In this document: positions 1-64,000 of the stretch, in pieces | Numbering within the stretch: position 1 is the stretch's first letter | Layout of the letters: each line of letters starts with the position of its first letter | Source: a bacterium | GTDB taxonomy: Bacteria > Patescibacteriota > Minisyncoccia > Phycocordibacterales > Zambryskibacteraceae | Reading direction: 5' to 3' | Length of the DNA stretch: 64,000 bases | Assembly (NCBI GenBank): GCA_030649135.1 | Contig: JAUSGI010000008.1 | Coordinates: 1 to 64,000 of the forward strand | Notes under the pieces: model-generated | What the model was told of the DNA's origin: nothing | Database searches by the model: none | The model's input: the letters and a program-made list of their open reading frames with translations, nothing else | Made by a program: the position numbers and the translations under genes

Positions 1-189
1 GTGACAGAACGGCTGAAAAAAGATATAATAAAACTCGTAATTGATGAAGTGGTGATCGAAGGCGAGAGCGTCAAGATTTTTGCCACCATCCCTCTGCCGA
101 ATAAGATTCACGAACGGGAAATGGACAAAACTGACATTCCCGGTACTTTTAATGCTGGGGCTACCCTAGGCCCGGTGAACGAAACGAAT

Positions 190-1293
190 ATGGCTAGAAT
201 TTGGAATAAACACAAACAATCAAATACCCCTCTTAAAAGAAAGGTCTTCGTCGGACTTTCCGGAGGGGTGGATTCTGCAGTCAGCGCGGCACTTCTGAAA
301 AAACGCGGGTTTGATGTCACGGGTGTCTTTATCAAGGTTTGGCAGCCGGATTTTTTACCTTGCGGTTGGAGAGACGAGCGGCGTGATGCGATGAAAGTAG
401 CTATCATGCTTGATATTCCGTTTCTTTTCTTTGATTTTGAGGAAGAGTATAAAAAGGGTGTCGTTGATAAAATGATAGCCGAATATGAGATTGGCCGAAC
501 CCCAAATCCTGACGTGCTTTGCAACAAAGAAGTTAAGTTCGGGGCGTTTTGGAAGAAAGCCAGGGAAATGGGAGCAGATTATATTGCGACAGGTCACTAC
601 GCGAATATTGAAGATGGGAAAATGAAAGAAGGGAAAGATAAAGACAAGGACCAATCCTATTTCCTCTGGACCCTCAAGCAAAACGACCTTTCACATATTC
701 TTTTCCCGGTCGGTAATTTGAAAAAAAGTGAAGTGCGTAAGCTTGCCCGAAAATATAATCTGCCGGTTTCCGAAAAGAAGGACAGTCAGGGTATCTGTTT
801 TATCGGGGACGTTAGGATGGACGAATTCCTTGCCCATTTTATCTCGACTAAACCGGGCGATGTTTTGAATACTCGAGGCGAAATTGTGGGAACTCACAGC
901 GGGGCTTTACTCTACACTATAGGAGAAAGGCACGGCTTTGAAGTTCTCAAGAAACAATCGGAAGATGGGGCTTACTACATATTATCCAAGAATATGAAAG
1001 CAAATACCATTACGGTGTCAAACAAAGAACCGGAAATATTGGCACTTTCGCCAACCAAAATTACAGTCAAGAATGTTAACTGGATTACCGAACCTTTGGG
1101 ACCTTCGCTTACTGCAAGAATTCGGTACCGAGGAGAAAAACTGCCCGCCATACTCTCGCTCGAAGGTTCTCATATTGTAGTGGAATTCAGAAAACCGGTG
1201 CGGGGCCTTTCTCTCGGCCAGTCGATAGTTTTCTACAATGGCGATATTTGCCTTGGCGGGGGAGTGATGGATAAAGTTGTGCCAATAAAATAG
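190..1293 (+). CDS. mnmA: tRNA-specific 2-thiouridylase MnmA. The ORF is open in frame from base 1 to the window edge, so an N-terminal extension or upstream fusion is possible.
   Basis: PP-loop SGGVDSAVSA near the N-term; MnmA-like C-terminal part; ATG at 190 gives the typical ~367 aa. Confidence 0.8.
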   Translation: MARIWNKHKQSNTPLKRKVFVGLSGGVDSAVSAALLKKRGFDVTGVFIKVWQPDFLPCGWRDERRDAMKVAIMLDIPFLFFDFEEEYKKGVVDKMIAEYEIGRTPNPDVLCNKEVKFGAFWKKAREMGADYIATGHYANIEDGKMKEGKDKDKDQSYFLWTLKQNDLSHILFPVGNLKKSEVRKLARKYNLPVSEKKDSQGICFIGDVRMDEFLAHFISTKPGDVLNTRGEIVGTHSGALLYTIGERHGFEVLKKQSEDGAYYILSKNMKANTITVSNKEPEILALSPTKITVKNVNWITEPLGPSLTARIRYRGEKLPAILSLEGSHIVVEFRKPVRGLSLGQSIVFYNGDICLGGGVMDKVVPIK

Positions 1294-1319
1294 GCCTGCG
1301 GTTTGGTGCCGCAGGCCTA
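1292..1319. terminator. bidirectional hairpin terminator between mnmA and purD
   Basis: AGGCCTGCGG-ttt-GGTGCCGCAGGCCT inverted repeat directly after the mnmA stop. Confidence 0.6.
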
Positions 1320-1348
1320 GCTGAATTCCGAACGAAGAACTGTGCAAC

Positions 1349-2644
1349 CTACTTATTGAGAGACTTTGCGCCGATGTCCTTCCGGTACTGCATTCCCTCG
1401 AAGGAGATGCACTTGACGCCGGCATACGCACGATAGATCGCTTCCTTGAGAGTCGCACCAACCGCTGTCACGTAGAGCACTCGCCCGCCAGAAGTGACCA
1501 GTTGGCCATTGACCATTTGGGTTCCGGCATGGAACACCACGACTCCCGGCAGGCTTTGCGCTTTGTCGATACCGGTAATCGGCATACCCTTCTTGTAGTC
1601 GGGAGAGGGGTATCGGGCTGATGCCATTGTAATGCATGCTGCGTAGCCTGGATTCCACTTGATCTTGGTTTCGCGGAGTCTGCCGTCCACACACGCCCAA
1701 AGAGTCTTTAGGAGGTCTGATTCCCACAGACGCATGTAAACTTGCGCTTCCGGGTCACCGAACCGGGCATTAAACTCGAGTACCACCGGCCACCCCTCCC
1801 TCATCTTGAGTCCGGGGTAGAGCAGGCCGACGAACGGGTGACCATCCCTTTGCATACCAGCAAGAATCGGCTCGATGATACACTGGCGGACGAAGTCATG
1901 GTGGTTGAACCACGGTACGGGAGCGATGGTGCCCATGCCGCCGGTATTCGGACCCTCATCGCCATCATATATCGGCTTGTGGTCCTGTGCCGACGGAAAC
2001 AACTCATACGACGTACCATCACATAAGGCGTGAACGGATATCTCTTGCCCATCCACGAACTCTTCCGCAACGACCTTGTCACCCGCACTGCCGTGGATGC
2101 GCTGTATCATGAGCTCATCGAGTGCGTGCAGTACCTCTTTGTAACTGCGGCAGACGTAGGCTCCTTTGCCGAGCGCAAGTCCTGATGCCTTGAGCACGAT
2201 TGGCCGTAAATTCTTGTTGCCGAAGTGTTCTTGTGCCAGGACTACAGCGTTGGGGTAGTTGTCGAGGACCGTGAATGGCGCTGTTGGCACTCGGACTGAT
2301 CTCATGAGCTCTTTCGAATACACCTTGGATGACTCAATCCTAGTGGCCATTTTTGATGGCCCTAAGATACGCAGTTTGTGGCTTTGAAACAAGTCGACGA
2401 TACCTAGGGCTAGTGGATCGTCTTGTCCGACGATGGTGAACTCAATGCCTTCCTTGAGAGCGAAGGCTGCGAGCGCCAGGATGTTTGTTGCTTTGATCGG
2501 GACGTTTCTGACTTTGGTTAAGCCCTCCGTTCCCGCGTTTCCAGGAGCAACATAGAGCTCACTTATTTCCGGCGACTGACAAAGCTTCCACGCCAGTGCG
2601 TGTTCACGGCCACCACCACCAACGAGCAGCACTTTCTTCCCCAT
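1349..2644 (-). CDS. purD: phosphoribosylamine--glycine ligase; GC-rich gene
   Basis: MGKKVLLVGGGGREHALAWKL N-term; ATP-grasp body; start at MGKK rather than the upstream ORF extension. Confidence 0.9.
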   Translation of the reverse strand: MGKKVLLVGGGGREHALAWKLCQSPEISELYVAPGNAGTEGLTKVRNVPIKATNILALAAFALKEGIEFTIVGQDDPLALGIVDLFQSHKLRILGPSKMATRIESSKVYSKELMRSVRVPTAPFTVLDNYPNAVVLAQEHFGNKNLRPIVLKASGLALGKGAYVCRSYKEVLHALDELMIQRIHGSAGDKVVAEEFVDGQEISVHALCDGTSYELFPSAQDHKPIYDGDEGPNTGGMGTIAPVPWFNHHDFVRQCIIEPILAGMQRDGHPFVGLLYPGLKMREGWPVVLEFNARFGDPEAQVYMRLWESDLLKTLWACVDGRLRETKIKWNPGYAACITMASARYPSPDYKKGMPITGIDKAQSLPGVVVFHAGTQMVNGQLVTSGGRVLYVTAVGATLKEAIYRAYAGVKCISFEGMQYRKDIGAKSLNK

Positions 2645-2706
2645 GGTTTGGTCTCCTTGTCTTTGTTTGAGGTTCAGGTCTAGCCATAAGGTATAATAAA
2701 AAGACA

Positions 2707-3546
2707 ATGCGGACAACAACCGAGCAAATCACGGTTCTGAAGGCGAACGGCAGACGCGAGGCCTTTGAAATAGAAAAGCTTACCGCTTCGCTTCTACACT
2801 CTGGCGCCACCGAAGAGGCCACCGAGAAAGTTATATCGCACGTCTTGCCGGAACTTCGCGACGGCATGACTACCGATGATATTTATAAGCATGCTTTCTC
2901 CATTCTTCAAGAAATAAGCAAACCGGTTGCCAGAAGTTATTCTCTCCGCCGCGCTGTCATGGATCTGGGACCCTCGGGCTTTCCCTTCGAAGATTTCGTG
3001 GCCGAAATTCTTAAGGCCAAGGGATTTGAGTGCGAGACTCGCCAGACTGTGCTTGGCGGATGTGTGCCACACGAAGTGGATGTGGTGGCCTATAACAAAA
3101 AGAAACTAATTATGGTTGAGGCCAAGTTCCATAACGAGCTGGGTACCAAGTCGGACTTGAAGGTAGTGCTTTACATCAAAGCGCGATTTGACGACCTCCA
3201 GGAAAACGTCTTCAACTACGGTGGAAATAACAGACATATTACCGACTGTTGGCTTATCACCAATACCAAATTCTCCAGTACGGCTATTCACTACGGCGTT
3301 TGTAAAAATCTGACTATGATAGGATGGAATTATCCGGAGAAAGGTAGTTTGCAAGACATGATTGAAGATGAGGCGCTCCACCCCGTAACCTGTCTCGCCT
3401 CTCTCTCGGCTGCCGATAAGAAAACGCTTCTCGGCAAAAGGATAGTGCTTTGTTCGGATATCAAGAAAAATCCGAAATTGCTGACTGAATTATTGGGCAA
3501 TAGTTTTGATATTACTCCGGTTATTAATGAAATAAACGAATTATAA
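2707..3546 (+). CDS. ATP-cone domain fused to an Mrr-like PD-(D/E)xK restriction endonuclease domain
   Basis: N-term ITVLKANGRREAFEIEKL (ATP-cone); C-term FEDFVAEILKAKGFE...HEVDVVA...MVEAKF (Mrr_cat-like D...E.K). Confidence 0.7.
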   Translation: MRTTTEQITVLKANGRREAFEIEKLTASLLHSGATEEATEKVISHVLPELRDGMTTDDIYKHAFSILQEISKPVARSYSLRRAVMDLGPSGFPFEDFVAEILKAKGFECETRQTVLGGCVPHEVDVVAYNKKKLIMVEAKFHNELGTKSDLKVVLYIKARFDDLQENVFNYGGNNRHITDCWLITNTKFSSTAIHYGVCKNLTMIGWNYPEKGSLQDMIEDEALHPVTCLASLSAADKKTLLGKRIVLCSDIKKNPKLLTELLGNSFDITPVINEINEL

Positions 3547-3974
3547 TGGAACTCTTCTCTCTTTTGGTCGTGGCTCTGATTCTTGGTTCTACTTTGGGAC
3601 TGGAACGGTCTTTGGCCGGTAAGACTGCCGGTGTGCGTACTTTCGGTCTGGTCTCTATGGGTTCCTGTCTTTTCATTCTCATCGCGCGATTTGTTATCCC
3701 GACTTTTGAAGCGGTTAATTATGACCCATTGAGGATGGCGGCTGGGGTGGTGATGGGTATAGGTTTTCTTTGCGGTGGCGTAATTGTTTTCAAAGATTCC
3801 ACTTTAACTGGTTTGACCACGGCTGCCGGATTATGGGTAGCCGCCGGTATCGGTATGGCGGTTGGTTACGGACTTCTACCCTTGGCACTTTTCGCCACGG
3901 TAGCGACTCTCCTGGTCTTTACCGTCTTTTGGTTTATCGAACACAAAGTTATTCCTAATGGAAAAAATGAGTGA
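3546..3974 (+). CDS. MgtC/SapB family membrane protein
   Basis: LGSTLGLERSLAGKTAGVRTFGLVSMGSCLF motif; 4 TM helices. Confidence 0.8.
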   Translation: MELFSLLVVALILGSTLGLERSLAGKTAGVRTFGLVSMGSCLFILIARFVIPTFEAVNYDPLRMAAGVVMGIGFLCGGVIVFKDSTLTGLTTAAGLWVAAGIGMAVGYGLLPLALFATVATLLVFTVFWFIEHKVIPNGKNE

Positions 3975-4551
3975 GAGAGACGAGGCTCTGAAGAAAATCA
4001 AAGAAGAGGTAATCGGCCTAGGCGCCTCGCCGCTCTATGCCGAGAGGATGAGGAATAAATATTTTCCGGTGATAGGGGAGGGTAGTCACTCGGCTGAAAT
4101 AATGTTTATCGGCGAGGCGCCGGGGGAAAATGAAGCGAAGACCGGCAGGCCGTTTTGCGGGCGGGCGGGGAAAGTGCTTGATGACCTCTTGATTTCTGTC
4201 GGCATAGAAAGAAAAGATGTCTACGTGACCAATATCGTCAAAGACCGCCCGCCCGGCAATCGTGACCCATTACCGGATGAGATAGCGATTTATGCGCCGT
4301 TTCTTGACCGCCAGATTGAAATCATCAAGCCCAAAATAGTGGCCACGCTGGGGCGTTTCTCGATGCAGTATGTGATGACGCGCTACGGCCTCGAATGGGA
4401 ATTGGATTCTATCAGCAAGCTTCATGGCAAAGTCTTTAGCGCAAAAGATTTCCAATTTATTCCCCTGTACCATCCCGCCGCCGCCATTTACAATCAGCAT
4501 CTGCTGGGCACTCTCAAAGAAGATTTCAAAGCGCTTAGGACTCTAATTTAA
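3958..4551 (+). CDS. uracil-DNA glycosylase, family 4
   Basis: GEAPGENEAKTGRPFCGRAGKVLDDLL motif. Confidence 0.85.
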   Translation: MEKMSERDEALKKIKEEVIGLGASPLYAERMRNKYFPVIGEGSHSAEIMFIGEAPGENEAKTGRPFCGRAGKVLDDLLISVGIERKDVYVTNIVKDRPPGNRDPLPDEIAIYAPFLDRQIEIIKPKIVATLGRFSMQYVMTRYGLEWELDSISKLHGKVFSAKDFQFIPLYHPAAAIYNQHLLGTLKEDFKALRTLI

Positions 4552-4570
4552 GTATGTTATATTGGCTTCA

Positions 4571-5830
4571 ATGAAATCTGAAGAAATCAGGCGGCGATTC
4601 CTGGCATTTTTTGAGAAGCGCGGACACGCCGTTATTCCTTCTGCCTCGCTTGTACCAGAAAATGATTCTTCGGTCCTCTTCACCACTGCCGGGATGCAGC
4701 CTCTGGTGCCGTATTTAATGGGTAAGAAACATCCTCAAGGTAAGCGCTTGGTCAATATTCAGAAATGCGTACGTACTCAAGACATAGAAGAAGTGGGCGA
4801 CAATACTCACGATACTTTTTTTGAAATGCTAGGCAACTGGTCTCTCGGTGATTATTTTAAAGAAGATGCGATTAAATGGAGTTTCGAGCTCCTGACTTCC
4901 GAGTCGGAAGGTTTTGGTCTTGACCCTAGCCGTCTATATATAACGGTATTCGAAGGGGATGAAAATGCTCCTCGCGATGTGGAGTCTTTTGAAACTTGGA
5001 AAAAATATATGCCGGAGAATCGAATATTTTTTCGGGGCGCAAAATCAAATTGGTGGAGTGTGGGAGAGAGTGGCCCCTGTGGCCCCGATACGGAAATGTT
5101 CTACGATATCACCAAGGAAGGTCTCGGCGATATGAGTAAAGAAGAATACATAGCGGCCGATGAAAGGCAAAACGTGGTCGAAATATGGAACGACGTCTTT
5201 ATGGAATATGAGAAGAAAGATGGTCGGGTAGTCGGCAAGCTTTCCCAAAAAAATGTGGATACCGGCGCGGGTTTGGAGCGTTTGACTACGGCTCTGCAAA
5301 ATAAAGACAATATTTTCGACACAGATTTGTTTGCCCCGATGATGGCGGCTCTCTCAAGCGTATCTTTTCCAGATGTTCGCTCTGCACGCATTGTTACTGA
5401 CCATATCCGTACTTCGGTCTTTATGATTGCAGATGGCGTCACACCTTCCAATACCGACAGGGGATATGTTTTACGCAGATTGCTGCGCCGTTCCTATATA
5501 TATGCGAGAAAAATGGGAGCGGATATCGATATTTTGCACGCTGTGGCGAATATAGTGCTTGAGCATCCAAGTTATAAAGGACTTTATACTTTTAATGTCG
5601 ATACTGTAAAGTTAGTTACTGAAGAAATAGAGAAATTTAAAAAAACACTCGAAGCGGGTCTGAAGCAAATCGAGAAAGGCGAGGATCCATTTACGCTTTT
5701 TACCAGCTACGGATTGCCATTGGAGATTATCGAAGAAGTTGTGCCGGTCGACAGAGTAAAATTTCAACAACAAATGGAACAACACAAACAAATTTCCAGT
5801 GTGGCTGGGGAGAATAAATTTAAAAACTAA
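4571..5830 (+). CDS. alaS: alanyl-tRNA synthetase, catalytic and tRNA-recognition domains only (~419 aa; no editing or C-Ala domain)
   Basis: FTTAGMQPLVPY, class II motifs, GYVLRRLLRR, TSYGLPLEIIEE; ORF stops at ~420 aa and the next gene is unrelated. Confidence 0.85.
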   Translation: MKSEEIRRRFLAFFEKRGHAVIPSASLVPENDSSVLFTTAGMQPLVPYLMGKKHPQGKRLVNIQKCVRTQDIEEVGDNTHDTFFEMLGNWSLGDYFKEDAIKWSFELLTSESEGFGLDPSRLYITVFEGDENAPRDVESFETWKKYMPENRIFFRGAKSNWWSVGESGPCGPDTEMFYDITKEGLGDMSKEEYIAADERQNVVEIWNDVFMEYEKKDGRVVGKLSQKNVDTGAGLERLTTALQNKDNIFDTDLFAPMMAALSSVSFPDVRSARIVTDHIRTSVFMIADGVTPSNTDRGYVLRRLLRRSYIYARKMGADIDILHAVANIVLEHPSYKGLYTFNVDTVKLVTEEIEKFKKTLEAGLKQIEKGEDPFTLFTSYGLPLEIIEEVVPVDRVKFQQQMEQHKQISSVAGENKFKN

Positions 5831-5845
5831 GTTATAATATAAAGG

Positions 5846-7168
5846 ATGCCGAAAAAAATTGAAGATATTATTGTACCGGTAAGAAAAAGGAGTATCAGAG
5901 ATGTTCCTATTCCGGAAAGCCGTAGAAAGAATGAAGATATCTCCGACTCTTCTCTGCCGAGAGAACATAATTTTCCGGAAGTGGGGCACCGCGATATCGA
6001 CTTGCGCCGAGAAAACAGGAGGTTTCCCAAATTTTTTGGTAAAAGCGTGTGGGTTGCTACCGGTGTGGCTATCATAGTGCTCATCTTCGCCGCGCTCTCC
6101 ATATTTAATGGGGCTACTTTGGCTTATGTCCCCAAGTCTCTGGCAATCTCTTTCGACAAAGATGTTTACACGGCGCATAAGTCCGGAGAAGGCAAACTTC
6201 TTTACAGCATTATCAAACTTTCTGGAGACAAGGGACTAGATGTGTCTGCATCTGGGGAAGAAGAGATTCGAAGGAAGGCCAGCGGTCTCATCATTGTCTA
6301 CAACACAGGCGCCAAACAACAGAGATTAAGGGCGACTACGCGCTTCGAGACTCCGGATGGCAAAACTTATCAGGTCCAAGATGCCATCGTCGTGCCGGGT
6401 CAGAAGATAGTGCGCGGTGTCGAGGAACCGGGTGTCATAGAAGTCAAGGTTTATGCGGAAAATCCCGGAGAAGAATTTAATATTGGTCTAACAGATTTCT
6501 CCCTACCGGGTTTGAAAGGCACATCGCTCTTCTCGTCTGTGTACGCTCGCTCTAAGACAGAGATGTCGGGCGGGTTTATGGGTGTGGAAAAAGTGGTCAA
6601 CAACCAAGAGAAGGCGCAAGTGAGGGTGCGTCTCGAGACGACATTAAGAGACGAGCTTATCTCCGAAGCCAGAGCCCAAGTGCCGGAAGATTTCATCTTG
6701 TTCCCGTCTCTCTCTCGTGTGACTTTCGAGGACCTGCCCCAGACAGGCTCTCTAAGTAAAGATAGCGCGACTGTCAACATACGGGGTAATTTACAGGGGG
6801 TCATGTTCAAGAAAAGTGATTTAACTAATCACCTGGCTCTCGGTAAAATTACGCGTGTGGCCGGCGAGACAATAGACCTTGTGGCGCTAGATTCCCTTAA
6901 TTTTATTTTCGTGAATACTTCACCGGCGGATTTATTACTGGTGGATGAGATTAAGTTTATTGTGACGGGAGAAGTAACGGCGGTATGGCGCACCGATGAG
7001 GTGGCTCTGAAGGCTGACTTAGCCGGGAAGCATAAAAGAGATATTTCTTCCATCCTCAATAACTATCCAACCGTGCTGTCTGCCACCACCACCATCCGGC
7101 CGTTTTGGAAAAGCTCTTTCCCATCGGACGGCGCGCGCATATCAATGAAGAAACTACCTGTCAATTAA
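5846..7168 (+). CDS. hypothetical membrane-anchored protein (cytoplasmic N-tail, one TM, large extracytoplasmic domain)
   Basis: ORF with a single hydrophobic segment (VWVATGVAIIVLIFAALSIF); no recognisable domain. Confidence 0.5.
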   Translation: MPKKIEDIIVPVRKRSIRDVPIPESRRKNEDISDSSLPREHNFPEVGHRDIDLRRENRRFPKFFGKSVWVATGVAIIVLIFAALSIFNGATLAYVPKSLAISFDKDVYTAHKSGEGKLLYSIIKLSGDKGLDVSASGEEEIRRKASGLIIVYNTGAKQQRLRATTRFETPDGKTYQVQDAIVVPGQKIVRGVEEPGVIEVKVYAENPGEEFNIGLTDFSLPGLKGTSLFSSVYARSKTEMSGGFMGVEKVVNNQEKAQVRVRLETTLRDELISEARAQVPEDFILFPSLSRVTFEDLPQTGSLSKDSATVNIRGNLQGVMFKKSDLTNHLALGKITRVAGETIDLVALDSLNFIFVNTSPADLLLVDEIKFIVTGEVTAVWRTDEVALKADLAGKHKRDISSILNNYPTVLSATTTIRPFWKSSFPSDGARISMKKLPVN

Positions 7169-7171
7169 TAT

Positions 7172-7405
7172 ATGCCACAAAGCAAAGCTTTGGATGTAGA
7201 GAGAATGGGTGTTGTGGTTGAGTCTCTGCCCAATATCATGTTCCGGGTGAAGCTTGATGACTCGCCGGCTAGCGGAGAGGATACGATTCTTTCCTATCTG
7301 TCCGGCAAGATGCGTCTGCATCGTATTCGGGTCTTGGTGGGGGATAAGGTATTACTCGAGCTCGAACCCTATGGCGGTAAGGCTCGTATTATCAAGCGAC
7401 TCTAG
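7172..7405 (+). CDS. infA: translation initiation factor IF-1
   Basis: S1-like 77 aa; [16 protein letters not shown]. Confidence 0.9.
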
Positions 7406-7442
7406 ACAAAAAAAGGAAGTTAAGCTAGAATGCAAACCTGTT

Positions 7443-7559
7443 ATGAAGGTAAAAGCGGCGGTTAGAAAGCTATGCGCAAAGTGCCAAATAGTCCGTAGAA
7501 AGGGCTATGTTTACGTAACTTGCAAAGCAAATCCTAGACATAAGCAAAGACAAGGCTAG
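7443..7559 (+). CDS. rpmJ: ribosomal protein L36
   Basis: [38 protein letters not shown]. Confidence 0.9.
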
Positions 7560-7937
7560 ATGAGAATATTAGGCATAACTATCCCGGAGGAAAAGCGTCT
7601 TGAAATTGGTCTCACGGCCATTTTCGGCATTGGTCGTCCTCGCGCCAGAACCATCCTCACCAAGGCCGGTGTGCCTCTGGGCAAGAAATCAAAGGAGGTC
7701 AGTATAGAAGAGGAAAATAAAATTCGTTCGGTTATCGAAAGTCTGACTTTAGAAGGTGATTTGAAAAGGGAAGTGGCGGGCAATATTAAACGGCTTAAAG
7801 ATATCAAGACTTACCGAGGCGTGCGCCATATGCGTAATCTGCCTGTCCATGGTCAGCGCACCAAGTCCAATGCGCGAACGAAACGAGGCGCGAGAAAGAC
7901 CATGGGTACGGGACGCAAAGTAGCGGAAAAGAAATAA
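7560..7937 (+). CDS. rpsM: ribosomal protein S13
   Basis: MRILGITIPEEKRLEIGLTAIFGIGRPRA. Confidence 0.95.
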   Translation: MRILGITIPEEKRLEIGLTAIFGIGRPRARTILTKAGVPLGKKSKEVSIEEENKIRSVIESLTLEGDLKREVAGNIKRLKDIKTYRGVRHMRNLPVHGQRTKSNARTKRGARKTMGTGRKVAEKK

Positions 7938-7943
7938 AATATA

Positions 7944-8396
7944 ATGGGTAAGAAAAGAATAGTAAAGACAGAAGAAGAAGCCGTCAAAAGCACAGATGGC
8001 AGTATTGCGGGTGTGGAAAAAAAGGAGGAGGTGAAGGTGTCGCGCAGACACTTCGACTCCGGTATTCTCTACGTCGAGTCTACATACAACAATACCAAGC
8101 TGACACTCACCGACAGCAAGAGTAATACTCTTGCGTGGTCTTCAAGCGGTAGTCTCGGATTCAGAGGGGCTAAGAAGGGTACACCATTTGCCGCCGCAAA
8201 AGTGGGCGAAACACTGTCACTTAAGGCCCAAACTCTGGGTATCAAAGAGGTCAAAGTGATAGTCAAGGGCGTGGGTTCCGGTCGGGAGTCGGCTATCCGA
8301 GGGTTTATTTCTAAAGGCATTAATTTGACCACTATCCAAGATAAGACTCCAGTGCCCCACAATGGTCCGAAACCACCTAAGCCGAGGAGAACTTAA
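7944..8396 (+). CDS. rpsK: ribosomal protein S11
   Basis: S11 core TLTDSKSNTLAWSSSGSLGFRGAKKGTPFAA. Confidence 0.95.
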   Translation: MGKKRIVKTEEEAVKSTDGSIAGVEKKEEVKVSRRHFDSGILYVESTYNNTKLTLTDSKSNTLAWSSSGSLGFRGAKKGTPFAAAKVGETLSLKAQTLGIKEVKVIVKGVGSGRESAIRGFISKGINLTTIQDKTPVPHNGPKPPKPRRT

Positions 8397-8401
8397 CAAA
8401 T

Positions 8402-9010
8402 ATGAAAATAGGACCTAAATATAAAATAGCGAGACGCTTGGGTGCACCAATATTTGAAAAAACCCAAACCCCGAAATACGCACTGTCGCTGGCTCGCAAA
8501 GAGAGAAGTGACCGCAAGGGTCGTAAAAAGCCGAAAAGCGAATTCGGTATCGCGCTTGTGGAAAAGCAGAAAGCTCGTTTCAGCTACGGCATCGGCGAGA
8601 AACAATTCAGAAATTATGTTAGCAAGGCGTTGCGCTCCCTGGATCCTATACAAGGATTGTTTGCCACTCTTGAGAGTCGACTCGACAATGTGCTCTTCCG
8701 TGCCGGGCTGGCCAAAACGCGCGCGCAGGCCCGTCAGATTGCCGGCCATGGTCACACCTTGATTAACAACGCTCGGGTGACCGTACCATCAATTCTATTG
8801 TCGCAGGGCGATACCGTCAGTCTGCGCGCCGGTTCCGCCGGAAGTCCTCTGTTTGGAGAGGTAGAGGAGAGGATGAAGACCTTGGCAGCGCCGGCATGGC
8901 TTAAGGTTGACCCGGCCAGCAAGTCTGTGACTGTGCTGGAGAAGCCGGTGTACGTGGGGAAGGAACATGTCTTCGATCTTGGAATAGTGATTGAATTCTA
9001 TAACAGATAG
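8402..9010 (+). CDS. rpsD: ribosomal protein S4
   Basis: MKIGPKYKIARRLGAPIFEKT; S4 domain. Confidence 0.95.
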   Translation: MKIGPKYKIARRLGAPIFEKTQTPKYALSLARKERSDRKGRKKPKSEFGIALVEKQKARFSYGIGEKQFRNYVSKALRSLDPIQGLFATLESRLDNVLFRAGLAKTRAQARQIAGHGHTLINNARVTVPSILLSQGDTVSLRAGSAGSPLFGEVEERMKTLAAPAWLKVDPASKSVTVLEKPVYVGKEHVFDLGIVIEFYNR

Positions 9011-9045
9011 TGTTATAATTAAAACTTAATTTTTTTATATTTTTT

Positions 9046-10026
9046 ATGGCTGATTACACAATACTTTTACCTTCAAAACCAAAGGTAATTTCCGAAAAAG
9101 GAGAGAGCGGCGTCTTCGAGATTGAGGGGCTTTATCCGGGTTATGGCCACACTCTTGGCAACAGTCTGCGTCGCATCATCCTCTCGTCTTTGCCCGGGGT
9201 AGCTATCACTTCGGTCAAAATTGCCGGTGTTAGCCATGAATTCTCCGTCTTGGATGGAGTGAAAGAAGATATTGTCACTATCCTGCTCAATCTCAAGAGA
9301 ATTCGTATGCGCTTCACTACCGATGAACCGCAGACTCTGTATCTCAAAGCGAAGGGTCTCTCTGCGCAGGACGGGGAAAAGGTGATTCGAGCTTCTGACC
9401 TGGAGGTGCCGGGTCAAGTAGAAATTCTCACACCGGATGAAATTATCGCCACCATCATTGGCAAAAACACGGTGCTCGATATGGAAATCAAGGCGGAAAA
9501 AGGTCTCGGTTTCATGCCCAAAGAAATGATAGAAAAAAATCGCGTGGATATCGGGACTATCGCTTTGGACGGTATCTTCACTCCAATTAGGCGCGCGAGT
9601 TATGAGGTGGAGAACATGCGTGTCGGGGACAGAACCGATTTTAACAAATTAAGAATGTCTATCGAGACTGACGGCACCGTTTCTCCTTCGGTGGCTCTCT
9701 CTTCCGCCATTGAGATTATGATAGGACAACTCAAGGCGATTATAGGTTTTCGAGAAGATGAGCCGGTAGCCGAAGAAAAACCGGCTCGAGAAGGTCGAGG
9801 TTCAGTCTCGAAGTCGGTGGCCGACCCTGAAGTGCTTAAGACTCGCGTGGAATCTCTGGAAGTTTCTCCCCGCACCAGCCATGCGCTTGCCCTTGCCAAT
9901 ATTCGCACGGTAGGTGGTTTGGCCCGCAAGAAAGAGAAGGACTTGCTAGAAATTGACGGTCTCGGAGCCAAGGGTATCCAGGAGATTAAAAAAGCCCTCG
10001 GAGAGTTCGGCATCACTTTAAAGTAA
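9046..10026 (+). CDS. rpoA: DNA-directed RNA polymerase alpha subunit
   Basis: N-terminal dimerisation domain and C-terminal aCTD helix-hairpin-helix. Confidence 0.9.
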   Translation: MADYTILLPSKPKVISEKGESGVFEIEGLYPGYGHTLGNSLRRIILSSLPGVAITSVKIAGVSHEFSVLDGVKEDIVTILLNLKRIRMRFTTDEPQTLYLKAKGLSAQDGEKVIRASDLEVPGQVEILTPDEIIATIIGKNTVLDMEIKAEKGLGFMPKEMIEKNRVDIGTIALDGIFTPIRRASYEVENMRVGDRTDFNKLRMSIETDGTVSPSVALSSAIEIMIGQLKAIIGFREDEPVAEEKPAREGRGSVSKSVADPEVLKTRVESLEVSPRTSHALALANIRTVGGLARKKEKDLLEIDGLGAKGIQEIKKALGEFGITLK

Positions 10027-10028
10027 TC

Positions 10029-10376
10029 ATGCGACATCATAATGCCAACAGAAAATTCGGCCGTGAAAGAAATCAGAGAGTCGCTCTCATGCGTTCCCTC
10101 GCGTATTCGCTGGTGCTCAAGGGCAAAATTAAAACCACCGAACCCAAAGCCAAGTCACTCCGGCCATATATGGAAAAACTTGTCACTTTAGGCAAGAAAC
10201 AAACTCTGGCTTCCCGCCGCGTGCTCGAGAGCCGAATTGGCGTAGAGGCCGCGAAAAAAATCGCGGGCACACTTTCGGCAACGTATAAAGACAGGGCCGG
10301 TGGCTACACTCGCATTACCAAAATGGGACCACGGGCTACCGATGCCAGTCCTATGGCTATCATCGAATTCGTATAG
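10029..10376 (+). CDS. rplQ: ribosomal protein L17
   Basis: MRHHNANRKFGRERNQRVALMRSLA. Confidence 0.95.
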   Translation: MRHHNANRKFGRERNQRVALMRSLAYSLVLKGKIKTTEPKAKSLRPYMEKLVTLGKKQTLASRRVLESRIGVEAAKKIAGTLSATYKDRAGGYTRITKMGPRATDASPMAIIEFV

Positions 10377-10395
10377 TTCGATAAACTCACCATAA

Positions 10396-10743
10396 ATGAA
10401 AACTCATATCATAGACGCCAAGGGTAGAGTGCCGGGACGGATAGCTACGGAGATAGCGGTCATTTTAATGGGTAAAGATAGAACGGATTTTGCCAGAAAT
10501 CGTATCCCGGACGTTTTAGTGGAAGTCATTTCAAGCTCTCAAATGTCGCTGAGTACTAAAAAATTAAGGGAAAAAATGTATGTCAGCCACTCCGGTTACC
10601 CGGGCAGTCTCCGACAAGAATCGCAAGGCCACGTAGTCGATACTAAAGGACCGCAGGAAGTGCTTCGCCGTGCTGTCTATGGCATGCTTCCCAAAAATAA
10701 ATTACGCGCCCAGATGATGAAGAATCTTAAGATAAAAAAATAA
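10396..10743 (+). CDS. rplM: ribosomal protein L13
   Basis: L13 N-terminal signature MKTHIIDAKGRVPGRIAT. Confidence 0.85.
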   Translation: MKTHIIDAKGRVPGRIATEIAVILMGKDRTDFARNRIPDVLVEVISSSQMSLSTKKLREKMYVSHSGYPGSLRQESQGHVVDTKGPQEVLRRAVYGMLPKNKLRAQMMKNLKIKK

Positions 10744-10744
10744 T

Positions 10745-11143
10745 ATGGCTGATACTAAAGAGAGGTACATAGAAGCGGTAGGCAGAAGGAAGACTTCCGT
10801 GGCACGGGTGCGCATTACCCCGGCTTCCAAGATTTCCGTATCGGTCAACGACAAGGAATTTGAGAAATATTTTCCGACTCCCGCGCTTAGAATGACTGTT
10901 TTATCCGTCTTTAACGATACTCCGGAGAAGTTTCTGGTAACGGCCAAACTTAATGGCGGAGGCATCTCTTCACAGGCCGAAGCTCTACGGCATGGTTTGG
11001 CGAGAGCTTTAGTCTCTCACGAGCCTGGTCTACGCATCAAGCTTAAGGTGAAAGGCTTTCTCAAGCGCGACCCGCGTGCCAAGGAACGCAGGAAGTTCGG
11101 TCTCAAGAAAGCGCGCAAGGCCCCGAAGTGGAGTAAGCGTTAA
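10745..11143 (+). CDS. rpsI: ribosomal protein S9
   Basis: C-term RDPRAKERRKFGLKKARKAPKWSKR. Confidence 0.95.
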   Translation: MADTKERYIEAVGRRKTSVARVRITPASKISVSVNDKEFEKYFPTPALRMTVLSVFNDTPEKFLVTAKLNGGGISSQAEALRHGLARALVSHEPGLRIKLKVKGFLKRDPRAKERRKFGLKKARKAPKWSKR

Positions 11144-11156
11144 GTCATCCAGTAAT

Positions 11157-11675
11157 ATGAAAGAGGAAAACAACGACATCGTAATAGAAGACGATCCGGA
11201 TTCGATAGCTTCGACCGAAGTGCTCAAGAAGCTTAGAGAAAAACTTAAGCAAGCGGAGACTAAGGCCAAGGAATATCTGGACGGATGGCAGAGGGCGCAA
11301 GCGGATTTTGCCAATCTGCGTCGGCGCGATGAGGAGGCCAAGGCCGAGTTTCTTAAATTTGCCCGGTTTTCTCTGGTGGCGGAATTGATTCCCGTGCTCG
11401 ATAGTTTTAATATAGCTTTGTCCCAGGGCCACAAAGACTTGGAACCGCTATATAATCAGTTACTGGCAGTGCTCAAAACCAATGGTCTGGAAGTGCTTGA
11501 CCCGCTTGGAGAAACTTTCAGCCCGCACGAACACGAAGCCATTGCCACAATTCATACGGAAAAGCATGAGGAAGACCACAAAGTACTTGAGGTTCTGCAG
11601 AAAGGGTATAAATTGAATAGCAAGATAGTGCGACCAGCGAAAGTGAAGGTGGGAGAATTTATTAATAAAAACTAA
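11157..11675 (+). CDS. grpE: nucleotide exchange factor GrpE
   Basis: coiled-coil N-term plus GrpE C-domain; ATG at 11157 avoids overlap with rpsI. Confidence 0.85.
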
Positions 11676-11682
11676 AAACAAT

Positions 11683-13593
11683 ATGGCAAAAATCATTGGC
11701 ATCGATCTTGGTACGACAAACTCCGCTGTTGCGGTGATGGAAGCCGGCCAGCCGAAAATTATCGAGAATGCCGAGGGTGCGCGTACCACTCCCTCTATCG
11801 CGGCTATTTCCAAAACCGGCGACCGCTTGGTCGGACTCCTTGCCAAACGTCAGGCGGTGACCAATCCTCAAAATACCATTTTCGGCATCAAGCGTTTTAT
11901 CGGACACACCTTCTCTGACCCCGCGGTTCAGAAGGACAAGGCCACCGTACCATTCGCGGTGCTTGCCGCTTCCGATGGTTCGGTGATGGTCAAGATGGGT
12001 GACAAAGATAATCGCCCGGAAGAAATTTCCGCCATGATTCTTCAGAAGCTTAAGGCGGACGCGGAAGCCAAGCTTGGTGAAAAAATTACGGAAGCCATTA
12101 TTACCGTGCCGGCCTATTTCAACGATGCTCAAAGAAAGGCGACCAAAGATGCCGGTCAGATTGCGGGACTCGACGTCAAACGTATCATCAACGAACCGAC
12201 TGCCGCCGCCCTGGCTTATGGATTTAATAAAAAAAAGAATGAGAAAATTGCCGTTTTCGACTTTGGCGGCGGCACTTTCGACATCTCCATCCTTGAAGTG
12301 GGGGATGATGTGGTCGAGGTAAAGTCCACCGATGGCGATTCGCACTTGGGGGGTAAAGATATTGACCAGAAGGTGCTTAACTACATCGCCGAGGAGTTCA
12401 AGAAGGAGTCCGGTATAGACGTTAGAAAAGATGCTCTGGCCCTTCAGCGTCTGGATGAGGCCGCCGAGAAGGCCAAGATTGAACTCTCCACCGCGACCGA
12501 AACGGAAATCAATATTCCGTTCATCACTTCCGATTCATCGGGCCCGAGACATTTGCTGTTAAAACTTTCCAGAGCGAAGCTCGAAGAACTTTCCAGAGAA
12601 TTTCTGGATCGAGCCATGGAAATTACCAAACGCGCCATGGAAGCCTCTCCGTTTAAAGTCGGTGACTTGCAGGAAGTTATTTTGGTGGGAGGGCAGACAC
12701 GCATGCCGATGATTGTGGAAGTAGTTAAAAAATTCTTTGGCAAGGAACCGAACAAGTCCATTAATCCTGACGAAGTGGTGGCACTAGGCGCCGCTATTCA
12801 AGGTGGGATTCTTGCCGGTGATGTCAAAGATGTGCTTCTGCTCGATGTTATTCCTCTCTCACTCGGTATTGAGACTATGGGTGGCGTTGCTACCAAGTTG
12901 ATTGAGAAAAATACCACCATTCCATCGGCAAAGTCGCAGGTCTTCTCCACAGCCGCCGATAATCAAACCTCGGTGGAAATTCATATCGTGCAAGGCGAGC
13001 GTGCCATGGCGACGGACAACAAATCTCTTGGTCGGTTTATCCTGGACGGTATTCCTCCGGCGCCGCGCGGCATGCCCCAGATTGAAGTGACTTTCGATGT
13101 TGACGCTAACGGCATTCTCAATGTGAAGGCTAAAGATAAAACTTCCGGCAAAGAACAATCTATCAGAATAGAGGCAAGGTCGAGTTTGTCGAAAGAAGAA
13201 ATCGAGAGGATGCAAAAGGATGCGGAGGCTCACGCCACAGAAGACCAAAAGAAAAAAGATTTGGTTGATGCTAAAAATCTTGCTGAACAACTTATTTACA
13301 CAGCTGAAAAATCTCTGAAGGATGCGCCTAGTATTCCGGATGATATTAAAACCGCAGTCAACGATAAAATAGCCGGGCTTAAGAAAGAAAAGGATAGCGG
13401 TACTGTTGAATCAATTAAATCCGCCACAGAGGCACTCTCTACCGAGATGCAGAAGATAGGGGAGTATCTTAGTAAGAATCCACCGGCAGGCGAAGCCGCC
13501 TCCGCTGGAAGCTCCGGCGAGCCACAGCCGGAAGTTAAAGATGCGGAAGTAAAAGAAGAACCAAAGAAAGACGATTCGGAACCAAAAGTTTAG
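11683..13593 (+). CDS. dnaK: chaperone DnaK (Hsp70)
   Basis: [18 protein letters not shown]; full-length Hsp70. Confidence 0.97.
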
Positions 13594-13633
13594 TGGATTT
13601 AAATAAAAACCCTTCGACAAGCTCAGGGTAAAC

Positions 13634-13675
13634 AAAACCCCGTCCAGACAGGCACGGGGCCTGTCTGAAACGGGG
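13634..13675 (-). terminator. GC-rich nested hairpin; on the minus strand it is followed by a T-rich run, so it terminates the 13682-14068 gene
   Basis: CCCCGT/ACGGGG outer stem and CAGACAGG/CCTGTCTG inner stem; minus strand reads ...GGGGTTTTGTTTACC. Confidence 0.55.
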
Positions 13676-13681
13676 CGGCGG

Positions 13682-14068
13682 TTAGAGAAGCTCGAGATCT
13701 CCGAAGAACATCTCGTGCAGGTTGATGTCGGGTTTGCCCTCGCCGTCGTTGTGGTAGAAAATGATACTCCAAGGGGCAGGCTGTCTGTTGATTCCGAATG
13801 AGATCGACGGTGTCACGGTATCCCTCGTCCACTGTCGGGGAAGTTGACTCGTGATCAGTGTGAATCCATTGGAATTGCCGTGTAGCTCGATCCCGTGGAT
13901 TGTACCGCTGATTCGAACGAGCCCTTCTTCTCCCCATCCTTTGGGTACTACCATTTCGTATGTGAAGGCGAACTTGCGGCCGATGAGCTCACGCTCTTCG
14001 GGTAAGCCCGCTTCAGTGAGGAGAGACTGCAGTTTCCTGCCCAACGCCTCCCTGGCTTGCGGATCCAT
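13682..14068 (-). CDS. hypothetical protein; GC-rich orphan inserted between dnaK and dnaJ
   Basis: ORF with SD GGAAGAGG upstream of the internal ATG at 14068; own terminator; no recognisable domain. Confidence 0.5.
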   Translation of the reverse strand: MDPQAREALGRKLQSLLTEAGLPEERELIGRKFAFTYEMVVPKGWGEEGLVRISGTIHGIELHGNSNGFTLITSQLPRQWTRDTVTPSISFGINRQPAPWSIIFYHNDGEGKPDINLHEMFFGDLELL

Positions 14069-14144
14069 TTCGAACCTCTTCCTGCATCTCTCGATGCACT
14101 GAAATCGCACAACTCTGGGGCTACGATACTATATTTGTGAGTTT

Positions 14145-14381
14145 ATGTCAAGTATACTTAAAGTCAAAAAATCTTATAATAAGTACATGCAAATTCTGGA
14201 TATAAAGTTGCACAAACAAGTTAAAATGGTTTCCAAAAGGCTTGGCTTAAATCCTCGTGAGGTTATAAATCGCGCAGTTTCTTCTTACCTCGGTAGTATG
14301 AAAGAACTCACAGACCTTCAGAAAGAGCTTCATCTGTGGGATGTTTTGTCTGCACAAACAATGCAAAAATATAAGTTCTAG
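14145..14381 (+). CDS. ribbon-helix-helix (CopG/MazE-like) antitoxin
   Basis: 78 aa; LDIKLHKQVKMVSKRLGLNPREVINRAVSSYL; sits 3 nt upstream of the MazF-like ORF. Confidence 0.6.
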   Translation: MSSILKVKKSYNKYMQILDIKLHKQVKMVSKRLGLNPREVINRAVSSYLGSMKELTDLQKELHLWDVLSAQTMQKYKF

Positions 14382-14383
14382 AT

Positions 14384-14707
14384 ATGAAACCGGGTGATGT
14401 ATATATTGTTCGTATTCCCGAACTCGGTACTCACGAACAGAGTGGAACAAGACCTGTAGTGGTCATTGCTCGAGTTACAAAAACCATCGTTACAATCATC
14501 CCTTGCACTGGAAATAAACTTGCTCTTCGTTTCCCATACACATATGAGATAGAAGCAACAAAAAGGAACGGTCTATCTGTCAATTCTGTAGCACTCGTAT
14601 TTCATATTCGCGCTCTTGACTCCTCTTTTCTTAAGGATAAAATAGGCGAACTCGATAAGAAAGTACTTGCAAATATACGAAAACAAGCAAGACAACTTAT
14701 TGGATAA
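14384..14707 (+). CDS. MazF/PemK-family endoribonuclease toxin
   Basis: PGDVYIVRIPELGTHEQSGTRPVVVIA (PemK/MazF N-terminal signature); 107 aa. Confidence 0.75.
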   Translation: MKPGDVYIVRIPELGTHEQSGTRPVVVIARVTKTIVTIIPCTGNKLALRFPYTYEIEATKRNGLSVNSVALVFHIRALDSSFLKDKIGELDKKVLANIRKQARQLIG

Positions 14708-14773
14708 ATTTTACAATGAAAGATTATTACCCCAGTAGCATAGCAAAGCTAGCTACGGGGCAGGCAAAATTCT

Positions 14774-15661
14774 ATGAAAGATTACTATAAGATACTCGGT
14801 ATAAGTCGTGATGCTTCAGAGGAGGAAATAAAAAAGGCCTTTCGTAAGCTCGCGCACGTTCATCATCCGGATAAATCTGGCGGCAACGAAGCGAAGTTTA
14901 AGGAAGCAAGCGAGGCCTACTCCGTGCTCTCCGACAAAAAGAAGCGTGCCCAATATGATGCCCCCGGTTTCGCGGGCTTTCAAGGCAGTCAAGCCGGCGG
15001 GGCAGGATTTGACCCATCCGGGTTTGGTTTCGATTTCTCCGGTTTCGGCAACGCCGGTTTCGATACGTCTGACTTGGGTGATATTCTTTCAAGCATTTTT
15101 GGTGGACGCCGTGTGCGCCGCGGTCGTGACATCGCTGTAGATATTGAGCTCTCTTTCCAAGAATCTATCTTCGGCGCGGAGAGAAAAGTGGTCATTAACT
15201 CAAAGTTTGTAAAGCAGAAGGAAGTTTCAATAGGCGTACCGCCCGGCATTGATGACGGTCAGATGGTTCGTCTCACCGGTCAGGGCGAAATTCTTGAGGG
15301 CGGGGTGCCAGGCGACTTGTATGTCAAAGTTCATGTTCGTAAGCATCCGTATCTGCGCAAAGAGGGATATAACCTGATAATGGATTTGGAAATTAAACTG
15401 ACCGAGGCACTCCTGGGCGCAGAAAAAATTATTCATACTCTAGACGGGGAAATTACTTTGAAAATTGCGGCCAGCACCAAACATGGCAGTATCTTGCGGG
15501 TTAAAGGGAAGGGAGTGCCAACCGGAGGTCGCCCCGCCTTCGCTGAAGCTTCGGCGGGTAAAAGAGGCGACCTCTACATACGCATCTCTGTCCAAATCCC
15601 AGAAAAACTTTCCCCAGATGCCCGCAGGACGGTTGAGGAATTGAAGAAACTGGGGTTGTAA
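14774..15661 (+). CDS. dnaJ: DnaJ-family co-chaperone lacking the Cys-rich Zn-finger (CbpA-like)
   Basis: J-domain with HPD, G/F-rich linker, C-terminal substrate domains; no CxxCxGxG repeats. Confidence 0.85.
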   Translation: MKDYYKILGISRDASEEEIKKAFRKLAHVHHPDKSGGNEAKFKEASEAYSVLSDKKKRAQYDAPGFAGFQGSQAGGAGFDPSGFGFDFSGFGNAGFDTSDLGDILSSIFGGRRVRRGRDIAVDIELSFQESIFGAERKVVINSKFVKQKEVSIGVPPGIDDGQMVRLTGQGEILEGGVPGDLYVKVHVRKHPYLRKEGYNLIMDLEIKLTEALLGAEKIIHTLDGEITLKIAASTKHGSILRVKGKGVPTGGRPAFAEASAGKRGDLYIRISVQIPEKLSPDARRTVEELKKLGL

Positions 15662-15670
15662 TTGTTTAAA

Positions 15671-15698
15671 TTGACAGGGTATCTGTTTGGGGTAGAAT
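15671..15698 (+). promoter_or_regulatory. sigma70-like promoter (TTGACA-N16/17-TAGAAT) for the small Zn-ribbon gene
   Basis: TTGACAgggtatctgtttggggTAGAAT, then GGGAGGAGGTG SD and the ATG. Confidence 0.5.
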
Positions 15699-15716
15699 TT
15701 CGGGAGGAGGTGAACT

Positions 15717-15917
15717 ATGAGCCTTTGTGCGTCTTGTGGTCTCCAGCTTTCCGGCGAAGCCGGGCTATGCCCACACCATCATTGCGTTTATGGCGACGAC
15801 TGGGCTGTTGCCAACCGGCTGATGTGCGACCTGCTTCACCGCCGGCGGGTACCACCGCGTTTGTCGGTAACCGAGCGTGACGACGACTTCTGGGGGGCGA
15901 CTGGCGACGCGGCCTAG
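15717..15917 (+). CDS. small GC-rich Cys/His-rich (zinc-ribbon-like) protein, 66 aa
   Basis: very strong SD GGAGGAGGTG 7 nt before the ATG; CASCG...CPHHHC; own promoter and terminator. Confidence 0.55.
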   Translation: MSLCASCGLQLSGEAGLCPHHHCVYGDDWAVANRLMCDLLHRRRVPPRLSVTERDDDFWGATGDAA

Positions 15918-15949
15918 AATCACTAAGGCCGTCTTCGGACTCGTGCCGC

Positions 15950-15991
15950 GCGGGCGACTTCGGTCGTCGCCCGTGCGGTGTTTTATTTTTA
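15950..15991 (+). terminator. rho-independent terminator
   Basis: GGGCGAC-ttcggtc-GTCGCCC followed by TGTTTTATTTTT. Confidence 0.65.
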
Positions 15992-16008
15992 TATGGTCAA
16001 TAAAAATC

Positions 16009-16041
16009 GACCCTCGGTTCGCGCGAGCGAGACCGAGGGTT
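16009..16041. repeat. copy A of a repeated GC-stem hairpin (ACCCTCGGT...ACCGAGGGT); terminator-like for the minus gene 16060-16401
   Basis: 9-bp perfect stem; near-identical copy at 56003-56035; the minus strand has a T-run after the stem. Confidence 0.6.
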
Positions 16042-16059
16042 GGGTCCATTCTCTGTTGT

Positions 16060-16401
16060 TCAGACTTGCTTGAGAGCGGCAGGGTGGCGTTTCCGCCAAA
16101 CGTTGTGGAGCTTCCACCGCACCACGATTACTCGTTTTTCCGTGGCGCTCCAGACCAGACAGGCGACGCTAGGATCGCCTGGCGATCCTCCCTGAGAGTT
16201 CCAGAGAGAAACCACTTTCTTCTTGAGCTTCTTTTGGTAAGAAGACGGGTTGACGAGCCAACCTTTGACCCGCTCGTCCTCGAGGGAATAGCATTGCTTG
16301 ATGAGGCCTGTCTCCGTGAGATGTTTCCGGAGGTCGTAGCCCCAGATCCATCCGTCCACCTTCTTCTGCTTGTCGTGGAGGTAGAGATTAATCTTGTTCA
16401 C
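16060..16401 (-). CDS. hypothetical GC-rich protein, 113 aa
   Basis: GTG start preceded by AAGGAGAG; terminator hairpin downstream; no recognisable domain. Confidence 0.5.
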   Translation of the reverse strand: MNKINLYLHDKQKKVDGWIWGYDLRKHLTETGLIKQCYSLEDERVKGWLVNPSSYQKKLKKKVVSLWNSQGGSPGDPSVACLVWSATEKRVIVVRWKLHNVWRKRHPAALKQV

Positions 16402-16523
16402 CTTTTCTCTCCTTAAGTGCGCGATTTGTCCTTTTTAAACGTACATTACATTATATTGTCTGTCAATAATTTTATAAAAATAGGCTTTAGCTATCCCGAA
16501 AAAATCTGCTTTAATTAATATTG

Positions 16524-16553
16524 ACATTTTGGCCTGTTTTGTGCTATAATTAG
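16524..16553 (+). promoter_or_regulatory. consensus sigma70 promoter (TTGACA-N18-TATAAT)
   Basis: TTGACAttttggcctgttttgtgcTATAAT; the short leader contains the TCTCTCTAGAGAGA palindrome next to the SD. Confidence 0.55.
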
Positions 16554-16592
16554 AGTAGACACATCGATCTCTCTAGAGAGGAGATATAAGCT

Positions 16593-16925
16593 ATGTTTTG
16601 GTTTCTCGTCATTTGCGCGGGATTCGTTGGCGCAGTAGCTGATGTGCTGATCAGCTACTGGAGCCAGACAAATCGACTGGTGTGGTGGCTGGCCGGTGCG
16701 GCGGGAAGTCTCGGATTTGTAACAGGACTTGGCCTGATCATCCGGCTGGGCGTGATCGGCGGGCATACCCTAACGGTCGCGCTGGTGCTCGTGGTCCTCG
16801 TCAATGTCGCTTTCGTGGCGGCATGGGACGTCATCTACAACGTAGCAGGACCAACCACACTGCAGTGGTTGGGAATCGTCCTAGCTCTCGGGGCAGTAGT
16901 CTGCCTCGAGCTTGGGCGGAAATGA
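16593..16925 (+). CDS. SMR/DMT-like four-TM small multidrug or guanidinium-type exporter (110 aa)
   Basis: four hydrophobic helices; acidic residue in TM1 (AVADVL); very GC-rich. Confidence 0.5.
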   Translation: MFWFLVICAGFVGAVADVLISYWSQTNRLVWWLAGAAGSLGFVTGLGLIIRLGVIGGHTLTVALVLVVLVNVAFVAAWDVIYNVAGPTTLQWLGIVLALGAVVCLELGRK

Positions 16926-17009
16926 AAGGGGGTAAACGCCCGGGAATCCAAGGATTCCCGGGCATCTTTGCTTGTGCGCATTGCAGATATTTGTTAATCT
17001 TTTTTAAAC

Positions 17010-17519
17010 ATGACGAATCTTTTGCCCAAGTTCGCTTTTTTTGTAGCCGGTACTGGCCGGCACCATGATCGTCTCCAAGCCTTCGATCGAGCTCTTCTTA
17101 GCGCCGGTCCCTTTGCGCATAATTTGGTTTCAGTATCAAGTATCATACCGTCAGAGTGTAAAATTATTTCTGCAGAAGAAGGTTTTAAAATGCTGATCCC
17201 GGGTCAAATAGTTTTCTGCATCATGGCTAGACAAGATACCAATACTAGTGGCCATACCGCTTCATCAGCAGTAGGTATTGTGCAATCGGGAAAATTTACA
17301 AATTTTGGCTATATTTCCGAATACCATGGAAGTGCTTCCAGTAAAGATGAGGCGGAAAATATAGCGAAAAAACTGGCGCGAGAAATGTTTTCGTTAAAGG
17401 TTGGCGTTATGCTTGAAGAACTTGATATAAAATTTCTTGATGCTATCGGAGCATCTATCGAGAACTTTGGTGATGACCAATGGACATGTGCTGTTTCTTT
17501 GTGTGTTTTCGTAATCTAG
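17010..17519 (+). CDS. pdaD: pyruvoyl-dependent arginine decarboxylase (PdaD/PvlArgDC family)
   Basis: FFVAGTG...AFDRALLSAG...NLVSVSSIIP (Ser-Ser self-cleavage motif), ~165 aa. Confidence 0.65.
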   Translation: MTNLLPKFAFFVAGTGRHHDRLQAFDRALLSAGPFAHNLVSVSSIIPSECKIISAEEGFKMLIPGQIVFCIMARQDTNTSGHTASSAVGIVQSGKFTNFGYISEYHGSASSKDEAENIAKKLAREMFSLKVGVMLEELDIKFLDAIGASIENFGDDQWTCAVSLCVFVI

Positions 17520-19248
17520 AATAGGGGCCCTTTTCTTTCCCTACAAGATATTCACCGATTGCCAAGTGGTCCATTTTTGTTCTCATAAATGTTTTTATCG
17601 CGTCCTCCGGCGAGCACACAATAGGTTCGTTATCGTTAAATGAAGTATTTAGCACTAGGGGTACTCCAGTCTGCTTTAAAAAACTAGTAATAAGCTTGTG
17701 ATATAGGGGATTAGTGTTCTTGTTTACCACTTGTGCGCGGCTTGTATTGTCTTTGTGGGTGACTGCTGGAATTTTACCGTGTTTGTCTTTACTCACGTCA
17801 AAATTTATTTCCATAAACTCTGTGGAAATAGATCTGCAATCTGGTGAGATACTAAACCAATTTTGTACTTGTTCTCTCAATACACTCGGAGCAAATGGTC
17901 TAAATGGCTCGCGCTTCTTAATACGAATATTAAGAAGATTCTTCATTCTCTGCGAGCGTGGGTCAGCGAGAAGCGAGCGGTTACCCAAGGCACGTGGTCC
18001 CCACTCACTCCTACCCTGAAACCACCCAATAATGTTACCCTCTGCCAAACGTGCCGCCACATCGTGGACGAGGTTCTTAGCTTTCTCATATTTTAATCCT
18101 GCGCGATCTAGGGCTTCCCGTATTTCTTTGTCAGTATATTCTGGACCCCAGTATGCGTGCTCCATGACAAAAGATCTCTTGCCACCTAACATTTGGTTCC
18201 AAATATAATATGCAGCACCCAGAGCTGTCCCGGCATCATTGGCAGCCGGCTGTACGTATATATTTCTAAATAGCGAGCTATTCATCAGCATTTGATTGGA
18301 TACGCAATTTAGTGCTACGCCACCAGCCAAACACAAATTTCCGGATATTGTTTTCTGTTGAATGAACTCTGCCAAATGTAGAATAACATCATTGGTTATT
18401 TTCTGTAGCCCTGCAGATATATCTTCTTGATCCTTTCCGATCTCGTTTGGAGTATTGATTTTTCTAACACCAAATAAGCTCTCTAACTGGCTGAAATCAT
18501 CTATGCGAAAGCGCATGGCGCTGTTATTGATTAAGAACTCACCATTTGGCAGAAGACTAACTAATGTTTGAAATTGTTTATAAAATCGGTCAGGATTACC
18601 GTAAGCAGCAAGCCCCATTACTTTTGATGAATCATATTCTGTAAATCCTAAATACTTGCTGATTTTTTCCCATAAAAAACCAACAGAATTGGGATAGTTA
18701 ACTTCTTTAATAACTCTTATCTTATTATCTTGACCGATTCCCATCCATGTAGAAGAAAATTCACCTATGCCATCAATAGAGATAATGGCGGATTTTTTGA
18801 AAGGAGAGACGAAGAAAGCACTGCTCGCATGGCAAATATGATGCGGTATCCAGTGAATTTTTTTTGAAATATCTTGGCCAGCTATTTTATTAAGCATCAT
18901 GGGTATGCGCTTTATTTTTTTATAAAACAGCTTTTCTCCCTCCTCGCTGCCCCAGTCTCCTTTGTTGAAATATTTGTCGGTACCGATGTTCTTTAAACGA
19001 TCTTCTGGCAGAAAAGAAAGACCGATATAGTCGATTTTATTAAGTGTTATACCGCCTACCTTAAGGCAGTATTCTATTGATTTCAAAGGCAGGGTATCCG
19101 GGTTACCTACTAGTGATTTTTTACCTCTTTTTATGCGAGAAAATCTTTCTTCCTCTACGGCTGCCAGAAGCTTGCCATCTTTCACAAGACATGCTGACAG
19201 CTCGTGGTAAGCAAAATTTAACCCTAGTATGTAAAGCGGCTTCCTCAT
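17455..19248 (-). CDS. NodU/CmcH/TobZ-family carbamoyltransferase
   Basis: N-term YILGLNFAYHELSACLVKDGKLLAAVEEERFSRIKRGK; ~597 aa two-domain architecture. Confidence 0.75.
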   Translation of the reverse strand: MRKPLYILGLNFAYHELSACLVKDGKLLAAVEEERFSRIKRGKKSLVGNPDTLPLKSIEYCLKVGGITLNKIDYIGLSFLPEDRLKNIGTDKYFNKGDWGSEEGEKLFYKKIKRIPMMLNKIAGQDISKKIHWIPHHICHASSAFFVSPFKKSAIISIDGIGEFSSTWMGIGQDNKIRVIKEVNYPNSVGFLWEKISKYLGFTEYDSSKVMGLAAYGNPDRFYKQFQTLVSLLPNGEFLINNSAMRFRIDDFSQLESLFGVRKINTPNEIGKDQEDISAGLQKITNDVILHLAEFIQQKTISGNLCLAGGVALNCVSNQMLMNSSLFRNIYVQPAANDAGTALGAAYYIWNQMLGGKRSFVMEHAYWGPEYTDKEIREALDRAGLKYEKAKNLVHDVAARLAEGNIIGWFQGRSEWGPRALGNRSLLADPRSQRMKNLLNIRIKKREPFRPFAPSVLREQVQNWFSISPDCRSISTEFMEINFDVSKDKHGKIPAVTHKDNTSRAQVVNKNTNPLYHKLITSFLKQTGVPLVLNTSFNDNEPIVCSPEDAIKTFMRTKMDHLAIGEYLVGKEKGPYSRLRKHTKKQHMSIGHHQSSR

Positions 19249-19257
19249 TCAGTCTGA

Positions 19258-19271
19258 TTATTGTGCAATAA
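19258..19271. promoter_or_regulatory. palindrome TTATTG-TG-CAATAA in the divergent intergenic region; candidate operator
   Basis: perfect 6+6 inverted repeat between the carbamoyltransferase start and the membrane-sensor gene. Confidence 0.35.
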
Positions 19272-19333
19272 CAATACGTGTATAGTACAATAAAAAACGT
19301 AAAGATGGTAGAATTGATGAAAGTAAGCTAAAG

Positions 19334-20149
19334 ATGAATATAGTAAAAAAGTTGTTGATATTGGACTACATTCTAGCTCTAGGGGTGGTTATTTGGTTGT
19401 CTCTATCAAACATCACCAGTTCTGTTGTCATCGATCTCTATGGGGTACTTTTTCTAGGATTAATTCCTATGTTAGGTGGTATCACGGGACTTATAATTGC
19501 AAAGCAATGGGGTGCCTTCAGAAGTGCTGTAGGAAGAGCAATTATCTTCCTGTCTCTGGGCTTAATCTCTTGGGGCTTAGGAACGTACATATTCTCCGGC
19601 GTATACAATTTTCTACTACAAGTGGAAGTACCTTATCCTTCTCTGGCTGATGTCGGCTATATATTGAGTTTGCCTCTTTGGGTCATTGGTATAATCCAAC
19701 TTTCCCGTGCCACGGGGGCAAAATACGGCCTGCGATCTTTTAATGGTAAGCTGGTATTTCTCACTATACCAGTCATTGTAATCCTGCTTTCATATTATCT
19801 GTTAGTTGTGGTTGCTCGCGGAGGACATATTGATTTATCGAATAGCGGTATTCTGAAGATCTTCTTCGATCTTGCGTATCCGGTAAGCGATGTCATCATT
19901 CTGACACTTGCCACGTTAATTTATGGATTATCGTTTAATTATTTTGGAGGGGTCTACAAGAAGGCTGTTTACTTTATGCTTGCCGGATTTCTCATTATGT
20001 ACTGCGCGGATTTCCTATTCTCCTATACGACGACTCTTGGGACTTGGCGTCCGGCGAATTGGGTAGACTTATTATTTACTACAGCCGTGTTTATTTTATC
20101 TATGGGCGTTGTGATGTTTGATCAAAGAAAGGTGTCAAGCGCCAATTAA
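19334..20149 (+). CDS. polytopic membrane protein (putative sensor module)
   Basis: ~7 hydrophobic helices; no catalytic domain; lies upstream of a soluble histidine kinase. Confidence 0.55.
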   Translation: MNIVKKLLILDYILALGVVIWLSLSNITSSVVIDLYGVLFLGLIPMLGGITGLIIAKQWGAFRSAVGRAIIFLSLGLISWGLGTYIFSGVYNFLLQVEVPYPSLADVGYILSLPLWVIGIIQLSRATGAKYGLRSFNGKLVFLTIPVIVILLSYYLLVVVARGGHIDLSNSGILKIFFDLAYPVSDVIILTLATLIYGLSFNYFGGVYKKAVYFMLAGFLIMYCADFLFSYTTTLGTWRPANWVDLLFTTAVFILSMGVVMFDQRKVSSAN

Positions 20150-20438
20150 AAACATGACTACTATCGACCAAATTGCCGGGACAATCATCAAAGAACAGGA
20201 GCTTATTATAGGTCCTCTGGCGTGGCAAGAAGCCGGAAAAGTAAGTGGCGTGCACATTATTGATGCGAGGTCTGGTTCTGTTACTGTGGGGAATGGAGAC
20301 AGTAAACTTGTCATTGATAAATTGGTCAGTCAGTACGAGCGTCTATTTGGGCGAGCTTCTCGTGAAGTGTGCAGGGAGGCGGCAACGCCATTTCTGTCAA
20401 ATCTTGCTCCAGCAGAGATACCTTTAAGTTTACAGTAA
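20118..20438 (+). CDS. hypothetical small protein (real start probably the ATG near 20154)
   Basis: ORF between the membrane protein and the kinase; no recognisable domain. Confidence 0.35.
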   Translation: MIKERCQAPIKNMTTIDQIAGTIIKEQELIIGPLAWQEAGKVSGVHIIDARSGSVTVGNGDSKLVIDKLVSQYERLFGRASREVCREAATPFLSNLAPAEIPLSLQ

Positions 20439-20442
20439 AACT

Positions 20443-21273
20443 ATGGCGGACAGTGACATGAATAACCAGATTTCTAGCGAGGAATATAAAAAAGTTACAG
20501 AGGAACTGTACAAACAAAATCTTGAGGTAGTCCGATTGTATAAACAGGTCGAGAACTTGAATAGCGAACTCGAGATTGCTAATGAGGGGCAGGCAAATTT
20601 AATACACATCATTAACCACCAAATCAAAGGCTATTTAGCTAAGGCGAGAAACATTTTCTCCGAATTGCTCTCCGAACCGTCCTACGGTCCGGTTACTCCC
20701 ACCGCTAAACCCATGCTCGAGGAAGGATTCAACTCGCTCACCGAAGGAGTCACCTTTGTCACGGACTTTTTAACCGCCTCCAATATTGAGAAAGGAACTT
20801 TCGTCTATGATATGCAATCTGTGGACTTTAAAACAATAGTAACCGAAGTGGCCGAGAAACAAAAAGAGACGGCAAAGGAAAAAGGTCTCTCCTTCGAGCT
20901 CACGGCTATTCCCGGCGACTATAACATGAAAGGGGACGCGAGTCAGCTTGGTCAGGCAGTAAAAAACTTGATTGACAATTCCGTCCGCTATACACCGAAG
21001 GGTGGTCTGGTCGTTAATCTGTCACACCCCAACGACAAAATTCTTCTCGCGGTTAATGATACCGGTGTGGGCATCTCGGAGGAACTCAAACCCAGGCTCT
21101 TCACCAAAGGCGGCAGGGACAAGGATTCGCTCAAGGTCAATGTAAACTCGACCGGCTTCGGCTTGTCCTTCGTGAAGGGTGTGGTAGAAGCGCACAAGGG
21201 TCGCGTCTGGGCCGAATCCGCCGGTCCCGACAAAGGCTCTACTTTCTACATGGAGTTACCGGTTAATTCTTGA
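20443..21273 (+). CDS. soluble histidine kinase core (coiled coil, HisKA, HATPase_c)
   Basis: H-box IINHQIKGYLAKARN; N-box NLIDNSVRYT; G-boxes DTGVGI and GFGLSFVKG. Confidence 0.75.
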   Translation: MADSDMNNQISSEEYKKVTEELYKQNLEVVRLYKQVENLNSELEIANEGQANLIHIINHQIKGYLAKARNIFSELLSEPSYGPVTPTAKPMLEEGFNSLTEGVTFVTDFLTASNIEKGTFVYDMQSVDFKTIVTEVAEKQKETAKEKGLSFELTAIPGDYNMKGDASQLGQAVKNLIDNSVRYTPKGGLVVNLSHPNDKILLAVNDTGVGISEELKPRLFTKGGRDKDSLKVNVNSTGFGLSFVKGVVEAHKGRVWAESAGPDKGSTFYMELPVNS

Positions 21274-21288
21274 TACTATAGGGTTAAT

Positions 21289-22242
21289 ATGGCCGATAAG
21301 AAAATACTGCTTTCGGGGGTTAAACCTACCGGCAGGCCACACATAGGGAATTATTTTGGCGCCATGAAGCGATTTGTTGAGATGCAAGGTTCATACGAGA
21401 GCTATGTATTTATTGCAGACTCGCATGCTTTGACCAGCCTCCAAAATAAACAAGAACTTAAGAGCAATACTCTTGGGGTGTTACTAGATTACATGGCTAT
21501 TGGTCTTAATCCGCAAAAGGTTACTCTTTACAAGCAGTCTGATGTGCCTCAAGTGACGGAACTAACTTGGATTTTCAATTGTCTTACTACAGTGCCGTAT
21601 TTAATGCGAGCACATGCATATAAGGATGCAGTCGCTAATGGCAAAGAACCAACAGTTGGTCTTTTCGATTACCCTTTACTTATGGCGGCTGATATTCTCA
21701 TCCAGGGTGCCGATGTGGTACCGGTGGGGCAGGACCAGAAACAACATGTCGAGATTGCCCGCGACACAGCTCAAAAGTTTAATAATGTATTTGGGGGAAC
21801 TTTTAAATTACCGGAGTCAATAATTCTCGAAAGCGTTGCTACTGTACCAGGAACAGACGGCAGAAAGATGTCTAAAAGCTATGGCAATACTATTCCAATT
21901 TTTGCCACTGACGAAGAAATTGAGAAAGCAGTCATGAGTATTGTCACGGACTCCTCTTCTGGTATACCGGAGAATGTCTATGCCATCCATACTCTCCTGC
22001 GTGAGAAGGGAGATTTGGATAAACTTTATGCCGAAAAGAAAGGTCAATACAAAGAACTGAAAGAAGCGCTTATTGAAGACTTGAAGAAGTTTATCGGACC
22101 CATGCGTGAAAAGAGACAGGCGCTTGAAAAAGATAAAGGGGTCGTACTCGAAGTGCTTAAAGCGGGCGGCCAAGTAGCTCGGGAAAGGGCAGAAAAGAAA
22201 ATGGAAGAGGTGAGAGAAAAAATAGGCCTAAAAATATCATGA
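21289..22242 (+). CDS. trpS: tryptophanyl-tRNA synthetase
   Basis: GVKPTGRPHIGNY (HIGH), KMSKS. Confidence 0.9.
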   Translation: MADKKILLSGVKPTGRPHIGNYFGAMKRFVEMQGSYESYVFIADSHALTSLQNKQELKSNTLGVLLDYMAIGLNPQKVTLYKQSDVPQVTELTWIFNCLTTVPYLMRAHAYKDAVANGKEPTVGLFDYPLLMAADILIQGADVVPVGQDQKQHVEIARDTAQKFNNVFGGTFKLPESIILESVATVPGTDGRKMSKSYGNTIPIFATDEEIEKAVMSIVTDSSSGIPENVYAIHTLLREKGDLDKLYAEKKGQYKELKEALIEDLKKFIGPMREKRQALEKDKGVVLEVLKAGGQVARERAEKKMEEVREKIGLKIS

Positions 22243-23483
22243 TCCAAGGATTCGTACATGCTCTGCGGGTGCAGTCGAAGATTATTTTCATCATTGTAAG
22301 GAATCTCAAAGGGTTGACGCAGGTGGTTGTGACGGCCGATAATTCCGAGTTTGAAACGGCCAAGAACTTGTCTCTCGAGTCAGTCATCAGGGCGACGGGA
22401 GAAATGAAAGAAGAGAAGAATGCACCGGGTGGTAGTGAAATGCATCCAACGAAGATAGAAGTGCTCTCGGCGGCTTTACCGGAACTGCCTATGCCTGTCG
22501 TAATCAAGGGTTCAGACGAAGAGACAGAAGCGCCGATACGTTTCGATTACCGCTGGCTTGATTTGAGGAAGCCAGAGAAAGCAAGGATTTTCAAAGTCTG
22601 GACAGAGTTTGAGAAAGGCTGGCGTCAGTATTGGAGTAACAATAATTTTATTCAACTTTATCCACCGGCTTTGATGTCCACGCCCTCCGAAGGCGGGGCG
22701 GAAGTTTTCGAAGTCAATTACTTTGACCGCAAGGCTTATCTTGCCCAGTCTCCGCAATTCTACAAACAAATGGCTATGGCTGCCGGTTTCGAAAAAGTTT
22801 TCATGACGTCTTCCGTGTTTCGCGCCGAGCCGTCCTTCACCACTCGCCATCTGACAGAATTTACCGGGTGGGATTTCGAGATTTCTTATATAGAGAATTA
22901 TCATGATGTGATGGATGCTCTCGAAGGTATGGTTGTTGCGGGGTTCAAACAGCTTCTGGAAGTGTTCCCAGACCTCAACATCAGTATGCCTGCTCGGCCA
23001 TTTCCCAGACTTACAATGGTAGAGGCTAAAAAGATATTGCTTGATTTAAATGTGCCAAGTCCGGAAGAACACGATTTGTCTCCGGAAGAAGAGCGTGCCA
23101 TTTCGGATTATGTCAAAAAAGAACACAATCACGAATTTGTCTTCATTACCGAATATCACAAATCCAAAAGCGCTTTTTATCACATGCGTTTAGCAGATGA
23201 TAACCCTGAGCGCAGTCGAAGGGCTGATTTACTATACCGCGGTATCGAAGTCACAACCCTGGCTCAGCGGGAACATAGACCCGAAATTCTGGAAAAACAA
23301 GCCAAGGAAAAAGGTGTAGATTTGGAACCACTAAAGGACTATCTCAATTTCTTCCGCTACGGCTGTCCGCCGCATGGCGGGGCTGGTATCGGCCCAGGCC
23401 GCTTCATCATGAAAATCCTGGACTTACCTAACGTCCGCGAAGCTACTTATTTACCCCGGGACGTCAAACGCTTGAATCCGTAA
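22239..23483 (+). CDS. class IIb aspartyl/asparaginyl-tRNA synthetase
   Basis: N-terminal OB fold; motif 2 FRAE; motif 3 GCPPHGGAGIGPGRFIM. Confidence 0.8.
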   Translation: MIQGFVHALRVQSKIIFIIVRNLKGLTQVVVTADNSEFETAKNLSLESVIRATGEMKEEKNAPGGSEMHPTKIEVLSAALPELPMPVVIKGSDEETEAPIRFDYRWLDLRKPEKARIFKVWTEFEKGWRQYWSNNNFIQLYPPALMSTPSEGGAEVFEVNYFDRKAYLAQSPQFYKQMAMAAGFEKVFMTSSVFRAEPSFTTRHLTEFTGWDFEISYIENYHDVMDALEGMVVAGFKQLLEVFPDLNISMPARPFPRLTMVEAKKILLDLNVPSPEEHDLSPEEERAISDYVKKEHNHEFVFITEYHKSKSAFYHMRLADDNPERSRRADLLYRGIEVTTLAQREHRPEILEKQAKEKGVDLEPLKDYLNFFRYGCPPHGGAGIGPGRFIMKILDLPNVREATYLPRDVKRLNP

Positions 23484-23485
23484 AG

Positions 23486-24121
23486 ATGAGAGTAGAATTT
23501 GCCTACGATCTTGATAAGGATGTTGAAAACTTTGCTAAGACGCTTAACTCAGTAAATAATAAGGAACATACAGCTTTTCATAGACTCTACATTGAAAAAC
23601 GTGGTCAAGATTTCAAACCAGATTTAGTAAAAAAGTTTATCAAAGAACATACGATAAACATCGATATTCCAGCTGTTATTGCTGAAATTGAGAATAACTG
23701 GTTACCTATTCATGAAAAGTTTATTGAAAGAGCAGAAAAGATCTTTGGCATTAAATATCCCCTTGAGAAAATCACTGCTTATCTAACCACAAATAATCGC
23801 TGTTCTTACAATACAAAAGAGAATTATTTTTTTGTTTATCTAAAGAACAAATCTTCTAATAGAACTATTATGCATGAGATTTTCCATTTTTATACTTGGC
23901 ATTTATTTTACAAAAAGTTGTTTGATCAAGGAGTTTCAAAAGAAAAATACAATGATATAAAAGAGTCTCTCACTGAACTGTTAAATCTTGAATTCTCTGA
24001 TTTGTTGGACGGAGCAGTCGATTATGGTTATCAACGACATCAAGAAATGCGAGCCAAGGTCCGCGATATGTGGAACTCCGACAAAAATTTACACAAGATA
24101 ATTAATGTACTAATAAAATAA
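23486..24121 (+). CDS. hypothetical protein with an HExxH motif (putative metallopeptidase-like); AT-rich
   Basis: MHEIFHFYTWH; ~32% GC by eye. Confidence 0.45.
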   Translation: MRVEFAYDLDKDVENFAKTLNSVNNKEHTAFHRLYIEKRGQDFKPDLVKKFIKEHTINIDIPAVIAEIENNWLPIHEKFIERAEKIFGIKYPLEKITAYLTTNNRCSYNTKENYFFVYLKNKSSNRTIMHEIFHFYTWHLFYKKLFDQGVSKEKYNDIKESLTELLNLEFSDLLDGAVDYGYQRHQEMRAKVRDMWNSDKNLHKIINVLIK

Positions 24122-24216
24122 TTAAAGACCTCCTCCTCCCGAGAAAAAAATATGTTGAAGTAAGCAAACAATATGGAGAAAGTCCATTTACTTTTGAAAT
24201 CGAGAAGTCAGAACAG

Positions 24217-24900
24217 GTGTTGTTTTACTTTGGCGCTAATCACTCTCATGACCCGAATAATCATCAATACCCGATACTACGGGAATATTGGGAAAAGTTT
24301 TTAAAAACAACGGAAGGTAAAGAAAAAATAGTTTTAATAGAAGGTGGTTCTCGTAGTATAGAAAAAGATGATGAAACAGCTATAAGACATGGGTCTGAAG
24401 CTGGTCTCATAACTCTACTTGCTCATAATTTAAATATTCTAGTAGTGTCCCCAGACCCAAGTCTTGAGAGGCTTGCTGAGCAATTTCCCGAGATTCCAAA
24501 AGAAGAAGTATTGTTGATGAGGTTCATAAACAAAGTAGATAGTTACCAGCGTCATAATATTATTGGCACTTTTGAAGAGGTTATGGAGGAGTGGAGCCGA
24601 CAAAGAAAAGGATTAAAAACATGGGAGGATATTGAGATCTCCCTATCTACAATGGAAAAGATTTATAAAAAGGTTCTGGGTAAAAATTTTGATTTGAAAG
24701 ACAATATGAATCAACTGGCAGACCCTAATAAAACGGGGACACGAATGAATGAGGTTGCTGCTATTTTAACCGATGCTCGCGAAGTAAGTATAGTCTCTGA
24801 AATTGAGAGGTGTTGGAGAGAGGGAAAGAGTATTTTTGTTATTTTTGGCAGTGGACACCTTATTGCTCAAAGGCCAGCGTTAGAAAAATTACTTAAATAA
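24217..24900 (+). CDS. hypothetical protein; AT-rich
   Basis: ORF only; no recognisable domain. Confidence 0.4.
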   Translation: MLFYFGANHSHDPNNHQYPILREYWEKFLKTTEGKEKIVLIEGGSRSIEKDDETAIRHGSEAGLITLLAHNLNILVVSPDPSLERLAEQFPEIPKEEVLLMRFINKVDSYQRHNIIGTFEEVMEEWSRQRKGLKTWEDIEISLSTMEKIYKKVLGKNFDLKDNMNQLADPNKTGTRMNEVAAILTDAREVSIVSEIERCWREGKSIFVIFGSGHLIAQRPALEKLLK

Positions 24901-24942
24901 ATCTATTCTCATGTTCTCAAGAACACCAGAATAAACTATTCT

Positions 24943-24961
24943 CCTATTCGCGCGAATTAGA
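24943..24961. repeat. palindromic motif CTATTCGCGCGAATTAGAC; near-copy at 31742-31760
   Basis: ATTCGCGCGAAT core palindrome; 17/19 match to the second copy at the boundary of another inserted cassette. Confidence 0.45.
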
Positions 24962-25022
24962 CTAACTTAGCTAAACATTAAGCTAATTTTGTGCTATAGT
25001 GCCAATTCCGTAATAATTTTAT

Positions 25023-26804
25023 ATGAACAGTCCCAATGTTCCAAAAGTTGGATTGTCTGATGTACTGAAGGCTTTCTGGCAAGCAATACGACCGCGGCAA
25101 ATCTCAATGTATTTCGCGATATTCGCTTACTCTGTTGTGAGCGTATTGGATTTGATAGTGCCATTGGTATACAAACAATTTTTTGATGTTCTCGCTACAG
25201 AGGGAAATAGGAATTTTCTGGCACCACAACTTGTCAAATTTCTGCTCATTATCCTTATAATCCATGGGATAGTATGGATTTTTTTCAGGACGGCTATGTT
25301 TGTACTGAATGATTTTGAGTCTAAAACTATGGCTCAACTAAAGCAAATGTCTTTCGACTACATGATTAATCACTCTCACTCCTTCTTTGCCAATAGCTTC
25401 ACCGGAGCTTTGGTTCAAAGAGTCAGTCGGTTCAGTAGGTCATTCGAAAAACTTTTCGATACCTTGGTATTCAATATCATTCCTCTTTTTATCAATATAG
25501 TGGGAGTGATAATTATAGTCTGGTTCCATGAACCAATAATTTCTTACATTATTTGTGTGTGGATAGTTGTTATTATGATATTTAACTTCTTCTTTTCCAG
25601 ATGGAAATTGAAATACGATTTGGAGTCTGCCAAAGCCGACTCGGCTACCACAGCTCTCTTGGCTGACGCTGTAACGAATCAAAGTGCCATTACCCACTTT
25701 ACCAATTTCTATAGTGAGTCCCTGTCTTTCAAAGATGCCACCCACAACCAAGCCAAGATTCAAAGATTCACTTGGAATCTCGGCAACATCGTTGATGGTG
25801 TGCAGGGCGGGCTCATCGTCATCGTGGAGTTCCTTATTTTTTACTACGCTGTACAATTTTGGCAAAGAAACTTGATAACTCTCGGTACTTTCGTGCTGAT
25901 TCAGGTTTACATCTTGAGTATCGCTCACCGACTCTGGGATTTCGGTAAAATCATAAGAAATCTCTACGAAAGCCTTGCGGATTCCAAAGAGATGGTGGAA
26001 ATCTTAGCGACACCTCATGAGGTGAAAAATTTGCCAGCCGCTACCATTCTTGAAGTTCAAGAGGGGAAAGTAGAGTTTAAAGAAGTATCGTTTAGCTTCA
26101 ACAAAACACGAGGTTTGATCGATAACTTGAATCTGTCTATTGGCAGAGGGGAAAAGGTGGCGCTTATCGGCCCTTCTGGTGCCGGCAAGTCGACGATAGT
26201 CAAACTTCTACTGAGAACATATGACCTAACATCCGGTTCCATTCTGATAGATAACCAGAATATCCAACGTGTAACTCAAGAAAGTTTGCGGCAAAACATC
26301 AGTCTGGTGCCACAAGACCCGGTCTTATTTCACAGAACTCTGTTGGAAAATATTCGATATGGACGACTGGATGCGACGGACATTGAAGTTGTAGAGGCGG
26401 CAAGGTTGGCGCATTGCGATGAATTTATAGAAACGCTTCCTCTCAAATACGATACTTTTGTGGGAGAAAGGGGGGTAAAACTTTCTGGAGGCGAACGTCA
26501 GAGAGTGGCTATTGCCAGGGCCATCCTCAAGAACGCACCCATCCTAATACTTGACGAAGCAACCTCGAGCCTCGACTCGTATTCCGAGTCTTTAATACAA
26601 GACGCTCTTGAAAAACTTATGAAAGGTAAAACCAGTATCGTTATTGCGCATCGCTTGTCTACCGTTCGCAAGATGGATAGGATTATTGTCATTGAGGCGG
26701 GTCAAATAGTAGAGGATGGCAGTCATGATGACCTATTGGTAAAAGAAAAAGGTCTTTACAAGAGATTATGGAGTTTACAGGCGGGTGGTTTTATTTCAGA
26801 ATAA
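25023..26804 (+). CDS. ABC transporter, fused permease/ATPase (exporter, MsbA-like)
   Basis: 6 TM helices + Walker A GPSGAGKST, LSGGERQRVAIAR signature, Walker B ILILDEATS. Confidence 0.9.
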   Translation: MNSPNVPKVGLSDVLKAFWQAIRPRQISMYFAIFAYSVVSVLDLIVPLVYKQFFDVLATEGNRNFLAPQLVKFLLIILIIHGIVWIFFRTAMFVLNDFESKTMAQLKQMSFDYMINHSHSFFANSFTGALVQRVSRFSRSFEKLFDTLVFNIIPLFINIVGVIIIVWFHEPIISYIICVWIVVIMIFNFFFSRWKLKYDLESAKADSATTALLADAVTNQSAITHFTNFYSESLSFKDATHNQAKIQRFTWNLGNIVDGVQGGLIVIVEFLIFYYAVQFWQRNLITLGTFVLIQVYILSIAHRLWDFGKIIRNLYESLADSKEMVEILATPHEVKNLPAATILEVQEGKVEFKEVSFSFNKTRGLIDNLNLSIGRGEKVALIGPSGAGKSTIVKLLLRTYDLTSGSILIDNQNIQRVTQESLRQNISLVPQDPVLFHRTLLENIRYGRLDATDIEVVEAARLAHCDEFIETLPLKYDTFVGERGVKLSGGERQRVAIARAILKNAPILILDEATSSLDSYSESLIQDALEKLMKGKTSIVIAHRLSTVRKMDRIIVIEAGQIVEDGSHDDLLVKEKGLYKRLWSLQAGGFISE

Positions 26805-26845
26805 TCCCCGCAAACGTTGAAAATAGGGCTTACAAAAGGGTATAA

Positions 26846-27598
26846 TTGCCCAGAATGGATAAATCCCAATATACCGTTAAAACGGCGGCGTTTGAAGGTC
26901 CTTTGGACCTTCTTCTTGACTTAGTGACCAAAAGGAAGCTTTTTGTTAATGACGTTTCGCTTGCTCAAGTGACGGATGACTTCATCCACTATCTTGAAGG
27001 GCATGAAGAATTTCCGCTAGGTGAGTCGGCCGAGTTTATTGTCGTGGCCTCAACCTTGATGCTTATCAAATCTCGGTCGCTGTTACCGATGATTGATTTT
27101 ACTCTGGAAGAAGAAGAAAGCATTCACGATTTGGAGAATCGCCTTGTCCTCTACGCCCGAGTCAAGGAGCTCTCCTTGGGATTGAAACAAATTTTTGGCA
27201 AAAATATCATATTCGAAAAGGTTCCCGGTAAGAATCCGACCATAATTTTCTCCCCCGATGCCCACACCAATACCGAGAATCTTCTGCTGGCTCTCGGGAA
27301 AGTGATGGAGGCCTTACCAAGGAAGGAAATGTTGCCGACAGTGACTGTCAGGAAAGTCATTAGTCTCGAGGAGATGATAGAGAGGTTGGCAGAGCGTATT
27401 AGTAAAGCAAGCAAACTGAACTTCAACGAGTTCCAAAGTGCTAAGGGAGGCATGACTTATGAGAAAAAGGTTTCTATCATAGTAGGATTTCTCGCAATGC
27501 TTGAACTTATTAAACGGGGCGCTATCCGTGTGACGCAGGATGGTCGGGGAAATATCGAAATGGAGAGCGAGAAGGTGGGTGTGCCGAATTACGCCTGA
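26846..27598 (+). CDS. scpA: segregation and condensation protein A
   Basis: FEGPLDLLLDLVTKRKL N-term. Confidence 0.85.
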   Translation: MPRMDKSQYTVKTAAFEGPLDLLLDLVTKRKLFVNDVSLAQVTDDFIHYLEGHEEFPLGESAEFIVVASTLMLIKSRSLLPMIDFTLEEEESIHDLENRLVLYARVKELSLGLKQIFGKNIIFEKVPGKNPTIIFSPDAHTNTENLLLALGKVMEALPRKEMLPTVTVRKVISLEEMIERLAERISKASKLNFNEFQSAKGGMTYEKKVSIIVGFLAMLELIKRGAIRVTQDGRGNIEMESEKVGVPNYA

Positions 27599-27615
27599 AT
27601 AACGCATAGAAAATA

Positions 27616-28161
27616 ATGAACCTGGAATCAAAAATAGAAGCAATACTTTTTTTCAAGAATGAGCCGGTCTCTATTGCCGAGCTGGGGAAGTGGCTCGGAG
27701 AAAAACCGGATGCTGTCAAGAAAGCGCTCTCGAATCTAGAGGGTTCTTACAAAAATCGCGGAATAGTGCTAATCTCTCTTGGAGAGTCGGTTAGTCTTGG
27801 CACGCATCCGAACACCTGCGAAATTATAGAAAGTTTGCAGAAAGAAGAATTATCCCGCGAGCTGGGTCGAGCCGGTCTCGAGACCCTCTCTGTCATTCTC
27901 TATAAAGGACCGATTTCTCGCCGAGAGATTGACCATATTCGGGGGGTCAATTCCGGTTTTATTCTGCGTTCTCTTCTCATCCGTGGATTGATAGAACGCG
28001 CGGAAGGTGTTTCCGGCGACAGAAGTTATAGTTACAAAGCAACCATCAAGCTTTTGGAATATCTCGGCGTTACTCGCCTAAAAGATTTGCCGGACTACGA
28101 AAACGCTTTTAAGAGCATCGAAGGATTTATCAAAACAACGCCTGCCGCACAAAATGAATAA
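27616..28161 (+). CDS. scpB: segregation and condensation protein B
   Basis: tandem winged-helix ScpB pattern; adjacent to scpA. Confidence 0.8.
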   Translation: MNLESKIEAILFFKNEPVSIAELGKWLGEKPDAVKKALSNLEGSYKNRGIVLISLGESVSLGTHPNTCEIIESLQKEELSRELGRAGLETLSVILYKGPISRREIDHIRGVNSGFILRSLLIRGLIERAEGVSGDRSYSYKATIKLLEYLGVTRLKDLPDYENAFKSIEGFIKTTPAAQNE

Positions 28162-29098
28162 CCAGCCATTCATTATCCGCAATACTGAAATCAGACTTTT
28201 TGTGATTTTGGCCACGACCCTATTTGTCCTGCTGATTCTCTCCTTTGTGTTCGGTTTGAAAGTAGAGAGGAAGGATAGTTCGGTCCCTTCGAAGGCGGCT
28301 TTCAAGCCGTTTTCAACGGTGGTCCTCAAGGCCAAGGCGGCTTACGTCTACGATGTTCGTACTAAAACTATCTTGTTTGCCCAAAATGAGAATACTCGCC
28401 TGCCACTTGCTTCTCTATCCAAGATTATGTCGGCCTTGGTGGCCCAAGACTCAAGTCCCTTGTATGGCACCGTGACGGTCGGTAATGAGGCGCTACAGGC
28501 GGAGGGGGACAGCGGTCTCTACCGAGATGAGAAATGGTCGCTCAAGAATTTACTCGATTTTTCTTTGGTTACTTCTTCCAACGATGGCATGCGCGCGGTG
28601 GCTCTCTCGCTTGGAGCACTCTCTAGAGCCGGCGCCAGTTCAGAAGAGATTATCAATGATTTTGTTGGAGAGATGAATAGTAAGGCGAGCCAGATTGGTC
28701 TAAAGAATACCTATTTCTGGAATGAGACCGGACTTGATGAGTCGGCTGTTAAGGGCGGTGCCTACGGCACCGCCCGAGACATGGCATTACTTTTAGAATA
28801 TATTCTCGCGCATTATCCTGACCTGTTCTCAGCCACCAGAGAGGTCAGTATGACGCTCCGGTCTCTCGATAATCGTTTGCATGTGGCTACAAATACCAAT
28901 AGTATTATTGCCGAGATTCCCGGACTCTTGGCTTCTAAGACTGGTTTGACCGATACGGCAGGAGGCAACTTGGTGATAGCCTTTGACCCGGAGTTGGGTC
29001 GGCCCATTATCATCTCGATACTTGGCTCTACCGAAGAGGGTCGGTTTATTGATGCGCGTATGCTCGTCGGCGCTGTCATGGAATATATCAAAAATTAG
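28154..29098 (+). CDS. D-alanyl-D-alanine carboxypeptidase (S11/PBP5-like)
   Basis: SxxK (LSKIM), SxN (SSNDG), KTG (SKTGLT); N-terminal TM/signal. Confidence 0.8.
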   Translation: MNNQPFIIRNTEIRLFVILATTLFVLLILSFVFGLKVERKDSSVPSKAAFKPFSTVVLKAKAAYVYDVRTKTILFAQNENTRLPLASLSKIMSALVAQDSSPLYGTVTVGNEALQAEGDSGLYRDEKWSLKNLLDFSLVTSSNDGMRAVALSLGALSRAGASSEEIINDFVGEMNSKASQIGLKNTYFWNETGLDESAVKGGAYGTARDMALLLEYILAHYPDLFSATREVSMTLRSLDNRLHVATNTNSIIAEIPGLLASKTGLTDTAGGNLVIAFDPELGRPIIISILGSTEEGRFIDARMLVGAVMEYIKN

Positions 29099-29101
29099 GA
29101 T

Positions 29102-30148
29102 ATGGATATTCTAAAAATCATTTTCCCAACTGTTCTGACATTTTTTATCGGTCTTTCCATCACGCCATTTTTCTCCAGATACTTCTACCGATATCGAATG
29201 TGGAAAAAGTTACCGAGAACCGAGGCAGACACCTCTGAGACTTTCAACAAGATTCATAACACTACTTCCGAGACCAGTACCCCGCGTGTGGGCGGGGTCA
29301 TTATCTGGTCTGCGGTCCTCTTTACCGTCTGTGTGATTTATTTTCTTTCCCTGATATTCCCGTCTGACTTGACTCTCAAACTCAACTTCTTCTCGAGGTC
29401 GCAGACCTTGGTGCCTTTGGGAGCCTTTTTCTTCGCCGCCTTCGTAGGACTAATCGATGACATGTTGCAGATTACCGGATGGGGGACTTACGCTCGAGAC
29501 GCACTTGTCTACCGCAAAGTTAAAATCATGTTGGTAATCCTTATCGGCATTGTCATCAGTCTGTGGTTCTACTACAAGCTCGACTTCAGTTCCATCCACA
29601 TTCCTTTCGGAGGCAACCTCGAACTCGGTATTGTCTTTATTCCTTTTTTCATCATAGTCATGCTCGCCACTTTCTCGACCTCCGTCATTGACGGTATCGA
29701 TGGTCTGGCCGGCGGAGTGCTTACGTCCGTTTTCTCCGCCTTTGCCGTTATCGCTTTCATCAATAATCAGATTGATATTTCCGCTCTCTCGGGCGCTATC
29801 GCCGGCGGGATTCTTGCCTTCTTGTGGTTTAATGTTCCGCCCGCGCGTTTCTACATGGGAGAAACGGGGATACTGGCTCTGACTGTGGTGCTCGCGGTTA
29901 TTGCCTTTCTTACCGATACGGTTCTCTTATTGCCAGTCATTGCCTTTCCTTTGGTTATAACTGCGTTATCAGACATCATACAGATGGTTTCTTACAAATT
30001 CTTCAATAAGCATAGGGTTTTCAAAGTGGCTCCGCTTCACCATCACTTCCAAGCAATAGGCTGGTCGAGAGAAAAGGTGGTCATGCGCTACTGGATAGTC
30101 TCTATCATCTCTGCCATCACGGGCGTGATTCTAGTGTTGATAAGTTAA
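29102..30148 (+). CDS. mraY: phospho-N-acetylmuramoyl-pentapeptide transferase
   Basis: GLIDDML, IDGIDGLAGG, PLHHHFQAIGW motifs. Confidence 0.8.
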   Translation: MDILKIIFPTVLTFFIGLSITPFFSRYFYRYRMWKKLPRTEADTSETFNKIHNTTSETSTPRVGGVIIWSAVLFTVCVIYFLSLIFPSDLTLKLNFFSRSQTLVPLGAFFFAAFVGLIDDMLQITGWGTYARDALVYRKVKIMLVILIGIVISLWFYYKLDFSSIHIPFGGNLELGIVFIPFFIIVMLATFSTSVIDGIDGLAGGVLTSVFSAFAVIAFINNQIDISALSGAIAGGILAFLWFNVPPARFYMGETGILALTVVLAVIAFLTDTVLLLPVIAFPLVITALSDIIQMVSYKFFNKHRVFKVAPLHHHFQAIGWSREKVVMRYWIVSIISAITGVILVLIS

Positions 30149-30160
30149 CTCTTCAGTAAC

Positions 30161-31117
30161 ATGAAAAACATTCTCGTTACAGGCGGGGCCGGCTACATCG
30201 GCAGTGTCACGGTCAGAGGATTGCTTAATAGCGGGCACAAAGTGACTGTTCTGGACAATCTCTATAAGGGGAGGAGAGAACTGATAGATAAAAGGGCTGT
30301 TTTCCACAAACTGGATGTTATCAATTTGCCGGCTTTAGAGAGGTTTTCCAGAGGCAAGAAATTTGATGTGATTGTACATTTTGCCGCCTTGAAAGATGCC
30401 GGTGAATCTATGGTCAGGTCGGATTGGTATCAGGACAACATCACAGGGGTGATGAATCTCCTTAAAATTGCTCCGAAATTGAAGGTCAAGCAATTTGTCT
30501 TCTCCTCTTCAGCGGCTGTTTACGGTGAGCCGGGAACGAGGGTTATTGACGAAGACCATTCATGCCATCCTACCAACTTTTATGGCTATACCAAACTTGC
30601 GGGAGAGGAACTCTTGGAATGGGCAAGGAAACTAAAGGGAATAGAATATGTGGCGCTTAGATATTTTAATGTTGCAGGTGACGGGGGGCTCAATTATATA
30701 GACCCCAAGGCCCGAAATATCTTTAATGTTATTGGCGAGGTCCTGTGTGGCAGGAAAAAGGTGTTGGAAATATTCGGAGGTGACTATCATACTAAGGACG
30801 GGACGGGTATCCGAGACTACATTCATGTTACCGATTTGGCCAAGGCTCACGAAAAAGCTTTAAAGGTGAAAGGTTCCCATTTTATCAATCTTGGTAGTGA
30901 AAAGGGGTATTCGGTGCTGGAAATTGTCAAAGAATTTGAGAGAGTTTCCGGTGAAAAAGTGCCGTATAAGATAATCAAGAGACGGGCGGGAGATCCCGCC
31001 TCTCTAATTGCCACTTCCGCTAAGGCAAAGTCGATTCTCAAGTGGGTTCCTAAACTAGGGCTTAGAGAAATGGTTGAAAGTACCTGGCGGGCTTATAGAA
31101 AAACCAGCGAAGTGTAA
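30161..31117 (+). CDS. galE: UDP-glucose 4-epimerase (NAD-dependent epimerase)
   Basis: ILVTGGAGYIGS; YxxxK region. Confidence 0.85.
   Translation: MKNILVTGGAGYIGSVTVRGLLNSGHKVTVLDNLYKGRRELIDKRAVFHKLDVINLPALERFSRGKKFDVIVHFAALKDAGESMVRSDWYQDNITGVMNLLKIAPKLKVKQFVFSSSAAVYGEPGTRVIDEDHSCHPTNFYGYTKLAGEELLEWARKLKGIEYVALRYFNVAGDGGLNYIDPKARNIFNVIGEVLCGRKKVLEIFGGDYHTKDGTGIRDYIHVTDLAKAHEKALKVKGSHFINLGSEKGYSVLEIVKEFERVSGEKVPYKIIKRRAGDPASLIATSAKAKSILKWVPKLGLREMVESTWRAYRKTSEV
31029..31097 (+). repeat. direct repeat copy 1 (functional galE 3' end)
   Basis: 69 bp; 65/69 identical to 31763-31831. Confidence 0.8.
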
Positions 31118-31175
31118 TAATCACAATCTTCATACGGCTAGATTTAGTTGACAATACTGGTAGTATGAGTACTAT

Positions 31176-31406
31176 ATGAACCTCAAGCTAACCCGGCATT
31201 TCCAGGACATGATACAGCATCGGGGAATAGAGCTGGATGATGTCAAAAGGGCACTTAGCTCATCGGACGAAACAGTAGATGCCCATGATGGGGCTTTAAA
31301 GGTAACAAAACAAATTGGGGATAAAAAAATCGAGGTGATATACTGTAGGGAGACATTCAAAGATAGAAAAGACGAATACTTAATAATCACGGCATATTAT
31401 TTGTAA
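31176..31406 (+). CDS. DUF4258-like small protein (putative toxin-like component)
   Basis: 76 aa; promoter-like TTGACA at 31146. Confidence 0.5.
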   Translation: MNLKLTRHFQDMIQHRGIELDDVKRALSSSDETVDAHDGALKVTKQIGDKKIEVIYCRETFKDRKDEYLIITAYYL

Positions 31407-31409
31407 AAT

Positions 31410-31643
31410 ATGAAAATAGATTACGACAAAGTAGCAGATGCAATTTATTTCACTGTTAAAAGTGATAAAGTTGCTAAGTCTATAAAAGTAGACGACAGGC
31501 TTGTCGTCGACCTTTCCGCGTCGGGTGATATCGTCGGAATGGAACTATTAGATGCATCTTCAAAACAAGGGCAAGAACTTGAAAACAATATAAAGCAAGG
31601 AGTTCCCATAAATATTATCTCTGCCACACCGGTAACAGCTTAA
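31410..31643 (+). CDS. DUF2283-like small protein
   Basis: MKIDYDKVADAIYFTV (YDxxxDAxY motif); 77 aa. Confidence 0.55.
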   Translation: MKIDYDKVADAIYFTVKSDKVAKSIKVDDRLVVDLSASGDIVGMELLDASSKQGQELENNIKQGVPINIISATPVTA

Positions 31644-31646
31644 TCA

Positions 31647-31677
31647 CAGAAGCCCCGCAAGGGGGTCTTCTGTTTTG
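31647..31677 (+). terminator. rho-independent terminator
   Basis: CAGAAGCCCC-gcaa-GGGGGTCTTCTG then TTTTGGG. Confidence 0.6.
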
Positions 31678-31741
31678 GGCACACTATAAATAAAATAATG
31701 ACAACCCCCATGAAGACAATGCCCCCGTTCCCGTTATTCTA

Positions 31742-31760
31742 CCATTCGTGCGAATTAGCC
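31742..31760. repeat. palindromic motif CCATTCGTGCGAATTAGCC (copy 2)
   Basis: see 24943-24961; directly abuts the galE 3' duplicate. Confidence 0.45.
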
Positions 31761-31762
31761 AT

Positions 31763-31831
31763 AGTCGATTCTCAAGTGGGTTCCTAAACTAGGGCTTAAA
31801 GAAATGGTTGAGAGCACATGGCGGGCTTATA
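31763..31831 (+). repeat. direct repeat copy 2: displaced alternative galE 3' end (encodes ...SILKWVPKLGLKEMVESTWRAYKSVR*)
   Basis: 94% identical to 31029-31097, then diverges. Confidence 0.8.
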
Positions 31832-32052
31832 AATCGGTTAGATAAAGGACAATCTAAAGGACATTTAGACTTTCTAATGCAGAGGCCTTGGCTGGACGGA
31901 TTTTTCTTGCGTATTAGGAAAAAGTTATGCACAAGCTGTGAACAGGTTAATTAACATTGTCAACTTGACGGCCAGAAGGTGGGGTGTAGTGTTGCCGCAT
32001 ACTGTACTTGTCCTGTTAGCTTATATTACACAATAAAAAAAATTTAAAAAAA

Positions 32053-35000
32053 ATGACAAAACTCATGGGGGTAATTCTTAGCTTAGTGCTAATGGCCGGG
32101 TCGGTCCAAGCGGCCACCTTAGATGACATAGTATTTACAGAAATAATGGCGACTCCCAATGCTGTGGCTGATGCCGACGGCGAGTGGATTGAAGTTCAGA
32201 ACAATTCTTTAAGCCCAGTAGATATTGGAGGTTGGATATTAAACGATGGTTCAGATCACACTATTTCCGGACCTTATTCTATACCAGCGGGTGAGAAAGC
32301 GGTAATCTGTCGCGACAATGATTCCTCTGTAAATGGAGGAGTTAAATGCCATTATCAATCAGTTATGGTCCTAACTGACATTGGTAAAACTCTGCAACTT
32401 CTTGAGGGGGTGACCACTATAAACGAGGCTACATACGGAGACACTGCTGGAAATTCGGGAAAATCAGTTTATATTCCTAGTGGAAGTTTCGAGTCTGTTA
32501 GTCAATTTGGAAATGGCGATTATGGAACTCCGGCTGGGAATGGTGCATCAATTGGAACTCATTCCTACGCTTCGATTCAGATTGCAATTGATGCGGCAAT
32601 TTCCGGTAACACGATAGATGTTGGAGCGGGGACTTACGCGGAGAATGTTTCGCTTGACGGAAAGACAAATCTTACAATTCAAGGCGCTGGAGAGGCAACC
32701 ATTATTGAACCAGCAAGCGGAATTGGTTTTGCAATTAAAAATTCAAGCGGCATAACAATAAAGAATCTTAAAATACATACCACAGGAACCAATGCCCATG
32801 GTGTCTGGGTTGCGGGAACTCCGAATGGCGGAGCAACGGCGGTAACTGGTCTTACCGTACAAGATGACACCATAGTTGTTGACGGTTATTCCAGCGGCAT
32901 TTACGCCGAACAAGTTGATACAACACCTCATTCTGGCTGGCTAATAACAGGGAACACTATAACTGTAAATCCTGGCGCTGGTGTTACTGGTGATGGAATG
33001 GACTTGCACGATGTGTCGGGTTCGGAGGTAAGCTACAACACAATAATTCTGAATACTCCGACTGATAGCACAAATGTTCTCTGGACAAGCGAATTGTCAA
33101 ATCTTTCTAGTCTCATATTCTCCAATAACACCATCAGTGGCTCAAGCGGTAGTGAGATAGCAATCCTAACTGATTTTCTGGATGCTCTAGCAGATACATC
33201 AATTACCACCGTAACAGTAAGTGGAAACACGTTCAGTAATTGGGGTTCTAGGGCCCTAAGAGTCGGGACGGCTAACGGAACCGGAGCGGTGACGGAAATC
33301 GCAGTAAATTCAAACATATTCCAAATGGCCGCCGACACAACAGAAGTTATCGGCGGCACGGCTGCGTCAAGTGCGACTGGTAGCGGCAATATCTTCAATG
33401 TTAGTGGGACAGCAAAAATTCAAAAAGCGGTAGACGGGGCATTTTCTGGCGACACGATAAATGTCGCAGCGGGGACTTATGACGAACAGGTCGTAATAGA
33501 TGGAGAAGACCTGATATTACAAGGTGTTGGTGATACAACTATCATCCGACCATCTGCACCCGCAACGCTTACCCAGACTTATACCTTCCCAGCCGGAACT
33601 TTTTGGTCTGGCACAACTGCATCAAGTATTATCCTAGTGGAAAATGCCAGCGCTGTTACTATAAAAGATCTTAAAGTAGACGGTATTAATGTTACCAGTT
33701 TGCCCTTAACAGGTTCGCCTGACAGACTCGTCGGAGTTCTTTTGGGAGTATCTTCAGGTACCATTGATAATGCTACGGTCACTTCCATTAAAACAGCTGG
33801 CTATGCAAACCGTACATATGGCATTGAAGTAAGTGGCGCTGATAGTGGCACTTACAGCGTTGAAGTTAAAAGTTCTCATATAACAGACTGGGCTCGTAAT
33901 GGGATTGTTGCAGATGGAACTAATCTTACGGCCAACATCAATCACAACACGCTTGTAGGTCCTGGTACTATCTCTGGGCAGGTCGCTAACGGCATTCTTT
34001 TCATTGGTGGAGCTGCTGGTAACACTACAAGTAATACTATCAGCGGAATGCACTACAACGCAGATCCAGTATCTCGCAGTGCCGGTATCTTGATTTATGG
34101 CGCAACCACGGCCGGAATCTTGATAGACCAAAATGACATTTCCGATACGGATGATGGAATAAATTTGTCGGCCAGTTCTCATAACGCGACTGTCAGCAAC
34201 AACAATCTGCATAATAATCTAGAAGTAGGTATACAACTAGAAAACGGGACAGCAAACAACGCCATAACTGGGAACACAATTGTTAATAATACAATGGCTG
34301 GTATACGTTTTGGCGGTGCAGGTGATCCGGTTCCCGCGGAAGCGGATACTCCACCTGGGGCAGGTAATGTTGCTAATGATAAAAATACGATTACTGGTAA
34401 CGCGAACGGTATAGTAAATTACGATACGGGTCTTGGACAGATATTTGATGCCGCCAACAACTGGTGGGGCAACGTGAGCGGACCGTTCAACACTACAAGC
34501 AATCCTTTGGGAACCGGTGATTCTATTTCCGACAATGTAAACTTTGTTCCGTGGTATTCCACTAGCGGAATGACGACGCTTGTTTCCGCAAACATGATTG
34601 CTTACAATACCGCCTTGGATGCCGTTAGTCAGACGGACTACACGACTGCAAGCTGGTCTGCCTACCAAGCAATTGTGACTGCCAATACGAGGACCGACCA
34701 AAACACTCAAACTGAAGTTGATGACGCGACGGCCGCAATCACTACCGCGCAACTTGATCTGATTGCTATTGCCGACCTCACTGATTACAACACCGCTTTA
34801 GACGCAGTTGTTGAAAGCGATTATACGACCGAAAGCTGGGCAACGTATCAAGCTATTGTGGACGCCAATGTGGTAACCGACCAACATACCCAAGCTGAAG
34901 TTGATACAGCAATCGATAATATTACCATCGCGCAAGATGATTTAGTGGCAACACTGGACGTAGCAAAAACAACGGCACATGAAGCTCTTACAACTGCTCG

Positions 35001-35985
35001 CGCGTTATATACAGATACAAACTACACCGCTGAAAATCTAGTGGTCTTAAACGGATTCAAGTCGGATGGCGATATCGCGATTGACTCCGCTTCAGACTTA
35101 GCCGGAGTGTCCACAGCGCAGAACACAGCTACTGCTGGAATGGCCGGTGTGTTAAAAAATACACAAACAGCTCCTGACGATGACGGAAATGCGACAATGG
35201 ACTCTGACACAACGGAAGTGGTTATCACAGACCCGGATCAACCTGTTGACATTACAATTGAAAGTGGCACAGAAAATCCGACAATTGATGTTAGTGCATT
35301 TATTACCGATGGAATAGGAATATTGCCGGAGATTACAATCAATTCCGACGTAGCGGATGTTATAATTCCGGATAGTACGACAGTGACTGGCCCGACTGAT
35401 TGGGATGGGGTCATTAGCGTACCAACGGCTACCACTACTACTGGCACTGCCCCAGCTGGGTTTAGCGTTGGCGGTACTGTTATCTCGGTCGGTTCGTCTC
35501 AAGGAACATTAACCTTCAGTAATCCCGTTACGATATTACTTGCAGGTGTTACTGGAACAGTTGGCTACAAACCAGCTGGTTCAGATACTTGGCAGACGAT
35601 AACCAATGTTTGTGCCGACCCGTATGCAACTCCAGGCAACCCTCCAGCCGGTAGCGAATGCGCAATATCAAATGGTACTGATACTAAAATTGTCACCTTC
35701 CACTTCACGGAATTTGGAGAATTAGATTCTATTCCAGCTACGCCTATCCCTCCTCGTTCAAGCAGGGCAGGAGACTTTTCTCCGGCCGCGCGCAGAGCAA
35801 TCTTGGCAGCGACACCCAATGCATCAGCAGTATCGGTTGTAGGTCAAGTCCTTGGAGCCTTCACTGAAGATGAAAGACAGGCTCAAATTGTGTCCGTCCG
35901 CGGGCAACTTATAGAGAAGATAAATCAACTAATCGGTCTCTTGCGGGTGCAACTTGCAGCGGCCATAACAGCAGGCGATCAATAA
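32053..35985 (+). CDS. 1310-aa secreted surface protein: signal peptide, lamin-tail domain, long right-handed beta-helix (PbH1/NosD-like), three FIVAR-like repeats, C-terminal conserved module
   Basis: signal peptide; LTD VFTEI...GEWIEVQN...GGWILND; GAGTYAENV, NNWWGNVSGPFN; YTxxSWxxYQxxVxxANxxTDQxTQxEVD repeats. Confidence 0.85.
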   Translation: MTKLMGVILSLVLMAGSVQAATLDDIVFTEIMATPNAVADADGEWIEVQNNSLSPVDIGGWILNDGSDHTISGPYSIPAGEKAVICRDNDSSVNGGVKCHYQSVMVLTDIGKTLQLLEGVTTINEATYGDTAGNSGKSVYIPSGSFESVSQFGNGDYGTPAGNGASIGTHSYASIQIAIDAAISGNTIDVGAGTYAENVSLDGKTNLTIQGAGEATIIEPASGIGFAIKNSSGITIKNLKIHTTGTNAHGVWVAGTPNGGATAVTGLTVQDDTIVVDGYSSGIYAEQVDTTPHSGWLITGNTITVNPGAGVTGDGMDLHDVSGSEVSYNTIILNTPTDSTNVLWTSELSNLSSLIFSNNTISGSSGSEIAILTDFLDALADTSITTVTVSGNTFSNWGSRALRVGTANGTGAVTEIAVNSNIFQMAADTTEVIGGTAASSATGSGNIFNVSGTAKIQKAVDGAFSGDTINVAAGTYDEQVVIDGEDLILQGVGDTTIIRPSAPATLTQTYTFPAGTFWSGTTASSIILVENASAVTIKDLKVDGINVTSLPLTGSPDRLVGVLLGVSSGTIDNATVTSIKTAGYANRTYGIEVSGADSGTYSVEVKSSHITDWARNGIVADGTNLTANINHNTLVGPGTISGQVANGILFIGGAAGNTTSNTISGMHYNADPVSRSAGILIYGATTAGILIDQNDISDTDDGINLSASSHNATVSNNNLHNNLEVGIQLENGTANNAITGNTIVNNTMAGIRFGGAGDPVPAEADTPPGAGNVANDKNTITGNANGIVNYDTGLGQIFDAANNWWGNVSGPFNTTSNPLGTGDSISDNVNFVPWYSTSGMTTLVSANMIAYNTALDAVSQTDYTTASWSAYQAIVTANTRTDQNTQTEVDDATAAITTAQLDLIAIADLTDYNTALDAVVESDYTTESWATYQAIVDANVVTDQHTQAEVDTAIDNITIAQDDLVATLDVAKTTAHEALTTARALYTDTNYTAENLVVLNGFKSDGDIAIDSASDLAGVSTAQNTATAGMAGVLKNTQTAPDDDGNATMDSDTTEVVITDPDQPVDITIESGTENPTIDVSAFITDGIGILPEITINSDVADVIIPDSTTVTGPTDWDGVISVPTATTTTGTAPAGFSVGGTVISVGSSQGTLTFSNPVTILLAGVTGTVGYKPAGSDTWQTITNVCADPYATPGNPPAGSECAISNGTDTKIVTFHFTEFGELDSIPATPIPPRSSRAGDFSPAARRAILAATPNASAVSVVGQVLGAFTEDERQAQIVSVRGQLIEKINQLIGLLRVQLAAAITAGDQ

Positions 35986-35998
35986 CTCCCAAACGCTC

Positions 35999-36514
35999 CT
36001 ACGCGTGGTTGTATAACAGTTTAAGTTTCTCAAGCCCTCGGTGTGCTTGCACGGCCATAGCATTCTTTGATTGTCCGGTGATAAGAGCCATTTCTTTGAG
36101 TGACAGATTTTGCACGTACCGCATGCGTATCACTTTCTGGTATTTTGTCGGAAGATGTTGAATTAATAGGAGTGCCGCTTTCCCGTCTAGGGTGTTGAAA
36201 AGAAGTTCGGAATGTTCAACGCTCGGCTCGTAGCCTTTTTCAAGTAGGACATCAAGGGAAGTGGTTTTGTGCTTCCGATATTCATCAATGATAAGATTAT
36301 TGAGGACGTGGTAGAGAAAAGCTTTCATGACATCAATCTTCCCTCCTTTCACGAGGTAGGCCCATGTTTTCATGAAGGTGTCTTGTACTAAGTCTTCGCC
36401 CCTAGCATGGTCGTGTATCTTGAAAAAGGCATGTGCATTGAGTCCCTTTTCGTAGTCATTGTGTGCTAGGGTTAATACTGTCTGTTGGCGCACCTTCTGT
36501 TTGGGGGTCATCAT
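35999..36514 (-). CDS. ECF-type sigma-70 family sigma factor
   Basis: region 2 (DLVQDTFMKTW) and region 4 (LSLKEMALITGQSKNAMAVQAHRGLEKL). Confidence 0.8.
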   Translation of the reverse strand: MMTPKQKVRQQTVLTLAHNDYEKGLNAHAFFKIHDHARGEDLVQDTFMKTWAYLVKGGKIDVMKAFLYHVLNNLIIDEYRKHKTTSLDVLLEKGYEPSVEHSELLFNTLDGKAALLLIQHLPTKYQKVIRMRYVQNLSLKEMALITGQSKNAMAVQAHRGLEKLKLLYNHA

Positions 36515-36768
36515 ATATTAAGCATTAAGCCGAATCTCGGCGTGTCTTATTACAAAATTATTACAATCTGACTGCGACAAAGAGAGAAATAACCATATCT
36601 ATAGGCCTTAAATACCGTTAGGTCTGACCCTTTTTCTCTACACAGATATTACAGTAAGTATAACATACTTGGGATATCAGTGCGTTATGTAATAAATAGA
36701 GCTTTCTAGCGGCCTTATTGGTATAGAAACGACTTAATCCCACCGTTGACATTTCTGGATTAAATATC

Positions 36769-37152
36769 ATGCAAACACCCAAAACAATACTAATCATAGA
36801 AGATGAGAAAAGTCTTCGCGATGCCATCGTGGACATTCTACGTCTCAAAAACTTCTTGTCTCTTGAGGCAAAAAATGGTAGAGAGGGGGTGGAGCTCGCG
36901 CTCTCCAAACACCCTGACCTCATTTTGCTTGACCTTATTATGCCGGAGATGGACGGTATAATTGCGCTCAAAAATATTCGAGAAGATGCTTGGGGGAAAA
37001 AAGTTCCCATTATTATTCTAACGAATTTGAGTGCGACCAATGAACAGTTTGGGGATGATAAGGCGACGCTTAAGGCAACGCATTATTTAATTAAATCGGA
37101 TTGGAAGCTGCATGATATCGCAAAGAAGATCGAAGAAATATTGGAAACTTAA
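36769..37152 (+). CDS. stand-alone response-regulator receiver (CheY-like)
   Basis: ILIIEDEKSLRD...LILLDLIMPEMDG. Confidence 0.85.
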   Translation: MQTPKTILIIEDEKSLRDAIVDILRLKNFLSLEAKNGREGVELALSKHPDLILLDLIMPEMDGIIALKNIREDAWGKKVPIIILTNLSATNEQFGDDKATLKATHYLIKSDWKLHDIAKKIEEILET

Positions 37153-37160
37153 AATACTCC

Positions 37161-39182
37161 ATGAATAAAAAAACTATCATCTCTGCGTCCGATGATATAA
37201 TCCTAAATCTCAAAGTTTCGGCTAAGGAAAAAGAAATTGTCAGGCGCAAACTTGCTGTAACAGCAGAGAGGCTTGCTGCGACGGCAGTGAAACTTGCCAT
37301 AACAGCTAAGGAAAGAGAAAGTGTGAGGATTAAGCTAGCGGTGACTGCCGAAGAAAAGGAACATGTCAGGCTTAAGTTAGTGGTGACCGCAGAGAAGCTT
37401 GCTGTAATCGCAGAGAAGCTTGCTGTGACTGCCGAGGAAAAGGAAAGTGTCAGGCGCAAACTTGCCGTGACGGCAGCCAAACTTGCAGTAACGGCAGCTA
37501 AACTCTCCGCAACTACTGAGGAAAAAGAAAGTGTGAGACGCAAGAAGCTAGTCGCGACAGCAGCTAAGCTTGCTGTAACAGCAGAGAAGCTTGCTGCGAC
37601 CGCCAAAGAAAAGGAGAGTGTCAGGCGCAAACTTGCTGTGACCGCAGCCAAACTTGCTGTGACAGCAGAGAAGCTTGCCGCGACGGCCAAGGAAAAAGAA
37701 ATTGTTAGGCGTAAACTCGTCGTGACGGCAGAAAAGCTAGTCGTGACGGCAGCCAAACTCGCCGTGACAGCAGAGAAGCTTGCCGCGACGGCAGCCAAAC
37801 TCGCAGTAACTGCTAAGGAAAAAGAAATTGTTAGGCGTAAACTTGCAGCGACTGCTAAGGAAAAAGAAAGTGTCAGGCGCAAGCTGGTAGTGACTGCTAA
37901 GGAAAAAGAAAGTGTCAGGCGTAAGCTGGTGGTGACAGCCAAGGAAAAGGAGAGCGTCAGGCGTAAGCTGGTGGTGACAGCAGCTAAACTTGCTGTAACT
38001 GCAGCGAAACTCAAAAAGTCGTACGAAACACTCGAGAAGAAAGTGCTTGAACGAACCAAGAGTCTAGAAATGTCCAGAGCAAAGGAAGAGGCGGTTTTGC
38101 TCTCGATTGGTGACGGACTTCTTGTGACTAATGAAAAAGGAAATGTTATTATTATAAATAAGACAGCTGAAAAACTACTCGGTATTAAGAGTAAAGAAGC
38201 TATGGGAAAGGTCTTTTCCGAAGCCGTTCTTTTGGTAGATGAAAAAGGGGTGCCTATTCCGTCAGAGAAACATCCCGTAAGGATGGCTCTAGTAAGCGGC
38301 ATTACTACTGCCACTACTATTGTAGGTTCCACTTACTATAATGTGCGGAAAGATAAAACGAAATTTCCTGTGGCAATTATGGTCACGCCCGTTATTCTTG
38401 ACGGGAAGGTGATTGGAACAATTGAAGTTTTTCGAGATATTACCGCCGAGCGGGAAATTGATAAAGCCAAAACCGAATTTGTTTCCCTTGCTTCACACCA
38501 GCTCCGCACCCCGCTTTCTACGGTCAATTGGTACGCGGAAATGCTTCTGGCCGGAGATGTGGGGGAGTTGAATGAAAAACAAAAGAAATATTTAGATGAG
38601 GTATATCGCAGTAATCAGCGAATGGTTGAATTGGTAAACGCCCTTTTGGATGTCGCTTCTCTTGAAATTGGTACCTTTGTGGTTGAGCCGGAACCAACCG
38701 ATATAATCGAACTAGCGCAAAGTGTCATAGACGAACAAAAACCGCAGATTGAGGCCAAAAAAATAGTATTTTCTTTTTCATTCGGGAAAAATATTTCACT
38801 TATGCAGGCCGACCCCAAACTCCTGCGAATGATAGTGCAAAATATCTTGTCAAATGCGGTAAAATATACTCATGAAGGCGGGAAAATCGATATGTCGATT
38901 TCCTTAGCGGACAAAAATAATATTCTTCTGAAAGTCGATGATACGGGCTACGGCATACCCCAAAATCAGCAAGATAAAATATTTACCAAGCTGTTTCGGG
39001 CCGATAATGTCAGAGATAAAGACACGGACGGCACGGGCCTCGGGCTCTATATTGTAAAGTCAGTCGTTGAAAATTCTGGCGGGAAAATCTGGTTTAAGTC
39101 CGTGGGCGGGGAAGAAAATAAAGGCACCACCTTTTATGTATCGCTGCCTTTGGATGGGGCGAAAAAGCCGGCTAATATATAA
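37161..39182 (+). CDS. sensor histidine kinase: N-terminal repetitive coiled coil, PAS, HisKA, HATPase_c
   Basis: heptad KEKESVRRKLAVTAAKLAVTAEKLAAT repeats; PAS; H-box SLASHQLRTPL; HATPase N/G boxes. Confidence 0.85.
   Translation: MNKKTIISASDDIILNLKVSAKEKEIVRRKLAVTAERLAATAVKLAITAKERESVRIKLAVTAEEKEHVRLKLVVTAEKLAVIAEKLAVTAEEKESVRRKLAVTAAKLAVTAAKLSATTEEKESVRRKKLVATAAKLAVTAEKLAATAKEKESVRRKLAVTAAKLAVTAEKLAATAKEKEIVRRKLVVTAEKLVVTAAKLAVTAEKLAATAAKLAVTAKEKEIVRRKLAATAKEKESVRRKLVVTAKEKESVRRKLVVTAKEKESVRRKLVVTAAKLAVTAAKLKKSYETLEKKVLERTKSLEMSRAKEEAVLLSIGDGLLVTNEKGNVIIINKTAEKLLGIKSKEAMGKVFSEAVLLVDEKGVPIPSEKHPVRMALVSGITTATTIVGSTYYNVRKDKTKFPVAIMVTPVILDGKVIGTIEVFRDITAEREIDKAKTEFVSLASHQLRTPLSTVNWYAEMLLAGDVGELNEKQKKYLDEVYRSNQRMVELVNALLDVASLEIGTFVVEPEPTDIIELAQSVIDEQKPQIEAKKIVFSFSFGKNISLMQADPKLLRMIVQNILSNAVKYTHEGGKIDMSISLADKNNILLKVDDTGYGIPQNQQDKIFTKLFRADNVRDKDTDGTGLGLYIVKSVVENSGGKIWFKSVGGEENKGTTFYVSLPLDGAKKPANI
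37200..38010 (+). repeat. in-frame tandem repeats, 21-bp periodicity with 42- and 84-bp higher-order units
   Basis: e.g. three 42-bp units GCTAAGGAAAAAGAAAGTGTCAGGCGCAAGCTGGTAGTGACT at 37854-37979. Confidence 0.85.
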
Positions 39183-39190
39183 TTAATCAT

Positions 39191-39661
39191 ATGTCCAACA
39201 AATCTGTGAAAAAGCAAACCATTCTGGTAATAGAGGATGAGAAACCTCTGCTTGAGGCCATTAATGACAAACTTGAAAAAAGCGGTTTCGGTGTGATTGC
39301 GGCCCGTAGTGTGGAGCAAGCGTTCAACGCGAATATCGCGAAAAACGGCCTAGGTGTCATAAATGTTCGAAGCATCGAGCAAGCGCTTAATTATCTTGAA
39401 AGTTTGGAACGAGTAGACGCAATTTGGCTGGACCATCACCTTTTGGGCAAAGAAGATGGTCTTGATTTTGTAAAAAAATTTAAAGCAAATGGCGGGCGCT
39501 GGAGTAAAATTCCTGTCTTCGTAGTTTCGAATGCCGCCAGTCCCAAAACTGTCAAGTCTTATGTAGATTCCGGTGTGAGCAAGTACTATGTCAAATCCGA
39601 CCATCGACTCGATGAAATTATCAAAGACATTCAATCTTTTTTAGACCATTCGGCGAAATAA
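39191..39661 (+). CDS. stand-alone response-regulator receiver with an internal partial duplication
   Basis: ILVIEDEKPLLEAI...; duplicated ARSVEQAFN / VRSIEQALN segment. Confidence 0.75.
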   Translation: MSNKSVKKQTILVIEDEKPLLEAINDKLEKSGFGVIAARSVEQAFNANIAKNGLGVINVRSIEQALNYLESLERVDAIWLDHHLLGKEDGLDFVKKFKANGGRWSKIPVFVVSNAASPKTVKSYVDSGVSKYYVKSDHRLDEIIKDIQSFLDHSAK

Positions 39662-39763
39662 ACCGGTTGTAATATTTCCGTCTCTGGAACGGCATTTATG
39701 GCAAGGGTAGGTAGTAAACTCAACTATTCGCTCAAGTCATTAATTAAATAACTAGTAAAACAT

Positions 39764-41692
39764 ATGGAAAAATCTAATAAGGGTTCAATTATACTAACCG
39801 TGCTGACCGTCTCCCTTGTAATCGGTTTTCTGGGGTCAATGGTCGCGTATGCATTCGTAAGTCCAGCGACAGTCAATCTTGGAACAGCGGCTGATTTTGC
39901 GATTCTCTCGAAAGCGGGAATCACTAACGTTCCCACCTCTGTCATTACTGGGAATATCGGAACAAGTTTAGATGAAGCCAGTACTGATACTGCTTTCGCA
40001 GGTATCACGTGTGGCCAAGTGACGGGGTCAATATACTCGTTCAACTCGACAGGTCCTCTCCCTTGTGTGTTAGCTGACTCTGTATTGGCTACAACTGTAG
40101 TAAGTACGGCCGTAGGCGATATGGAAACTGCAATAACCGATGCCAACAGCCGAACACCTGATGATATCGACCTTGCATTCAATGCGGGCGTAGGATGTGC
40201 TCTTGGCACTTGTGACCTCGCGGGGCTTACTCTCGCTCCCGGCGTCTATACATTCACAGCTCCTGGCAATGTCATCATCACAAACGATGTTACCCTCTCG
40301 GGTAGCCCAAGTGATATTTGGATATTCATCATCCCGGGGACTCTTGATATCAGCTCTGCCAAGAAGGTTCTTCTAACCGGCGGCGCAGTATCTGACAATG
40401 TCTTCTGGTCAGTTGCTGGCGCGACTCAACTTCAAACATCTTCTACGTTCGAGGGAAATATCCTTGAAGCAGGAACGCCTCTTGCGATGCTCTCCGGTGC
40501 TACACTACACGGAAGAGCACTGTCGAAATTCGCAGTTACGCTCGATGCCAATACCGTTACGACTCCTTCCGCCACACCACCTCCGACAACCGGTCCGGTT
40601 TTCGTGGAAGAGGGGGTTGCGAACGGTACTCTTGATTTAGGAGAACTATTCTTCAACACCGTTCAATCAGCAATCGATGACGCAGGTACTCTTTCCGGCG
40701 ACACCATTCACGTTACCGCAGGAACTTACAACGAAAGTATCGTAGTTAACAAATCATTAACGCTCAATTCCGTGGGAGCAGTCATAAACGGCTCGGCGGG
40801 ACAAAATGGTGTTTCTATCGGGGCAAGTGATGTTACGGTTAACGGCTTCGAAGTTACTTCTAGCGGTCTTAGTGGAGTCTACGGTATCGCTGAAACAACG
40901 CCTGTCAGTAACACAGTTATTACCCACAACGTCGTTCACGGCTTTCCCGCATTGGGTATTGCGTTGGCGGCTGGTTCTGTCAATGCAGAAGTTACAACTA
41001 ACGAAGTCTACGATGTGTACGGAGGCATCTATCTTTCTACCGGCGCAATCGGTGCACTTGTAGACGGTAACGATGTTCACGACTTAGTAAGCGGTGCTGG
41101 TCCTGACCAGGGAGCCGCGGTCGCGTTTGAAGGAAACAACACAGATGTTTCGGTAACCAACAACACTCTCACAAATAACGCTTTCGGTCTCTATGTGTGG
41201 TCTGCGTTCGGTTCTGACTTTACCGGCACTGTAGTTGAGCATAACAAATTTGTAGGCAACACAGACGGTGTGGAAAATACCAATACTGGTATTATCAACG
41301 CTTCTCCGAACTGGTGGGGAGCTGTCACAGGTCCGACTCATGCCACCAACCCTAGCGGTCTAGGCGATGCGGTGAGCGACAATGTTACTTTTGACCCATG
41401 GTATGTGGACGAGGCTATGACCACGCTGTCAAATGCCCCGGCTCCAGCTCCCGCTCCAGCACCAGAACCAGAACCAGAATCAAGGGGTTCAAGGTCCGGT
41501 GACTCACGAAGAGTTTCTGCTCAAACTGCCAATGTAGTGGTGGGCGAAATCCTCGGCATCTTTACCGAAGCTGAAAGACTGGCACAGATTGCGACTGTTA
41601 AGGTTCAACTGTCCTCTCTTATCCGCCAACTGATCGGTTTATTACAGGCCCAATTGATTACGGCGCTTCAGACAGAGATTCGGAACTATTAA
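39764..41692 (+). CDS. 642-aa surface protein: DUF3494 (ice-binding-like) N-domain, Thr/Pro linker, PbH1 beta-helix, C-terminal conserved module
   Basis: LGTAADFAILSKAGITNVPTSVITGNIG; GTYNESIV, SPNWWGAVTGP; C-term GIFTEAERLAQI...QLIGLL. Confidence 0.8.
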   Translation: MEKSNKGSIILTVLTVSLVIGFLGSMVAYAFVSPATVNLGTAADFAILSKAGITNVPTSVITGNIGTSLDEASTDTAFAGITCGQVTGSIYSFNSTGPLPCVLADSVLATTVVSTAVGDMETAITDANSRTPDDIDLAFNAGVGCALGTCDLAGLTLAPGVYTFTAPGNVIITNDVTLSGSPSDIWIFIIPGTLDISSAKKVLLTGGAVSDNVFWSVAGATQLQTSSTFEGNILEAGTPLAMLSGATLHGRALSKFAVTLDANTVTTPSATPPPTTGPVFVEEGVANGTLDLGELFFNTVQSAIDDAGTLSGDTIHVTAGTYNESIVVNKSLTLNSVGAVINGSAGQNGVSIGASDVTVNGFEVTSSGLSGVYGIAETTPVSNTVITHNVVHGFPALGIALAAGSVNAEVTTNEVYDVYGGIYLSTGAIGALVDGNDVHDLVSGAGPDQGAAVAFEGNNTDVSVTNNTLTNNAFGLYVWSAFGSDFTGTVVEHNKFVGNTDGVENTNTGIINASPNWWGAVTGPTHATNPSGLGDAVSDNVTFDPWYVDEAMTTLSNAPAPAPAPAPEPEPESRGSRSGDSRRVSAQTANVVVGEILGIFTEAERLAQIATVKVQLSSLIRQLIGLLQAQLITALQTEIRNY

Positions 41693-41723
41693 CACCGATA
41701 CTCTCACTCTGGACTGATTAAAA

Positions 41724-41759
41724 GAACCACCCCGGCATCACGCCGGGGCGGTTCTTTAT
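41724..41759 (+). terminator. rho-independent terminator
   Basis: GAACCACCCCGGC-atca-CGCCGGGGCGGTTC then TTTAT. Confidence 0.65.
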
Positions 41760-41783
41760 CCTCACTAAATAAGGTAAAATGAC

Positions 41784-42716
41784 ATGATGCGCCGAAAACT
41801 AAAGAATACCTTTATACCGCATCGCGGTAATCACCACCACCCCCATATACTGCGGCATAAGTCTCTCTCTGCCGTCTTGACTGTCGTAGTGCTCCTCGAG
41901 TTTACGATGCTTCTAAGTCCATTCGTGTGGCCGCGTCTTGGTATAGAGCTTGCGACGGTATTGCCCTCTGTGGTTACCCTTCTTACCAATAATGCCCGCG
42001 CGGAGGGCCACATCGCGAATGTAAAAGTGAACGATATTTTGACTCTCGCCGCGCAGGCCAAAGCCGATGACATGGCCTCCAAGGGATATTTTTCCCATAT
42101 AGGTCCAGATGGTACCAAACCGTGGTACTGGTTTAAGCAGGCAGGGTATCAGTATCAGTATGCCGGTGAAAATTTGGCGGTGAACTTCGCTAATTCGGAG
42201 GGGGTAGTAAAGGCTTGGCAGAATTCTCCCATGCATAATCTTAATCTTCTTGGCCCGCGCTATACCGAGACCGGAGTAGGTATTGCCACCGGTATGTACA
42301 AGGGTAGAGAGGCTGTGTTTGTGGTGCAGTTTCTCGCTTCATCACAGAAGACAGAGGCGGGTGTAGTAAATGCTACCTCCACCTTGCCTAAAGTATCTGG
42401 TATTCCCAGCCCTCTGAATATGGTGAATCCATTGGTGCTCGGCGTATCCACGGAGGATACCGGCAACCAATCCATATGGTTGCGCATTATCTCATCGCCA
42501 CGAACCTATGGCACGTATGCACTTTTCGTACTCACCTTCCTGTTCTTACTGGTACTTCTTACCGGTTGGGGCAGGCATCGTCCTAGGGCGTTAGTGTATG
42601 GAGTAATGATGGTGGGGCTACTGGCTGGAGTAATATTTATGAACAAGTATCTGACATTTCCGCAACCGGAACTCTCGGAAGATACTCAGAATGGGGCATC
42701 ATTTAACTCGCGGTAA
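41784..42716 (+). CDS. CAP/SCP/PR-1-like extracellular domain protein with TM segments
   Basis: GYFSHIGPDG...GENLAVNF...AWQNSPMH...TETGVGIA. Confidence 0.7.
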   Translation: MMRRKLKNTFIPHRGNHHHPHILRHKSLSAVLTVVVLLEFTMLLSPFVWPRLGIELATVLPSVVTLLTNNARAEGHIANVKVNDILTLAAQAKADDMASKGYFSHIGPDGTKPWYWFKQAGYQYQYAGENLAVNFANSEGVVKAWQNSPMHNLNLLGPRYTETGVGIATGMYKGREAVFVVQFLASSQKTEAGVVNATSTLPKVSGIPSPLNMVNPLVLGVSTEDTGNQSIWLRIISSPRTYGTYALFVLTFLFLLVLLTGWGRHRPRALVYGVMMVGLLAGVIFMNKYLTFPQPELSEDTQNGASFNSR

Positions 42717-42718
42717 TT

Positions 42719-43819
42719 ATGGCAAGCGGCAGGAAAGTGGATAAACAGTTTTTGCTCATCTCCGTCGTTTTGATAGTGGTCGGTTTTTTTATCTTCAGCT
42801 CGGCCTCCCTTGCTCTACTGGCCAAAGAAAGTTCGAATTATTCAAGCGTAGCTTTCTCTCAAACGGTTTTCGGGCTTTTTCTCGGTACGGTGGCCATGAT
42901 AGTGGTCTCGCGTTTGGACTCTAAAAACTGGAAGAAAATGGCTTTCTGGCTTTTATTGGGCGCTATCATTCTCAATGTTTTGGTATTGGTGCCGGGGATC
43001 GGGTTCGAGCACGCCGGCGCCAGGCGTTGGATTATACTCGGTGGTATTTCTTTCCAGACATCAGAAATATTAAAATTGGCTTTCATTATCTACTTCGCGG
43101 CCTGGGCCGCCGGAGTCAAGGAGAAGATGAAAACTTTTGCCTGGGGTTTCTTGCCCCTCCTCGTTCTTTTTGCCGTCTCGGCCATTCTGCTCTTGAAACA
43201 GCCGGATACCGATAATCTTATTCTGATTATCTTCGCGGGCATGGCTATGTTTATCGCCGCGGGAGGGAAGTGGCGATACGTTTTTATGATTATACTGGCC
43301 GGCGTGGTGGGGCTTACCCTTCTGGCTTTTATGCGGCCGTACGTGATGCAGCGCATTACCACTTTCTTTGACCCGCAGACGGATGCCCAAGGTGCCAGCT
43401 ACCAAGTCCAGCAGTCTCTCATTGCTGTCGGTTCCGGTGGCCTTTTCGGTCGCGGATTCGGTCAAAGTGTTCAGAAATTCACCTATCTTCCCGAGCCGGT
43501 CGGGGACTCGGTTTTTGCCGTGGCGGCCGAGGAGTTCGGTTTCGTGGGTTCCGTTTTCTTGTTGTTAATCTTTGTCCTTTTCGCTACCAGAGGCCTCAAG
43601 ATTGCATCCGGGACGACAAGCGTCTTTGCTAGACTCACGGTGGTTGGAATTGTTATAATGATTGTCTCCCAAGCATTCGTCAATATCGGCGCCATGCTCG
43701 GAGTGATTCCACTCTCCGGTATTACTTTGCCTTTTGTTAGCCATGGGGGCACCTCCCTTTTTGTCACTCTTGTGGAAGTGGGTATCGTGCTCTCTATCTC
43801 TAGAACTCGAGGGTCTTAA
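42719..43819 (+). CDS. ftsW: SEDS-family peptidoglycan glycosyltransferase FtsW/RodA
   Basis: 10-TM SEDS pattern; QPDTDNL, conserved C-terminal block. Confidence 0.85.
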   Translation: MASGRKVDKQFLLISVVLIVVGFFIFSSASLALLAKESSNYSSVAFSQTVFGLFLGTVAMIVVSRLDSKNWKKMAFWLLLGAIILNVLVLVPGIGFEHAGARRWIILGGISFQTSEILKLAFIIYFAAWAAGVKEKMKTFAWGFLPLLVLFAVSAILLLKQPDTDNLILIIFAGMAMFIAAGGKWRYVFMIILAGVVGLTLLAFMRPYVMQRITTFFDPQTDAQGASYQVQQSLIAVGSGGLFGRGFGQSVQKFTYLPEPVGDSVFAVAAEEFGFVGSVFLLLIFVLFATRGLKIASGTTSVFARLTVVGIVIMIVSQAFVNIGAMLGVIPLSGITLPFVSHGGTSLFVTLVEVGIVLSISRTRGS

Positions 43820-43829
43820 ATCCTAAATC

Positions 43830-44975
43830 ATGCGTATTCTATTTACAGGTGGTGGCTCTGGAGGACATTTCTATCCGATAGTCTCTATTGCCGAAGAACT
43901 AAACTCTCTTGCGAAGGAGAAGAAACTTCTTGGGCTTGAACTTTTTTTTATGTCTCCTACTCCTTATAACCCGGGAGTACTTTTCGAGAACGGTATTATT
44001 TATAAGAAAAATAGCGCCGGCAAATTACGTCGCTCCGCCAATTGGTGGACCTTTCTGCCTAACTTCTTGGATTTATTTAAAACAGGGTGGGGGATTATCT
44101 CTTCGCTTTATATGGTCTACATGCTCTACCCCGATGTCATCTTCGGCAAAGGTGGCTATGCGAGTTTCCCGGTACTGGTGGCGGCTCGTCTCCTGCGTAT
44201 TCCCGTGGTTATCCATGAATCGGATACTGTTCCGGGCAGAGTAAATTTGTGGGCTGGTAAATTTGCCGCCATCGTCGCCGTTTCTTATAAGGAGGCGGCG
44301 AAATATTTCCCGGCTACTATAGTGGCTCATACCGGCCAACCGGTACGCAAAGATGTGGCTTTGCCCATTACTTCCGGCGCCCGTGAATTTCTAAAAATTG
44401 AAAACGATGTGCCGGTTATCCTGGTCTTGGGCGGCTCACAAGGAGCGCAAAAGATAAATGATATCGTCCTGGAGGGTCTCAAGGAATTGGTGGAGAAGTA
44501 TGCGATTATCCACCAGACCGGTAAAAATAATATCGCAGAAGTCAGAGCCACCGGGGAGGCCGTACTACTTAGCTCTATTCATAAAGACAGATACAAAGCG
44601 TTCGATTATCTTAATGTTTTGGCGCTTCGGATGGCAGCCGGAGTCGCCTCCGTGGTTATCTCGCGCGCGGGCTCCACAATCTTTGAGATTGCGGCGTGGG
44701 GGCTGCCTTCCATCATTATTCCTATCAGCGAAAAAGTTAGTCGAGACCAGCATTCCAACGCTTTTGCCTATGACCGCGCCGGCGCTTGCGAGGTGATAGA
44801 AGAAAATAATCTCACTACCAATATTCTTGCTTCGGAGATTGCGCGTCTGGTTTCCAATGAGTCCGAGCGGGCGAAGATGAAAGCGGCGGCCAAGGCATTC
44901 TACAAACCAGACGCCGCGCGTTTGGTGGCCGAAGAAATTCTTAAAATTGCTCTAGGGCATGAAATTGAAAAATAA
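43830..44975 (+). CDS. murG: undecaprenyldiphospho-muramoylpentapeptide beta-N-acetylglucosaminyltransferase
   Basis: ILFTGGGSGGHFYP N-term; GT28 C-domain. Confidence 0.85.
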   Translation: MRILFTGGGSGGHFYPIVSIAEELNSLAKEKKLLGLELFFMSPTPYNPGVLFENGIIYKKNSAGKLRRSANWWTFLPNFLDLFKTGWGIISSLYMVYMLYPDVIFGKGGYASFPVLVAARLLRIPVVIHESDTVPGRVNLWAGKFAAIVAVSYKEAAKYFPATIVAHTGQPVRKDVALPITSGAREFLKIENDVPVILVLGGSQGAQKINDIVLEGLKELVEKYAIIHQTGKNNIAEVRATGEAVLLSSIHKDRYKAFDYLNVLALRMAAGVASVVISRAGSTIFEIAAWGLPSIIIPISEKVSRDQHSNAFAYDRAGACEVIEENNLTTNILASEIARLVSNESERAKMKAAAKAFYKPDAARLVAEEILKIALGHEIEK

Positions 44976-46161
44976 TAATGCAGCCACCGCTAGTAGCGGG
45001 GTCCCGCCAAAGGCGGTGATAGTACGAATAGCGCCTTCACCGACAGGGAATCTACATGTCGGTACCGCTCGTACCGCGCTATTTAATTTTCTCTTCGCCA
45101 AGCACAATGGCGGTAAGTTTCTCATTCGTATAGAAGATACTGATTTAGAAAGGTCAAAAAAAGAATATGAAAAAGATATTCTGGAAGGGCTCGAATGGCT
45201 AGGTATCACATCCGATGAGCCTGTGATGCGACAAAGTGATCGGCTGGAGATTTATGGGAAATATGCTAAGCAATTGATAGCCAAAAATCTTGCCTCCGAA
45301 GTGGATGGCGCCGTAATCTTGAAAAATGCTCAAACAGAAATCTCTTTTAACGACCTTATAAGAGGAGAAATCAAATTTGAAGATGTGCCTAGTGAACTGG
45401 TTATTCTAAAGTCAGACGGTACCCCAACTTATAACTTTGCCGTTGTTATTGATGATTACGAAATGGGCATTACTCATGTCATAAGAGGGGAGGACCATAT
45501 TTCTAATACACCAAGACAAATATTGGTGATAGAGGCGCTTGGGTTTAATCGTCCGCAGTATATACATATACCGATGATTCTTGCTCCTGACCGCTCTAAA
45601 TTATCAAAAAGACATGGGGCAACTTCACTTCTGGAATATCGAGAAAAAGGATATCTCCCTCAAGCGATGTTCAACTATCTGGCTCTTCTGGGCTGGAATC
45701 CCGGCACGGAACAGGAAATATTTAGCATGGCAGAACTGATTAAAGTTTTTGATATTGCCAAAATTCACAAAGGCGGGGCGATTTTCGATGAGAAGAAACT
45801 GGAATGGGTGAATAAGCAACATATAAACCTGCTTTCTCCGGAAGAGAAGATAAAAATTATTGCCCAAGAGTTTGATGTCAAAAAGATTCCGGAACTCGAT
45901 ACAGAAAAAATTTGCTGGAAAGATACTAGCTCGGAAGAAACGCTCGAACATCTCATTGAGTCGAAAAAAATTATTGAAAATGGTGATGACCTGATGCCTT
46001 ATGCCGAGAGGGAAGGGAAGGGTAATGTGTTGTGGCCAGTACGCTATGCTCTGTCGGGCGAGGAAAAGTCTCCGGACCCGTTTACCCTCATCGCTATTCT
46101 TGGCAAAGATGAGTCAGTCAAAAGGATAGAAAAAGCTATTGAATCTTTAAGTCAAAAATGA
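44959..46161 (+). CDS. gltX: glutamyl-tRNA synthetase (compact, ~400 aa)
   Basis: RIAPSPTGNLHVGTARTALFN (HIGH), KLSKR. Confidence 0.85.
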   Translation: MKLKNNNAATASSGVPPKAVIVRIAPSPTGNLHVGTARTALFNFLFAKHNGGKFLIRIEDTDLERSKKEYEKDILEGLEWLGITSDEPVMRQSDRLEIYGKYAKQLIAKNLASEVDGAVILKNAQTEISFNDLIRGEIKFEDVPSELVILKSDGTPTYNFAVVIDDYEMGITHVIRGEDHISNTPRQILVIEALGFNRPQYIHIPMILAPDRSKLSKRHGATSLLEYREKGYLPQAMFNYLALLGWNPGTEQEIFSMAELIKVFDIAKIHKGGAIFDEKKLEWVNKQHINLLSPEEKIKIIAQEFDVKKIPELDTEKICWKDTSSEETLEHLIESKKIIENGDDLMPYAEREGKGNVLWPVRYALSGEEKSPDPFTLIAILGKDESVKRIEKAIESLSQK

Positions 46162-47435
46162 AGAAAGTCATTTTAGCATTCGCATTATTTTTGGCTACTA
46201 TTCCGGTGATGAGTATGGCTGCCAACACAGGCGAGTTGGAACGGCAGATTGAACAAGTGAGGAAGGAGCGGGAAGTTCTCTTAGAAGAGCAGAAGAAACT
46301 TCAGACAGAGCTCGAAGCTGTCAATAAAGAAAGCCAGACTCTGGGAAGCGCCGTTAAGTCGCTTAACGCCACGAAGTTGAAGCTAGCCAAAGACATTAGT
46401 ATTACCCAGTCGAGAATCACTTCGACCAACCTAACCATACGGTCGCTCGAAAACACCATGAGCGAGAAAGAGCGACAAATAGTCGCTCATCGCAAAGCTA
46501 TCGCGCAGACTCTCTCCACGCTTTCGGAATATGATTCCCGCCCGCTAGTACTAAACCTGCTTGCTTCCACCGAACTCTCGGACCTTTGGAAGGATAGAAG
46601 CCAACTTGAAGGATTGAACAGTCATCTGGCGGAAGAGATTCTCGCCCTGCGCGAGACTCGCAAAATGCTTAGTCAAGAAAAAGAAAAAAAGGAAAGGGTG
46701 AAGGAAGAGCAGGAGAATCTCAAGGGGCAATTAAGTGGACAAAAATCAGTAGTCGAAGAGAATAAAAAAGCCAAAGAAATTATTCTCGCGGAGACCAAAA
46801 ATAAAGAATCTGAATATCAGAAAATGCTTGCCGAAAATCTGGCCAGGCAGAAAGAGTTTGAGGAGGATTTGTTCCGGCTTGAATCTGAACTTAATATCAC
46901 TCTTGACCCCTCGCTTATTCCCGTACCGCGAAAAGGCACTCTGTCCTGGCCGGTGGAAAATGTCTTTATCACCAGTCCGTTTGGCATGCGCTCGGCGGGA
47001 TTTCATGGCGGGACAGACTTCAGAGCTTCTGTGGGTACCCCAATTTTGGCTATAGCCGGTGGCACAGTCGAGGGGGCGGCCAATTCCGATGACCAAAAAG
47101 GATGTTACTCTTTCGGTCGGTGGATTCTTATCAGACATTTCAACGGACTTTCGAGCGTTTATGCGCATCTTTCCGCTTCATTGGTTAAGGCCGGACAGAA
47201 AGTGGGGAGTGGGCAGATTATCGGATATTCTGGAGGGTATCCTAGGGCGTACGGTTCCGGTAATTCCAGAGGACCGCATCTTCATCTCGGACTCTTTTCT
47301 TCCCAAGGTGTGGAAATTCGCTCTTTCACTTCGCAAAGATACAGAGATACCGGCTCGGGGTGTCATAATGTTCCTATTCCGGTTTCCGACATCAAGGCCT
47401 ATCTTGACCCGCTTGCTTACTTACCGGTTCTTTAA
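46158..47435 (+). CDS. M23-family peptidase with N-terminal coiled coil (EnvC-like)
   Basis: signal peptide; long coiled coil; HxxxD and HLH M23 motifs near the C-term. Confidence 0.8.
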   Translation: MKKVILAFALFLATIPVMSMAANTGELERQIEQVRKEREVLLEEQKKLQTELEAVNKESQTLGSAVKSLNATKLKLAKDISITQSRITSTNLTIRSLENTMSEKERQIVAHRKAIAQTLSTLSEYDSRPLVLNLLASTELSDLWKDRSQLEGLNSHLAEEILALRETRKMLSQEKEKKERVKEEQENLKGQLSGQKSVVEENKKAKEIILAETKNKESEYQKMLAENLARQKEFEEDLFRLESELNITLDPSLIPVPRKGTLSWPVENVFITSPFGMRSAGFHGGTDFRASVGTPILAIAGGTVEGAANSDDQKGCYSFGRWILIRHFNGLSSVYAHLSASLVKAGQKVGSGQIIGYSGGYPRAYGSGNSRGPHLHLGLFSSQGVEIRSFTSQRYRDTGSGCHNVPIPVSDIKAYLDPLAYLPVL

Positions 47436-47485
47436 TTCACCCCGCCTCAATTGATATTAAATCAGTGGCGGGGTAAAATATAATC

Positions 47486-47710
47486 ATGAAAAAAGATAAA
47501 GGCTTTATCAGTTGGTTAGTACTGATTATTATTGCCTTAGCGTTATTGAAATATTTCTTCGGTTGGTCTATTTTTGACGCGGCCAGTACGGAACAGGGGA
47601 GAGGTACCATTGCTTATATTAAAGATGTGTTGAGTTTCGTCTGGTATTATCTCAAGGTACCCGTGCTTTTCCTCTGGCGTATCATTTTTGACCTTTTGCC
47701 TTCTCGTTAA
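47486..47710 (+). CDS. small membrane protein (74 aa)
   Basis: two hydrophobic helices. Confidence 0.4.
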   Translation: MKKDKGFISWLVLIIIALALLKYFFGWSIFDAASTEQGRGTIAYIKDVLSFVWYYLKVPVLFLWRIIFDLLPSR

Positions 47711-47716
47711 AACTAT

Positions 47717-47839
47717 ATGAAAGTTTTGATGAAAATGATTAGACTGCTTGCTTTCTTTCTTTTGGCGCCGATTTATGTGCCGGCATATCTCTTGATGACC
47801 TTCACCTTCAAATGGTGGTCATCCCTTTTGGATAAATAG
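47717..47839 (+). CDS. tiny membrane peptide (40 aa), in tandem with the previous ORF
   Basis: MKVLMKMIRLLAFFLLAPIYVPAYLLMTFTFKWW. Confidence 0.3.
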   Translation: MKVLMKMIRLLAFFLLAPIYVPAYLLMTFTFKWWSSLLDK

Positions 47840-47880
47840 AAATTGGTTGATTTGCTACCTTTTTTCGGCTAGTATAGCCG

Positions 47881-48681
47881 ATGGAAACGGTATTATTTCG
47901 CGAGGCATATCAACCACAGGAGGGGAACATGGGTGGTACAAAGCTATTAAAGCCAGCGGAACGACTAGTTGTTGGGGTTGAATCTAAGCCCAACCCGAAG
48001 CGTGGTCAGAACCGCGATTGGGCGGTGGGTCAAGTCATCAATCTCGCCCACAAGCTCAAGGGCACCGAGGTCTACATCAAGGTCGAATCCACACTCGTAG
48101 CTTGCGGTTATGACCTTATCGCTGTGATTCACAGTTGTGGCCTTAAGGTCTTCGCAGACACCAAGCTCTCCGGTATGCCCGAGAAGCTCTCGGCCCACGG
48201 CGTACTCCTCAATGAGTACAAACCCGAGCTCGTTACGGTGATGTGTGCCACCGGGGTTACCGGGATGAAGGCGCTTAAGGCCGAACTGCCGAACACGGAA
48301 GTGCTCGGCGTACCGGTCCTTACAAGCTTCAAGGATACCGATGCGGATGAGGTATTCGACCGTTCGGTTGATGAGGCGGTCATACGATTTGCCCGGCTGG
48401 CAGATGACGCCGCCATCGATGGCCTCATCCTGGCACCAGGAGAAGTACAGATGATTCGGAAGAACTTCGGTGAAGTGATGACCTTAAACTGTCCTGGCGT
48501 TCGTTCGGACTGGATGGTCATCCGGGACGATGACCAGAATTATGGGCGTGTTATGACACCAGCGATGGCTATCAGGGCCGGCGCCGACCGTGTCATCGTG
48601 GAACGAGCGGTGACGCAGTCACTGCATCCGTATGAGGTGGTCATGCGCCTCATCGAGGAGATCGCCTCCATCAGACCGTGA
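47881..48681 (+). CDS. pyrF: orotidine-5'-phosphate decarboxylase-like (OMPdecase fold); GC-rich
   Basis: VGVESKPN..IKVES..FADTKL..; C-term MTPAMAIRAGADRVIVERAVTQS. Confidence 0.6.
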   Translation: METVLFREAYQPQEGNMGGTKLLKPAERLVVGVESKPNPKRGQNRDWAVGQVINLAHKLKGTEVYIKVESTLVACGYDLIAVIHSCGLKVFADTKLSGMPEKLSAHGVLLNEYKPELVTVMCATGVTGMKALKAELPNTEVLGVPVLTSFKDTDADEVFDRSVDEAVIRFARLADDAAIDGLILAPGEVQMIRKNFGEVMTLNCPGVRSDWMVIRDDDQNYGRVMTPAMAIRAGADRVIVERAVTQSLHPYEVVMRLIEEIASIRP

Positions 48682-48757
48682 GTCTGCGGTCAAAATCGCT
48701 GCCTGGCCCAGGCTCCTAACTAGAGCTCGGGCCATTTTCTTTACATACAAATAAAAA

Positions 48758-48785
48758 GGGCCCACTGCCTTGCGACAGTGGGCCC
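48758..48785 (-). terminator. GC-clamped hairpin followed by T-run on the minus strand; terminator for the pyrE-like gene
   Basis: GGGCCCACTG-ccttgcga-CAGTGGGCCC; minus-strand TTTTTATTTG follows. Confidence 0.65.
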
Positions 48786-48795
48786 GAGGGCCATC

Positions 48796-49452
48796 TTACT
48801 TGGCAAACCGATAGGCTTGAATCTCTTCATAGATGTTGAGGGGAATGGTGTCCATGTCACGGTAGAGCCGGAGGAGCTCGGAAACACTTAGCGCAGCGTG
48901 AAGCAACAGGCCATGGGCGTTGAGGTTGTTCCGGCCCCCTTCTTCGCGGTCGATGAGCACGAAGACGTCTCGCACTTTAAGTCCGTAGAGTCCGTGAGCT
49001 CTGAGCACTTTGGCAGCAGTGAGTATGCTACCTGCCCTGTTGATGACTCCATCGAACAAGAGCACACTTGCTCCTGACGACCAAACACCGTCGATGTCAC
49101 CACCACCACCGTAGCTCTTCGGTGCTTTCGGAGTGATCATTGGGAATTCGGTACGATCCGAAAGCGAAGATACGACAGGTGTAATGGCAGTGGGGACATC
49201 GGCCAGAATCTCGCAGTCGAATGGTTCTATCATTTCCTCGAAGATGTCCACGGCCGTGGCTTTGGCTCCGGTCGGGTACGACCGCAGGACTGCTAGGTCG
49301 AGATAGTAAGGGGATAGCGGGGCGTCTGGTTCTGTTAGGTGCCTGTGAAGCTGGAATCCATTTCCACCGGGTGACTTACCCCTGTCCTTAAATGCCCCGC
49401 ACTGGTACAGCTCCTCCGCGAATTGTTTCTTGAGGTTGTCTAACCTGCTCAT
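48796..49452 (-). CDS. pyrE: orotate phosphoribosyltransferase-like (type I PRTase); GC-rich
   Basis: PRPP-binding VLLFDGVINRAGSILTAAKVLRAHG. Confidence 0.65.
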   Translation of the reverse strand: MSRLDNLKKQFAEELYQCGAFKDRGKSPGGNGFQLHRHLTEPDAPLSPYYLDLAVLRSYPTGAKATAVDIFEEMIEPFDCEILADVPTAITPVVSSLSDRTEFPMITPKAPKSYGGGGDIDGVWSSGASVLLFDGVINRAGSILTAAKVLRAHGLYGLKVRDVFVLIDREEGGRNNLNAHGLLLHAALSVSELLRLYRDMDTIPLNIYEEIQAYRFAK

Positions 49453-49755
49453 GCTGCCTCCCCTTCAGGCTATTTAATTCCCGCTGTCTGGCGTTACCTT
49501 AATACAAATATCAATAAAATCAAGTTTGGAAACTTCCCTATTATGGTCAAAAAATAGGGGAGGGGTGGGGGCGTAATTTTCAATAACATCCAATTTTGTT
49601 AAATGTTTAGTAGATAGTAGGGAAGATTGAGTGATAATTAAATTATCCAGTTATCAGAATTCTTGGTCAGTAAGAGCCTAGCCTAAGGTCGCAAAGGTAT
49701 ATTGTGCGACACACATCTAAAGCCAGAAAGTCCTCTCCCCTCCTCATGTCGCTAA
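49453..49755 (-). promoter_or_regulatory. unusually long (~300 nt) leader/intergenic region upstream of the pyrE-like gene with SD/anti-SD complementarity
   Basis: SD GAAGGGGAGG; upstream CCCCACCCCTCCCCTATTTTTT and further upstream GAGGAGGGGAGAGG (minus-strand reading). Confidence 0.35.
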
Positions 49756-50367
49756 TTATTTTTGAGCGATGACTTGTATCCAATTTGTCCTGCCGGCAGG
49801 TGAAATATTTTCGTATACCATCCTACCAAAACCCGAATCCATCAAATATTTTTTAATTTCATCAATTGTGTAATAACTGAAAAATCGCTCGTAAGGATAC
49901 CCATAGTCATTTTCTGCCACTATTTCCTCCTCTGCCCTATCGGACCGTCTCTCCTTAACTGCGATGTAAAAATAGCCACCTGATTTAAGTTTGTCTCCGA
50001 TTTTTTCAATTACTTTCTGAGCCTCGTGTTTAGGCACATGAAGTAAAACTGCCTGCATGAAAACAGCGTCGAAAACACCATCCAGCTTATCTATATCTTT
50101 AAGGTCTAGAGTTTGGAACTTTCCTTCCGGAACTTCTCGCTTTGCAATCTCTATCATCTTTTCGGAGAAATCAATACCTGTGACGTCGAATCCTTTTTGT
50201 ATCAAATATTTTGACTCTATGCCGCTGCCACAACCGACATCGAGCACCGAATCACCCGGGTTCAAAAGCGATATGAATTTATCCGTTCCCTCAACCCACC
50301 AGTCATCTGGTTTGTGGTCTTGGTGCCAATCCTCGGCAATTCTGTTGTAAGTCTCCTTTAAATCCAT
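49756..50367 (-). CDS. class I SAM-dependent methyltransferase
   Basis: VLDVGCGSGIESKYL motif I; type 11 MTase layout. Confidence 0.8.
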   Translation of the reverse strand: MDLKETYNRIAEDWHQDHKPDDWWVEGTDKFISLLNPGDSVLDVGCGSGIESKYLIQKGFDVTGIDFSEKMIEIAKREVPEGKFQTLDLKDIDKLDGVFDAVFMQAVLLHVPKHEAQKVIEKIGDKLKSGGYFYIAVKERRSDRAEEEIVAENDYGYPYERFFSYYTIDEIKKYLMDSGFGRMVYENISPAGRTNWIQVIAQK

Positions 50368-50417
50368 ATAAACCCAATTCTACAACAGTTTGACTTCTCT
50401 TATTCCCTAGAGCAGAC

Positions 50418-51281
50418 TTGACGCCAGACACAACCAACTTCCTTGCGGAGGGCTATATGCCTAAGAAGGGCTCACTCCTGGCTGAAGGTAAGACCAAGAA
50501 GATCTGGCGCGACGCACACACGACCTCTGGAGTTCTCATCGAGAGTAAGGATGAAGTAACTGCGGGCGATGGTGTCCGGCGGAAAGAATTCGAGGGCAAA
50601 GGCGCCTACTCGACCGCCACCACCGCAAAGTGCTTCGAGCTTTTGACGGCTCACGGCATCCCCAACCACTTTCTCAGGGGCTTCGACGCAACAACCTTCT
50701 GTGCACGGAAGCTCAGGATGATCAAGAAGGAGGTAGTTGTTCGACGTGTGGCAACCGGCTCCTACCTCAACCGCCGGCCTGATGTCGAGGAGGGCACGCT
50801 ATTCAAACCAGTGGTCGTCGAGTTCTTCGCCAAGATCGATGAAGAGCACGACCCGCTGGTGATCCACGACTTTGTCAGCGAGCGCATTCTCCTCTTCCAT
50901 GCGAGGAAACCTCTGGCAGAGGGCTATCTACGTGAGGTAGCCATGGCAGATGGACGGGCCACGGAATGGTTCGCTCTGCGCGAGATGGTCTCGCTCGCTG
51001 AACAGACCTTCGCTGCTCTCGAGGCGGCGTGGGCTACACAGGACGTCATGCTCGTCGATCTCAAGATCGAGTGTGGTAGGGACGATACTGCTAGTGGTAG
51101 AATCGTCGTCGGCGACGTTATCACCAACGACGAGTGGCGTATCTGGCCTGGTGGCGACAAGTCTCGCCAGCTGGACAAGCAGGTTTTCCGGGAGACGCCG
51201 GAGGCTACCCACGAAGCGATGAAGGCTCTCAAGGCCAACTACGCTAAGGTGGCGGAGATGGTGGAGAAGTTCCCGGTCTGA
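50418..51281 (+). CDS. purC: phosphoribosylaminoimidazole-succinocarboxamide synthase (SAICAR synthetase); GC-rich; start may be the ATG at 50457
   Basis: LLAEGKTKKIW, AHGIPNHF, KKEVVVRRVATGSYLNR. Confidence 0.8.
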   Translation: MTPDTTNFLAEGYMPKKGSLLAEGKTKKIWRDAHTTSGVLIESKDEVTAGDGVRRKEFEGKGAYSTATTAKCFELLTAHGIPNHFLRGFDATTFCARKLRMIKKEVVVRRVATGSYLNRRPDVEEGTLFKPVVVEFFAKIDEEHDPLVIHDFVSERILLFHARKPLAEGYLREVAMADGRATEWFALREMVSLAEQTFAALEAAWATQDVMLVDLKIECGRDDTASGRIVVGDVITNDEWRIWPGGDKSRQLDKQVFRETPEATHEAMKALKANYAKVAEMVEKFPV

Positions 51282-51288
51282 CAGCAAC

Positions 51289-51327
51289 GCGCGGGCTCCC
51301 CTTCTGGGAGCCCGCGCTTTTCGTTTG
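51289..51327 (+). terminator. rho-independent terminator of purC
   Basis: GCGCGGGCTCCC-cttct-GGGAGCCCGCGC then TTTTCGTTTG. Confidence 0.75.
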
Positions 51328-51343
51328 TTAAATATTAAACAAC

Positions 51344-51370
51344 AAACCCGCCCCTAACCGGCGCGGGTTT
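51344..51370 (-). terminator. hairpin terminator for the minus-strand SLT gene
   Basis: AAACCCGC...GCGGGTTT stem; T-rich after it on the minus strand. Confidence 0.5.
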
Positions 51371-51379
51371 GTCTAAGAG

Positions 51380-51787
51380 TTACCTCTTAGCGATTTCAGA
51401 TTTGCTGAATTTTGCCCAACAAGCCGAAGAGGACATCCACGGCTTAGCGCCCTGCTTCTCGTAGAGGTAACGCGCGTAAGCAACGTTGTCATCGAGGTCA
51501 TGGACGTCTAAACCGAGCTTGTCCGCGGTTTGGGCGTGATAGAAGAGGTTAATCTGCATCACTCCTGTGTCACGGCGGTCCCTTCTCCCTTTTAACACGT
51601 TCCCTTCTGAATTGAATTGGCGGTAACGTGATTCACACTTGGCAATTTCGGCGAGAATAGGAATGTCGGCAAAGTAGTCGTTGATGAATTTCTCAACATT
51701 CTTCGAGTCTGTAATCGGTTGATAGTCTTCGGCTCGCACTTCTTTAGGCATTGGTTCTACCGTTGCCCTCATTTCCCCGGTTGGCAT
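51380..51787 (-). CDS. SLT/lysozyme-like lytic transglycosylase domain protein (Rpf-like features); the N-terminus may extend upstream with a non-ATG start
   Basis: IAKCESRYRQFNS...DTGVMQIN...AYARYL; Cys near both ends of the domain; hydrophobic in-frame stretch upstream of the ATG. Confidence 0.55.
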   Translation of the reverse strand: MPTGEMRATVEPMPKEVRAEDYQPITDSKNVEKFINDYFADIPILAEIAKCESRYRQFNSEGNVLKGRRDRRDTGVMQINLFYHAQTADKLGLDVHDLDDNVAYARYLYEKQGAKPWMSSSACWAKFSKSEIAKR

Positions 51788-52008
51788 TATAAGCGATGGT
51801 ATCGCAGGTAATACGGCAACGGCGGAAGTTGAGAAGCTAAGGAGAAGACTAATGGTTGTGAGCTGTAAGATAACAGTAGGATAAACTTCTAATTTTAGGT
51901 GTCCGTATCCGTAAGGGCTCCCCTAAATGAAAAAGCCAGCTCTTGCTGACTTACCTACATACTATCACATTCAGCTATTGCTGTCAAGCAATTTAAATGG
52001 TGAAATAT

Positions 52009-52623
52009 TTATGAAGTGGCTCTGTTGAGCCATGGAATTGGATACTGCTTAAAGTCATCCAGACCCGGTTTGTTATAGATTAAACGATAGAGGGCCTCAT
52101 ACTCCCAAATAGCGCCGTTTAGGGCAATATGCGGCTTCGGTTCCGGTGGAATTCCCACGTATATCATAATGGCATCTGAATCTAATGCACTCCTTCTGTC
52201 TTTTACCGGCGGAATGATTCCCCTCTTGAGCATGTGGAATACAGCGATAGAGTGCTGGTCAAAGATACGTCTTTGTAGTTTCTCCTTACTTCTCGCTCGT
52301 CTAGCAGCCGCTTCTACGAATTGGACATCTACATAACAATTTTGGCCGGCTACTGTAATGTCAATCTTGTTACGTAACCAATCAAAAAATTTTAAGGTAA
52401 CTTCTGCCTCGGACTTCTTGCCCGGGTCTCTTATATCCTCTTCCGTATAGCCGTTTCTTAGGAGGGCTTCCGGTTTGACTTCAGCGCCATCCCAAATACG
52501 GCACTCTTCATAGAATCTGTCTTGGGGATTGGAGAAATCAAGGGCTCCTATGGAGACTAAAGAATTTTTCTCCGGATTAAGCCCAGTTGTTTCTACATCA
52601 AGTACAATCATTTTGGCGAGCAA
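52009..52623 (-). CDS. DEDD-family 3'-5' exonuclease (DnaQ-like)
   Basis: Exo I motif VLDVETTGL; H..D motif near the C-term. Confidence 0.7.
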   Translation of the reverse strand: MLAKMIVLDVETTGLNPEKNSLVSIGALDFSNPQDRFYEECRIWDGAEVKPEALLRNGYTEEDIRDPGKKSEAEVTLKFFDWLRNKIDITVAGQNCYVDVQFVEAAARRARSKEKLQRRIFDQHSIAVFHMLKRGIIPPVKDRRSALDSDAIMIYVGIPPEPKPHIALNGAIWEYEALYRLIYNKPGLDDFKQYPIPWLNRATS

Positions 52624-53006
52624 TTAGCTGCCAGGGTGTAGCCTGCGGCTAGGGCGTCAGCGGCTGTCGGGAAAACAATTTTATTGCCCTCTTTTATCTG
52701 TTTGGCACCCGAACAATAAAGGTAGTGGTAGCGAGTACCGTTCTTGGATACTACCACCCCGCCGTCGCTACTACTTGGCGGGGCAAGCTTCCCTACTGCG
52801 TTCATAACAGATGCGGTTTCTTCTACAAGACTCTGGTCATATTCAATTCGTATCGGTTCCCTATTCCCTACCACGCTAAGTCTACCGATACCGAAAGAAA
52901 GCAAAGCAACCAAGATAATAGTGAGGGAAAGAAATAATTTCTGGAACAGAGGAAAGCGCTCAATTTTACCCTCCTTGTCATAAGAGACCACTTCTGTTAT
53001 ATTCAT
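52608..53006 (-). CDS. membrane-anchored protein with a C-terminal Ada-like (YHxxxC...AAGY...C) domain
   Basis: N-terminal TM; C-term GTRYHYLYCSGAKQIKEGNKIVFPTAADALAAGYTLAANCSPK; internal ATG chosen to avoid the rpmA start. Confidence 0.45.
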   Translation of the reverse strand: MNITEVVSYDKEGKIERFPLFQKLFLSLTIILVALLSFGIGRLSVVGNREPIRIEYDQSLVEETASVMNAVGKLAPPSSSDGGVVVSKNGTRYHYLYCSGAKQIKEGNKIVFPTAADALAAGYTLAANCSPK

Positions 53007-53047
53007 AACCGTAATTATACGGTTCGACAAGCTCACCGTAAACAGCC

Positions 53048-53326
53048 ATGGCAACGAAAAAAGCAGGAGGTGCATCCAAAAACGGTCGGGATTCCAACCC
53101 GAAACATCTTGGTATTAAGGTCTCTCCGGGCGGTTCTGCCCGGGTAGGCTCTGTCCTCGTACGCCAGCGCGGCTCCGATGTGTTGGCTGGTAAAAATGTC
53201 TCAATGGGTAAAGACCATACTCTCTTTGCCATCAAAGATGGCGTAGTCTCTATTAGTTACAAACGCCTAGTTCACTTTGATAACTCTGTTATAAAAAAGA
53301 AAGTTATGAGTGTTGTGCCTTCCTAA
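53048..53326 (+). CDS. rpmA: ribosomal protein L27
   Basis: [24 protein letters not shown]. Confidence 0.95.
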
Positions 53327-53570
53327 ATTTTTCAAGCGCTTCGTGCTTTTCTTGACGTTTGGCTAACTTTTCATTCACCTCTTTCTCTTCTATTGCTCTA
53401 CTTTTCTCACTCTGTTCTTTCATTTGTCTTATCATATTTAAAGAAGTCGGATTTACAGGCATTGCTAGATTTTTGGGAATTAAGAAATTATTTGCGTAGC
53501 CGTCAGAGATATTTTTTTCTTCAAACTTCTTCCCCACCCCTTTGATATCTGTGAGTAAAATAACTTTCAT
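53304..53570 (-). CDS. rplI: ribosomal protein L9, N-terminal domain and linker only (88 aa)
   Basis: [36 protein letters not shown]; no C-terminal domain. Confidence 0.75.
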
Positions 53571-53573
53571 ATC

Positions 53574-54793
53574 CTATTGTGTTAGAATTTCAACAGCTTT
53601 TTGTAGTTGTGGGTCACGGCCCGCTTCCCTATCGGCTGTACTATATTTAACGAGAAATTGTGGCTCGATACCGTCTTGGGAAATAGAAAGGCCATTGGGG
53701 GTTAGCCAGCGGGCTATGGTAATCTTCAGAGAAGTTTCCGAAGTGATGTCCACTAATTCTTGGACGGACCCCTTACCGAAAGTCTTGTCCCCTACCAGAA
53801 TTGCTCTGCCGTGTTCCGCAAGAGCTCCAGCCAATATCTCGGATGCCGAAGCGGAGCCTCTGTCTACCAAAATCACAAATTTCAGCGCCTCGTTGAAGAT
53901 GTCGTAGCCCTTACTTCGATAAACTTTCTCTTCTCTTGATGGGCCGAAATCTTCTCTGACTACGACCTTGCTCGGAGGCAGAAACCAACTGGCCATGTCT
54001 ATCGCGGCCTCAAGGTACCCACCGGGATTGCCCCGTAGGTCAAGGAGAAGCTTATCGCTGTCAGAGAGGATAAATTCTCGCAGGGCAGCCCGGAAGAAGT
54101 TCGGAGATTGAGCCGAGAAGCTATAAAGTTCTATGACGAAAACACCCCCGGGCAATTCTCGGGTACTGAGGGTAGGAATATTTATTACTTCCCGAACCAC
54201 CTTAATATCAAGCGGCTCTTTGGCGCCGTTTCTGATAATAGTGAGCGCCACACTAGTGCCCTTTGGTCCGCGGATAATCTGGACGGCCTTCTCGGTAGAG
54301 AGGTTGGCTGTATCTTTGTTGTTGATTTTGACGATTCTGTCACCGGCCATGATACCGGCTCTCGAAGCTGGTGAGTCCTTGAGTGGTGCAATCACGATGA
54401 TGGCGCCATCTTTGGCGACTACTTCCATACCCACCCCTTCAAAGTTCCCTCGGATGTCGGATTCAAAAAGTGCAGATTCTACGGGGGGAAAAAATACTGT
54501 ATAAGGGTCGCCGAGTGATACCGTCAATCCTTGGATGGCTCCCCAAACTCTTTCCTGGTTGTCCACCTTCTGGGCGGTAGTACTGGCAGATACATACTTT
54601 TCATCGATGAGATTCCAAGCTTTCCAAAAGGGTGCGAAGTCCACATCAACTGGCTTGCCTTCGGTTTGGTTTTCTATTCCGGCCACTGTCGTGGACGGAC
54701 TGTTTTCTCCAGAGTTGAAGCCAAGGTTAAAAGAGCCGACAGCGATAATCACTCCGAGGACCAAGAGTGCGGCATGTCTCTTTAAAAATTCCA
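53574..54793 (-). CDS. ctpA: carboxyl-terminal processing protease (S41), PDZ-containing
   Basis: LDLRGNPGGYL; PDZ; signal peptide from MEFLKRHAALLVLGVI. Confidence 0.85.
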
Positions 54794-54822
54794 TTTTAGG
54801 TATTCTATCATATAATACAGAC

Positions 54823-56004
54823 GTGGCTATAAAACTACACAATACTCTGACAGGTTCGCTTGAGGCATTTGAGCCTCTCAAATCCGGTAAGGTCGGGATG
54901 TTTGTCTGTGGACCGACTGTCTACGATTTCTCACACTTAGGCCATGCGAAGACATACATTCAGTTTGACTTCCTCGCCCGTTATCTGGGTTACATGGGCT
55001 ATGAAGTGACGTATGTGCAAAATATTACTGATATAGACGACAAGATAATAGAGCGTGCTCGTGAAAAAAATGTCGAACCAAACATGTTGGCAGAGGAGTA
55101 TGAGAGATATTATCTCGAAGATATGGCGGCGCTCAATAATATTAGTGTCGATAAATACGCAAGGGCCCATGATTATATTCCGCAAATTGTCGACCAAGTG
55201 AAACGCCTATTGGCGAAGGATATGGCGTATCGCATTTCCGATGGATATTATTTTGATATCAAACAGTTCGAAGATTACGGAAGGTTATCGGGACGTTTAT
55301 CGTTGGAGCCCGGCGATGCGGTATCTAGAATTGATGAAAACCAGGAGAAAAGAAACCCCGGCGATTTTTGTCTCTGGAAGTTTCGAAAGGAAGATGACCC
55401 ATATTGGTCAACAGAACTTGGTGAAGGTCGCCCGGGCTGGCATATAGAAGATACGGCTATTACCGAAAGCGAACTTGGTCCCCAATACGATATCCACGGC
55501 GGCTCAATGGATTTAATTTTTCCGCACCATGAAGCGGAGATCGCTCAAATGGAATCGGCGTCGGGTCTGAAACCCATGGTTAAGTACTGGTTACATACAG
55601 GATTTCTGAATGTTAAAACCGAAAAAATGTCCAAAAGTTTGGGTAACTTCATTACCATTAGAGCGGTAACAGAGAAAGGTGTTTCCCCGTTGGCACTAAG
55701 ATATCTCTTTCTGCTATCTCACTACCGCACTCCGACCAACTTCAGCTTCGAAGCACTTGAAGCGGCGGAAAATGCCTATAACAGATTAAAGAAATTTGTA
55801 GCCGGCTTGTTGGGCACAGGAGTTGTAGACGAAAGTTACAAACAAAAATTTACGGAAAAGTTGGAAAACGATCTCAATACACCGCAGGCCTTGGCTGTAG
55901 TTTGGGGTCTAATTAAAGATAAAGACATCTCACCGGAGGATAAACTGGCCACTATTTTGGATTTCGATAAAGTACTTGGGCTGGGACTTGAATATAAAAA
56001 ATGA
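54823..56004 (+). CDS. cysS: cysteinyl-tRNA synthetase (compact; GTG start inferred)
   Basis: CGPTVYDFSHLGHAKT (HIGH), KMSKSLGN. Confidence 0.85.
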   Translation: MAIKLHNTLTGSLEAFEPLKSGKVGMFVCGPTVYDFSHLGHAKTYIQFDFLARYLGYMGYEVTYVQNITDIDDKIIERAREKNVEPNMLAEEYERYYLEDMAALNNISVDKYARAHDYIPQIVDQVKRLLAKDMAYRISDGYYFDIKQFEDYGRLSGRLSLEPGDAVSRIDENQEKRNPGDFCLWKFRKEDDPYWSTELGEGRPGWHIEDTAITESELGPQYDIHGGSMDLIFPHHEAEIAQMESASGLKPMVKYWLHTGFLNVKTEKMSKSLGNFITIRAVTEKGVSPLALRYLFLLSHYRTPTNFSFEALEAAENAYNRLKKFVAGLLGTGVVDESYKQKFTEKLENDLNTPQALAVVWGLIKDKDISPEDKLATILDFDKVLGLGLEYKK

Positions 56005-56035
56005 CCCTCGGTTCGCATGAGCGCAACCGAGGGTC
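56003..56035. repeat. copy B of the repeated hairpin (GACCCTCGGTT...AACCGAGGGTC); bidirectional terminator-like
   Basis: same stem sequence as 16009-16041; flanks match for another ~20 nt. Confidence 0.6.
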
Positions 56036-56065
56036 CAAATTCTTCTTCATTGTTGAGAATGGTTG

Positions 56066-56242
56066 CTACTTCTCGGGTGTGCTGAAGATAACCGCTCGAG
56101 CGATGCCGTTGCTATACGACGTGTCGGTGACCGAGTGAATTTCCACATTGGTGCCAAGATCTTCCTCAACCATCCTGTCGAGAATGGTGAGTGCTCGCGA
56201 CTCCCCATCGAATCGCCCCGCCCAGTATGTTTTTACTCGCAT
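56066..56242 (-). CDS. small GC-rich hypothetical protein (58 aa from the internal ATG; the ORF extends to 56341 with a TTG)
   Basis: GGGGGA SD before the ATG at 56242; hairpin terminator immediately downstream on the minus strand. Confidence 0.4.
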   Translation of the reverse strand: MRVKTYWAGRFDGESRALTILDRMVEEDLGTNVEIHSVTDTSYSNGIARAVIFSTPEK

Positions 56243-56363
56243 GGTCTGTCCCCCTAGGAGAAGTGCGTTGCATCTGGTAGAGTCATACGCCCAAAGCAGG
56301 TTTGTGTCAAGAATGCGGGTTCTCCACAACTTACACACCAACTTTTACACCTTTGTCAGCTTG

Positions 56364-56379
56364 CCCCGCCATGGCGGGG
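56364..56379. promoter_or_regulatory. perfect 16-bp palindrome CCCCGCCATGGCGGGG upstream of dnaB
   Basis: palindrome in the divergent intergenic region; no T-run on either strand, so operator-like rather than terminator. Confidence 0.35.
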
Positions 56380-56396
56380 GTTGCTACCATTGTGGT

Positions 56397-57815
56397 ATGC
56401 AGGTACTAACTCTCGACGACAAAACTGGTTTGCGGATTCCGCCACACAGCATGGAGGCGGAGATGGCGTTACTTGGTTCTATCATGCTTCGTCCTGACGC
56501 TATTTATGACGTGCTCGATATTGTTACGCCAGCTTCGTTTTATTTCGAGAAACACAAAACCATTTTTGAGACTATGCTTGAATTGTTCGGCAAGCACAAT
56601 CCGATAGACATTCTTTCTCTTTCTTCGAGACTCAAAGAAAAGGATTTGCTCGAACGCCTTGGTGGGACTACATACTTAACCGAACTTTCTTCTGCGGTGC
56701 CATCTTCGGCAAACGCTAAACATTACGCCGAAATCGTGATGAAAAAGTTTATGATGCGCCAGCTCATAGAGGCTTCCGAGCATCTTTCCCATCTCGGCTT
56801 CGATGAATCCGGCGACTTGGAGGAAATCCTCGACCAAGCGGAGAAAAAAGTTTTTGACATTACCGAACGCTTCGCCGGTTCTGCCCGTTTCAGAGATCTC
56901 GTGCCACTCTTGGCCGAAGCATTTGAACGCTTCGAAAAACTCTCTTCGGCGGAGCACGAACTACGTGGCGTGCCGACGGGTTTCAAGTCGCTTGATGACA
57001 TCTTGGGTGGTTTCCAGAACTCCGACCTTATCATTATCGCCGCCCGTCCCTCTGTCGGTAAGACGGCCTTGGCTCTTGATATTGCCAGGCGTACGGCCAG
57101 TCTCCACCAAACCCCTGTAGGCATTTTTTCTCTTGAGATGAGCTCTGACCAGCTTGTTGACCGTATTGTGGCGGCTCAATCACGCACAGACTCTTCTGTC
57201 ATTAGGAAAGGTATACGTACTCAAACCGGCACTTGGCGTGATGATGTTTTCAAAAATATTCGTGACGCGCTCGATGAACTCTCGCGCACGCCTATCTACA
57301 TTGATGACCAACCGGGTAACACCATTATGAAAATGCGTTCGGCGGCTCGTAAGCTGAAAATTGAAAAAGGGCTCAAACTTCTGGTCGTTGATTATCTCCA
57401 ACTCATGGCACCTTCCACAGCGCGCATGAATGACTCAATGGTCCAGCAAGTCACGGAGATTTCCCGCTCGCTGAAACATCTTGCTCGTGAACTCAATATC
57501 CCGGTAGTAGCACTTTCTCAGCTTTCCCGCGCAGTGGAAACTCGCGGCGGCAAGCCCAAGCTCTCCGACCTGCGGGATTCCGGGTCCATTGAACAGGATG
57601 CTGACTTGGTGATGTTCATTCATTCCAATGAGGATGATATTCGCGACGAGAATGGCAAGATGAAAGAGGTTCAAAGGAAGGAACTCATCATCGCCAAGCA
57701 TAGAAATGGCCCTCTAGGTGTTGCCACACTCGACTATCACACCCGCTTCAATACTTTCGTTGAAATAGATTACTCAAATTACGGTAAAGCCGAAGAAGAA
57801 TTTAATAATTTATAA
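56397..57815 (+). CDS. dnaB: replicative DNA helicase DnaB
   Basis: PPHSMEAEMALLGSIM N-term; Walker A ARPSVGKT; RecA-like C-domain; no intein. Confidence 0.9.
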   Translation: MQVLTLDDKTGLRIPPHSMEAEMALLGSIMLRPDAIYDVLDIVTPASFYFEKHKTIFETMLELFGKHNPIDILSLSSRLKEKDLLERLGGTTYLTELSSAVPSSANAKHYAEIVMKKFMMRQLIEASEHLSHLGFDESGDLEEILDQAEKKVFDITERFAGSARFRDLVPLLAEAFERFEKLSSAEHELRGVPTGFKSLDDILGGFQNSDLIIIAARPSVGKTALALDIARRTASLHQTPVGIFSLEMSSDQLVDRIVAAQSRTDSSVIRKGIRTQTGTWRDDVFKNIRDALDELSRTPIYIDDQPGNTIMKMRSAARKLKIEKGLKLLVVDYLQLMAPSTARMNDSMVQQVTEISRSLKHLARELNIPVVALSQLSRAVETRGGKPKLSDLRDSGSIEQDADLVMFIHSNEDDIRDENGKMKEVQRKELIIAKHRNGPLGVATLDYHTRFNTFVEIDYSNYGKAEEEFNNL

Positions 57816-57820
57816 ACCGG

Positions 57821-58423
57821 ATGAATTCGATAGATAAACTGTCAGAAATATTCGCCCGTTTTCCCGGTATCGGACCGAGACAGGCTAAACGCTTTGTTTA
57901 CTTTCTGCTTTCCAGAAATGGTGACTACAGTAGTGAATTGGTGAAAGCGGTCCAAAGTCTCAAGAAGGAAATTATCCAGTGCGAGGGATGCATGAGGTTC
58001 TTTGCAGGGAATGGTCAAGTCTCGAAGCTCTGCTCAATCTGCGCGGATGATGCCAGGGACAGTTCAATGCTTATGATTGTGCCGCGAGATATTGATTTTG
58101 AAGCGATCGAGCGGAGCGGCAGTTATAAGGGCTACTATTTTATTTTAGGCGGTGTTGTTCCCATACTTGAAAAAGAACCGGAGAAAAGAATCAGGATTAA
58201 GGAACTTGAAAAAAGAATCAAAAGCAGTGAAAACCTTAAGGAAATTATTTTAGCGATGAATGCTAATCTGGATGGCGAGAATACCGCCGAATTTATCAAA
58301 CAAAAATACCAAGGCATTGTCTTGGTATTTTCCACTTTGGGGAAGGGCCTTTCGACCGGTGCCGAGCTCGAGTATGCCGACCCCGAGACTCTCAAAAACG
58401 CCTTTTTGCATAGGACCAAGTAG
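57821..58423 (+). CDS. recR: recombination protein RecR
   Basis: HhH N-term, C4 zinc finger (CEGC...CSIC), Toprim. Confidence 0.9.
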   Translation: MNSIDKLSEIFARFPGIGPRQAKRFVYFLLSRNGDYSSELVKAVQSLKKEIIQCEGCMRFFAGNGQVSKLCSICADDARDSSMLMIVPRDIDFEAIERSGSYKGYYFILGGVVPILEKEPEKRIRIKELEKRIKSSENLKEIILAMNANLDGENTAEFIKQKYQGIVLVFSTLGKGLSTGAELEYADPETLKNAFLHRTK

Positions 58424-58433
58424 ACTGTTGACT

Positions 58434-58462
58434 TTTCTTCAAAAAGAGAGTATTATTCAGAT
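58434..58462 (+). promoter_or_regulatory. sigma70-like promoter TTGACT-N17-TATTAT
   Basis: precedes the GAGGAG SD and the ATG of the 58501 gene. Confidence 0.45.
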
Positions 58463-58500
58463 AGACGAAATGCATCTCCCCACTGACTGAGGAGACTCCG

Positions 58501-58944
58501 ATGACAGAGAGATTCTCTCCCCACTTTCACCCCTGTGGTGGTCACCACGTCCACCTTGTCACGGGGCCAGGTTTTGGTGCCTCGGCGCCCTTCGCTTCTA
58601 TCCCGGCAGGAGAGTGCGTCATCGAAGGGGCCACCGACCGGAACGACCCTCAAGATGTTGAAGATGCAGCTCGACTCAAGAAGGAGCTTGGTGGTCTTAA
58701 GCTCCGCGCCGAAAGAGGACGAGCCAGAGGACTCTACTCTCATGCCAAGTGGCCCGACCAACTCGTTCCATACTGGACGGACTTCATCAACAACAAGCTG
58801 GCACCTAGGGAGTCCGCCGTTTTTGGTACATTTGCCTGCGATTTCGTGGGCAGGTGCGTGCGGGAAACGGATGGTGGTGACCCGCAGGGAGTTCTGCGGG
58901 TCAAAAAGGTCAGTGAGGTGCTAAGGCCAAAGGTTTCGGTCTAG
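58501..58944 (+). CDS. hypothetical GC-rich protein (147 aa)
   Basis: promoter, SD and terminator all present; no recognisable domain. Confidence 0.5.
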   Translation: MTERFSPHFHPCGGHHVHLVTGPGFGASAPFASIPAGECVIEGATDRNDPQDVEDAARLKKELGGLKLRAERGRARGLYSHAKWPDQLVPYWTDFINNKLAPRESAVFGTFACDFVGRCVRETDGGDPQGVLRVKKVSEVLRPKVSV

Positions 58945-58970
58945 CATCTCGCAGGCGAGCGAGCCCCGAC

Positions 58971-59014
58971 AGAGCCCCGTGCAATCTGCACGACCTTTGC
59001 GCGGGGCTCTTTTA
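58971..59014 (+). terminator. rho-independent terminator
   Basis: AGAGCCCCG...CGCGGGGCTCT then TTTTATTT. Confidence 0.6.
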
Positions 59015-59404
59015 TTTAATCGAATCTATTTTAATTTCGAAGTAGGGTTGGCGGTGGCCGTATTTTTTGTAGTAGCGCGACTTCTGTTTGTATTTGATAA
59101 CGTCAATAGTTTTATATCTGGCTATTTTAGCTAAAGTAGCTTTTACTTCCGCACCCTTAATAAATGGTGTACCAATAGTGGCCTCGCTTGCGCCATCATC
59201 CACCAACAGCACTTTATCAAAGACGAGTTTGTCCCCTTCTTTATACTCATCACCAAGTTTCTCAATTTTGACCTTATCCCCCACTACCACGCGATATTGT
59301 TTGCCACCGGTAGTAAAGACGGCATAAAGAGCCTTGGTAGGCTTTTGGGGAGCCTTAGGGGTGGTTTTCTTAACTGCTTTTATAGGCGTTTTACTCTCTT
59401 CCAT
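59012..59404 (-). CDS. rplU: ribosomal protein L21 with a Lys/Pro-rich N-terminal extension
   Basis: LYAVFTTGGKQYRVVVGDKV...KQKSRYYKKYGHRQ. Confidence 0.9.
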   Translation of the reverse strand: MEESKTPIKAVKKTTPKAPQKPTKALYAVFTTGGKQYRVVVGDKVKIEKLGDEYKEGDKLVFDKVLLVDDGASEATIGTPFIKGAEVKATLAKIARYKTIDVIKYKQKSRYYKKYGHRQPYFEIKIDSIK

Positions 59405-59411
59405 AAGAAGC

Positions 59412-60461
59412 TTATTCTACTGAAGGTTTGTCCAATGTCAATGTTTCTAATCCTATTCCCTCACCAGAAATTCTTACTATATCCTTATCTATATTTCTGA
59501 ACTCTTTGTGAGAGGTATTGTAATGATTTACTACGACTCCTAAAGCATTTCCTAGCTTTCCATGCGCTTCTTGATAGGCGGCAAGGTGTCTCTGTAAATT
59601 CCCCACATTCTTTATGACGTCCTTTACGGTTTCCTCTATATGCAGAGCCTTTAAGCCTTGTAGTACAGTCTGGAGGTAAGCCAAGAAAGAGGTTGGTGAG
59701 ACGATGAGAACGTGGTGTTTGGAAGCGGCGCGCTGGATGAGCGACTCAGTATCTTCTTTGAGCATTCCAATTTTATTGACGATAAGGTCGTAATAAATTG
59801 CCTCGTGCGGAATGAACATAAAGGCAAAATCCATAGTCCCCTGCCCAGGCTGGATATATTTCGAAGTCTCGGTGATCCGGTTTTTGAGATCATTGACGAA
59901 TGATTTTTCCCGTTTTTCTTTTTCTATCGGGTCTTTCTCTTCTACGAGGCGGTTGTAGTTCTCGAGTGAGAATTTGGAATCGATTGGGATGATTTTATCT
60001 TTCACAAAAACCGCAGCATCGACGATTGTGCCGTCTGGAAAGGCGTATTGCATCTGGTAGCTGCCAGCAGGTAAAACGTTCTTAAGGAGCGTTTCGAGAT
60101 AATACTCACCAAGAACACCTCGCTGCTTAGGGTTCTTTAAGATTTCCTGGAGGCTTTGGAGCTGGTCGGCAAATGATACTACCTGCTTGTTTGTCTCATC
60201 GAGCTTGGTCAGTCCCTGAGTTACTTCTTTAATGAGCTTAGCGGATTCACCGAACTGGGCCCTAACAGAGTCATTCATTAGGCGGGTACTTTCGGACATC
60301 TTGTTATCTACCGTCCGGGAGAGTTCATTGAGCTGAGTCAGTAAAAGATTAAGTCCTTCACTTCCCTCCTTCTTTTTCTTGAGCTCTCGATAGAAGAAGA
60401 AAAGGGCTGTCGCATTCACCAAAACTAGAATAATGCCTGTGATTAGAGTGGAAGTGGTCAT
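59412..60461 (-). CDS. rmuC: DNA recombination protein RmuC
   Basis: N-terminal TM, coiled coil, C-terminal RmuC nuclease-like domain. Confidence 0.8.
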   Translation of the reverse strand: MTTSTLITGIILVLVNATALFFFYRELKKKKEGSEGLNLLLTQLNELSRTVDNKMSESTRLMNDSVRAQFGESAKLIKEVTQGLTKLDETNKQVVSFADQLQSLQEILKNPKQRGVLGEYYLETLLKNVLPAGSYQMQYAFPDGTIVDAAVFVKDKIIPIDSKFSLENYNRLVEEKDPIEKEKREKSFVNDLKNRITETSKYIQPGQGTMDFAFMFIPHEAIYYDLIVNKIGMLKEDTESLIQRAASKHHVLIVSPTSFLAYLQTVLQGLKALHIEETVKDVIKNVGNLQRHLAAYQEAHGKLGNALGVVVNHYNTSHKEFRNIDKDIVRISGEGIGLETLTLDKPSVE

Positions 60462-60535
60462 TTATAGTTTTTTAATTCTTTAATAAGTACGATACAGACT
60501 GCCAGGGCTATGATTAGCCCAATAACATAAGCCAT
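60458..60535 (-). CDS. tiny hydrophobic peptide ORF (25 aa) whose stop overlaps the rmuC start (ATGA)
   Basis: MAYVIGLIIALAVCIVLIKELKNYK; too short to verify. Confidence 0.2.
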   Translation of the reverse strand: MAYVIGLIIALAVCIVLIKELKNYK

Positions 60536-60735
60536 ATTTAACTTTGGTTAATTTCTCGTTATTAATCCCTCTCTCAAGGAAAATCGGCCTAAAACTTCGA
60601 TTGAGAGTATCACCCTTTCGCTTCTCGTACCCGGGTGCTCTCGTTCTTGGAGTTAATTTCAGCAGATTGTTGAGATTATGTTTACGGTATCATCAGACAG
60701 TTTCTTTTGCAAGTGGAAAAGGATAGAATGGAATC

Positions 60736-61194
60736 ATGTCACTGCACCAAGATATCAGAGAGCAAATGAAAGAGGCCATGAAAGCTCGCGACGCCTTACG
60801 TCTGAATGTTATTCGCGGTCTCTTGGCCTCCTTTACCAACGAGGCTGTTTCCAAGAAAAGGAAGCCCGACGAAGAACTTTCGGATGAGGAGGTTTTAACT
60901 GTCATAGGAAGGGCGGTCAAGCAGAGAAAAGATTCAATAGAACAATTTGAAAAAGGTGGCCGAACGGATTTGGCCGAAGTGGAGAAATCAGAACTCTCTA
61001 TTCTCGAGACTTATCTACCACAGCAAATGTCCAAGGATGAAATTGTGGCGTATGTGAAATCAAAACAGGCAGAACTTGGTATGACCGACCCTGCCAAAAA
61101 GAATCAATTCATGGGTACCATCATGAAAGAGTTGAAAGGCAAAGCTGACGGCACTTTGGTTAAAGAAGTGATTGACACTGTGATTGTTTCGTGA
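60736..61194 (+). CDS. GatB/YqeY domain protein
   Basis: GatB/YqeY-family signature LRLNVIRGLLASF. Confidence 0.8.
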   Translation: MSLHQDIREQMKEAMKARDALRLNVIRGLLASFTNEAVSKKRKPDEELSDEEVLTVIGRAVKQRKDSIEQFEKGGRTDLAEVEKSELSILETYLPQQMSKDEIVAYVKSKQAELGMTDPAKKNQFMGTIMKELKGKADGTLVKEVIDTVIVS

Positions 61195-61222
61195 TACTGT
61201 CGAATAAGAAGGAGGTGCTCCC

Positions 61223-61378
61223 ATGAGTCGTCTCCCGAAGAAAGCGAAGAAGGATGCTTCTACTACTCCCCCCGAGCAGGTCGATGACTACCTAACGAGG
61301 GGGGAAGATTACGCGGACGAGCTCGAGGAGTTCTTCCGCGAGCAAAGGAAGCGTAAGGAGGCGCTTCCCAAGAACTAG
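61223..61378 (+). CDS. small highly charged GC-rich protein (51 aa)
   Basis: AAGGAGGTG SD 7 nt upstream; hairpin terminator downstream. Confidence 0.45.
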   Translation: MSRLPKKAKKDASTTPPEQVDDYLTRGEDYADELEEFFREQRKRKEALPKN

Positions 61379-61389
61379 TTCACGTTATC

Positions 61390-61435
61390 GAGGGCGGGCG
61401 CCCCAAGCGCTCGCCCTCATCTGTCTATTTTAAAT
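61390..61435 (+). terminator. hairpin terminator
   Basis: GAGGGCG-ggcgccccaagcgct-CGCCCTC then a T-rich run. Confidence 0.5.
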
Positions 61436-61682
61436 ATCCTTCCTTTCTCAATCTCTCAATTTTAAAGACTGTCCCGTCTCTGTATCCGCCAATTTTCCCA
61501 TCCGAGCGTATCACCCTGTGGCACGGCACTTTGGGGTCCACATTTTTATTCAAAATATTCCCCACCGCCCGGTATGCCCTTGGCCTCCCTGCCCTCTTGG
61601 CCACGTCCTTATAAGTGAGCACTTTTCCTTTGGGAATAGTTTTGACTACAGTATAAACTTTCTCTTTTAAATTCATCATTAA
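61425..61682 (-). CDS. methylated-DNA--protein-cysteine methyltransferase, DNA-binding/active-site domain only (~85 aa)
   Basis: PCHRVI active-site motif; helix-turn-helix; no N-terminal domain. Confidence 0.75.
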   Translation of the reverse strand, partial: LMMNLKEKVYTVVKTIPKGKVLTYKDVAKRAGRPRAYRAVGNILNKNVDPKVPCHRVIRSDGKIGGYRDGTVFKIERLRKEGYLK

Positions 61683-61755
61683 CATATTACGTGTTGGTAT
61701 TGTAAAAGAAAAGGTCGGTCGCCCACGAAGGACGACCGACCACGACCGAATCCGA

Positions 61756-63417
61756 CTAGCCCCACTCGATAGTCGAGAATGGCTTGTCGGAAGTACGATA
61801 AACCATGGCGCCGATTCCTGGTACTTCGTTTCCGGCGCGACGAACGAAACGCTTGTGGAACTCAAACGGAAGCTCCATTGCCTGCGCAGTGAACCCGTTC
61901 ACGCTAGAGACTGCCCAGTAGGCGATTACTGGGCCACTGCCAGCATCATCGCCCTTGGTGGTAGTGTGCACTGACTGGGTGACAACGGCACCAGCCTGCC
62001 ACACCAATGGATAGAGTCCGGTGCTCCGGAGCTCTTCGATATAAATGCCGTCCAACTGGCTCTCCATGGCAAGTTTCTCACGAGTCACTTCCCCTTCGAT
62101 ACGTACAGCAAGCCCTGGACCAGGAAATGGATGACGGGTAAGAAGTTCTTCCGGGACACCAATTTGTCGCCCGATATCCCTTCCTCCGTCCTTGACGCAG
62201 TCGGCGAGTGGTGTCAGTTCCTGAAAACGGAAGTTAAGGTTTGTGTTGTGATGGATCTTTATCGTAGCTTTCCGCGCCCCGCTTGCGTATCCTCCTCCGC
62301 TCTCGGAGATGTCAGTGTTGAGTGTTCCTTGTGCGATGAGTACCTGGTACTTACCATTCTCGCTCAAGCGCTCGGCTTCTTCCTCGAGCACGGGTTTGTA
62401 AACACCACGCATTACTAAGCGCTTGGCGCGCATAGCAGTCGGTGCCTTGTTGATACCCAGCAAACGTTGCCACCATGACCGCCTGGGTGAGAGTGCCCCA
62501 AGAAACCTATCAGTGGCATCGACGATTATGAGGGTGATCCACGGTTGGTTCTCAAAGTAACGACGTACGAAAGCCTTATCGTCAGGCCGATCGAGACCAC
62601 CAAGGTAGACACCATAGAATTGCTCGCGCCCGCTTGTAGCCTCCTTGATCAGGTATGCAGAAGTGGCAGAGTCTGACCCACCGGAGAGGGCCAGTACAAC
62701 CCTCTTGTCACCGATTTGTTCACGTAGCTCTGCGATCTTGCGCTTCGCGATGTCTCCCGCCGGAAAGCGATCTCTCGCTTTGCAGATCAGGAAACAGAAG
62801 TTCTCCAATATTCGTGGACCATCTGTGGTTTCAGAAACTTCCGGGTGAAACTGCACTCCATGGAGATGTCTCCACGAAGCAGCTGCCAAAGCATTTTCGG
62901 TAAAGCCGTAGACCGTGTCGAAGCTTACTGGTCCGTTCCCTTGGATCTGGTCTCCATGACTTTGGAGCACTAGCATTTCCTTCGAACATCCGCGAAATAG
63001 TTTCTCGAAGGTACGGAGCTTTAACTCATGGGTGCTGAACTCTTTACGAGTGGCAGCAGAAACCTGGATACCGATGTGCTTGGCCCACATCTGGAAACCC
63101 AAACAGATACCGAGCACCGATATGCCGAGATCGAAAATTCTCGAGTCGAAGGGTGGTGGTTCCATATGAACGGAAGCTGGTCCACCCGACAAGACGATGC
63201 CGGTCGGTGAAAGTATGGTGACATCTTCAGCCGTGACTGATGCCGGGTCAGCGACCAGACAGTAGACGCCGAGTTTGGCGAGCGCCTGGAAGATGAGGTG
63301 ATCGAACTGACTGCCCATGGCAAAGAGTAGAAAGACTTCTCTAGTGTGGCGAATCAGCATCTCTTCGTGGACAGCATCCAGTGATTCTGAAGTTGCCCTC
63401 CGGAAAGTGTCGAGCAT
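61756..63417 (-). CDS. guaA: GMP synthase (glutamine-hydrolysing); GC-rich; start may lie a few codons in
   Basis: GATase LGICLGFQ; PP-loop SGGSDSA; C-terminal dimerisation domain. Confidence 0.9.
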   Translation of the reverse strand: MLDTFRRATSESLDAVHEEMLIRHTREVFLLFAMGSQFDHLIFQALAKLGVYCLVADPASVTAEDVTILSPTGIVLSGGPASVHMEPPPFDSRIFDLGISVLGICLGFQMWAKHIGIQVSAATRKEFSTHELKLRTFEKLFRGCSKEMLVLQSHGDQIQGNGPVSFDTVYGFTENALAAASWRHLHGVQFHPEVSETTDGPRILENFCFLICKARDRFPAGDIAKRKIAELREQIGDKRVVLALSGGSDSATSAYLIKEATSGREQFYGVYLGGLDRPDDKAFVRRYFENQPWITLIIVDATDRFLGALSPRRSWWQRLLGINKAPTAMRAKRLVMRGVYKPVLEEEAERLSENGKYQVLIAQGTLNTDISESGGGYASGARKATIKIHHNTNLNFRFQELTPLADCVKDGGRDIGRQIGVPEELLTRHPFPGPGLAVRIEGEVTREKLAMESQLDGIYIEELRSTGLYPLVWQAGAVVTQSVHTTTKGDDAGSGPVIAYWAVSSVNGFTAQAMELPFEFHKRFVRRAGNEVPGIGAMVYRTSDKPFSTIEWG

Positions 63418-63624
63418 TTGCTACCTCCTTGGTTGGTTGTTAGCCCTAGAACATACGGCTTGAGCTGCTCTCTAAATAGACTACACATTATTAAAAACTA
63501 AAGCCATACCCTTGCAAAATGGTCTTTTTTGTTTCGAGACTCGCTCTCCACAACTTTTTTCTTACCCAAAGAGGTTTGTCTGTACTATAATGTATCGACT
63601 ATTAAAAACATAACAGACCCACGC

Positions 63625-64000
63625 CATGAAAAAACCCGTCTCTCGCGCTAAACGCACACAAATTCTTTCCATCATCAAACGAGACGGTTCAGTAGTACCT
63701 TTTGATACTGGCAAAATTGCCCGCGCGGTAGAAAAAGCCATGCGCGCCGCCGGAGAGTTGGTAAATGGCGCGCCGGAGAGAATTGCGGAGGCCGTTTTCC
63801 AGAAAGTGCGCATGCCGAAAGAGGATAAGTCACTACCAACCCCAACTGTTGAGGGTGTGCAGGACTTGGTAGAAGCAGAACTCATGCTTCAGAAGTTTCT
63901 GGCCACCGCCAAGGCCTACATTCTCTACCGTGAAGAACGAACCAAGCTTCGTTACAAAGGTGTGGAAGTGCCGCAAAAAGTTAAAAAGCTTGCCACCGAC
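63625..64000 (+). CDS. ribonucleotide reductase, N-terminal ATP-cone (partial; runs off the window)
   Basis: ILSIIKRDGSVVPFDTGKIARAVEKA; open frame to the window end. Confidence 0.6.

Follow-up and report, generated by a model that had tools for sequence, protein, structure and literature searches.

Two exported proteins with a shared C-terminal module

The window analysed here, a 64-kb stretch of DNA, encodes two Sec-exported beta-helix proteins, each of which carries a Pro/Ser/Arg-rich linker followed by a tail module of the same type. Both genes and the parts of their C-terminal regions lie on the plus strand:

32053-35985, plus: gene 1, an open reading frame translated into 1310 aa; in order, signal peptide (MTKLMGVILSLVLMAGSVQA), Lamin-tail domain, right-handed beta-helix repeats, Ig-like C-terminal region, linker and tail
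35725-35841, plus: linker 1 (DSIPATPIPPRSSRAGDFSPAARRAILAATPNASAVSVV), of low complexity and predicted to be disordered
35842-35865, plus: motif 1, GQVLGAFT, which represents the best-conserved family element
35866-35970, plus: helix 1 (EDERQAQIVSVRGQLIEKINQLIGLLRVQLAAAIT), followed by four residues (AGDQ) to the protein end
35983-35985, plus: stop codon of gene 1
39764-41692, plus: gene 2, 642 aa, directly upstream of a CAP gene; in order, signal peptide, Ice_binding/DUF3494 domain, beta-helix repeats, linker and tail
41429-41542, plus: linker 2 (SNAPAPAPAPAPEPEPESRGSRSGDSRRVSAQTANVVV), Pro/Ser/Arg-rich and of low complexity
41543-41566, plus: motif 2, GEILGIFT, a G-x-[VI]-L-G variant
41567-41689, plus: helix 2 through to the C-terminus (EAERLAQIATVKVQLSSLIRQLIGLLQAQLITALQTEIRNY), identified from its alignment with helix 1
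35842-35982 and 41543-41689, plus: the aligned tail modules

Protein 1 (MDO8590148.1, recorded as [quoted passage not shown]) matches the Pfam families LTD (1.8e-10) and Beta_helix (5.7e-17) and has NosD-type repeats too, and protein 2 matches Ice_binding (3.9e-47) and Beta_helix (5.7e-10). When the whole proteins are compared by BLASTP, the tails form a separate HSP with 35 of 71 residues identical (49%, E 1e-13), bearing out the initial annotation, which had aligned them after their linkers; 27 of 63 columns are identical in the tail alignment. Both tails follow the pattern G-[QE]-[VI]-L-G-x-F-T, then a predicted helix of ~35 residues. At the DNA level, 81 of 147 aligned tail bases are identical (55%) rather than the ~65% first estimated, which strengthens the original point that these are old paralogous domains and not a recent copy. 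The start first given for the second module, 41520, is out of frame, and the module as quoted begins at 41528. A six-frame HMM scan confines the module to these two ORFs in the window, the next match having E > 5.

A family of tails on CPR surface proteins

A profile made from the two sequences retrieved 56 cluster representatives at E <= 1e-3 in an exhaustive HMMER search of 1.84 billion proteins, so the tail does occur in other proteins. In 52 of the 56, the module is C-terminal, with at most a few residues between it and the protein end. Members with names belong to Parcubacteria, Zambryskibacteria and Saccharibacteria, and essentially all full-length members have a signal peptide. The passenger domains are unrelated to one another and precede the tail at a position where anchors sit: among 47 members, they include Bact_surface_Ig-like (18), Beta_helix (10), Ice_binding (4) and PG_binding_1 (4), with MBG_2, YDG, HYR and Peptidase_S8 also found in the family. 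Four mini-proteins (P0010, P0027, P0029 and P0047) consist of a signal peptide, a linker and the tail alone, with no passenger.

The module had been called unrecognised, and this description stands. Neither the two window tails nor the 47 family members scanned singly have a consistent Pfam or NCBIfam match, and HMMs of LPXTG, PEP-CTERM, PGF-CTERM and GlyGly-CTERM type sorting signals match none of them. No sequence relative of the tail was found in the PDB, nor was the module found in the literature searched. The tail is a real, previously unannotated C-terminal module of CPR/Patescibacteria surface proteins.

An invariant motif followed by a predicted helix

The family motif has the consensus G-x-V-L-G-A-[FSE]-T, with G-x-V-L-G nearly invariant (G 46/47, V 45/47, L 46/47, G 47/47, then A 41/47 and T 40/47 in the 47-member alignment). 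It is better conserved than the helix, from which it is separated by a variable spacer of 2-15 residues. Members are ordered as Sec signal peptide, variable extracellular passenger, disordered linker, motif, spacer and helix. For a 78-aa fragment of protein 1, AlphaFold2, given the family alignment as input, predicts one helix at residues 40-74, with pLDDT 92-98 (10-residue block means, residues 41-70), preceded by linker 1 at pLDDT 46-52 and by motif 1 at pLDDT ~60 without secondary structure.

The helix is ~32-35 residues long, ends at the C-terminus and is rich in Ala (19%), Leu (18%), Gln (15%) and Ile (14%), which together make up 66% of it; aromatics account for < 0.5% and the net charge is ~+0.7. 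Its conserved hydrophobic positions, at offsets 0, 3, 7, 10, 11, 14, 15, 17 and 18, have the a/d(/e) spacing of heptads, with Gln strongly conserved between them at three sites, which points to protein-protein contacts. The tail had been proposed to form an amphipathic helix; a single helix is indeed predicted, but its amphipathicity is weak (hydrophobic moment 0.22 versus 0.16 for shuffled sequences). The best 19-residue Kyte-Doolittle window has a mean of 1.45 and reaches at least 1.6 in 14 of 53 tails, and analysis of tail composition and hydropathy shows neither a TM segment nor a basic cluster after the helix. A weak match to the COMP pentameric coiled coil (E 0.0019) is seen in one of the 47 members.

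A conserved CAP-domain membrane protein next to the tail genes

Immediately downstream of gene 2 lie two further features:

41730-41748, plus: GC-rich hairpin with 7 G-C pairs, then a weak T tract
41784-42716, plus: CAP-domain membrane protein, 310 aa (Pfam CAP, 5.6e-16); in order, conserved cytoplasmic N-terminus (FIPHRGNHHHPH), TM1, CAP ectodomain, linker containing LVLGVST, SPRT, TM2 and TM3

The CAP gene is the only one in the window and belongs by Pfam to the CAP/SCP/PR-1 superfamily (PF00188). The hairpin lies in the 91-nt gap between the two genes and may be a partial terminator, judged by consensus match alone in a region where terminator-like sites are not enriched.

The same arrangement recurs elsewhere. 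In all 11 tail-seeded loci examined (the window, L001 to L005, the P0005 contig and L086 to L089), a tail gene is directly upstream of a CAP/PF00188 membrane protein gene on the same strand. These loci represent at least 7 different gene surroundings and come from Parcubacteria as well as Saccharibacteria, but 5 of the 11 are syntenic and the loci are thus not fully independent. At L003, the tail gene adjoining the CAP gene is that of the mini-protein P0010. As an independent test, 80 loci were gathered with the CAP protein, not the tail, as query. The motif G.[VI]LG[AVETSLI] is present in the last 160 aa of 26 of the 40 immediately upstream genes versus 10 of 377 other genes (Fisher p = 2.8e-23). 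The suggestion that the tail might co-occur with a dedicated gene holds insofar as it has a conserved neighbour, but this is a CAP-domain membrane protein and not a sortase or exosortase.

The CAP proteins have a related sequence of their own. The consensus of their juxtamembrane linker (37 sequences) contains VLGxE; the strict motif is rare in them (3/67), while a looser VLG is common. In the CAP domain, H105 and H151 are invariant and E129 is at least 90% conserved. A CPR-enriched transmembrane CAP family (3.6k.fam08817) was described by Meheust et al. (bioRxiv 10.1101/335083), who give it neither function nor partner; here, in contrast, CAP proteins are coupled to G-x-VLG surface proteins. 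The literature searched yielded no report of this coupling, and the pairing of tail and CAP genes is a new finding.

A tie to PG_binding_1

Near CAP genes, the G-x-VLG motif is followed by one of three alternative C-terminal modules, namely the tail helix, PG_binding_1 or a TM helix. PG_binding_1 (PF01471), which anchors proteins to the wall non-covalently, takes the same C-terminal place in the gene upstream of CAP in other CPR lineages, and a PG_binding_1-like domain follows the motif in 18 of the 26 motif-bearing upstream genes. In 4 of the 47 family representatives, PG_binding_1 is directly beside the module. The unit GxVLG + helix + PG_binding_1 in P0021 is 58% identical over 111 aa (E 1e-38) to the N-terminal helix + PG_binding_1 of a protein encoded just upstream of a Saccharibacteria tail gene, with the helices in register. 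The tail HMM also weakly matches N-terminal helices flanking PG_binding_1 (E 0.003-0.03). A single PG_binding_1-associated helix could serve a purpose other than oligomerisation. The window tails, in contrast, have no PG_binding_1 domain or HMM match, so any wall attachment would be indirect, through helix-helix pairing.

Proposed envelope retention and alternative explanations

We propose, with about an even chance of being right, that the tail is a lineage-specific CPR/Patescibacteria module for envelope retention and assembly that works with the adjacent CAP membrane protein. After export of the tail protein by Sec, the heptad-patterned helix with its broad hydrophobic face would form a coiled coil or helical bundle, either with its own copies or with the homologous helices flanking PG_binding_1 in CPR wall-binding proteins, and this pairing would keep the passenger on the cell envelope. 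The exposed G-x-VLG motif would be a recognition site for a conserved partner, most likely the neighbouring CAP membrane protein, a putative role suggested by gene adjacency, which would dock or process the tail protein. The initial annotation had proposed a sorting, anchoring or oligomerisation signal. The anchor position on diverse exported passengers agrees with that proposal, and the function itself is inferred.

The tail has much in common with the C-terminal sorting signals of the LPXTG/sortase, PEP-CTERM/exosortase, PGF-CTERM/archaeosortase and GlyGly-CTERM/rhombosortase systems: it occupies the extreme C-terminus of Sec-exported proteins with many unrelated passengers, has a short invariant motif closely trailed by a helix, and adjoins, in a member gene, the gene of a conserved membrane protein. 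It is possible, though unlikely, that it works as they do. G-x-VLG would then be a processing site, with the helix, PG_binding_1 or TM segment holding the precursor until a dedicated enzyme, the CAP protein or one encoded elsewhere, cuts it and the passenger is released or covalently attached. This would suit a short motif that is better conserved than the helix, lies within a disordered stretch and stays constant while the module after it differs, in genes tightly clustered with one conserved membrane protein. It would also suit the retained His and Glu positions of the CAP domain, and the VLG in the CAP linker could be a pseudo-substrate or self-processing site. However, the tail motif, G-x-V-L-G-A-F/S-T, resembles no described signal and is set 2-15 residues from a Gln-rich, non-TM helix with no basic cluster behind it, and the neighbour is not sortase- or exosortase-like. 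Moreover, bacterial CAP domains have no established proteolytic or transpeptidase activity, passenger-less mini-proteins such as P0010, beside a CAP gene, leave nothing to sort, and only one or two tail genes are seen per locus, where sorting systems typically have many substrates.

The helix might instead serve purely for oligomerisation, with neither anchoring nor a tie to CAP, making passengers dimers, trimers or pentamers in the manner of the C-terminal coiled coils of fibre and beta-helix proteins. In favour of this are its heptad-patterned Ala/Leu/Gln/Ile sequence with conserved Gln in core register, the beta-helix passenger carried by each window protein and by 10 of the 47 members, and the COMP match. 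Nevertheless, we regard this as quite improbable, since it gives no reason for the invariant motif, for a CAP neighbour in 11/11 loci, or for PG_binding_1 or TM modules taking the place of the helix at the locus. The COMP match is weak and limited to one member, and the tail is also found alone and on very diverse, non-fibrous passengers.

Low-molecular-weight PBPs (PBP5/6) are held by C-terminal amphipathic-helix membrane anchors. A similar in-plane or marginal anchor, lying on or partly in the outer face of the cytoplasmic membrane, would fit a C-terminal, non-TM helix of moderate hydrophobicity on Sec-exported proteins, and such hydrophobicity could allow membrane insertion or association, but we think it very improbable. 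Compared with PBP5/6-type carboxypeptidases by description, the tail shows a low hydrophobic moment, almost no aromatics, no aromatic or basic face, little net charge, three strongly conserved Gln sites and an invariant motif upstream, and its helix is likewise found on the N-terminal side of PG_binding_1 in soluble wall-binding modules.

Finally, chance likeness of low-complexity C-termini or a recent functionless local duplication, which the small helix alphabet and the linkers might suggest, is refuted by the pairwise E value under composition-based statistics, the position-specific conservation and C-terminal placement of 56 representatives, the 55% DNA identity and a genomic partner conserved across phyla.

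Possible recombination at the tail

Between the two tails lies a block whose gene contents were assigned by Pfam:

35986-41542: inter-tail block, ~5.6 kb, which also holds the passenger part of gene 2
35999-36514, minus: ECF sigma factor
36618-37040, minus: ORF of 140 aa
37161-39182: histidine kinase
39191-39661: response regulator

In the close relative L005 this block is absent, and a single chimeric tail stands in its position. By blastn, its positions 14035-14746 correspond to window 35169-35898 and 14716-15825 to window 41569-42694, which puts the join after the GxVLG motif and before the helix. The tail protein of L005, the S8-protease protein P0002, has a tail nearly identical to that of protein 2 and an unrelated passenger. 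Under the retention model proposed above, the conserved tail would act as a recombination boundary too, so that passengers could be exchanged in the position ahead of the CAP gene. The gene of protein 1 is itself not adjacent to the CAP gene but 5.8 kb upstream of it, probably because the block was inserted between them, as the comparison with L005 suggests.

Two exported proteins share a C-terminal module

Genes 1 and 2 each encode an exported protein in which a low-complexity linker is followed by the same tail module.

32053-35985, plus strand: gene 1, 1310 aa, with a Sec signal peptide, a Lamin-tail domain and right-handed beta-helix/NosD repeats
35725-35841, plus strand: Pro/Ser/Arg-rich low-complexity linker of protein 1
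35842-35982, plus strand: shared module of protein 1 (tail 1)
39764-41692, plus strand: gene 2, 642 aa, with a Sec signal peptide, an Ice_binding/DUF3494 domain and then beta-helix repeats
41429-41542, plus strand: Pro/Ser/Arg-rich low-complexity linker of protein 2
41543-41689, plus strand: shared module of protein 2 (tail 2)

When the whole proteins are compared by BLASTP, the tails form a separate HSP with 35/71 identities (E = 1e-13). At the DNA level only 81 of 147 positions (55%) are identical, so the tail copies are old; the initial annotation had reached the same view with an estimate of ~65%, which was too high, and had started the second tail at 41520, which is out of frame. A six-frame HMM scan of the 64-kb window found no third copy. 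The semi-conserved S-R-x-G-D-F motif in the linkers of both window proteins was discarded as a general feature, being present in 6 of 56 tail-family representatives.

The tail defines a family of exported proteins in CPR bacteria

Scanning species-representative genomes with the tail alignment yielded two loci, one in a Parcubacteria MAG (L001) and one in a Saccharibacteria MAG (L002), in which a beta-helix protein of 1007 aa has the shared module at its end. Word-indexed protein searches, which are insensitive to short queries, gave no match with tail alignments A1 and A2 and only five short proteins with a 47-member alignment, and an exhaustive search was therefore needed. A two-sequence HMMER profile run against 1.84 billion cluster representatives recovered 56 proteins at E ≤ 1e-3, of which 10 reached E ≤ 1e-10, so the module is present in many other proteins and is not a peculiarity of this pair.

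The module is real and C-terminal on exported proteins, its match ending about four residues or fewer from the C terminus in 52 of the 56 representatives and a signal peptide standing at the start of essentially all full-length members. We propose to define the family by a Sec signal peptide, the motif G-x-[VI]-L-G-[AVE]-x-T, a spacer of at most about 15 aa, and an Ala/Leu/Gln/Ile helix, about 32 aa long, that stops no more than about 5 aa short of the C terminus. Both window proteins have every one of these features, and their scores with the tail HMM built from the 56 members are 84 and 69 bits. Among the few members with a source name (Candidatus Parcubacteria, Candidatus Zambryskibacteria, "bacterium" or Saccharibacteria), the module is confined to CPR lineages.

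The passengers are mutually unrelated, with Pfam matches to Bact_surface_Ig-like (18), Beta_helix (10), Ice_binding (4) and PG_binding_1 (4), together with NosD, MBG_2, YDG, HYR and Peptidase_S8 domains. Four mini-proteins of 83-106 aa (P0010, P0027, P0029 and P0047) consist of a signal peptide, linker and tail alone. A chaperone dedicated to beta-helix folding was rejected, since the tail also occurs on unrelated passengers and on these mini-proteins.

A short invariant motif precedes a single predicted helix

The 56-member consensus of the tail is LPSASAAVVVGQVLGAFTEAERQAQIASIKAQLASLIQQLISLLQAQLAAAIAAG. Its most conserved element is the short motif G-x-V-L-G-A-(F/S/E)-T rather than the helix, with column counts in the 47-member alignment of 46/47 (G), 45/47 (V), 46/47 (L), 47/47 (G), 41/47 (A) and 40/47 (T), and a spacer of variable length (2-15 aa) lies between motif and helix. 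AlphaFold2, given the family alignment, predicts one helix and no strands in a 78-aa fragment. The helix spans residues 40-74 (window 35866-35970); averaged in 10-residue blocks, pLDDT is 92-98 for residues 41-70 and falls to 85 for residues 71-78. Values are lower in the linker (46-52) and in the motif region (about 60), which has no secondary structure. The module as modeled is thus a disordered invariant motif plus one helix.

Composition of the helix is 19% Ala, 18% Leu, 15% Gln and 14% Ile, with F+W+Y under 0.5% and a net charge of about +0.7. Its conserved I/L/V columns follow an a/d heptad (offsets 0, 3, 7, 10, 14 and 17) with extra e/b positions at 11, 15 and 18, and Gln is conserved at three positions. 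As a predicted continuous alpha-helix with hydrophobic a/d periodicity, it would qualify as a coiled-coil oligomerisation helix. The coiled-coil or amphipathic helix suggested initially is accordingly upheld in its heptad pattern, from AlphaFold2 and column conservation, but hardly in its amphipathicity, the hydrophobic moment, which peaks at a mean of 102 degrees, being 0.22 versus 0.16 in shuffled sequences, a modest excess. The helix is broad-faced and coiled-coil-like and differs both from a classical TM anchor and from an interfacial helix of strong amphipathicity. A TM anchor was rejected on hydropathy (the best 19-residue Kyte-Doolittle window averages 1.45), Gln content and the absence of a basic cluster, as the tails end in AAG(N/Q) without clustered Arg or Lys.

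The tail differs from known sorting signals

Models for LPXTG, PEP-CTERM, PGF-CTERM, GlyGly-CTERM, Por_Secre_tail and other curated sorting signals do not match the two window tails at E ≤ 1, and curated sorting-signal models of Pfam and NCBIfam match none of the 47 family members scanned individually, in keeping with the earlier description of the module as unrecognised. No Pfam or NCBIfam family matches the window tails; stray matches among the relatives, including COMP, FlgI and 4helix_suffix, were set aside as noise, no family occurring in more than 2 of the 47 members. A PDB profile search gave nothing meaningful, its sole match being a designed coiled-coil peptide with an E value of 6. 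A literature search on CPR sorting signals, the VLGA motif and CAP together with Patescibacteria found nothing relevant besides the Méheust preprint.

Unlike LPXTG/sortase signals (Gram_pos_anchor), both window tails lack an LPXTG-like pentapeptide as well as a TM segment followed by a C-terminal basic cluster. The T9SS C-terminal domain (Por_Secre_tail) is a beta-sandwich of about 80-100 residues, whereas the tail is predicted to be a single strandless helix. In two of the 56 representatives (P0020 and P0038), FP[ND]TG is found after the helix, within an extra C-terminal PGFP[ND]TGFAP[RK] that resembles a sortase motif without a TM segment. At locus L086 (4689-6653), a sortase gene lies directly upstream of the tail gene, in the order sortase, tail gene, CAP gene.

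PG_binding_1 (PF01471) is a three-helix bundle of about 57 aa whose model does not match the window tails, and in four family representatives, all among the 47 scanned, it stands directly before or after the module. In P0021, motif, helix, GG and PG_binding_1 follow one another. Its alignment with the N-terminal helix and PG_binding_1 domain of a 649-aa protein, whose gene directly precedes the Saccharibacteria tail gene, extends over 111 residues with 58% identity (E = 1e-38) and places the helices in register. The tail HMM also detects the N-terminal helices of PG_binding_1 proteins in L002 and L004, weakly and against a small database (E = 0.003-0.03). By sequence, the tail helix appears to be a free-standing form of the helix found alongside PG_binding_1 in CPR wall-binding proteins. 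A regular-expression scan of the 64-kb window found no PG_binding_1 protein.

Tail genes lie directly upstream of a CAP membrane protein gene

41784-42716, plus strand: CAP gene, encoding a 310-aa membrane protein with a PF00188 domain, 91 nt downstream of gene 2

The protein encoded by this sole CAP gene of the window scores 59.9 bits against PF00188 (cut-off 21.1, E = 5.6e-16). A tail gene lies immediately upstream of a CAP gene on the same strand in 11 of 11 loci examined, which are partly interrelated: the window (gene 2), L001, L002, L003 (mini-protein P0010), the P0005 contig, L004, L005, L086, L087, L088 and L089 (CAP gene cut off by the end of the contig). Locus representatives were picked without knowledge of gene context. 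Five of the loci have the synteny of the window (ScpA/B, S11 carboxypeptidase, GT4, the variable surface-protein slot, CAP, FtsW, MurG), and the other six have unrelated flanks (ComEA-like and MsrA/B; resolvase; FtsK and RecA; sortase and S41; MacAB and Dus; DUF5679 and flavodoxin). The tail gene is thus coupled to the CAP membrane protein gene. Co-occurrence with a dedicated sortase/exosortase-like or secretion gene had been envisaged; a conserved neighbour is indeed present at all 11 loci, but it is a CAP-domain membrane protein.

The CAP proteins are orthologous and have a common order of a cytoplasmic N terminus (FIPHxxNxHxPH), TM1, the CAP ectodomain, a variable linker, "SPR", TM2, a short loop (QHP or RH) and TM3. 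The CAP superfamily cavity has conserved His/Glu residues. Among 37 CPR orthologues, with the canonical tetrad mapped by eye, the ectodomain has invariant H105 and H151, and E129 conserved at 90% or more. The N terminus is His/Pro-rich, with the consensus KKxFIPHxxNxHxPHxLR and nearly invariant P12, N16 and P20 (alignments A4 and A9). Conservation of this N terminus and of the "SPR...TM2...QHP...TM3" half suggests that there may be a cytoplasmic-side event too, either metal binding or signalling. Judged by its description, the CAP membrane protein family 3.6k.fam08817 of Méheust et al. fits the window protein.

Between gene 2 and the CAP gene, 41730-41748 holds the strongest hairpin of the region, with 7 G-C pairs (CCCCGGCATCACGCCGGGG), which may attenuate read-through, so that more surface protein than CAP protein is made. 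Three otherwise different loci have an ECF-type sigma factor gene and a small ORF beside it no more than a few kb from the tail-CAP pair, a recurrence that may be a regulatory link or a coincidence.

Window 35999-37040, minus strand: ECF-type sigma factor and small ORF
L086 3364-3897, minus strand: ECF-type sigma factor and small ORF
L087 1-521: ECF-type sigma factor and small ORF

The motif recurs at loci collected from the CAP side

As an independent test, 80 metagenomic loci were gathered with the CAP alignment instead of the tail, and their neighbouring genes were then examined. Few of the upstream genes match the tail HMM, and those weakly (L037/L066 and L040/L041/L043), but their C termini are strikingly uniform. 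The strict motif G.[VI]LG[AVETSLI] occurs in the last 160 residues of 26 of the 40 non-redundant genes immediately upstream of CAP, compared to 10 of 377 among all other genes of the same loci (odds ratio 68, Fisher p = 2.8e-23). Directly after the motif, 18 of the 26 have a PG_binding_1-like domain, which in some cases bears a Cys-containing extension; in others the motif leads into a helix, the L040 type having the order PG_binding_1, GGQVLGVST, helix. A third kind of module after the motif is found in small Ig-like proteins divergent from the CAP gene, in which G-x-[VI]LG-[AS]-[ED] is followed by a conserved KNAxxNPxGxFWYxLQTLYxYLLT segment and then a TM anchor.

L006 3879-4682, minus strand: small Ig-like (Big_3_5) protein
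L021 2695-3342, minus strand: small Ig-like (Big_3_5) protein
L044 2784-3545, minus strand: small Ig-like (Big_3_5) protein
L072 5336-5974, minus strand: small Ig-like (Big_3_5) protein

The constant element around CAP genes is therefore G-x-VLG, and the C-terminal module that follows is interchangeable among helix, PG_binding_1 and TM helix. VLG is also present in the juxtamembrane linker of the CAP proteins ("VLGxE" in the 37-sequence majority consensus, NPLVLGVSTED in the window protein).

A recurrent PG_binding_1 variant among the CAP-upstream genes (L020, L013, L018, L023, L046, L058, L077 and others) carries a Cys immediately behind the motif (GxVLGxxTxCGxYL) and is extended at the C terminus by a segment that ends in ...TGYVYKTTxRxINxxxCPxLxLPxPxLP. 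Its two Cys probably form a disulphide, and the variant is apparently an unannotated CPR sub-family.

A proposed envelope-retention role and a possible sorting system

CPR/Patescibacteria are mostly uncultured episymbionts whose surface proteins mediate host attachment, and to our knowledge the way in which these proteins are attached to the envelope is essentially unknown. The present analysis adds a C-terminal module, defined well enough to be searched for, by which a set of variable surface proteins can be recognised, and a statistically strong genomic link between the G-x-VLG motif and a CAP-domain membrane protein. In the mechanism that we propose, the helix would provide envelope retention or assembly through coiled-coil formation, with its own copies or PG_binding_1-associated helices as partners, and the motif would be what a conserved partner recognises, the CAP protein being the most plausible candidate. 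It is conceivable, although we consider it rather improbable, that the motif, together with its retention module (helix, PG_binding_1 or TM), is the hallmark of a sorting/maturation system specific to CPR bacteria in which the CAP membrane protein acts by processing or docking. If so, a CAP-fold protein would take the role held elsewhere by sortases and exosortases, and the CAP-domain membrane protein family of Méheust et al. would gain a function. Recognition or processing of the motif by the CAP protein would constitute a new class of protein-sorting machinery and the first assigned envelope-biogenesis role for bacterial CAP domains.

The main rival to recognition and retention is that the tail is a true sorting signal with G-x-VLG as its cleavage site, cut by the CAP protein or by some other enzyme. 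Cleavage predicts a constant motif with a variable downstream module, the pattern seen around CAP genes; however, no CAP peptidase activity is established in bacteria, mini-proteins without a passenger exist, and the number of substrates is apparently small. A pure oligomerisation role, with which the heptad pattern is consistent, is less likely, and conservation is strongest in the motif. Likewise less likely is an interfacial membrane anchor: an amphipathic in-plane anchor has a high moment with a basic or aromatic face, features that the tail helix lacks. Chance similarity of the tails is excluded.

Tail-bounded exchange at a variable surface-protein slot

Gene 1 alone among the tail genes is not CAP-adjacent, because a ~5.6-kb block containing the ECF sigma factor, a 140-aa ORF, a histidine kinase, a response regulator and the gene 2 passenger lies between the window tails. 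This block is absent in L005, a close relative (DNA identity 80-86% for most flanking genes), whose slot upstream of the CAP gene holds a single surface-protein gene with S8 protease, HYR and Ig-like domains. Over the compared stretch (L005 14035-15825), the 3' end of that gene corresponds to gene 1 through the GxVLG motif (window 35169-35898), and from the helix start on the match is to window 41569-42694, in gene 2 and then the CAP gene. The L005 tail is thus chimeric, joined between motif and helix: GQVLGAFT agrees with tail 1, and the AER.AQIATVKVQLSSLIRQLIGLLQAQLITALQAEIRNY that comes next agrees with tail 2. In related genomes, the slot encodes a protein of 723, 1001, 1612 or 642 aa, with wholly different passengers but the same tail.

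The chimeric tail and the missing block are evidence that the conserved tail serves as a recombination boundary for passenger swapping at a hypervariable slot. The behaviour of the slot looks like cassette-like surface variation, and tail-bounded swapping at one locus would be a plausible route to it.

Two further features were noted in this region. The histidine kinase between the tail genes (37161-39182) has about 290 N-terminal aa without a TM segment, in which 21-nt (7-aa) tandem repeats at 37248-37981 (KLAVTAE / KEKESVRRKL), with higher-order periods of 42, 84 and 171 nt, encode a long, heptad-perfect repetitive coiled coil ahead of the PAS/HisKA/HATPase part. Just upstream of gene 1 and inside the variable slot, 31176-31643 holds a toxin-antitoxin-like DUF4258/DUF2283 gene pair (76 and 77 aa), and L005 has different small genes there.

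Follow-up and report, generated by a model that had tools for sequence, protein, structure and literature searches.

An ECF sigma factor gene and a receiver-kinase-receiver operon with a common promoter-like motif in an uncultivated Paceibacteria bacterium

Marks of ECF (group 4) sigma factors include an autoregulated promoter, with an AAC-like -35 and a CGT-like -10 element, before the sigma gene and, typically but not always, a cognate anti-sigma gene close by. A gene that shares the promoter of an ECF sigma gene, whether transcribed divergently or together with it, typically encodes a regulator of that sigma factor. In Bacillus subtilis, the regulons of sigmas X, M, W and V concern the envelope, and the anti-sigma factors are membrane proteins from the same operon. 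The SigE-CseBC system of Streptomyces (ECF39) and ECF234 have a two-component system beside an ECF sigma without an anti-sigma, with DNA-binding two-component control of transcription. In Porphyromonas gingivalis, PorX bears a PglZ domain as its effector, and porX, porY and sigP are not linked to one another. The sigma factor of this PorX/PorY-SigP system (ECF228) works without an anti-sigma, is controlled by a response regulator that binds it directly and has a secreted and surface regulon (PMC7826278). Finally, the alphaproteobacterial general stress response (ECF15) comprises EcfG, NepR, PhyR, the accessory receivers SdrG, MrrA and LovR, and PAS/LOV kinases (PMC8999054).

The locus described here lies in a stretch of 64,000 nt (the window) from an uncultivated Paceibacteria (Parcubacteria; CPR) bacterium, and pairs an ECF sigma gene with a divergent operon of a receiver (REC1), a PAS kinase and a second receiver (REC2). 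Like ECF15, it combines an ECF sigma with a cytoplasmic PAS-type kinase and stand-alone receivers that would act only by protein contacts or phosphotransfer, but it has no PhyR and no NepR-like ORF, its kinase is of HisKA rather than HWE or HisKA_2 type (Pfam), and the CPR lineage, the sigma group and the usual partner (a PAS plus coiled-coil protein, PAS-CC) are all different. Unlike in PorX/PorY-SigP, the receivers are bare (no PglZ domain in the operon proteins by Pfam) and encoded beside the sigma gene, and the best NCBIfam match of the sigma is another Bacteroidota family. The window receivers also differ from SigE-CseBC and ECF234 in having no DNA-binding domain, although two related loci (L075, L081) look of that type. 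Sequence comparison shows that the locus belongs to an ECF sigma system spread across the Paceibacteria, and we regard the arrangement in the window as a new form of two-component-linked ECF control with a putative feedback part. Its genes are:

35999..36514, minus strand: ECF-type sigma gene (Pfam Sigma70_r2 and Sigma70_r4_2; TIGR02937; 171 aa)
36769..37152, plus strand: REC1, stand-alone receiver (Pfam Response_reg only; 127 aa)
37161-39182, plus strand: PAS kinase, whole gene (Pfam PAS, HisKA, HATPase_c; 673 aa)
37161..38045, plus strand: N-terminal heptad-repeat region of the kinase (aa 1-295; ~41 in-phase heptads)
38091..39155, plus strand: kinase core, PAS-HisKA-HATPase_c (Pfam)
39191..39661, plus strand: REC2, stand-alone receiver with an insertion (Pfam Response_reg; 156 aa)
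39764..41692, plus strand: gene of an ice-binding-like secreted surface protein (Pfam, NCBIfam, hydrophobic N-terminus; 642 aa)
41730-41748: terminator-like hairpin after the ice-binding-like gene (terminator scan)

A first-pass annotation of this DNA had described two single-domain receivers around a cytoplasmic PAS kinase, divergent from an ECF sigma with no recognisable anti-sigma gene. All four ORFs are present where it had placed them, the coordinates agree with its 8-nt gaps (37153-37160 between REC1 and kinase, 39183-39190 between kinase and REC2), and an identical operon was found in an independent assembly (Logan SRR13727527, L138). The search for a small anti-sigma that it had proposed gave no candidate in either flank: the 254-nt spacer between the sigma gene and REC1 has no ORF longer than 28 aa, those present being of 20-28 aa and unconserved, and on the other side only 13 nt separate the sigma stop from the stop of a convergent gene for a 1310-aa surface protein, so that an anti-sigma gene cannot fit. 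Its suggestion of a PhyR/NepR-like logic gained no positive evidence, as the receivers have no sigma-like domain and the locus has no NepR-like small anti-sigma ORF, related loci having a ~190-aa PAS protein instead.

By its scores against Sigma70_r2 (29.5 bits, cut-off 24), Sigma70_r4_2 (44.1 bits, cut-off 25.7) and TIGR02937 (sigma70-ECF; 54.8 bits, cut-off 42.9), and by its length of 171 aa, the sigma factor is a member of the ECF group (group 4). The same locus is annotated elsewhere with a sigma start at the second Met, giving 170 aa. Among NCBIfam families the best match was the Bacteroidota family PG0214/GFO_1088 (68 bits, cut-off 130), and the SigM subfamily, SigV and SigW of the B. 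subtilis type were among the nearest named families, all below cut-offs; a same-operon membrane anti-sigma of the B. subtilis kind is, in contrast, missing at this locus. Homologues of the sigma number >3100 (the best 120 of these are 72-95% identical), with an identity of 62-82% across >80 genomes and of 62-77% in the 80 GTDB species genomes that were fetched for comparison. No conventional anti-sigma domain was found directly beside the orthologous sigma genes or in orthologous operons; the DUF5667 proteins that occur in the neighbourhood in L005, L006 and L009 each adjoin a second ECF-type sigma gene.

The kinase has a PAS domain (aa 311-432), a HisKA domain (aa 436-502; PF00512, 61.5 bits) with the H-box SHQLRTPL, and a HATPase_c domain (aa 551-665), and is indeed cytoplasmic by Kyte-Doolittle, with no membrane segment (the maximal 19-residue mean, 1.55, falls inside the PAS domain). 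Its core aligns best with the PAS-HisKA kinases WalK, PnpS and PhoR (NCBIfam, all below cut-offs), from which it differs in having a variable heptad coil instead of a membrane sensor and HAMP, and no encoded DNA-binding partner. This coil, overlooked in the earlier annotation, spans residues 1-295 as ~41 in-phase heptads (KLAVTAE / KLAATAK / EKESVRR) with a single +1 skip near residue 127, and is encoded by 21/42/84-nt tandem repeats (37248-37981). Among kinase orthologues having repeats the heptad region is 65-295 aa long, and over the C-terminal 378 aa all orthologues are 54-82% identical.

In the kinase and in both receivers, the residues of phosphotransfer are intact and conserved. In REC1 these are the acidic pair D12/E13, the phospho-acceptor D55, T85 and K108, with a conservation of 95% or more among 22 orthologues, and in REC2 the acidic pair D16/E17, the phospho-acceptor D81, S113 and K135. 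The operon thus has the HisKA/HATPase kinase with H-box and the receiver Asp pocket of a classical two-component system, with no receiver fused to a DNA-binding output. Pfam found no output or second domain in REC1 or REC2 (in REC2, Response_reg and receiver-like families cover the same stretch only), and no Hpt domain in the operon proteins, i.e., no sign of the Hpt or Spo0B-like phosphotransferase that links receivers in a multi-step phosphorelay. A PDB sequence search with REC1 gave matches spread over many receiver families, as for a generic receiver, and the AlphaFold2 model of REC2 (pLDDT 85.8) is a single generic receiver fold. CheY orthology, which the first-pass annotation had named as a finding that would speak against its view, was rejected: CheY models scored 47 bits (cut-off 200) with REC1 and 21 bits (cut-off 189) with REC2, and neither the locus nor the window ORFs that were scanned include a chemotaxis gene (CheA/CheW/MCP context). 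As an identity for the operon as a whole, a PhyR/NepR system, a chemotaxis module and a DNA-binding two-component pair were all rejected.

The internal partial duplication noticed earlier in REC2 is confirmed: residues 32-47 (GFGVIAARSVEQAFNA, nt 39284-39331) and 53-68 (GLGVINVRSIEQALNY, nt 39347-39394) have 10/16 residues and 28/48 nt in common. The resulting ~20-aa insertion (about nt 39320-39382) is present in 14/14 aligned REC2 orthologues and missing from the REC2' paralogue (134-135 aa), and is therefore ancient, being neither a recent duplication nor an assembly error. It is a family-specific feature that derives from a duplicated beta2 and start of alpha2; in the model it lies between beta2 and alpha2 as a short helix (41-45) and a loop of low confidence (46-58).

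Broadly, the divergent neighbour of the sigma gene in most genomes is the ~190-aa PAS-CC, whose model shows a PAS core between an N-cap helix and a long C-terminal helix (low confidence, pLDDT 60), a fold that we liken to short PAS/LOV proteins (PAS core plus J-alpha-like helix). REC1-kinase-REC2 occupies this divergent slot in 8/81 genomes compared (source genome counted), the seven further window-type loci among genomes picked by their sigma being L015, L021, L025, L044, L056, L058 and L073. In six other sigma-picked loci (L017, L028, L031, L086, L088, L090) the operon is convergent, co-directional or joined with PAS-CC, and among metagenome contigs picked by REC2 the sigma gene was adjacent in 13 of the 16 with enough flank (11 divergent, 2 convergent). 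A few loci carry both PAS-CC and kinase/receiver genes; they form one operon in L017, L031 and L086 and one locus in L114, which makes a joint function plausible. In two loci (L075, L081) the gene divergent from the sigma gene is for an OmpR-type, DNA-binding regulator accompanied by a PAS kinase, which shows that transcriptional two-component control of the sigma exists in some lineages. The first-pass annotation had held that its view would fall with a conventional anti-sigma or a DNA-binding response regulator in the operon of orthologous loci; the former is missing from the orthologous operons, and the latter does lie beside the sigma gene in these two loci, in pairs not orthologous to the REC1-kinase-REC2 operon.

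The promoter-like motif TGTAAT-N16-CGGC resembles promoters of B. subtilis sigma-X/M/W, which have the form TGnAAC-N16-17-CGnC. Its strict form has four matches in the window where 0.84 are expected, three of them within the 3.2-kb locus, and 228 in 1.13 Mb of loci, against ~15 expected by extrapolation from the chance rate of the window. The elements in the window are:

31113..31138, plus strand: fourth strict match, upstream of a DUF4258/DUF2283 gene pair (31176-31643; Pfam)
36529..36554, minus strand: motif before the sigma gene, with the -35-like hexamer starting 40 nt before the ATG
36560..36565, minus strand: second TGTAAT before the sigma gene, 11 nt upstream of the -35-like hexamer
36636..36665, minus strand: mid-spacer element, an extended -10 sigma70-like TGTTATACT (36665-36657) followed, towards the sigma gene, by a TGTAAT-N5-TGTAGA pair
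36688..36713, plus strand: motif before REC1, 81 nt before the ATG
39668..39693, plus strand: strict match between REC2 and the ice-binding-like gene

The match at 31113..31138 may be due to chance. Across orthologous loci, the strict motif was found before the sigma gene (up to 220 nt upstream) in 57/93 distinct loci, as well as in 19/23 distinct REC1 upstream regions, before 42/66 PAS-CC genes and before 22/37 distinct ice-binding-like genes in related loci. Internal genes gave 0/36 for REC2 and 0/40 for the kinase, and the motif is confined to the position before first genes. It is also kept before operons that do not adjoin the sigma gene or share its upstream spacer (L107, L116, L114, L017, L088, L090), and neither motif upstream nor sigma nearby was found for the paralogous kinase-REC2'-REC1 modules (membrane or short-coil kinase). 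Specific to sigma-gene promoters is a doubling into the direct repeat TGTAAT-N5-TGTAAT (consensus over 57 sigma promoters: tGTAATa.tt.TGTAATAaaa). The mid-spacer arrangement, a putative functional element, recurs in many orthologous spacers as TGnTAtACT followed by CTGTAAT-N5-TGTAAY.

The first-pass annotation had further proposed a phosphorelay controlling the flanking surface proteins, and a look for ECF-type motifs upstream of 39764 and 32053. Half of this stands: a sigma-type motif (39668-39693) precedes the gene at 39764, so the sigma factor itself is likely its driver, while no TGTAAT-N16-CGGC motif was found upstream of the gene at 32053. The 642-aa product of the former, with Ice_binding (DUF3494) and right-handed beta-helix matches (Pfam, NCBIfam) and an N-terminal hydrophobic segment, is a predicted member of the sigma regulon, and many related loci have an ice-binding-like gene after PAS-CC or REC2. 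Other genes after the motif encode mostly secreted or membrane proteins, including a PG_binding_1 plus fn3-like family (n=21), ice-binding-like, Ig-like and sortase-like proteins.

Recurrent adjacency and the common motif support a functional link between the sigma factor and the REC1-kinase-REC2 operon; since the operon carries the motif of the sigma gene, the two probably constitute a single signalling circuit that has no classical anti-sigma. The reading that we tentatively prefer places the operon in a surface-protein regulon whose sigma factor is autoregulated, with phosphorylated receivers that probably feed back on the sigma by protein contacts. The sigma would recognise TGTAAT-N16-CGGC and, in doing so, autoregulate and drive, besides the kinase operon, a small set of genes for secreted proteins of the cell surface. 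The PAS domain of the soluble kinase would sense a cytoplasmic cue, the kinase would autophosphorylate on its H-box histidine and hand the phosphate on to D55 in REC1 and D81 in REC2, and these receivers, having no output domain, would have to act through protein contact. Most likely, one of them would set sigma activity, directly or via a PAS-CC-type partner encoded elsewhere, and so close a feedback loop. The better candidate for this would be REC2, which has the family-specific insertion, the remaining receiver may draw off phosphate as a sink or form a second branch, and the length-variable heptad coil is probably an oligomerisation or scaffold stalk. A precedent is PorX-SigP (ECF228), in which a response regulator directly contacts an ECF sigma (cited in PMC7826278).

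The data do not demand feedback, and the operon could be mere regulon output, with receivers acting on unrelated targets (cell envelope, division, pilus) and PAS-CC or another factor elsewhere setting the sigma. A common motif speaks for co-regulation, not feedback; the sigma sequence appears indifferent to the adjacent partner, no residue separating PAS-CC-type from kinase-type loci (58 vs. 22 sequences; best uncorrected p = 0.001 over ~170 columns); and the module is accessory, REC2 having 633 homologues against >3100 each for the sigma and PAS-CC. However, the operon lies repeatedly in the exact divergent slot of PAS-CC, or is co-operonic with it, and the habit of ECF loci to have regulators as neighbours also counts against this reading, which we consider somewhat unlikely. 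Adjacency by chance, with no functional relation at all, would agree with the minority status of the arrangement and with the sigma tree, in which kinase-type loci are scattered among PAS-CC-type loci, but it is strongly disfavoured, as the arrangement recurs in several orientations and the motif is common to both units and travels with the operon.

The indifference of the sigma sequence to locus type also counts against a receiver replacing PAS-CC at a different sigma surface, and an unchanged surface fits a common direct binder. PAS-CC encoded elsewhere might be the anti-sigma, captured by a phosphorylated stand-alone receiver that frees the sigma; this would give the partner switching of the first-pass annotation a concrete form, with PhyR/NepR logic assembled from unrelated components. 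PAS-CC is a near-universal divergent partner, conserved about like the sigma and preceded by the same motif, and it occurs with kinase/receiver genes in the loci named above. Yet PAS-CC is absent from the 64-kb window and was not found in the available flank (up to 8 kb per side) of other window-type loci, the receivers have no sigma-mimicking domain, the PAS-CC model is of low confidence, and we know of no PAS domain serving as an anti-sigma module; such a partner switch therefore seems unlikely. Less probable still is that an OmpR-type regulator encoded elsewhere binds TGTAAT-N5-TGTAAT and controls sigma transcription, with the receivers only competing for phosphate. The direct repeats at 11-bp spacing, specific to the sigma's own promoter, do resemble an OmpR-type binding site, and OmpR-type regulators occur with PAS kinases in L075 and L081 (divergent); L005 and L006 have OmpR-type pairs ~1.4 kb downstream of the sigma gene. 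No DNA-binding response regulator was found, however, among the window ORFs submitted to Pfam, and the PAS-CC, REC1 and ice-binding promoters have a single TGTAAT at a fixed N16, like the -35/-10 of a sigma factor rather than a regulator box.

The four open reading frames proposed by the first-pass annotation were all recovered in the ORF listing at the same coordinates, with 8 nt separating REC1 from the kinase gene and again the kinase gene from REC2.

Genes of the sigma locus (domains from Pfam and NCBIfam)
35999-36514, minus strand: sigma, ECF-type, 171 aa; sigma-2 plus sigma-4 domains, TIGR02937 above cut-off
36769-37152, plus strand: REC1, 127 aa; receiver without a second domain
37161-39182, plus strand: kinase, 673 aa; PAS-HisKA-HATPase
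39191-39661, plus strand: REC2, 156 aa; receiver without a second domain

As that annotation had also held, neither receiver carries an output domain (Pfam, NCBIfam) and the kinase is cytoplasmic, with a 19-residue Kyte-Doolittle mean that peaks at 1.55 inside the PAS domain and no hydrophobic segment. The acidic pocket, phospho-acceptor Asp, Thr/Ser and Lys are kept in both REC1 and REC2 and the H, N and G boxes are retained in the kinase, so phosphotransfer from kinase to receivers is expected; lacking output domains, the receivers must then act via protein contacts. A search of the sigma flanks for an anti-sigma ORF agreed with the annotation in finding none: the 254-nt spacer to REC1 contains only ORFs of 20-28 aa, and 13 nt separate the sigma stop codon from that of a convergent gene for a 1310-aa LTD/beta-helix protein, which leaves no space for an anti-sigma gene. 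A sigma70 and terminator scan of the locus yielded hits not above those of shuffled sequence. The identical operon occurs in an independent assembly (run SRR13727527), a protein encoded on a 216,895-bp NCBI contig matches REC2 exactly, and annotators of the same locus elsewhere start the sigma at the second Met (170 aa).

More than 3100 homologues of the sigma were found, the best 120 of them 72-95% identical, and those with a name all belong to Patescibacteria (Zambryski-, Pace-, Kaiser-, Vogel-, Taylor- and Wolfebacteria, Minisyncoccota); at the sequence level, this sigma is unusually constrained for such fast-evolving lineages. The divergent gene in the first contexts inspected encodes PAS-CC, a conserved protein of ~190 aa that matches PAS weakly and has a helix at its C-terminus. 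Across 80 species genomes picked by sigma (tblastn and ORF mapping), PAS-CC was divergent from sigma in about 60, typically across a spacer of 130-290 nt. The PAS-CC family (3178 homologues, AlphaFold2 model with a pLDDT of only 60) is on a par with the sigma family in size and conservation, and the REC2 family (633 homologues) is about five times smaller. Within the 64-kb window, no PAS-CC was found by tblastn.

The arrangement of the window was found in seven more genomes (L015, L021, L025, L044, L056, L058, L073), whose REC1, kinase core and REC2 are 68-86% identical to those of the window. Other genomes vary on it: REC1, kinase, REC2' (a REC2 paralogue without the ~20-aa insertion described below), REC2 and PAS-CC follow one another on a single strand in L017; a PAS-CC-like gene, kinase, REC2 and REC1 are divergent from sigma in L086, and the same four genes are co-directional with it in L031; the operon is convergent with sigma in L028, L088 and L090; and the kinase of L045 has a fused PAS-CC-like PAS domain. 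Two related loci, L075 and L081, instead carry a DNA-binding regulator of the OmpR type and a PAS kinase. This regulator is divergent from the orthologous sigma (L075:7171-7839 and L081:843-1511, both minus strand), is followed by a cytoplasmic PAS kinase in L075, and in L081 faces a spacer with TGTTAA-N5-TGTTAA repeats where others have TGTAAT. Three related loci (L005:12911-14594, L006:11795-13487, L009:3334-4477) carry another ECF-type sigma gene within a few kb of the conserved one, next to a gene for a DUF5667-domain protein (382-385 aa in L005 and L006, 202 aa in L009).

Reciprocally, loci were picked by REC2 from metagenome contigs, which gave 16 window-like REC1-kinase-REC2 loci with enough flank. 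Sigma was divergent from REC1 in 11 of these, convergent downstream in two (one of which, L114, also has PAS-CC, divergent from sigma), and not adjacent in the remaining three. Sigma never adjoined the paralogous kinase-REC2'-REC1 modules among the REC2-picked loci, in which the kinase is membrane-bound or short-coiled and the receiver has no insertion. The functional link between sigma and operon proposed in the first-pass annotation is supported by comparative evidence, and this context supports the operon as a putative dedicated member of the sigma circuit, told apart from its paralogues by three co-occurring traits (gene order, the REC2 insertion and a promoter-like motif).

This motif, TGTAAT-N16-CGGC, recurs on both strands of the divergent spacers (aligned by eye). 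Promoters of Bacillus sigma-X/M/W read TGnAAC-N16-17-CGnC, a shape shared by the window motif, and SigM, SigV and SigW are among the closest named families of the window sigma, all below cut-offs (NCBIfam). A strict pattern, TGYAAY-N16-CGKC, was observed four times in the window vs. 0.84 expected.

Strict matches to the motif in the window
31113-31138, plus strand: before a DUF4258/DUF2283 gene pair
36529-36554, minus strand: upstream of the sigma gene
36688-36713, plus strand: upstream of REC1
39668-39693, plus strand: upstream of the ice-binding-like surface protein gene

Of the two flanking surface genes for which an ECF-type promoter motif was sought, that at 39764 has a match ahead of it and that at 32053 has none. 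Across all loci, the motif stood ahead of genes that open a transcription unit; ahead of internal ones it was never found.

Occurrence of the motif among distinct upstream regions (≤220 nt, all loci)
sigma: 57 of 93
REC1: 19 of 23
PAS-CC: 42 of 66
ice-binding-like genes: 22 of 37
REC2 (internal): 0 of 36
kinase (internal): 0 of 40

The motif also precedes the first gene of the operon where sigma's spacer is not shared (L114, L017, L088, L090), and even in L107 and L116, though no sigma is nearby; no motif was found upstream of the paralogous kinase-REC2'-REC1 modules. Other genes downstream of it encode mostly secreted or membrane proteins, including a PG_binding_1 plus fn3-like family (21 cases), Ig-like proteins, small membrane proteins and a sortase-like protein. 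In loci L011-L090, the -35-like hexamer begins 35 nt (interquartile range 35-36) ahead of the PAS-CC start codon, the median distance for sigma being 37 nt. Such short distances imply that both mRNAs are leaderless or nearly so; for REC1 and the ice-binding-like genes, the leaders measure roughly 45 nt. Taken together, these patterns suggest that the sigma most likely autoregulates, and most likely also drives its partner gene(s) and a small regulon of surface-protein genes that cluster around the sigma gene, with the gene at 39764 a predicted member.

Upstream of sigma, the direct repeat TGTAAT-N5-TGTAAT further occurs twice, at 11-bp spacing (36560-36565 and 36636-36665, minus strand); one copy lies mid-spacer, just downstream of an extended -10-like TGTTATACT. 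Such doubling is specific to the sigma gene, the promoters of PAS-CC, REC1 and the surface genes having a single TGTAAT, and the repeat could be a doubled -35 element or an OmpR-type regulator box.

Two features distinguish the operon's proteins. Residues 1-295 of the kinase (37161-38045) form about 41 heptads in one register (e.g., KLAVTAE, KLAATAK, EKESVRR), broken once by a +1 skip near residue 127, and are encoded by 21/42/84-nt tandem DNA repeats (37248-37981); this feature had escaped the first-pass annotation. A similar extra residue (RRKK, RRHK or RRRK) occurs in several longer orthologues, and the array spans 65-295 aa in those that bear repeats; the most distant orthologues (L031 and L086) have short non-repeat N-termini, and in paralogues that are more distant still the place of the coil is taken by a membrane sensor plus HAMP region. 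The C-terminal 378 aa are 54-82% identical in all orthologues. The EKESVRRKL heptads were also compared by eye with an RsiG-like c-di-GMP motif (E-x3-S-x2-R-x3-Q-x3-D), which we rejected, as the Q and D positions misfit. A 413-aa reverse-strand ORF (37091-38332) is a spurious product of the tandem repeats.

For REC2, the internal partial duplication previously noted is real and old, its two 16-residue units agreeing at 10 residues and at 28 of 48 nt. The ~20-aa insertion is present in 14 of 14 aligned orthologues and missing from the REC2' of L017 and L028; in an AlphaFold2 model of REC2 (pLDDT 85.8), it forms a short helix and a low-confidence loop that sit between beta2 and alpha2, the receiver fold being otherwise ordinary. 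A fold search with REC2 returned generic receivers only, and no informative relative.

How the receivers might reach the sigma can be weighed against known systems. ECF15 (PhyR/NepR/EcfG), the group behind the PhyR/NepR-like mechanism raised by the first-pass annotation, is the nearest in logic, having accessory single-domain receivers and PAS kinases; none of the three features that define ECF15 was found at the window locus, and such a mechanism stays hypothetical here. Direct control of a sigma by its regulator is known for ECF228 (PorX-SigP), but this group needs a PglZ domain, which the window locus lacks, and ECF39 and ECF234 need a DNA-binding regulator, absent from the window and present in two related loci. 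The reviews consulted on non-canonical ECF regulation describe no group under bare-receiver or PAS-protein control, and a search for literature on ECF sigmas in Parcubacteria, Patescibacteria or CPR returned nothing relevant. We rate the locus as two-component-linked ECF control of a novel variety.

We favor a scheme in which the receivers would feed back on sigma, directly or through PAS-CC, because the operon fills the regulator slot, because it is co-operonic with PAS-CC in several lineages, and because PorX-SigP, as cited in PMC7826278, offers a precedent for direct contact between a response regulator and an ECF sigma. A simple anti-sigma swap is disfavored, since no sigma residue tracked partner type significantly; such partner-indifferent residues would fit a shared direct binder whose gene lies elsewhere, or else a sigma that no partner binds directly. 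The sigma neighbor-joining tree is star-like with kinase-type loci scattered, and the number of partner swaps is unreadable from it. It is tempting, if rather doubtful, to speculate that the sigma is under a regulator class new for ECF sigmas. In most genomes this would be PAS-CC, as a short cytoplasmic protein of PAS and coiled coil; in about one-fifth, phosphorylated stand-alone receivers would join it or take its place, with the REC2 beta2-alpha2 insertion as their specific contact and a soluble kinase with a length-variable heptad stalk feeding them. If true, bare receiver domains would phospho-control a sigma factor with no anti-sigma domain whatever, and either receivers or PAS-CC as direct sigma regulators would represent a new mechanism of ECF regulation.

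More broadly, CPR/Patescibacteria have tiny genomes with few regulators, and control of their cell surface, the interface with hosts, is almost undescribed. The locus provides a phylum-level sigma regulon with a predicted promoter (surface, peptidoglycan-binding and sortase-like proteins), as well as two interchangeable, non-canonical partner modules for one sigma, and the parts list of the circuit is short enough for rebuilding in E. coli or in vitro.

Elsewhere in the window, a 276-aa ORF (20443-21273) with an HATPase_c domain is 30% identical to the kinase core; the search detected no HisKA in it and its neighbors are not response regulators (19334-20149, no Pfam match; 21289-22242, tRNA synthetase), so that its product may be a kinase that is orphan or degenerate. 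A C-terminal helical tail of ~50 aa is common to the two large surface proteins of beta-helix type (35800-35985 and 41530-41692; consensus VVGxxLGxFTExERxAQI...QLIGLLxxQL), preceded by a Pro/Ala- or Arg/Ser-rich linker and with no LPXTG motif evident on reading either tail, which may be a lineage-specific anchoring or sorting tail. Finally, the 3' end of a GalE-like epimerase gene (30161-31117, named from sequence) recurs as a 75-nt copy (31023-31097 and 31757-31831, 68/75 identical) downstream of the DUF4258/DUF2283 pair (31176-31643), which looks like a small toxin-antitoxin-like cassette inserted with target duplication, the motif match at 31113-31138 lying at its left edge.

What the first reader, a model, noticed from the sequence alone, without database searches (positions are those of the whole stretch)
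37200..38010. Histidine kinase with a long in-frame tandem-repeat (heptad) array
About 800 bp of the HK sensor region is built from 21-bp units, organised in 42- and 84-bp super-repeats. They encode (KEKESVRRKLAVTA / AKLAVTAEKLAAT)n, a predicted extended coiled coil upstream of the PAS domain. Near-perfect DNA repeats of this kind can change length by slipped-strand or recombinational expansion and contraction. The antisense frame yields an artefactual 413-aa Ala/Ser/Thr ORF. This is not a CRISPR array: the repeats are contiguous with no spacers and stay in frame.
Basis: seen in the sequence. Interest (0 to 1): 0.55.

Follow-up and report, generated by a model that had tools for sequence, protein, structure and literature searches.

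The report
Heptad-repeat rod in a histidine kinase
The repeat is real: 37 seven-residue units encode a long, positively charged helical rod at the front of a soluble sensor kinase. It belongs to a widespread family in Patescibacteria (CPR bacteria) that I could not find described. The rod's length differs greatly between close relatives, but it is not a fast-switching DNA repeat.

Summary
Nucleotides 37227-38006 of the histidine-kinase gene (37161-39182, + strand) are 37 in-frame 21-bp units. There are two kinds: A = KLAVTAx (26 copies) and B = EKEsVRR (11 copies). They group into 42-, 84- and 171-bp super-repeats, with one extra codon (K128).

The DNA copies are not near-perfect. Tandem Repeats Finder (TRF) gives 62-88% matches, the longest exact repeat is 30 bp, and differences sit at third codon positions.

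AlphaFold2 predicts one continuous helix over residues 9-268. It leads into a linker with the ERT motif of the signaling helix (S-helix), then PAS, HisKA and HATPase_c.

Similar arrays occur in at least 367 proteins. All those inspected are PAS or histidine-kinase signalling proteins, mostly from Patescibacteria. The arrays are whole numbers of heptads, all are net basic, and all follow a conserved 22-residue N-terminal cap.

Orthologues carry 6-32 units in a conserved order. Pairs 88-90% identical in the PAS-kinase part differ by 14-24 heptads. Another pair keeps the same 32-unit array at 83% identity while its kinase part is only 64% identical.

So this is an evolutionarily length-variable coiled-coil input or transmission rod, not a contingency locus. 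What it senses is unknown. The antisense ORF is a by-product. No Pfam model or paper was found. Interest is moderate.

The parts
37161..39182 (+). Histidine-kinase gene (673 aa). No transmembrane segment is evident from the sequence. It starts 8 nt after the stop of the upstream receiver gene.
   Evidence: ORF list; Pfam PAS_9, HisKA and HATPase_c; the identical protein is in Logan contig SRR13727527_249709
37161..37226 (+). N-terminal cap, residues 1-22 (MNKKTIISASDDIILNLKVSAK). It is conserved across the family and lies in heptad register with the array.
   Evidence: The same cap appears in most of the 120 homologues, in both architectures
37227..38006 (+). Heptad array, residues 23-282: 37 units in the order BAAABABAAABAAAB+AAABAAABAAAAABABABABAA. 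A = KLAVTAx, B = EKEsVRR, + = the extra residue. Net charge is +33.
   Evidence: AlphaFold2 predicts a continuous helix over residues 9-268
37542..37544 (+). Extra codon (K128) that shifts the heptad phase by one residue (a 'skip'). Seven orthologue loci show the same one-residue phase shift; the RR[K/R/H]KL context was read in L008, L010, L013, L014 and L096.
37374..37705 (+). 171-bp super-repeat (8 heptads plus 1 codon), 1.9 copies, 81% matches. It corresponds to extra AAAB modules relative to orthologues such as L013 and L011.
   Evidence: TRF; unit-order comparison
37805..37981 (+). 42-bp (B+A) unit, 4.2 copies, 88% matches. These are the most similar copies, so probably the youngest. They contain the longest exact repeat (30 nt).
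38007..38102 (+). Helical linker, residues 283-314, containing ERT (residues 297-299, nt 38049-38057), the signature of the signaling helix. The leucines of the array lie on the same 7-residue stripe as the R of ERT.
   Evidence: sequence; conserved LE.KV.ERTK.LE in the PAS-class consensus; definition of the S-helix signature (PMC1592074)
38091..38456 (+). PAS domain, residues 311-432
   Evidence: Pfam PAS_9, E = 8e-13
38466..38666 (+). HisKA (DHp) domain, residues 436-502, with the phospho-acceptor His446 (nt 38496-38498) in SHQLRTPL
   Evidence: Pfam HisKA, E = 8e-17; H-box position
38811..39155 (+). HATPase_c catalytic domain, residues 551-665
   Evidence: Pfam, E = 1e-27
36769..37152 (+). 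Upstream single-domain response regulator (receiver only)
   Evidence: Pfam Response_reg; the same position in close orthologues
39191..39661 (+). Downstream single-domain response regulator (156 aa; receiver with an inserted segment)
   Evidence: Pfam; a receiver gene lies downstream in 117 of 138 assessable related loci
35999..36514 (-). Divergently transcribed ECF-type sigma factor
   Evidence: Pfam Sigma70_r2 and r4_2; NCBIfam sigma70-ECF above its cut-off; the same neighbour occurs in relatives
37091..38332 (-). Antisense 413-aa ORF. It is a by-product of the repeat, not a gene.
   Evidence: No Pfam hit. Stops in this frame need a Tyr, His or Gln codon in the sense frame, and the array has almost none. 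The same frame is interrupted by stops in L007, L011, L014 and L093.

Best explanation
The repeat encodes a helical rod of about 260 residues, roughly 39 nm long if straight. It is most likely the two-stranded parallel coiled coil of the kinase dimer. The rod starts at a conserved 22-residue cap and continues in heptad register into an ERT-type signaling helix, the PAS domain and the kinase.

The rod is built from two kinds of heptad. KLAVTAx carries the Leu/Ala/Thr seam. EKEsVRR places Lys/Arg in the seam and adds charge. The result is a non-ideal, strongly basic rod (+33).

It belongs to a family of soluble PAS/histidine kinases, mostly from Patescibacteria. In this family the same module can be an N-terminal extension of PAS, an N-terminal extension of the kinase's own dimerisation helix, or a connector between PAS domains. 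Its likely role is therefore to hold the dimer together and to set or transmit helical register to the kinase. The kinase then phosphorylates the adjacent receiver-only regulators next to an ECF sigma factor.

The array changes length over evolutionary time by gain or loss of whole 14-, 28- and 57-residue modules, through unequal recombination between diverged copies. It does not vary by frequent slippage.

Shown: the anatomy, helix prediction, family distribution, whole-heptad lengths, conserved unit order, basic charge and selection at the protein level. Inferred: the dimeric parallel coiled coil, signal transmission, and the sigma-factor output.
For: - Periodicity and in-frame units.
- Helix: residues 9-268 in the window protein. 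In the PAS-less relative P0038, a single helix spans residues 11-197, running through the array and the phospho-His180.
- Family: 367 proteins at E <= 1e-3, and the 120 listed carry HisKA/HATPase_c and/or PAS domains. Of 37 array-bearing cluster representatives, 26 have an H-box. Most of the rest are short sequences, probably fragments, plus two longer PAS proteins.
- Whole heptads: no phase shift in 116 of 120 homologue arrays. In 34 of 42 PAS-less members the last unit starts exactly 31 residues before the His.
- Array used as a connector: between PAS and HisKA or between PAS domains in P0121, P0127 and P0153.
- Selection on the protein: variability at codon positions 1/2/3 is 0.10/0.20/0.59 in A units. 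Identical residues use the same codon in 43% of pairs, against 32% expected.
- Conserved unit order and skip.
- L011 and L023 arrays are 83% identical in register, against 44-58% when shifted, while their PAS-kinase parts are 64% identical.
- Module-sized length changes: 32 versus 8 heptads at 90% PAS-kinase identity, and 24 versus 10 at 88%.
- Basic charge in all 120 arrays, median +1.07 per heptad.
- ERT signature and its meaning.
- Heptad dependence of kinase signalling on linker length.
- Conserved sigma/receiver neighbours.
Against: - The oligomeric state was not tested. AlphaFold2 was run on a monomer, and confidence along the rod is only moderate (pLDDT about 50-86 in the window protein and 52-73 in P0038).
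- The seam is poor for a canonical dimer. It is Leu with Thr or Ala in A units and Lys/Arg/Val in B units. Three adjacent stripes are semi-hydrophobic, which would also fit a trimer, a tetramer or a fold-back bundle.
- Nothing lies upstream of the rod except a 22-residue cap, so 'transmission' has no obvious source in this architecture.
- Close relatives with 6-8 heptads persist, so great length is not essential.
- No experimental data exist for any member.
Confidence: 0.7

Rival explanations
1. The rod is itself the sensor of a physical or bulk chemical variable, such as ionic strength, temperature, or a polyanion (nucleic acid, polyphosphate, acidic lipid). A marginally stable, highly basic zipper would open or close with conditions, and array length would set the threshold.
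For: - PAS-less family members have no input domain other than the array, which runs straight into the kinase helix.
- The core is non-ideal, with charged residues in the seam every second to sixth heptad.
- Net positive charge is conserved in all 120 arrays, while the rest of the protein is near neutral.
- Length varies between close relatives.
- The signaling-helix paper proposes that polar core residues act as a switch.
Against: - There is no direct evidence for any stimulus.
- The window protein also has a PAS domain that could bind the real ligand.
- A GC-rich relative that appears to be non-Patescibacteria (P0153) carries an acidic version of the repeat, so basic charge is not intrinsic to the module.
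- I did not compare the array's charge with the average for Patescibacteria proteins.
Confidence: 0.2
2. The rod is a passive spacer or scaffold. The conserved N-terminal cap docks to a partner or a cell structure, and the rod sets the distance between that site and the kinase, acting as a molecular ruler or localisation stalk.
For: - The cap is strongly conserved in both architectures.
- The rigid helix prediction.
- The wide range of lengths tolerated.
Against: - No partner was identified, and the conserved neighbours are only receivers and a sigma factor.
- The cap residues I13, L17 and L20 fall on the same seam as the array, so the cap may simply be the nucleating end of the coiled coil.
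- A passive spacer would not need a conserved unit order, or 83% sequence conservation.
Confidence: 0.15
3. It is a contingency (hypervariable) locus. The array expands and contracts frequently within populations by slipped-strand mispairing, giving kinase variants of different length.
For: - Large length differences exist between proteins 88-96% identical outside the array.
- The 42-bp x 4.2 block has 88% matches and a 30-nt exact repeat.
Against: - Copies have diverged (62-88% matches). There are only 22 repeated 24-mers, and none longer than 30 nt.
- Codon sharing is only modestly above chance.
- Unit order and the skip are shared by orthologues 62-79% identical.
- Assemblies of the same lineage have identical arrays: L008 = L010, L009 = L087, and the window = Logan contig.
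Confidence: 0.08
4. It is an assembly artefact (collapsed or expanded repeat), or the antisense 413-aa ORF is the real gene.
For: Repeats are prone to misassembly. The antisense frame is open for 1,242 nt and shares its wobble positions with the sense frame.
Against: - Logan contig SRR13727527_249709, found by exact look-up, is identical over 11.9 kb.
- Copies are diverged enough to assemble unambiguously.
- The reading frame runs uninterrupted from the conserved cap into PAS and the kinase.
- Hundreds of relatives have the same design.
- The antisense ORF has no family hit, and its frame is interrupted by stops in four orthologues.
Confidence: 0.03

Closest known systems
Signaling helix (S-helix) and other coiled-coil linkers of sensor histidine kinases (Anantharaman, Balaji and Aravind 2006, PMC1592074; review PMC6798134)
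   Same: Both are parallel-type heptad helices joining signalling domains to PAS or the kinase dimerisation helix. Both have polar residues in seam positions. Lengths come in whole heptads. The window protein carries the ERT signature immediately after the array, on the same stripe as the array's leucines.
   Different: The S-helix is a single element of about 40 residues (5 heptads) with one ERT. Here there are 37 heptads of two stereotyped sequences without ERT, repeated in a defined order. The rod is strongly basic, usually N-terminal with no domain upstream, and its length varies from 6 to about 50 units.
Poly-HAMP arrays of soluble kinases and receptors (fungal group III hybrid histidine kinases, Aer2). 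This comparison is from my own knowledge; no paper was read here.
   Same: Both are soluble signalling proteins whose N-terminal input is a tandem array of helical modules, with a module number that differs between lineages.
   Different: No HAMP domain was detected. The unit here is 7/14/28 residues of continuous helix rather than a roughly 50-residue helix-loop-helix four-helix bundle.
Heptad-length classes of chemoreceptor cytoplasmic domains. From my own knowledge; not checked here.
   Same: Both evolve by insertion or deletion of whole heptads in a long signalling coiled coil.
   Different: Chemoreceptors form an antiparallel hairpin with symmetric indels and a conserved tip. No MCPsignal hit was found here, and the model shows one uninterrupted helix.
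Non-ideal long coiled coils such as tropomyosin (alanine clusters) and streptococcal M proteins (sequence repeats, length variation). From my own knowledge.
   Same: Both have Ala-rich or destabilised cores, periodic super-repeats, skip residues, and length variation by repeat gain and loss.
   Different: Those are structural or surface proteins. This rod is fused to a cytoplasmic kinase and has its own sequence motif. The only PDB sequence matches were designed coiled coils, at E of about 0.4-0.5.

Membership tests
Class I two-component sensor histidine kinase (HisKA + HATPase_c) | Dimerisation/phosphotransfer domain with an H-box histidine | tested here: met
   Pfam HisKA, E = 8e-17, residues 436-502; His446 in SHQLRTPL
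Class I two-component sensor histidine kinase (HisKA + HATPase_c) | GHKL ATP-binding catalytic domain | tested here: met
   Pfam HATPase_c, E = 1e-27, residues 551-665
Class I two-component sensor histidine kinase (HisKA + HATPase_c) | Cognate receiver-domain partner encoded nearby | tested here: met
   Receiver-only genes lie directly upstream and downstream. A downstream receiver is present in 117 of 138 related loci. Phosphotransfer itself is not testable here.
Coiled coil | Seven-residue periodicity of apolar residues on a predicted alpha-helix | tested here: met
   The strongest hydrophobicity period is 7.0 residues. Position 2 is Leu in 26 of 37 units. AlphaFold2 predicts a helix over residues 9-268.
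Coiled coil | Two or more helices wound around each other (oligomeric state, orientation) | not testable with these tools
   Only monomer prediction was available. A parallel dimer is inferred from continuity with the kinase dimerisation helix in P0038.
Signaling helix (S-helix) | Helix of about 5 heptads between signalling domains, with an ERT signature in the central heptad | tested here: inconclusive
   The linker at residues 283-314 has ERT at 297-299 within the conserved LE.KV.ERTK.LE. No S-helix profile was available to score it. The array itself lacks ERT and is not an S-helix.
Poly-HAMP input array | Tandem HAMP domains | tested here: not met
   No HAMP hit in Pfam at E <= 0.01
Contingency locus / simple-sequence phase variation | Long tract of (near-)identical short units prone to slippage | tested here: not met
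   62-88% matches; longest exact repeat 30 nt; differences at wobble positions
Contingency locus / simple-sequence phase variation | Length polymorphism within a strain or population | not testable with these tools
   Only one other copy was found, and it is identical. No reads were available.
CRISPR array | Direct repeats separated by unique spacers, non-coding | tested here: not met
   The units are contiguous and lie in frame inside a 673-aa ORF

The most novel reading that the evidence does not exclude
The two-heptad array (KLAVTAx / EKEsVRR), with its conserved cap, is an undescribed input module of kinases found mainly in Patescibacteria. It would be a basic, marginally stable zipper that directly senses a bulk physical signal (ionic strength, temperature or a cellular polyanion). 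Its response threshold would be tuned in evolution by adding or removing 14- and 28-residue modules. The conserved one-residue skip would set the sign or phase of the output, as a 7n+1 linker does in engineered kinases.
Probability: 0.2. Interest if true: 0.65.

Novelty: new variant of a known kind. Interest (0 to 1): 0.4.

Why it matters
Patescibacteria are a large, mostly uncultured part of bacterial diversity with small genomes. What they sense is largely unknown.

This family pairs a kinase with receiver-only regulators and, in the closest relatives, an ECF sigma factor. In many members the kinase has no recognisable input other than a stereotyped heptad rod.

If the rod is the sensor, it would be a simple, modular and naturally length-tunable input, useful both for understanding signalling in these organisms and for engineering kinases. 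If it is only a dimerising stalk, the finding is still a clean natural experiment on how far, and in what register, a coiled coil can carry a signal. Lengths range from 6 to about 50 heptads, with or without a skip.

For this window alone, the result is a correct annotation: an ordinary, though unusually long, member of that family.

Tried and rejected
- Literature: searches for the motif strings and for Patescibacteria / candidate phyla radiation with histidine kinase and coiled-coil or tandem repeat found nothing relevant. One query was malformed.
- PDB sequence search with the array returned only designed coiled coils at E = 0.4-0.5, which is compositional similarity.
- Pfam and NCBIfam have no model covering residues 1-280. 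Weak DUF3557 and DUF3540 hits in relatives fall below or barely at threshold and lie on the repeat, so I treat them as spurious.
- Exact-sequence look-ups of the kinase and both receivers, made to find a second population for a length-polymorphism test, returned only the same Logan contig.
- Long eukaryote-like or generic coiled-coil proteins in the exhaustive search (P0123, P0131 and others) lack the motif and were set aside.
- My first regular-expression pass counted spurious motifs inside the catalytic domain. I replaced it with a contiguous-chain definition.
- Third-codon-position variability cannot by itself reject the antisense ORF, because that frame shares wobble positions with the sense frame. 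I rejected it instead on stop-codon logic and on interruption in orthologues.
- Inverted repeats were sought and none were found.
- No fold search was run, because a single long helix gives no informative matches.
Full report
**1. The observation**

Tandem Repeats Finder reports overlapping arrays with periods of 21, 42, 84 and 171 bp between 37248 and 37981. No other tandem array in the 64-kb window scores 80 or more.

The region lies inside a 673-aa ORF, 37161..39182 on the + strand. Printed in sevens, residues 23-282 (nt 37227-38006) are 37 consecutive heptads of two kinds. There are 26 A units (KLAVTAx) and 11 B units (EKE[S/I]VRR). One extra codon (AAG, K128, nt 37542-37544) moves the phase by one residue. 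The unit order is BAAABABAAABAAAB+AAABAAABAAAAABABABABAA. Kyte-Doolittle hydrophobicity peaks at a period of 7.0 residues.

**2. The DNA copies are not near-perfect**

- TRF matches are 62-88%.
- Mean pairwise nucleotide identity is 69% for A units and 82% for B units.
- The longest exact repeated stretch is 30 nt, at 37850 and 37892.
- Differences concentrate at third codon positions. Heterozygosity at positions 1/2/3 of A units is 0.10/0.20/0.59.
- Where two units have the same amino acid, they use the same codon in 43% of cases, against 32% expected from local codon usage.

Most copies are therefore old and held by selection on the protein. The 42-bp x 4.2 block (37805-37981, 88% matches) and the 171-bp duplication (37374-37705, 81%) are the youngest parts.

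**3. The gene**

Pfam finds PAS (residues 311-432), HisKA (436-502, His446) and HATPase_c (551-665). Nothing covers residues 1-280, and NCBIfam also has nothing for that part. No hydrophobic segment is present at the N-terminus, so the protein is read as soluble.

AlphaFold2 with a 60-sequence alignment gives one DSSP helix over residues 9-268 and a second over 277-314 leading into PAS. pLDDT along the rod is about 50-86, dipping around the skip and at 267-279.

The linker after the array reads AKLKKSYETLEKKVLERTKSLE. The ERT motif (residues 297-299) is the signature of the signaling helix, which places the R at a 'd' position (PMC1592074). L291, L284, L277 and the array leucines before them lie at exact 7-residue intervals from that R. 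This follows directly from the sequence. The array is therefore in register with the signaling helix.

Three adjacent stripes are semi-apolar: position 5 (T/V), position 2 (L/K) and position 6 (A/R). This is a non-ideal seam, and it does not fix the oligomeric state.

The array carries 65 Lys+Arg against 32 Glu (no Asp), a net charge of +33. The remaining 391 residues have a net charge of +1.

**4. The family**

A search with residues 1-300 found 367 proteins at E <= 1e-3. The 120 listed have HisKA/HATPase_c and/or PAS domains. Where a source names them they are mostly Patescibacteria, including Paceibacterota and Peribacteraceae.

There are two architectures:
- Array-PAS-kinase: 72 proteins, median 13 heptads, range 8-29.
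- Array-kinase without PAS: 42 proteins, median 21.5 heptads, range 10-34.

In the PAS-less group, the last unit starts exactly 31 residues before the phospho-acceptor His in 34 of 42 proteins. Arrays are whole numbers of heptads, with phase shifts in only 4 of 120. Nearly all full-length members start with the same 22-residue cap, consensus MNKKTIISASDDIILNLKVLAK. All 120 arrays are net positive, median +1.07 per heptad.

The exhaustive search gave 163 cluster representatives at E <= 1e-3. Those that truly carry the motif include:
- longer examples (P0124, 673 aa; P0125, 723 aa);
- array-PAS-array-PAS-kinase (P0121, 1060 aa);
- PAS-array-kinase (P0127, P0153);
- array followed by multiple PAS domains (P0208).

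Of 37 array-bearing representatives, 26 have an H-box. Most of the rest are short sequences, probably fragments. I saw the module only in PAS or histidine-kinase signalling proteins.

In the PAS-less relative P0038, AlphaFold2 gives one helix over residues 11-197. It runs through the array and past His180 without a break, at pLDDT 52-73. There the array is an N-terminal prolongation of the kinase dimerisation helix.

**5. Evolution of the array**

Loci were retrieved with the PAS-kinase part only. Relatives 62-79% identical there have 6 to 32 heptads, against 37 in the window.

Unit order is conserved. L011 and L023 both read BAAABABAAABAAABAAAAABABAABAABABA. L013 reads BAAABABAAAB+AAABAAABAAAAABABA. 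Relative to L013, the window has an extra AAAB before the skip and extra AB modules at the end.

A one-residue phase shift is seen in L008, L010, L013, L014, L069, L090 and L096. In the five whose sequence I read, it falls in the same RR[K/R/H]KL context as in the window. So the skip is an inherited feature, not an error.

Between L011 and L023 the arrays are 83% identical in register, against 44-58% when shifted by whole modules. Their PAS-kinase parts are only 64% identical.

Conversely:
- L011 (32 heptads) and L009/L087 (8 heptads) are 90% identical in the PAS-kinase part.
- L012 (24) and L089 (10) are 88% identical.
- P0002 and P0005 are 96% identical but differ inside the array.

The 8-unit pattern BAAABABA equals the first seven units plus the last unit of the 32-unit pattern, as one internal deletion would produce. 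This is my inference.

Lineage-identical assemblies have identical arrays: L008 = L010 and L009 = L087. The window matches Logan contig SRR13727527_249709 at 100% over 11,934 bp.

Overall, length changes happen in module-sized steps on an evolutionary time scale, and long arrays can also be stably maintained. Nothing indicates rapid within-population switching, but reads were not available to test it.

**6. Context**

The kinase gene sits between two receiver-only response regulators, 36769-37152 and 39191-39661. A divergent ECF-type sigma factor lies at 35999-36514.

The same sigma-receiver-kinase-receiver layout is seen around P0021. A sigma-kinase-receiver layout is seen around P0098. A receiver follows the kinase in 117 of 138 assessable related loci, and the sigma factor is present in the closest ones. 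Output through receiver-only proteins to the sigma factor is an inference.

**7. The antisense ORF**

The 413-aa ORF 37091..38332 has no family hit. In that frame each codon pairs with the third base of one sense codon and the first two bases of the next. A stop therefore needs a sense Tyr, His or Gln codon preceded by T or C. The array has one His and no Tyr or Gln, so the frame is open by necessity. In orthologues the frame has stops in L007, L011, L014 and L093. It is a by-product.

**8. How it most likely works**

- Shown: a long, basic, heptad-periodic helix that is in register with the ERT linker or the kinase helix, is selected at the protein level, and occurs only with PAS or kinase modules.
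- Inferred: it forms the parallel coiled coil of the kinase dimer and fixes or transmits helical register to PAS and the kinase. Established work on kinase linkers shows heptad-periodic dependence of output, and inversion of the response by a single added residue (PMC6798134).
- Open: whether the rod also senses something itself (ionic strength, temperature, a polyanion) or docks through its cap.

**9. Comparison and novelty**

The kind of object, a coiled-coil element of a sensor kinase, is known. This particular array appears to be undescribed. Its distinctive features are two stereotyped heptads in a conserved order, a conserved cap, basic charge, a length of 6 to about 50 units, and an apparent concentration in Patescibacteria. 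It has no Pfam or NCBIfam model, no PDB relative, and no hit in the searchable literature. Absence from those sources is not proof of novelty.

I rate it a new variant of a known kind, of moderate interest. The window's copy is an ordinary member of the family, and the longest of its orthologue group.

Noticed in passing
window 39191-39661: The downstream receiver protein contains an internal near-duplication of about 20 residues (GFGVIAARSVEQAFN / GLGVINVRSIEQALN) inserted in the receiver fold. The orthologous neighbour of P0021 is also 157 aa with only a weak Response_reg hit, so the insertion seems to be conserved.
   Followed up: partly
window 35752-35967 and 41480-41668: The two large secreted beta-helix proteins flanking the two-component genes share a C-terminal tail. 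One is LTD + Beta_helix (32053-35985); the other is Ice_binding + Beta_helix (39764-41692). The tail is 49% identical over 72 residues (...LG.FTE.ER.AQI..V..QL..LI.QLIGLL..QL). Its function is unknown; it might be a sorting or anchoring element.
   Followed up: partly
L098 (CAYHFD010000003.1), about nt 3279-5143: In this genome the array lies in a separate 154-aa ORF in a different frame from the 380-aa PAS-kinase ORF. This could be a frameshift, a split gene or an assembly error inside the repeat.
   Followed up: no
P0153 and P0132: Related 14-residue repeats occur in proteins that look non-Patescibacteria. P0153 is a GC-rich PAS-PAS-array-HisKA kinase with an acidic version (KLAVKAEEAEETRG). 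P0132 has a PAS_10 domain, preceded by an N-terminal region I did not identify, followed by LAITAKEKEETRI repeats. The module may be older and wider than Patescibacteria.
   Followed up: partly
window 37227-38006: The codons for A-V-T-A (GCTGTNACAGC) are palindromic, so the antisense frame also reads AVTA. That antisense frame shares its wobble positions with the sense frame, so third-position variability cannot distinguish the two frames.
   Followed up: yes
window 1-64000: No tRNA or tmRNA gene was found in 64 kb.
   Followed up: no
L004 (ERZ27249449 k141_759765): The contig carrying the PAS-less array kinase P0003 has two receiver-only genes directly downstream. A few kb further on there is a second, short kinase (284 aa) with its own receiver, next to a type II secretion/pilus ATPase gene.
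   Followed up: no
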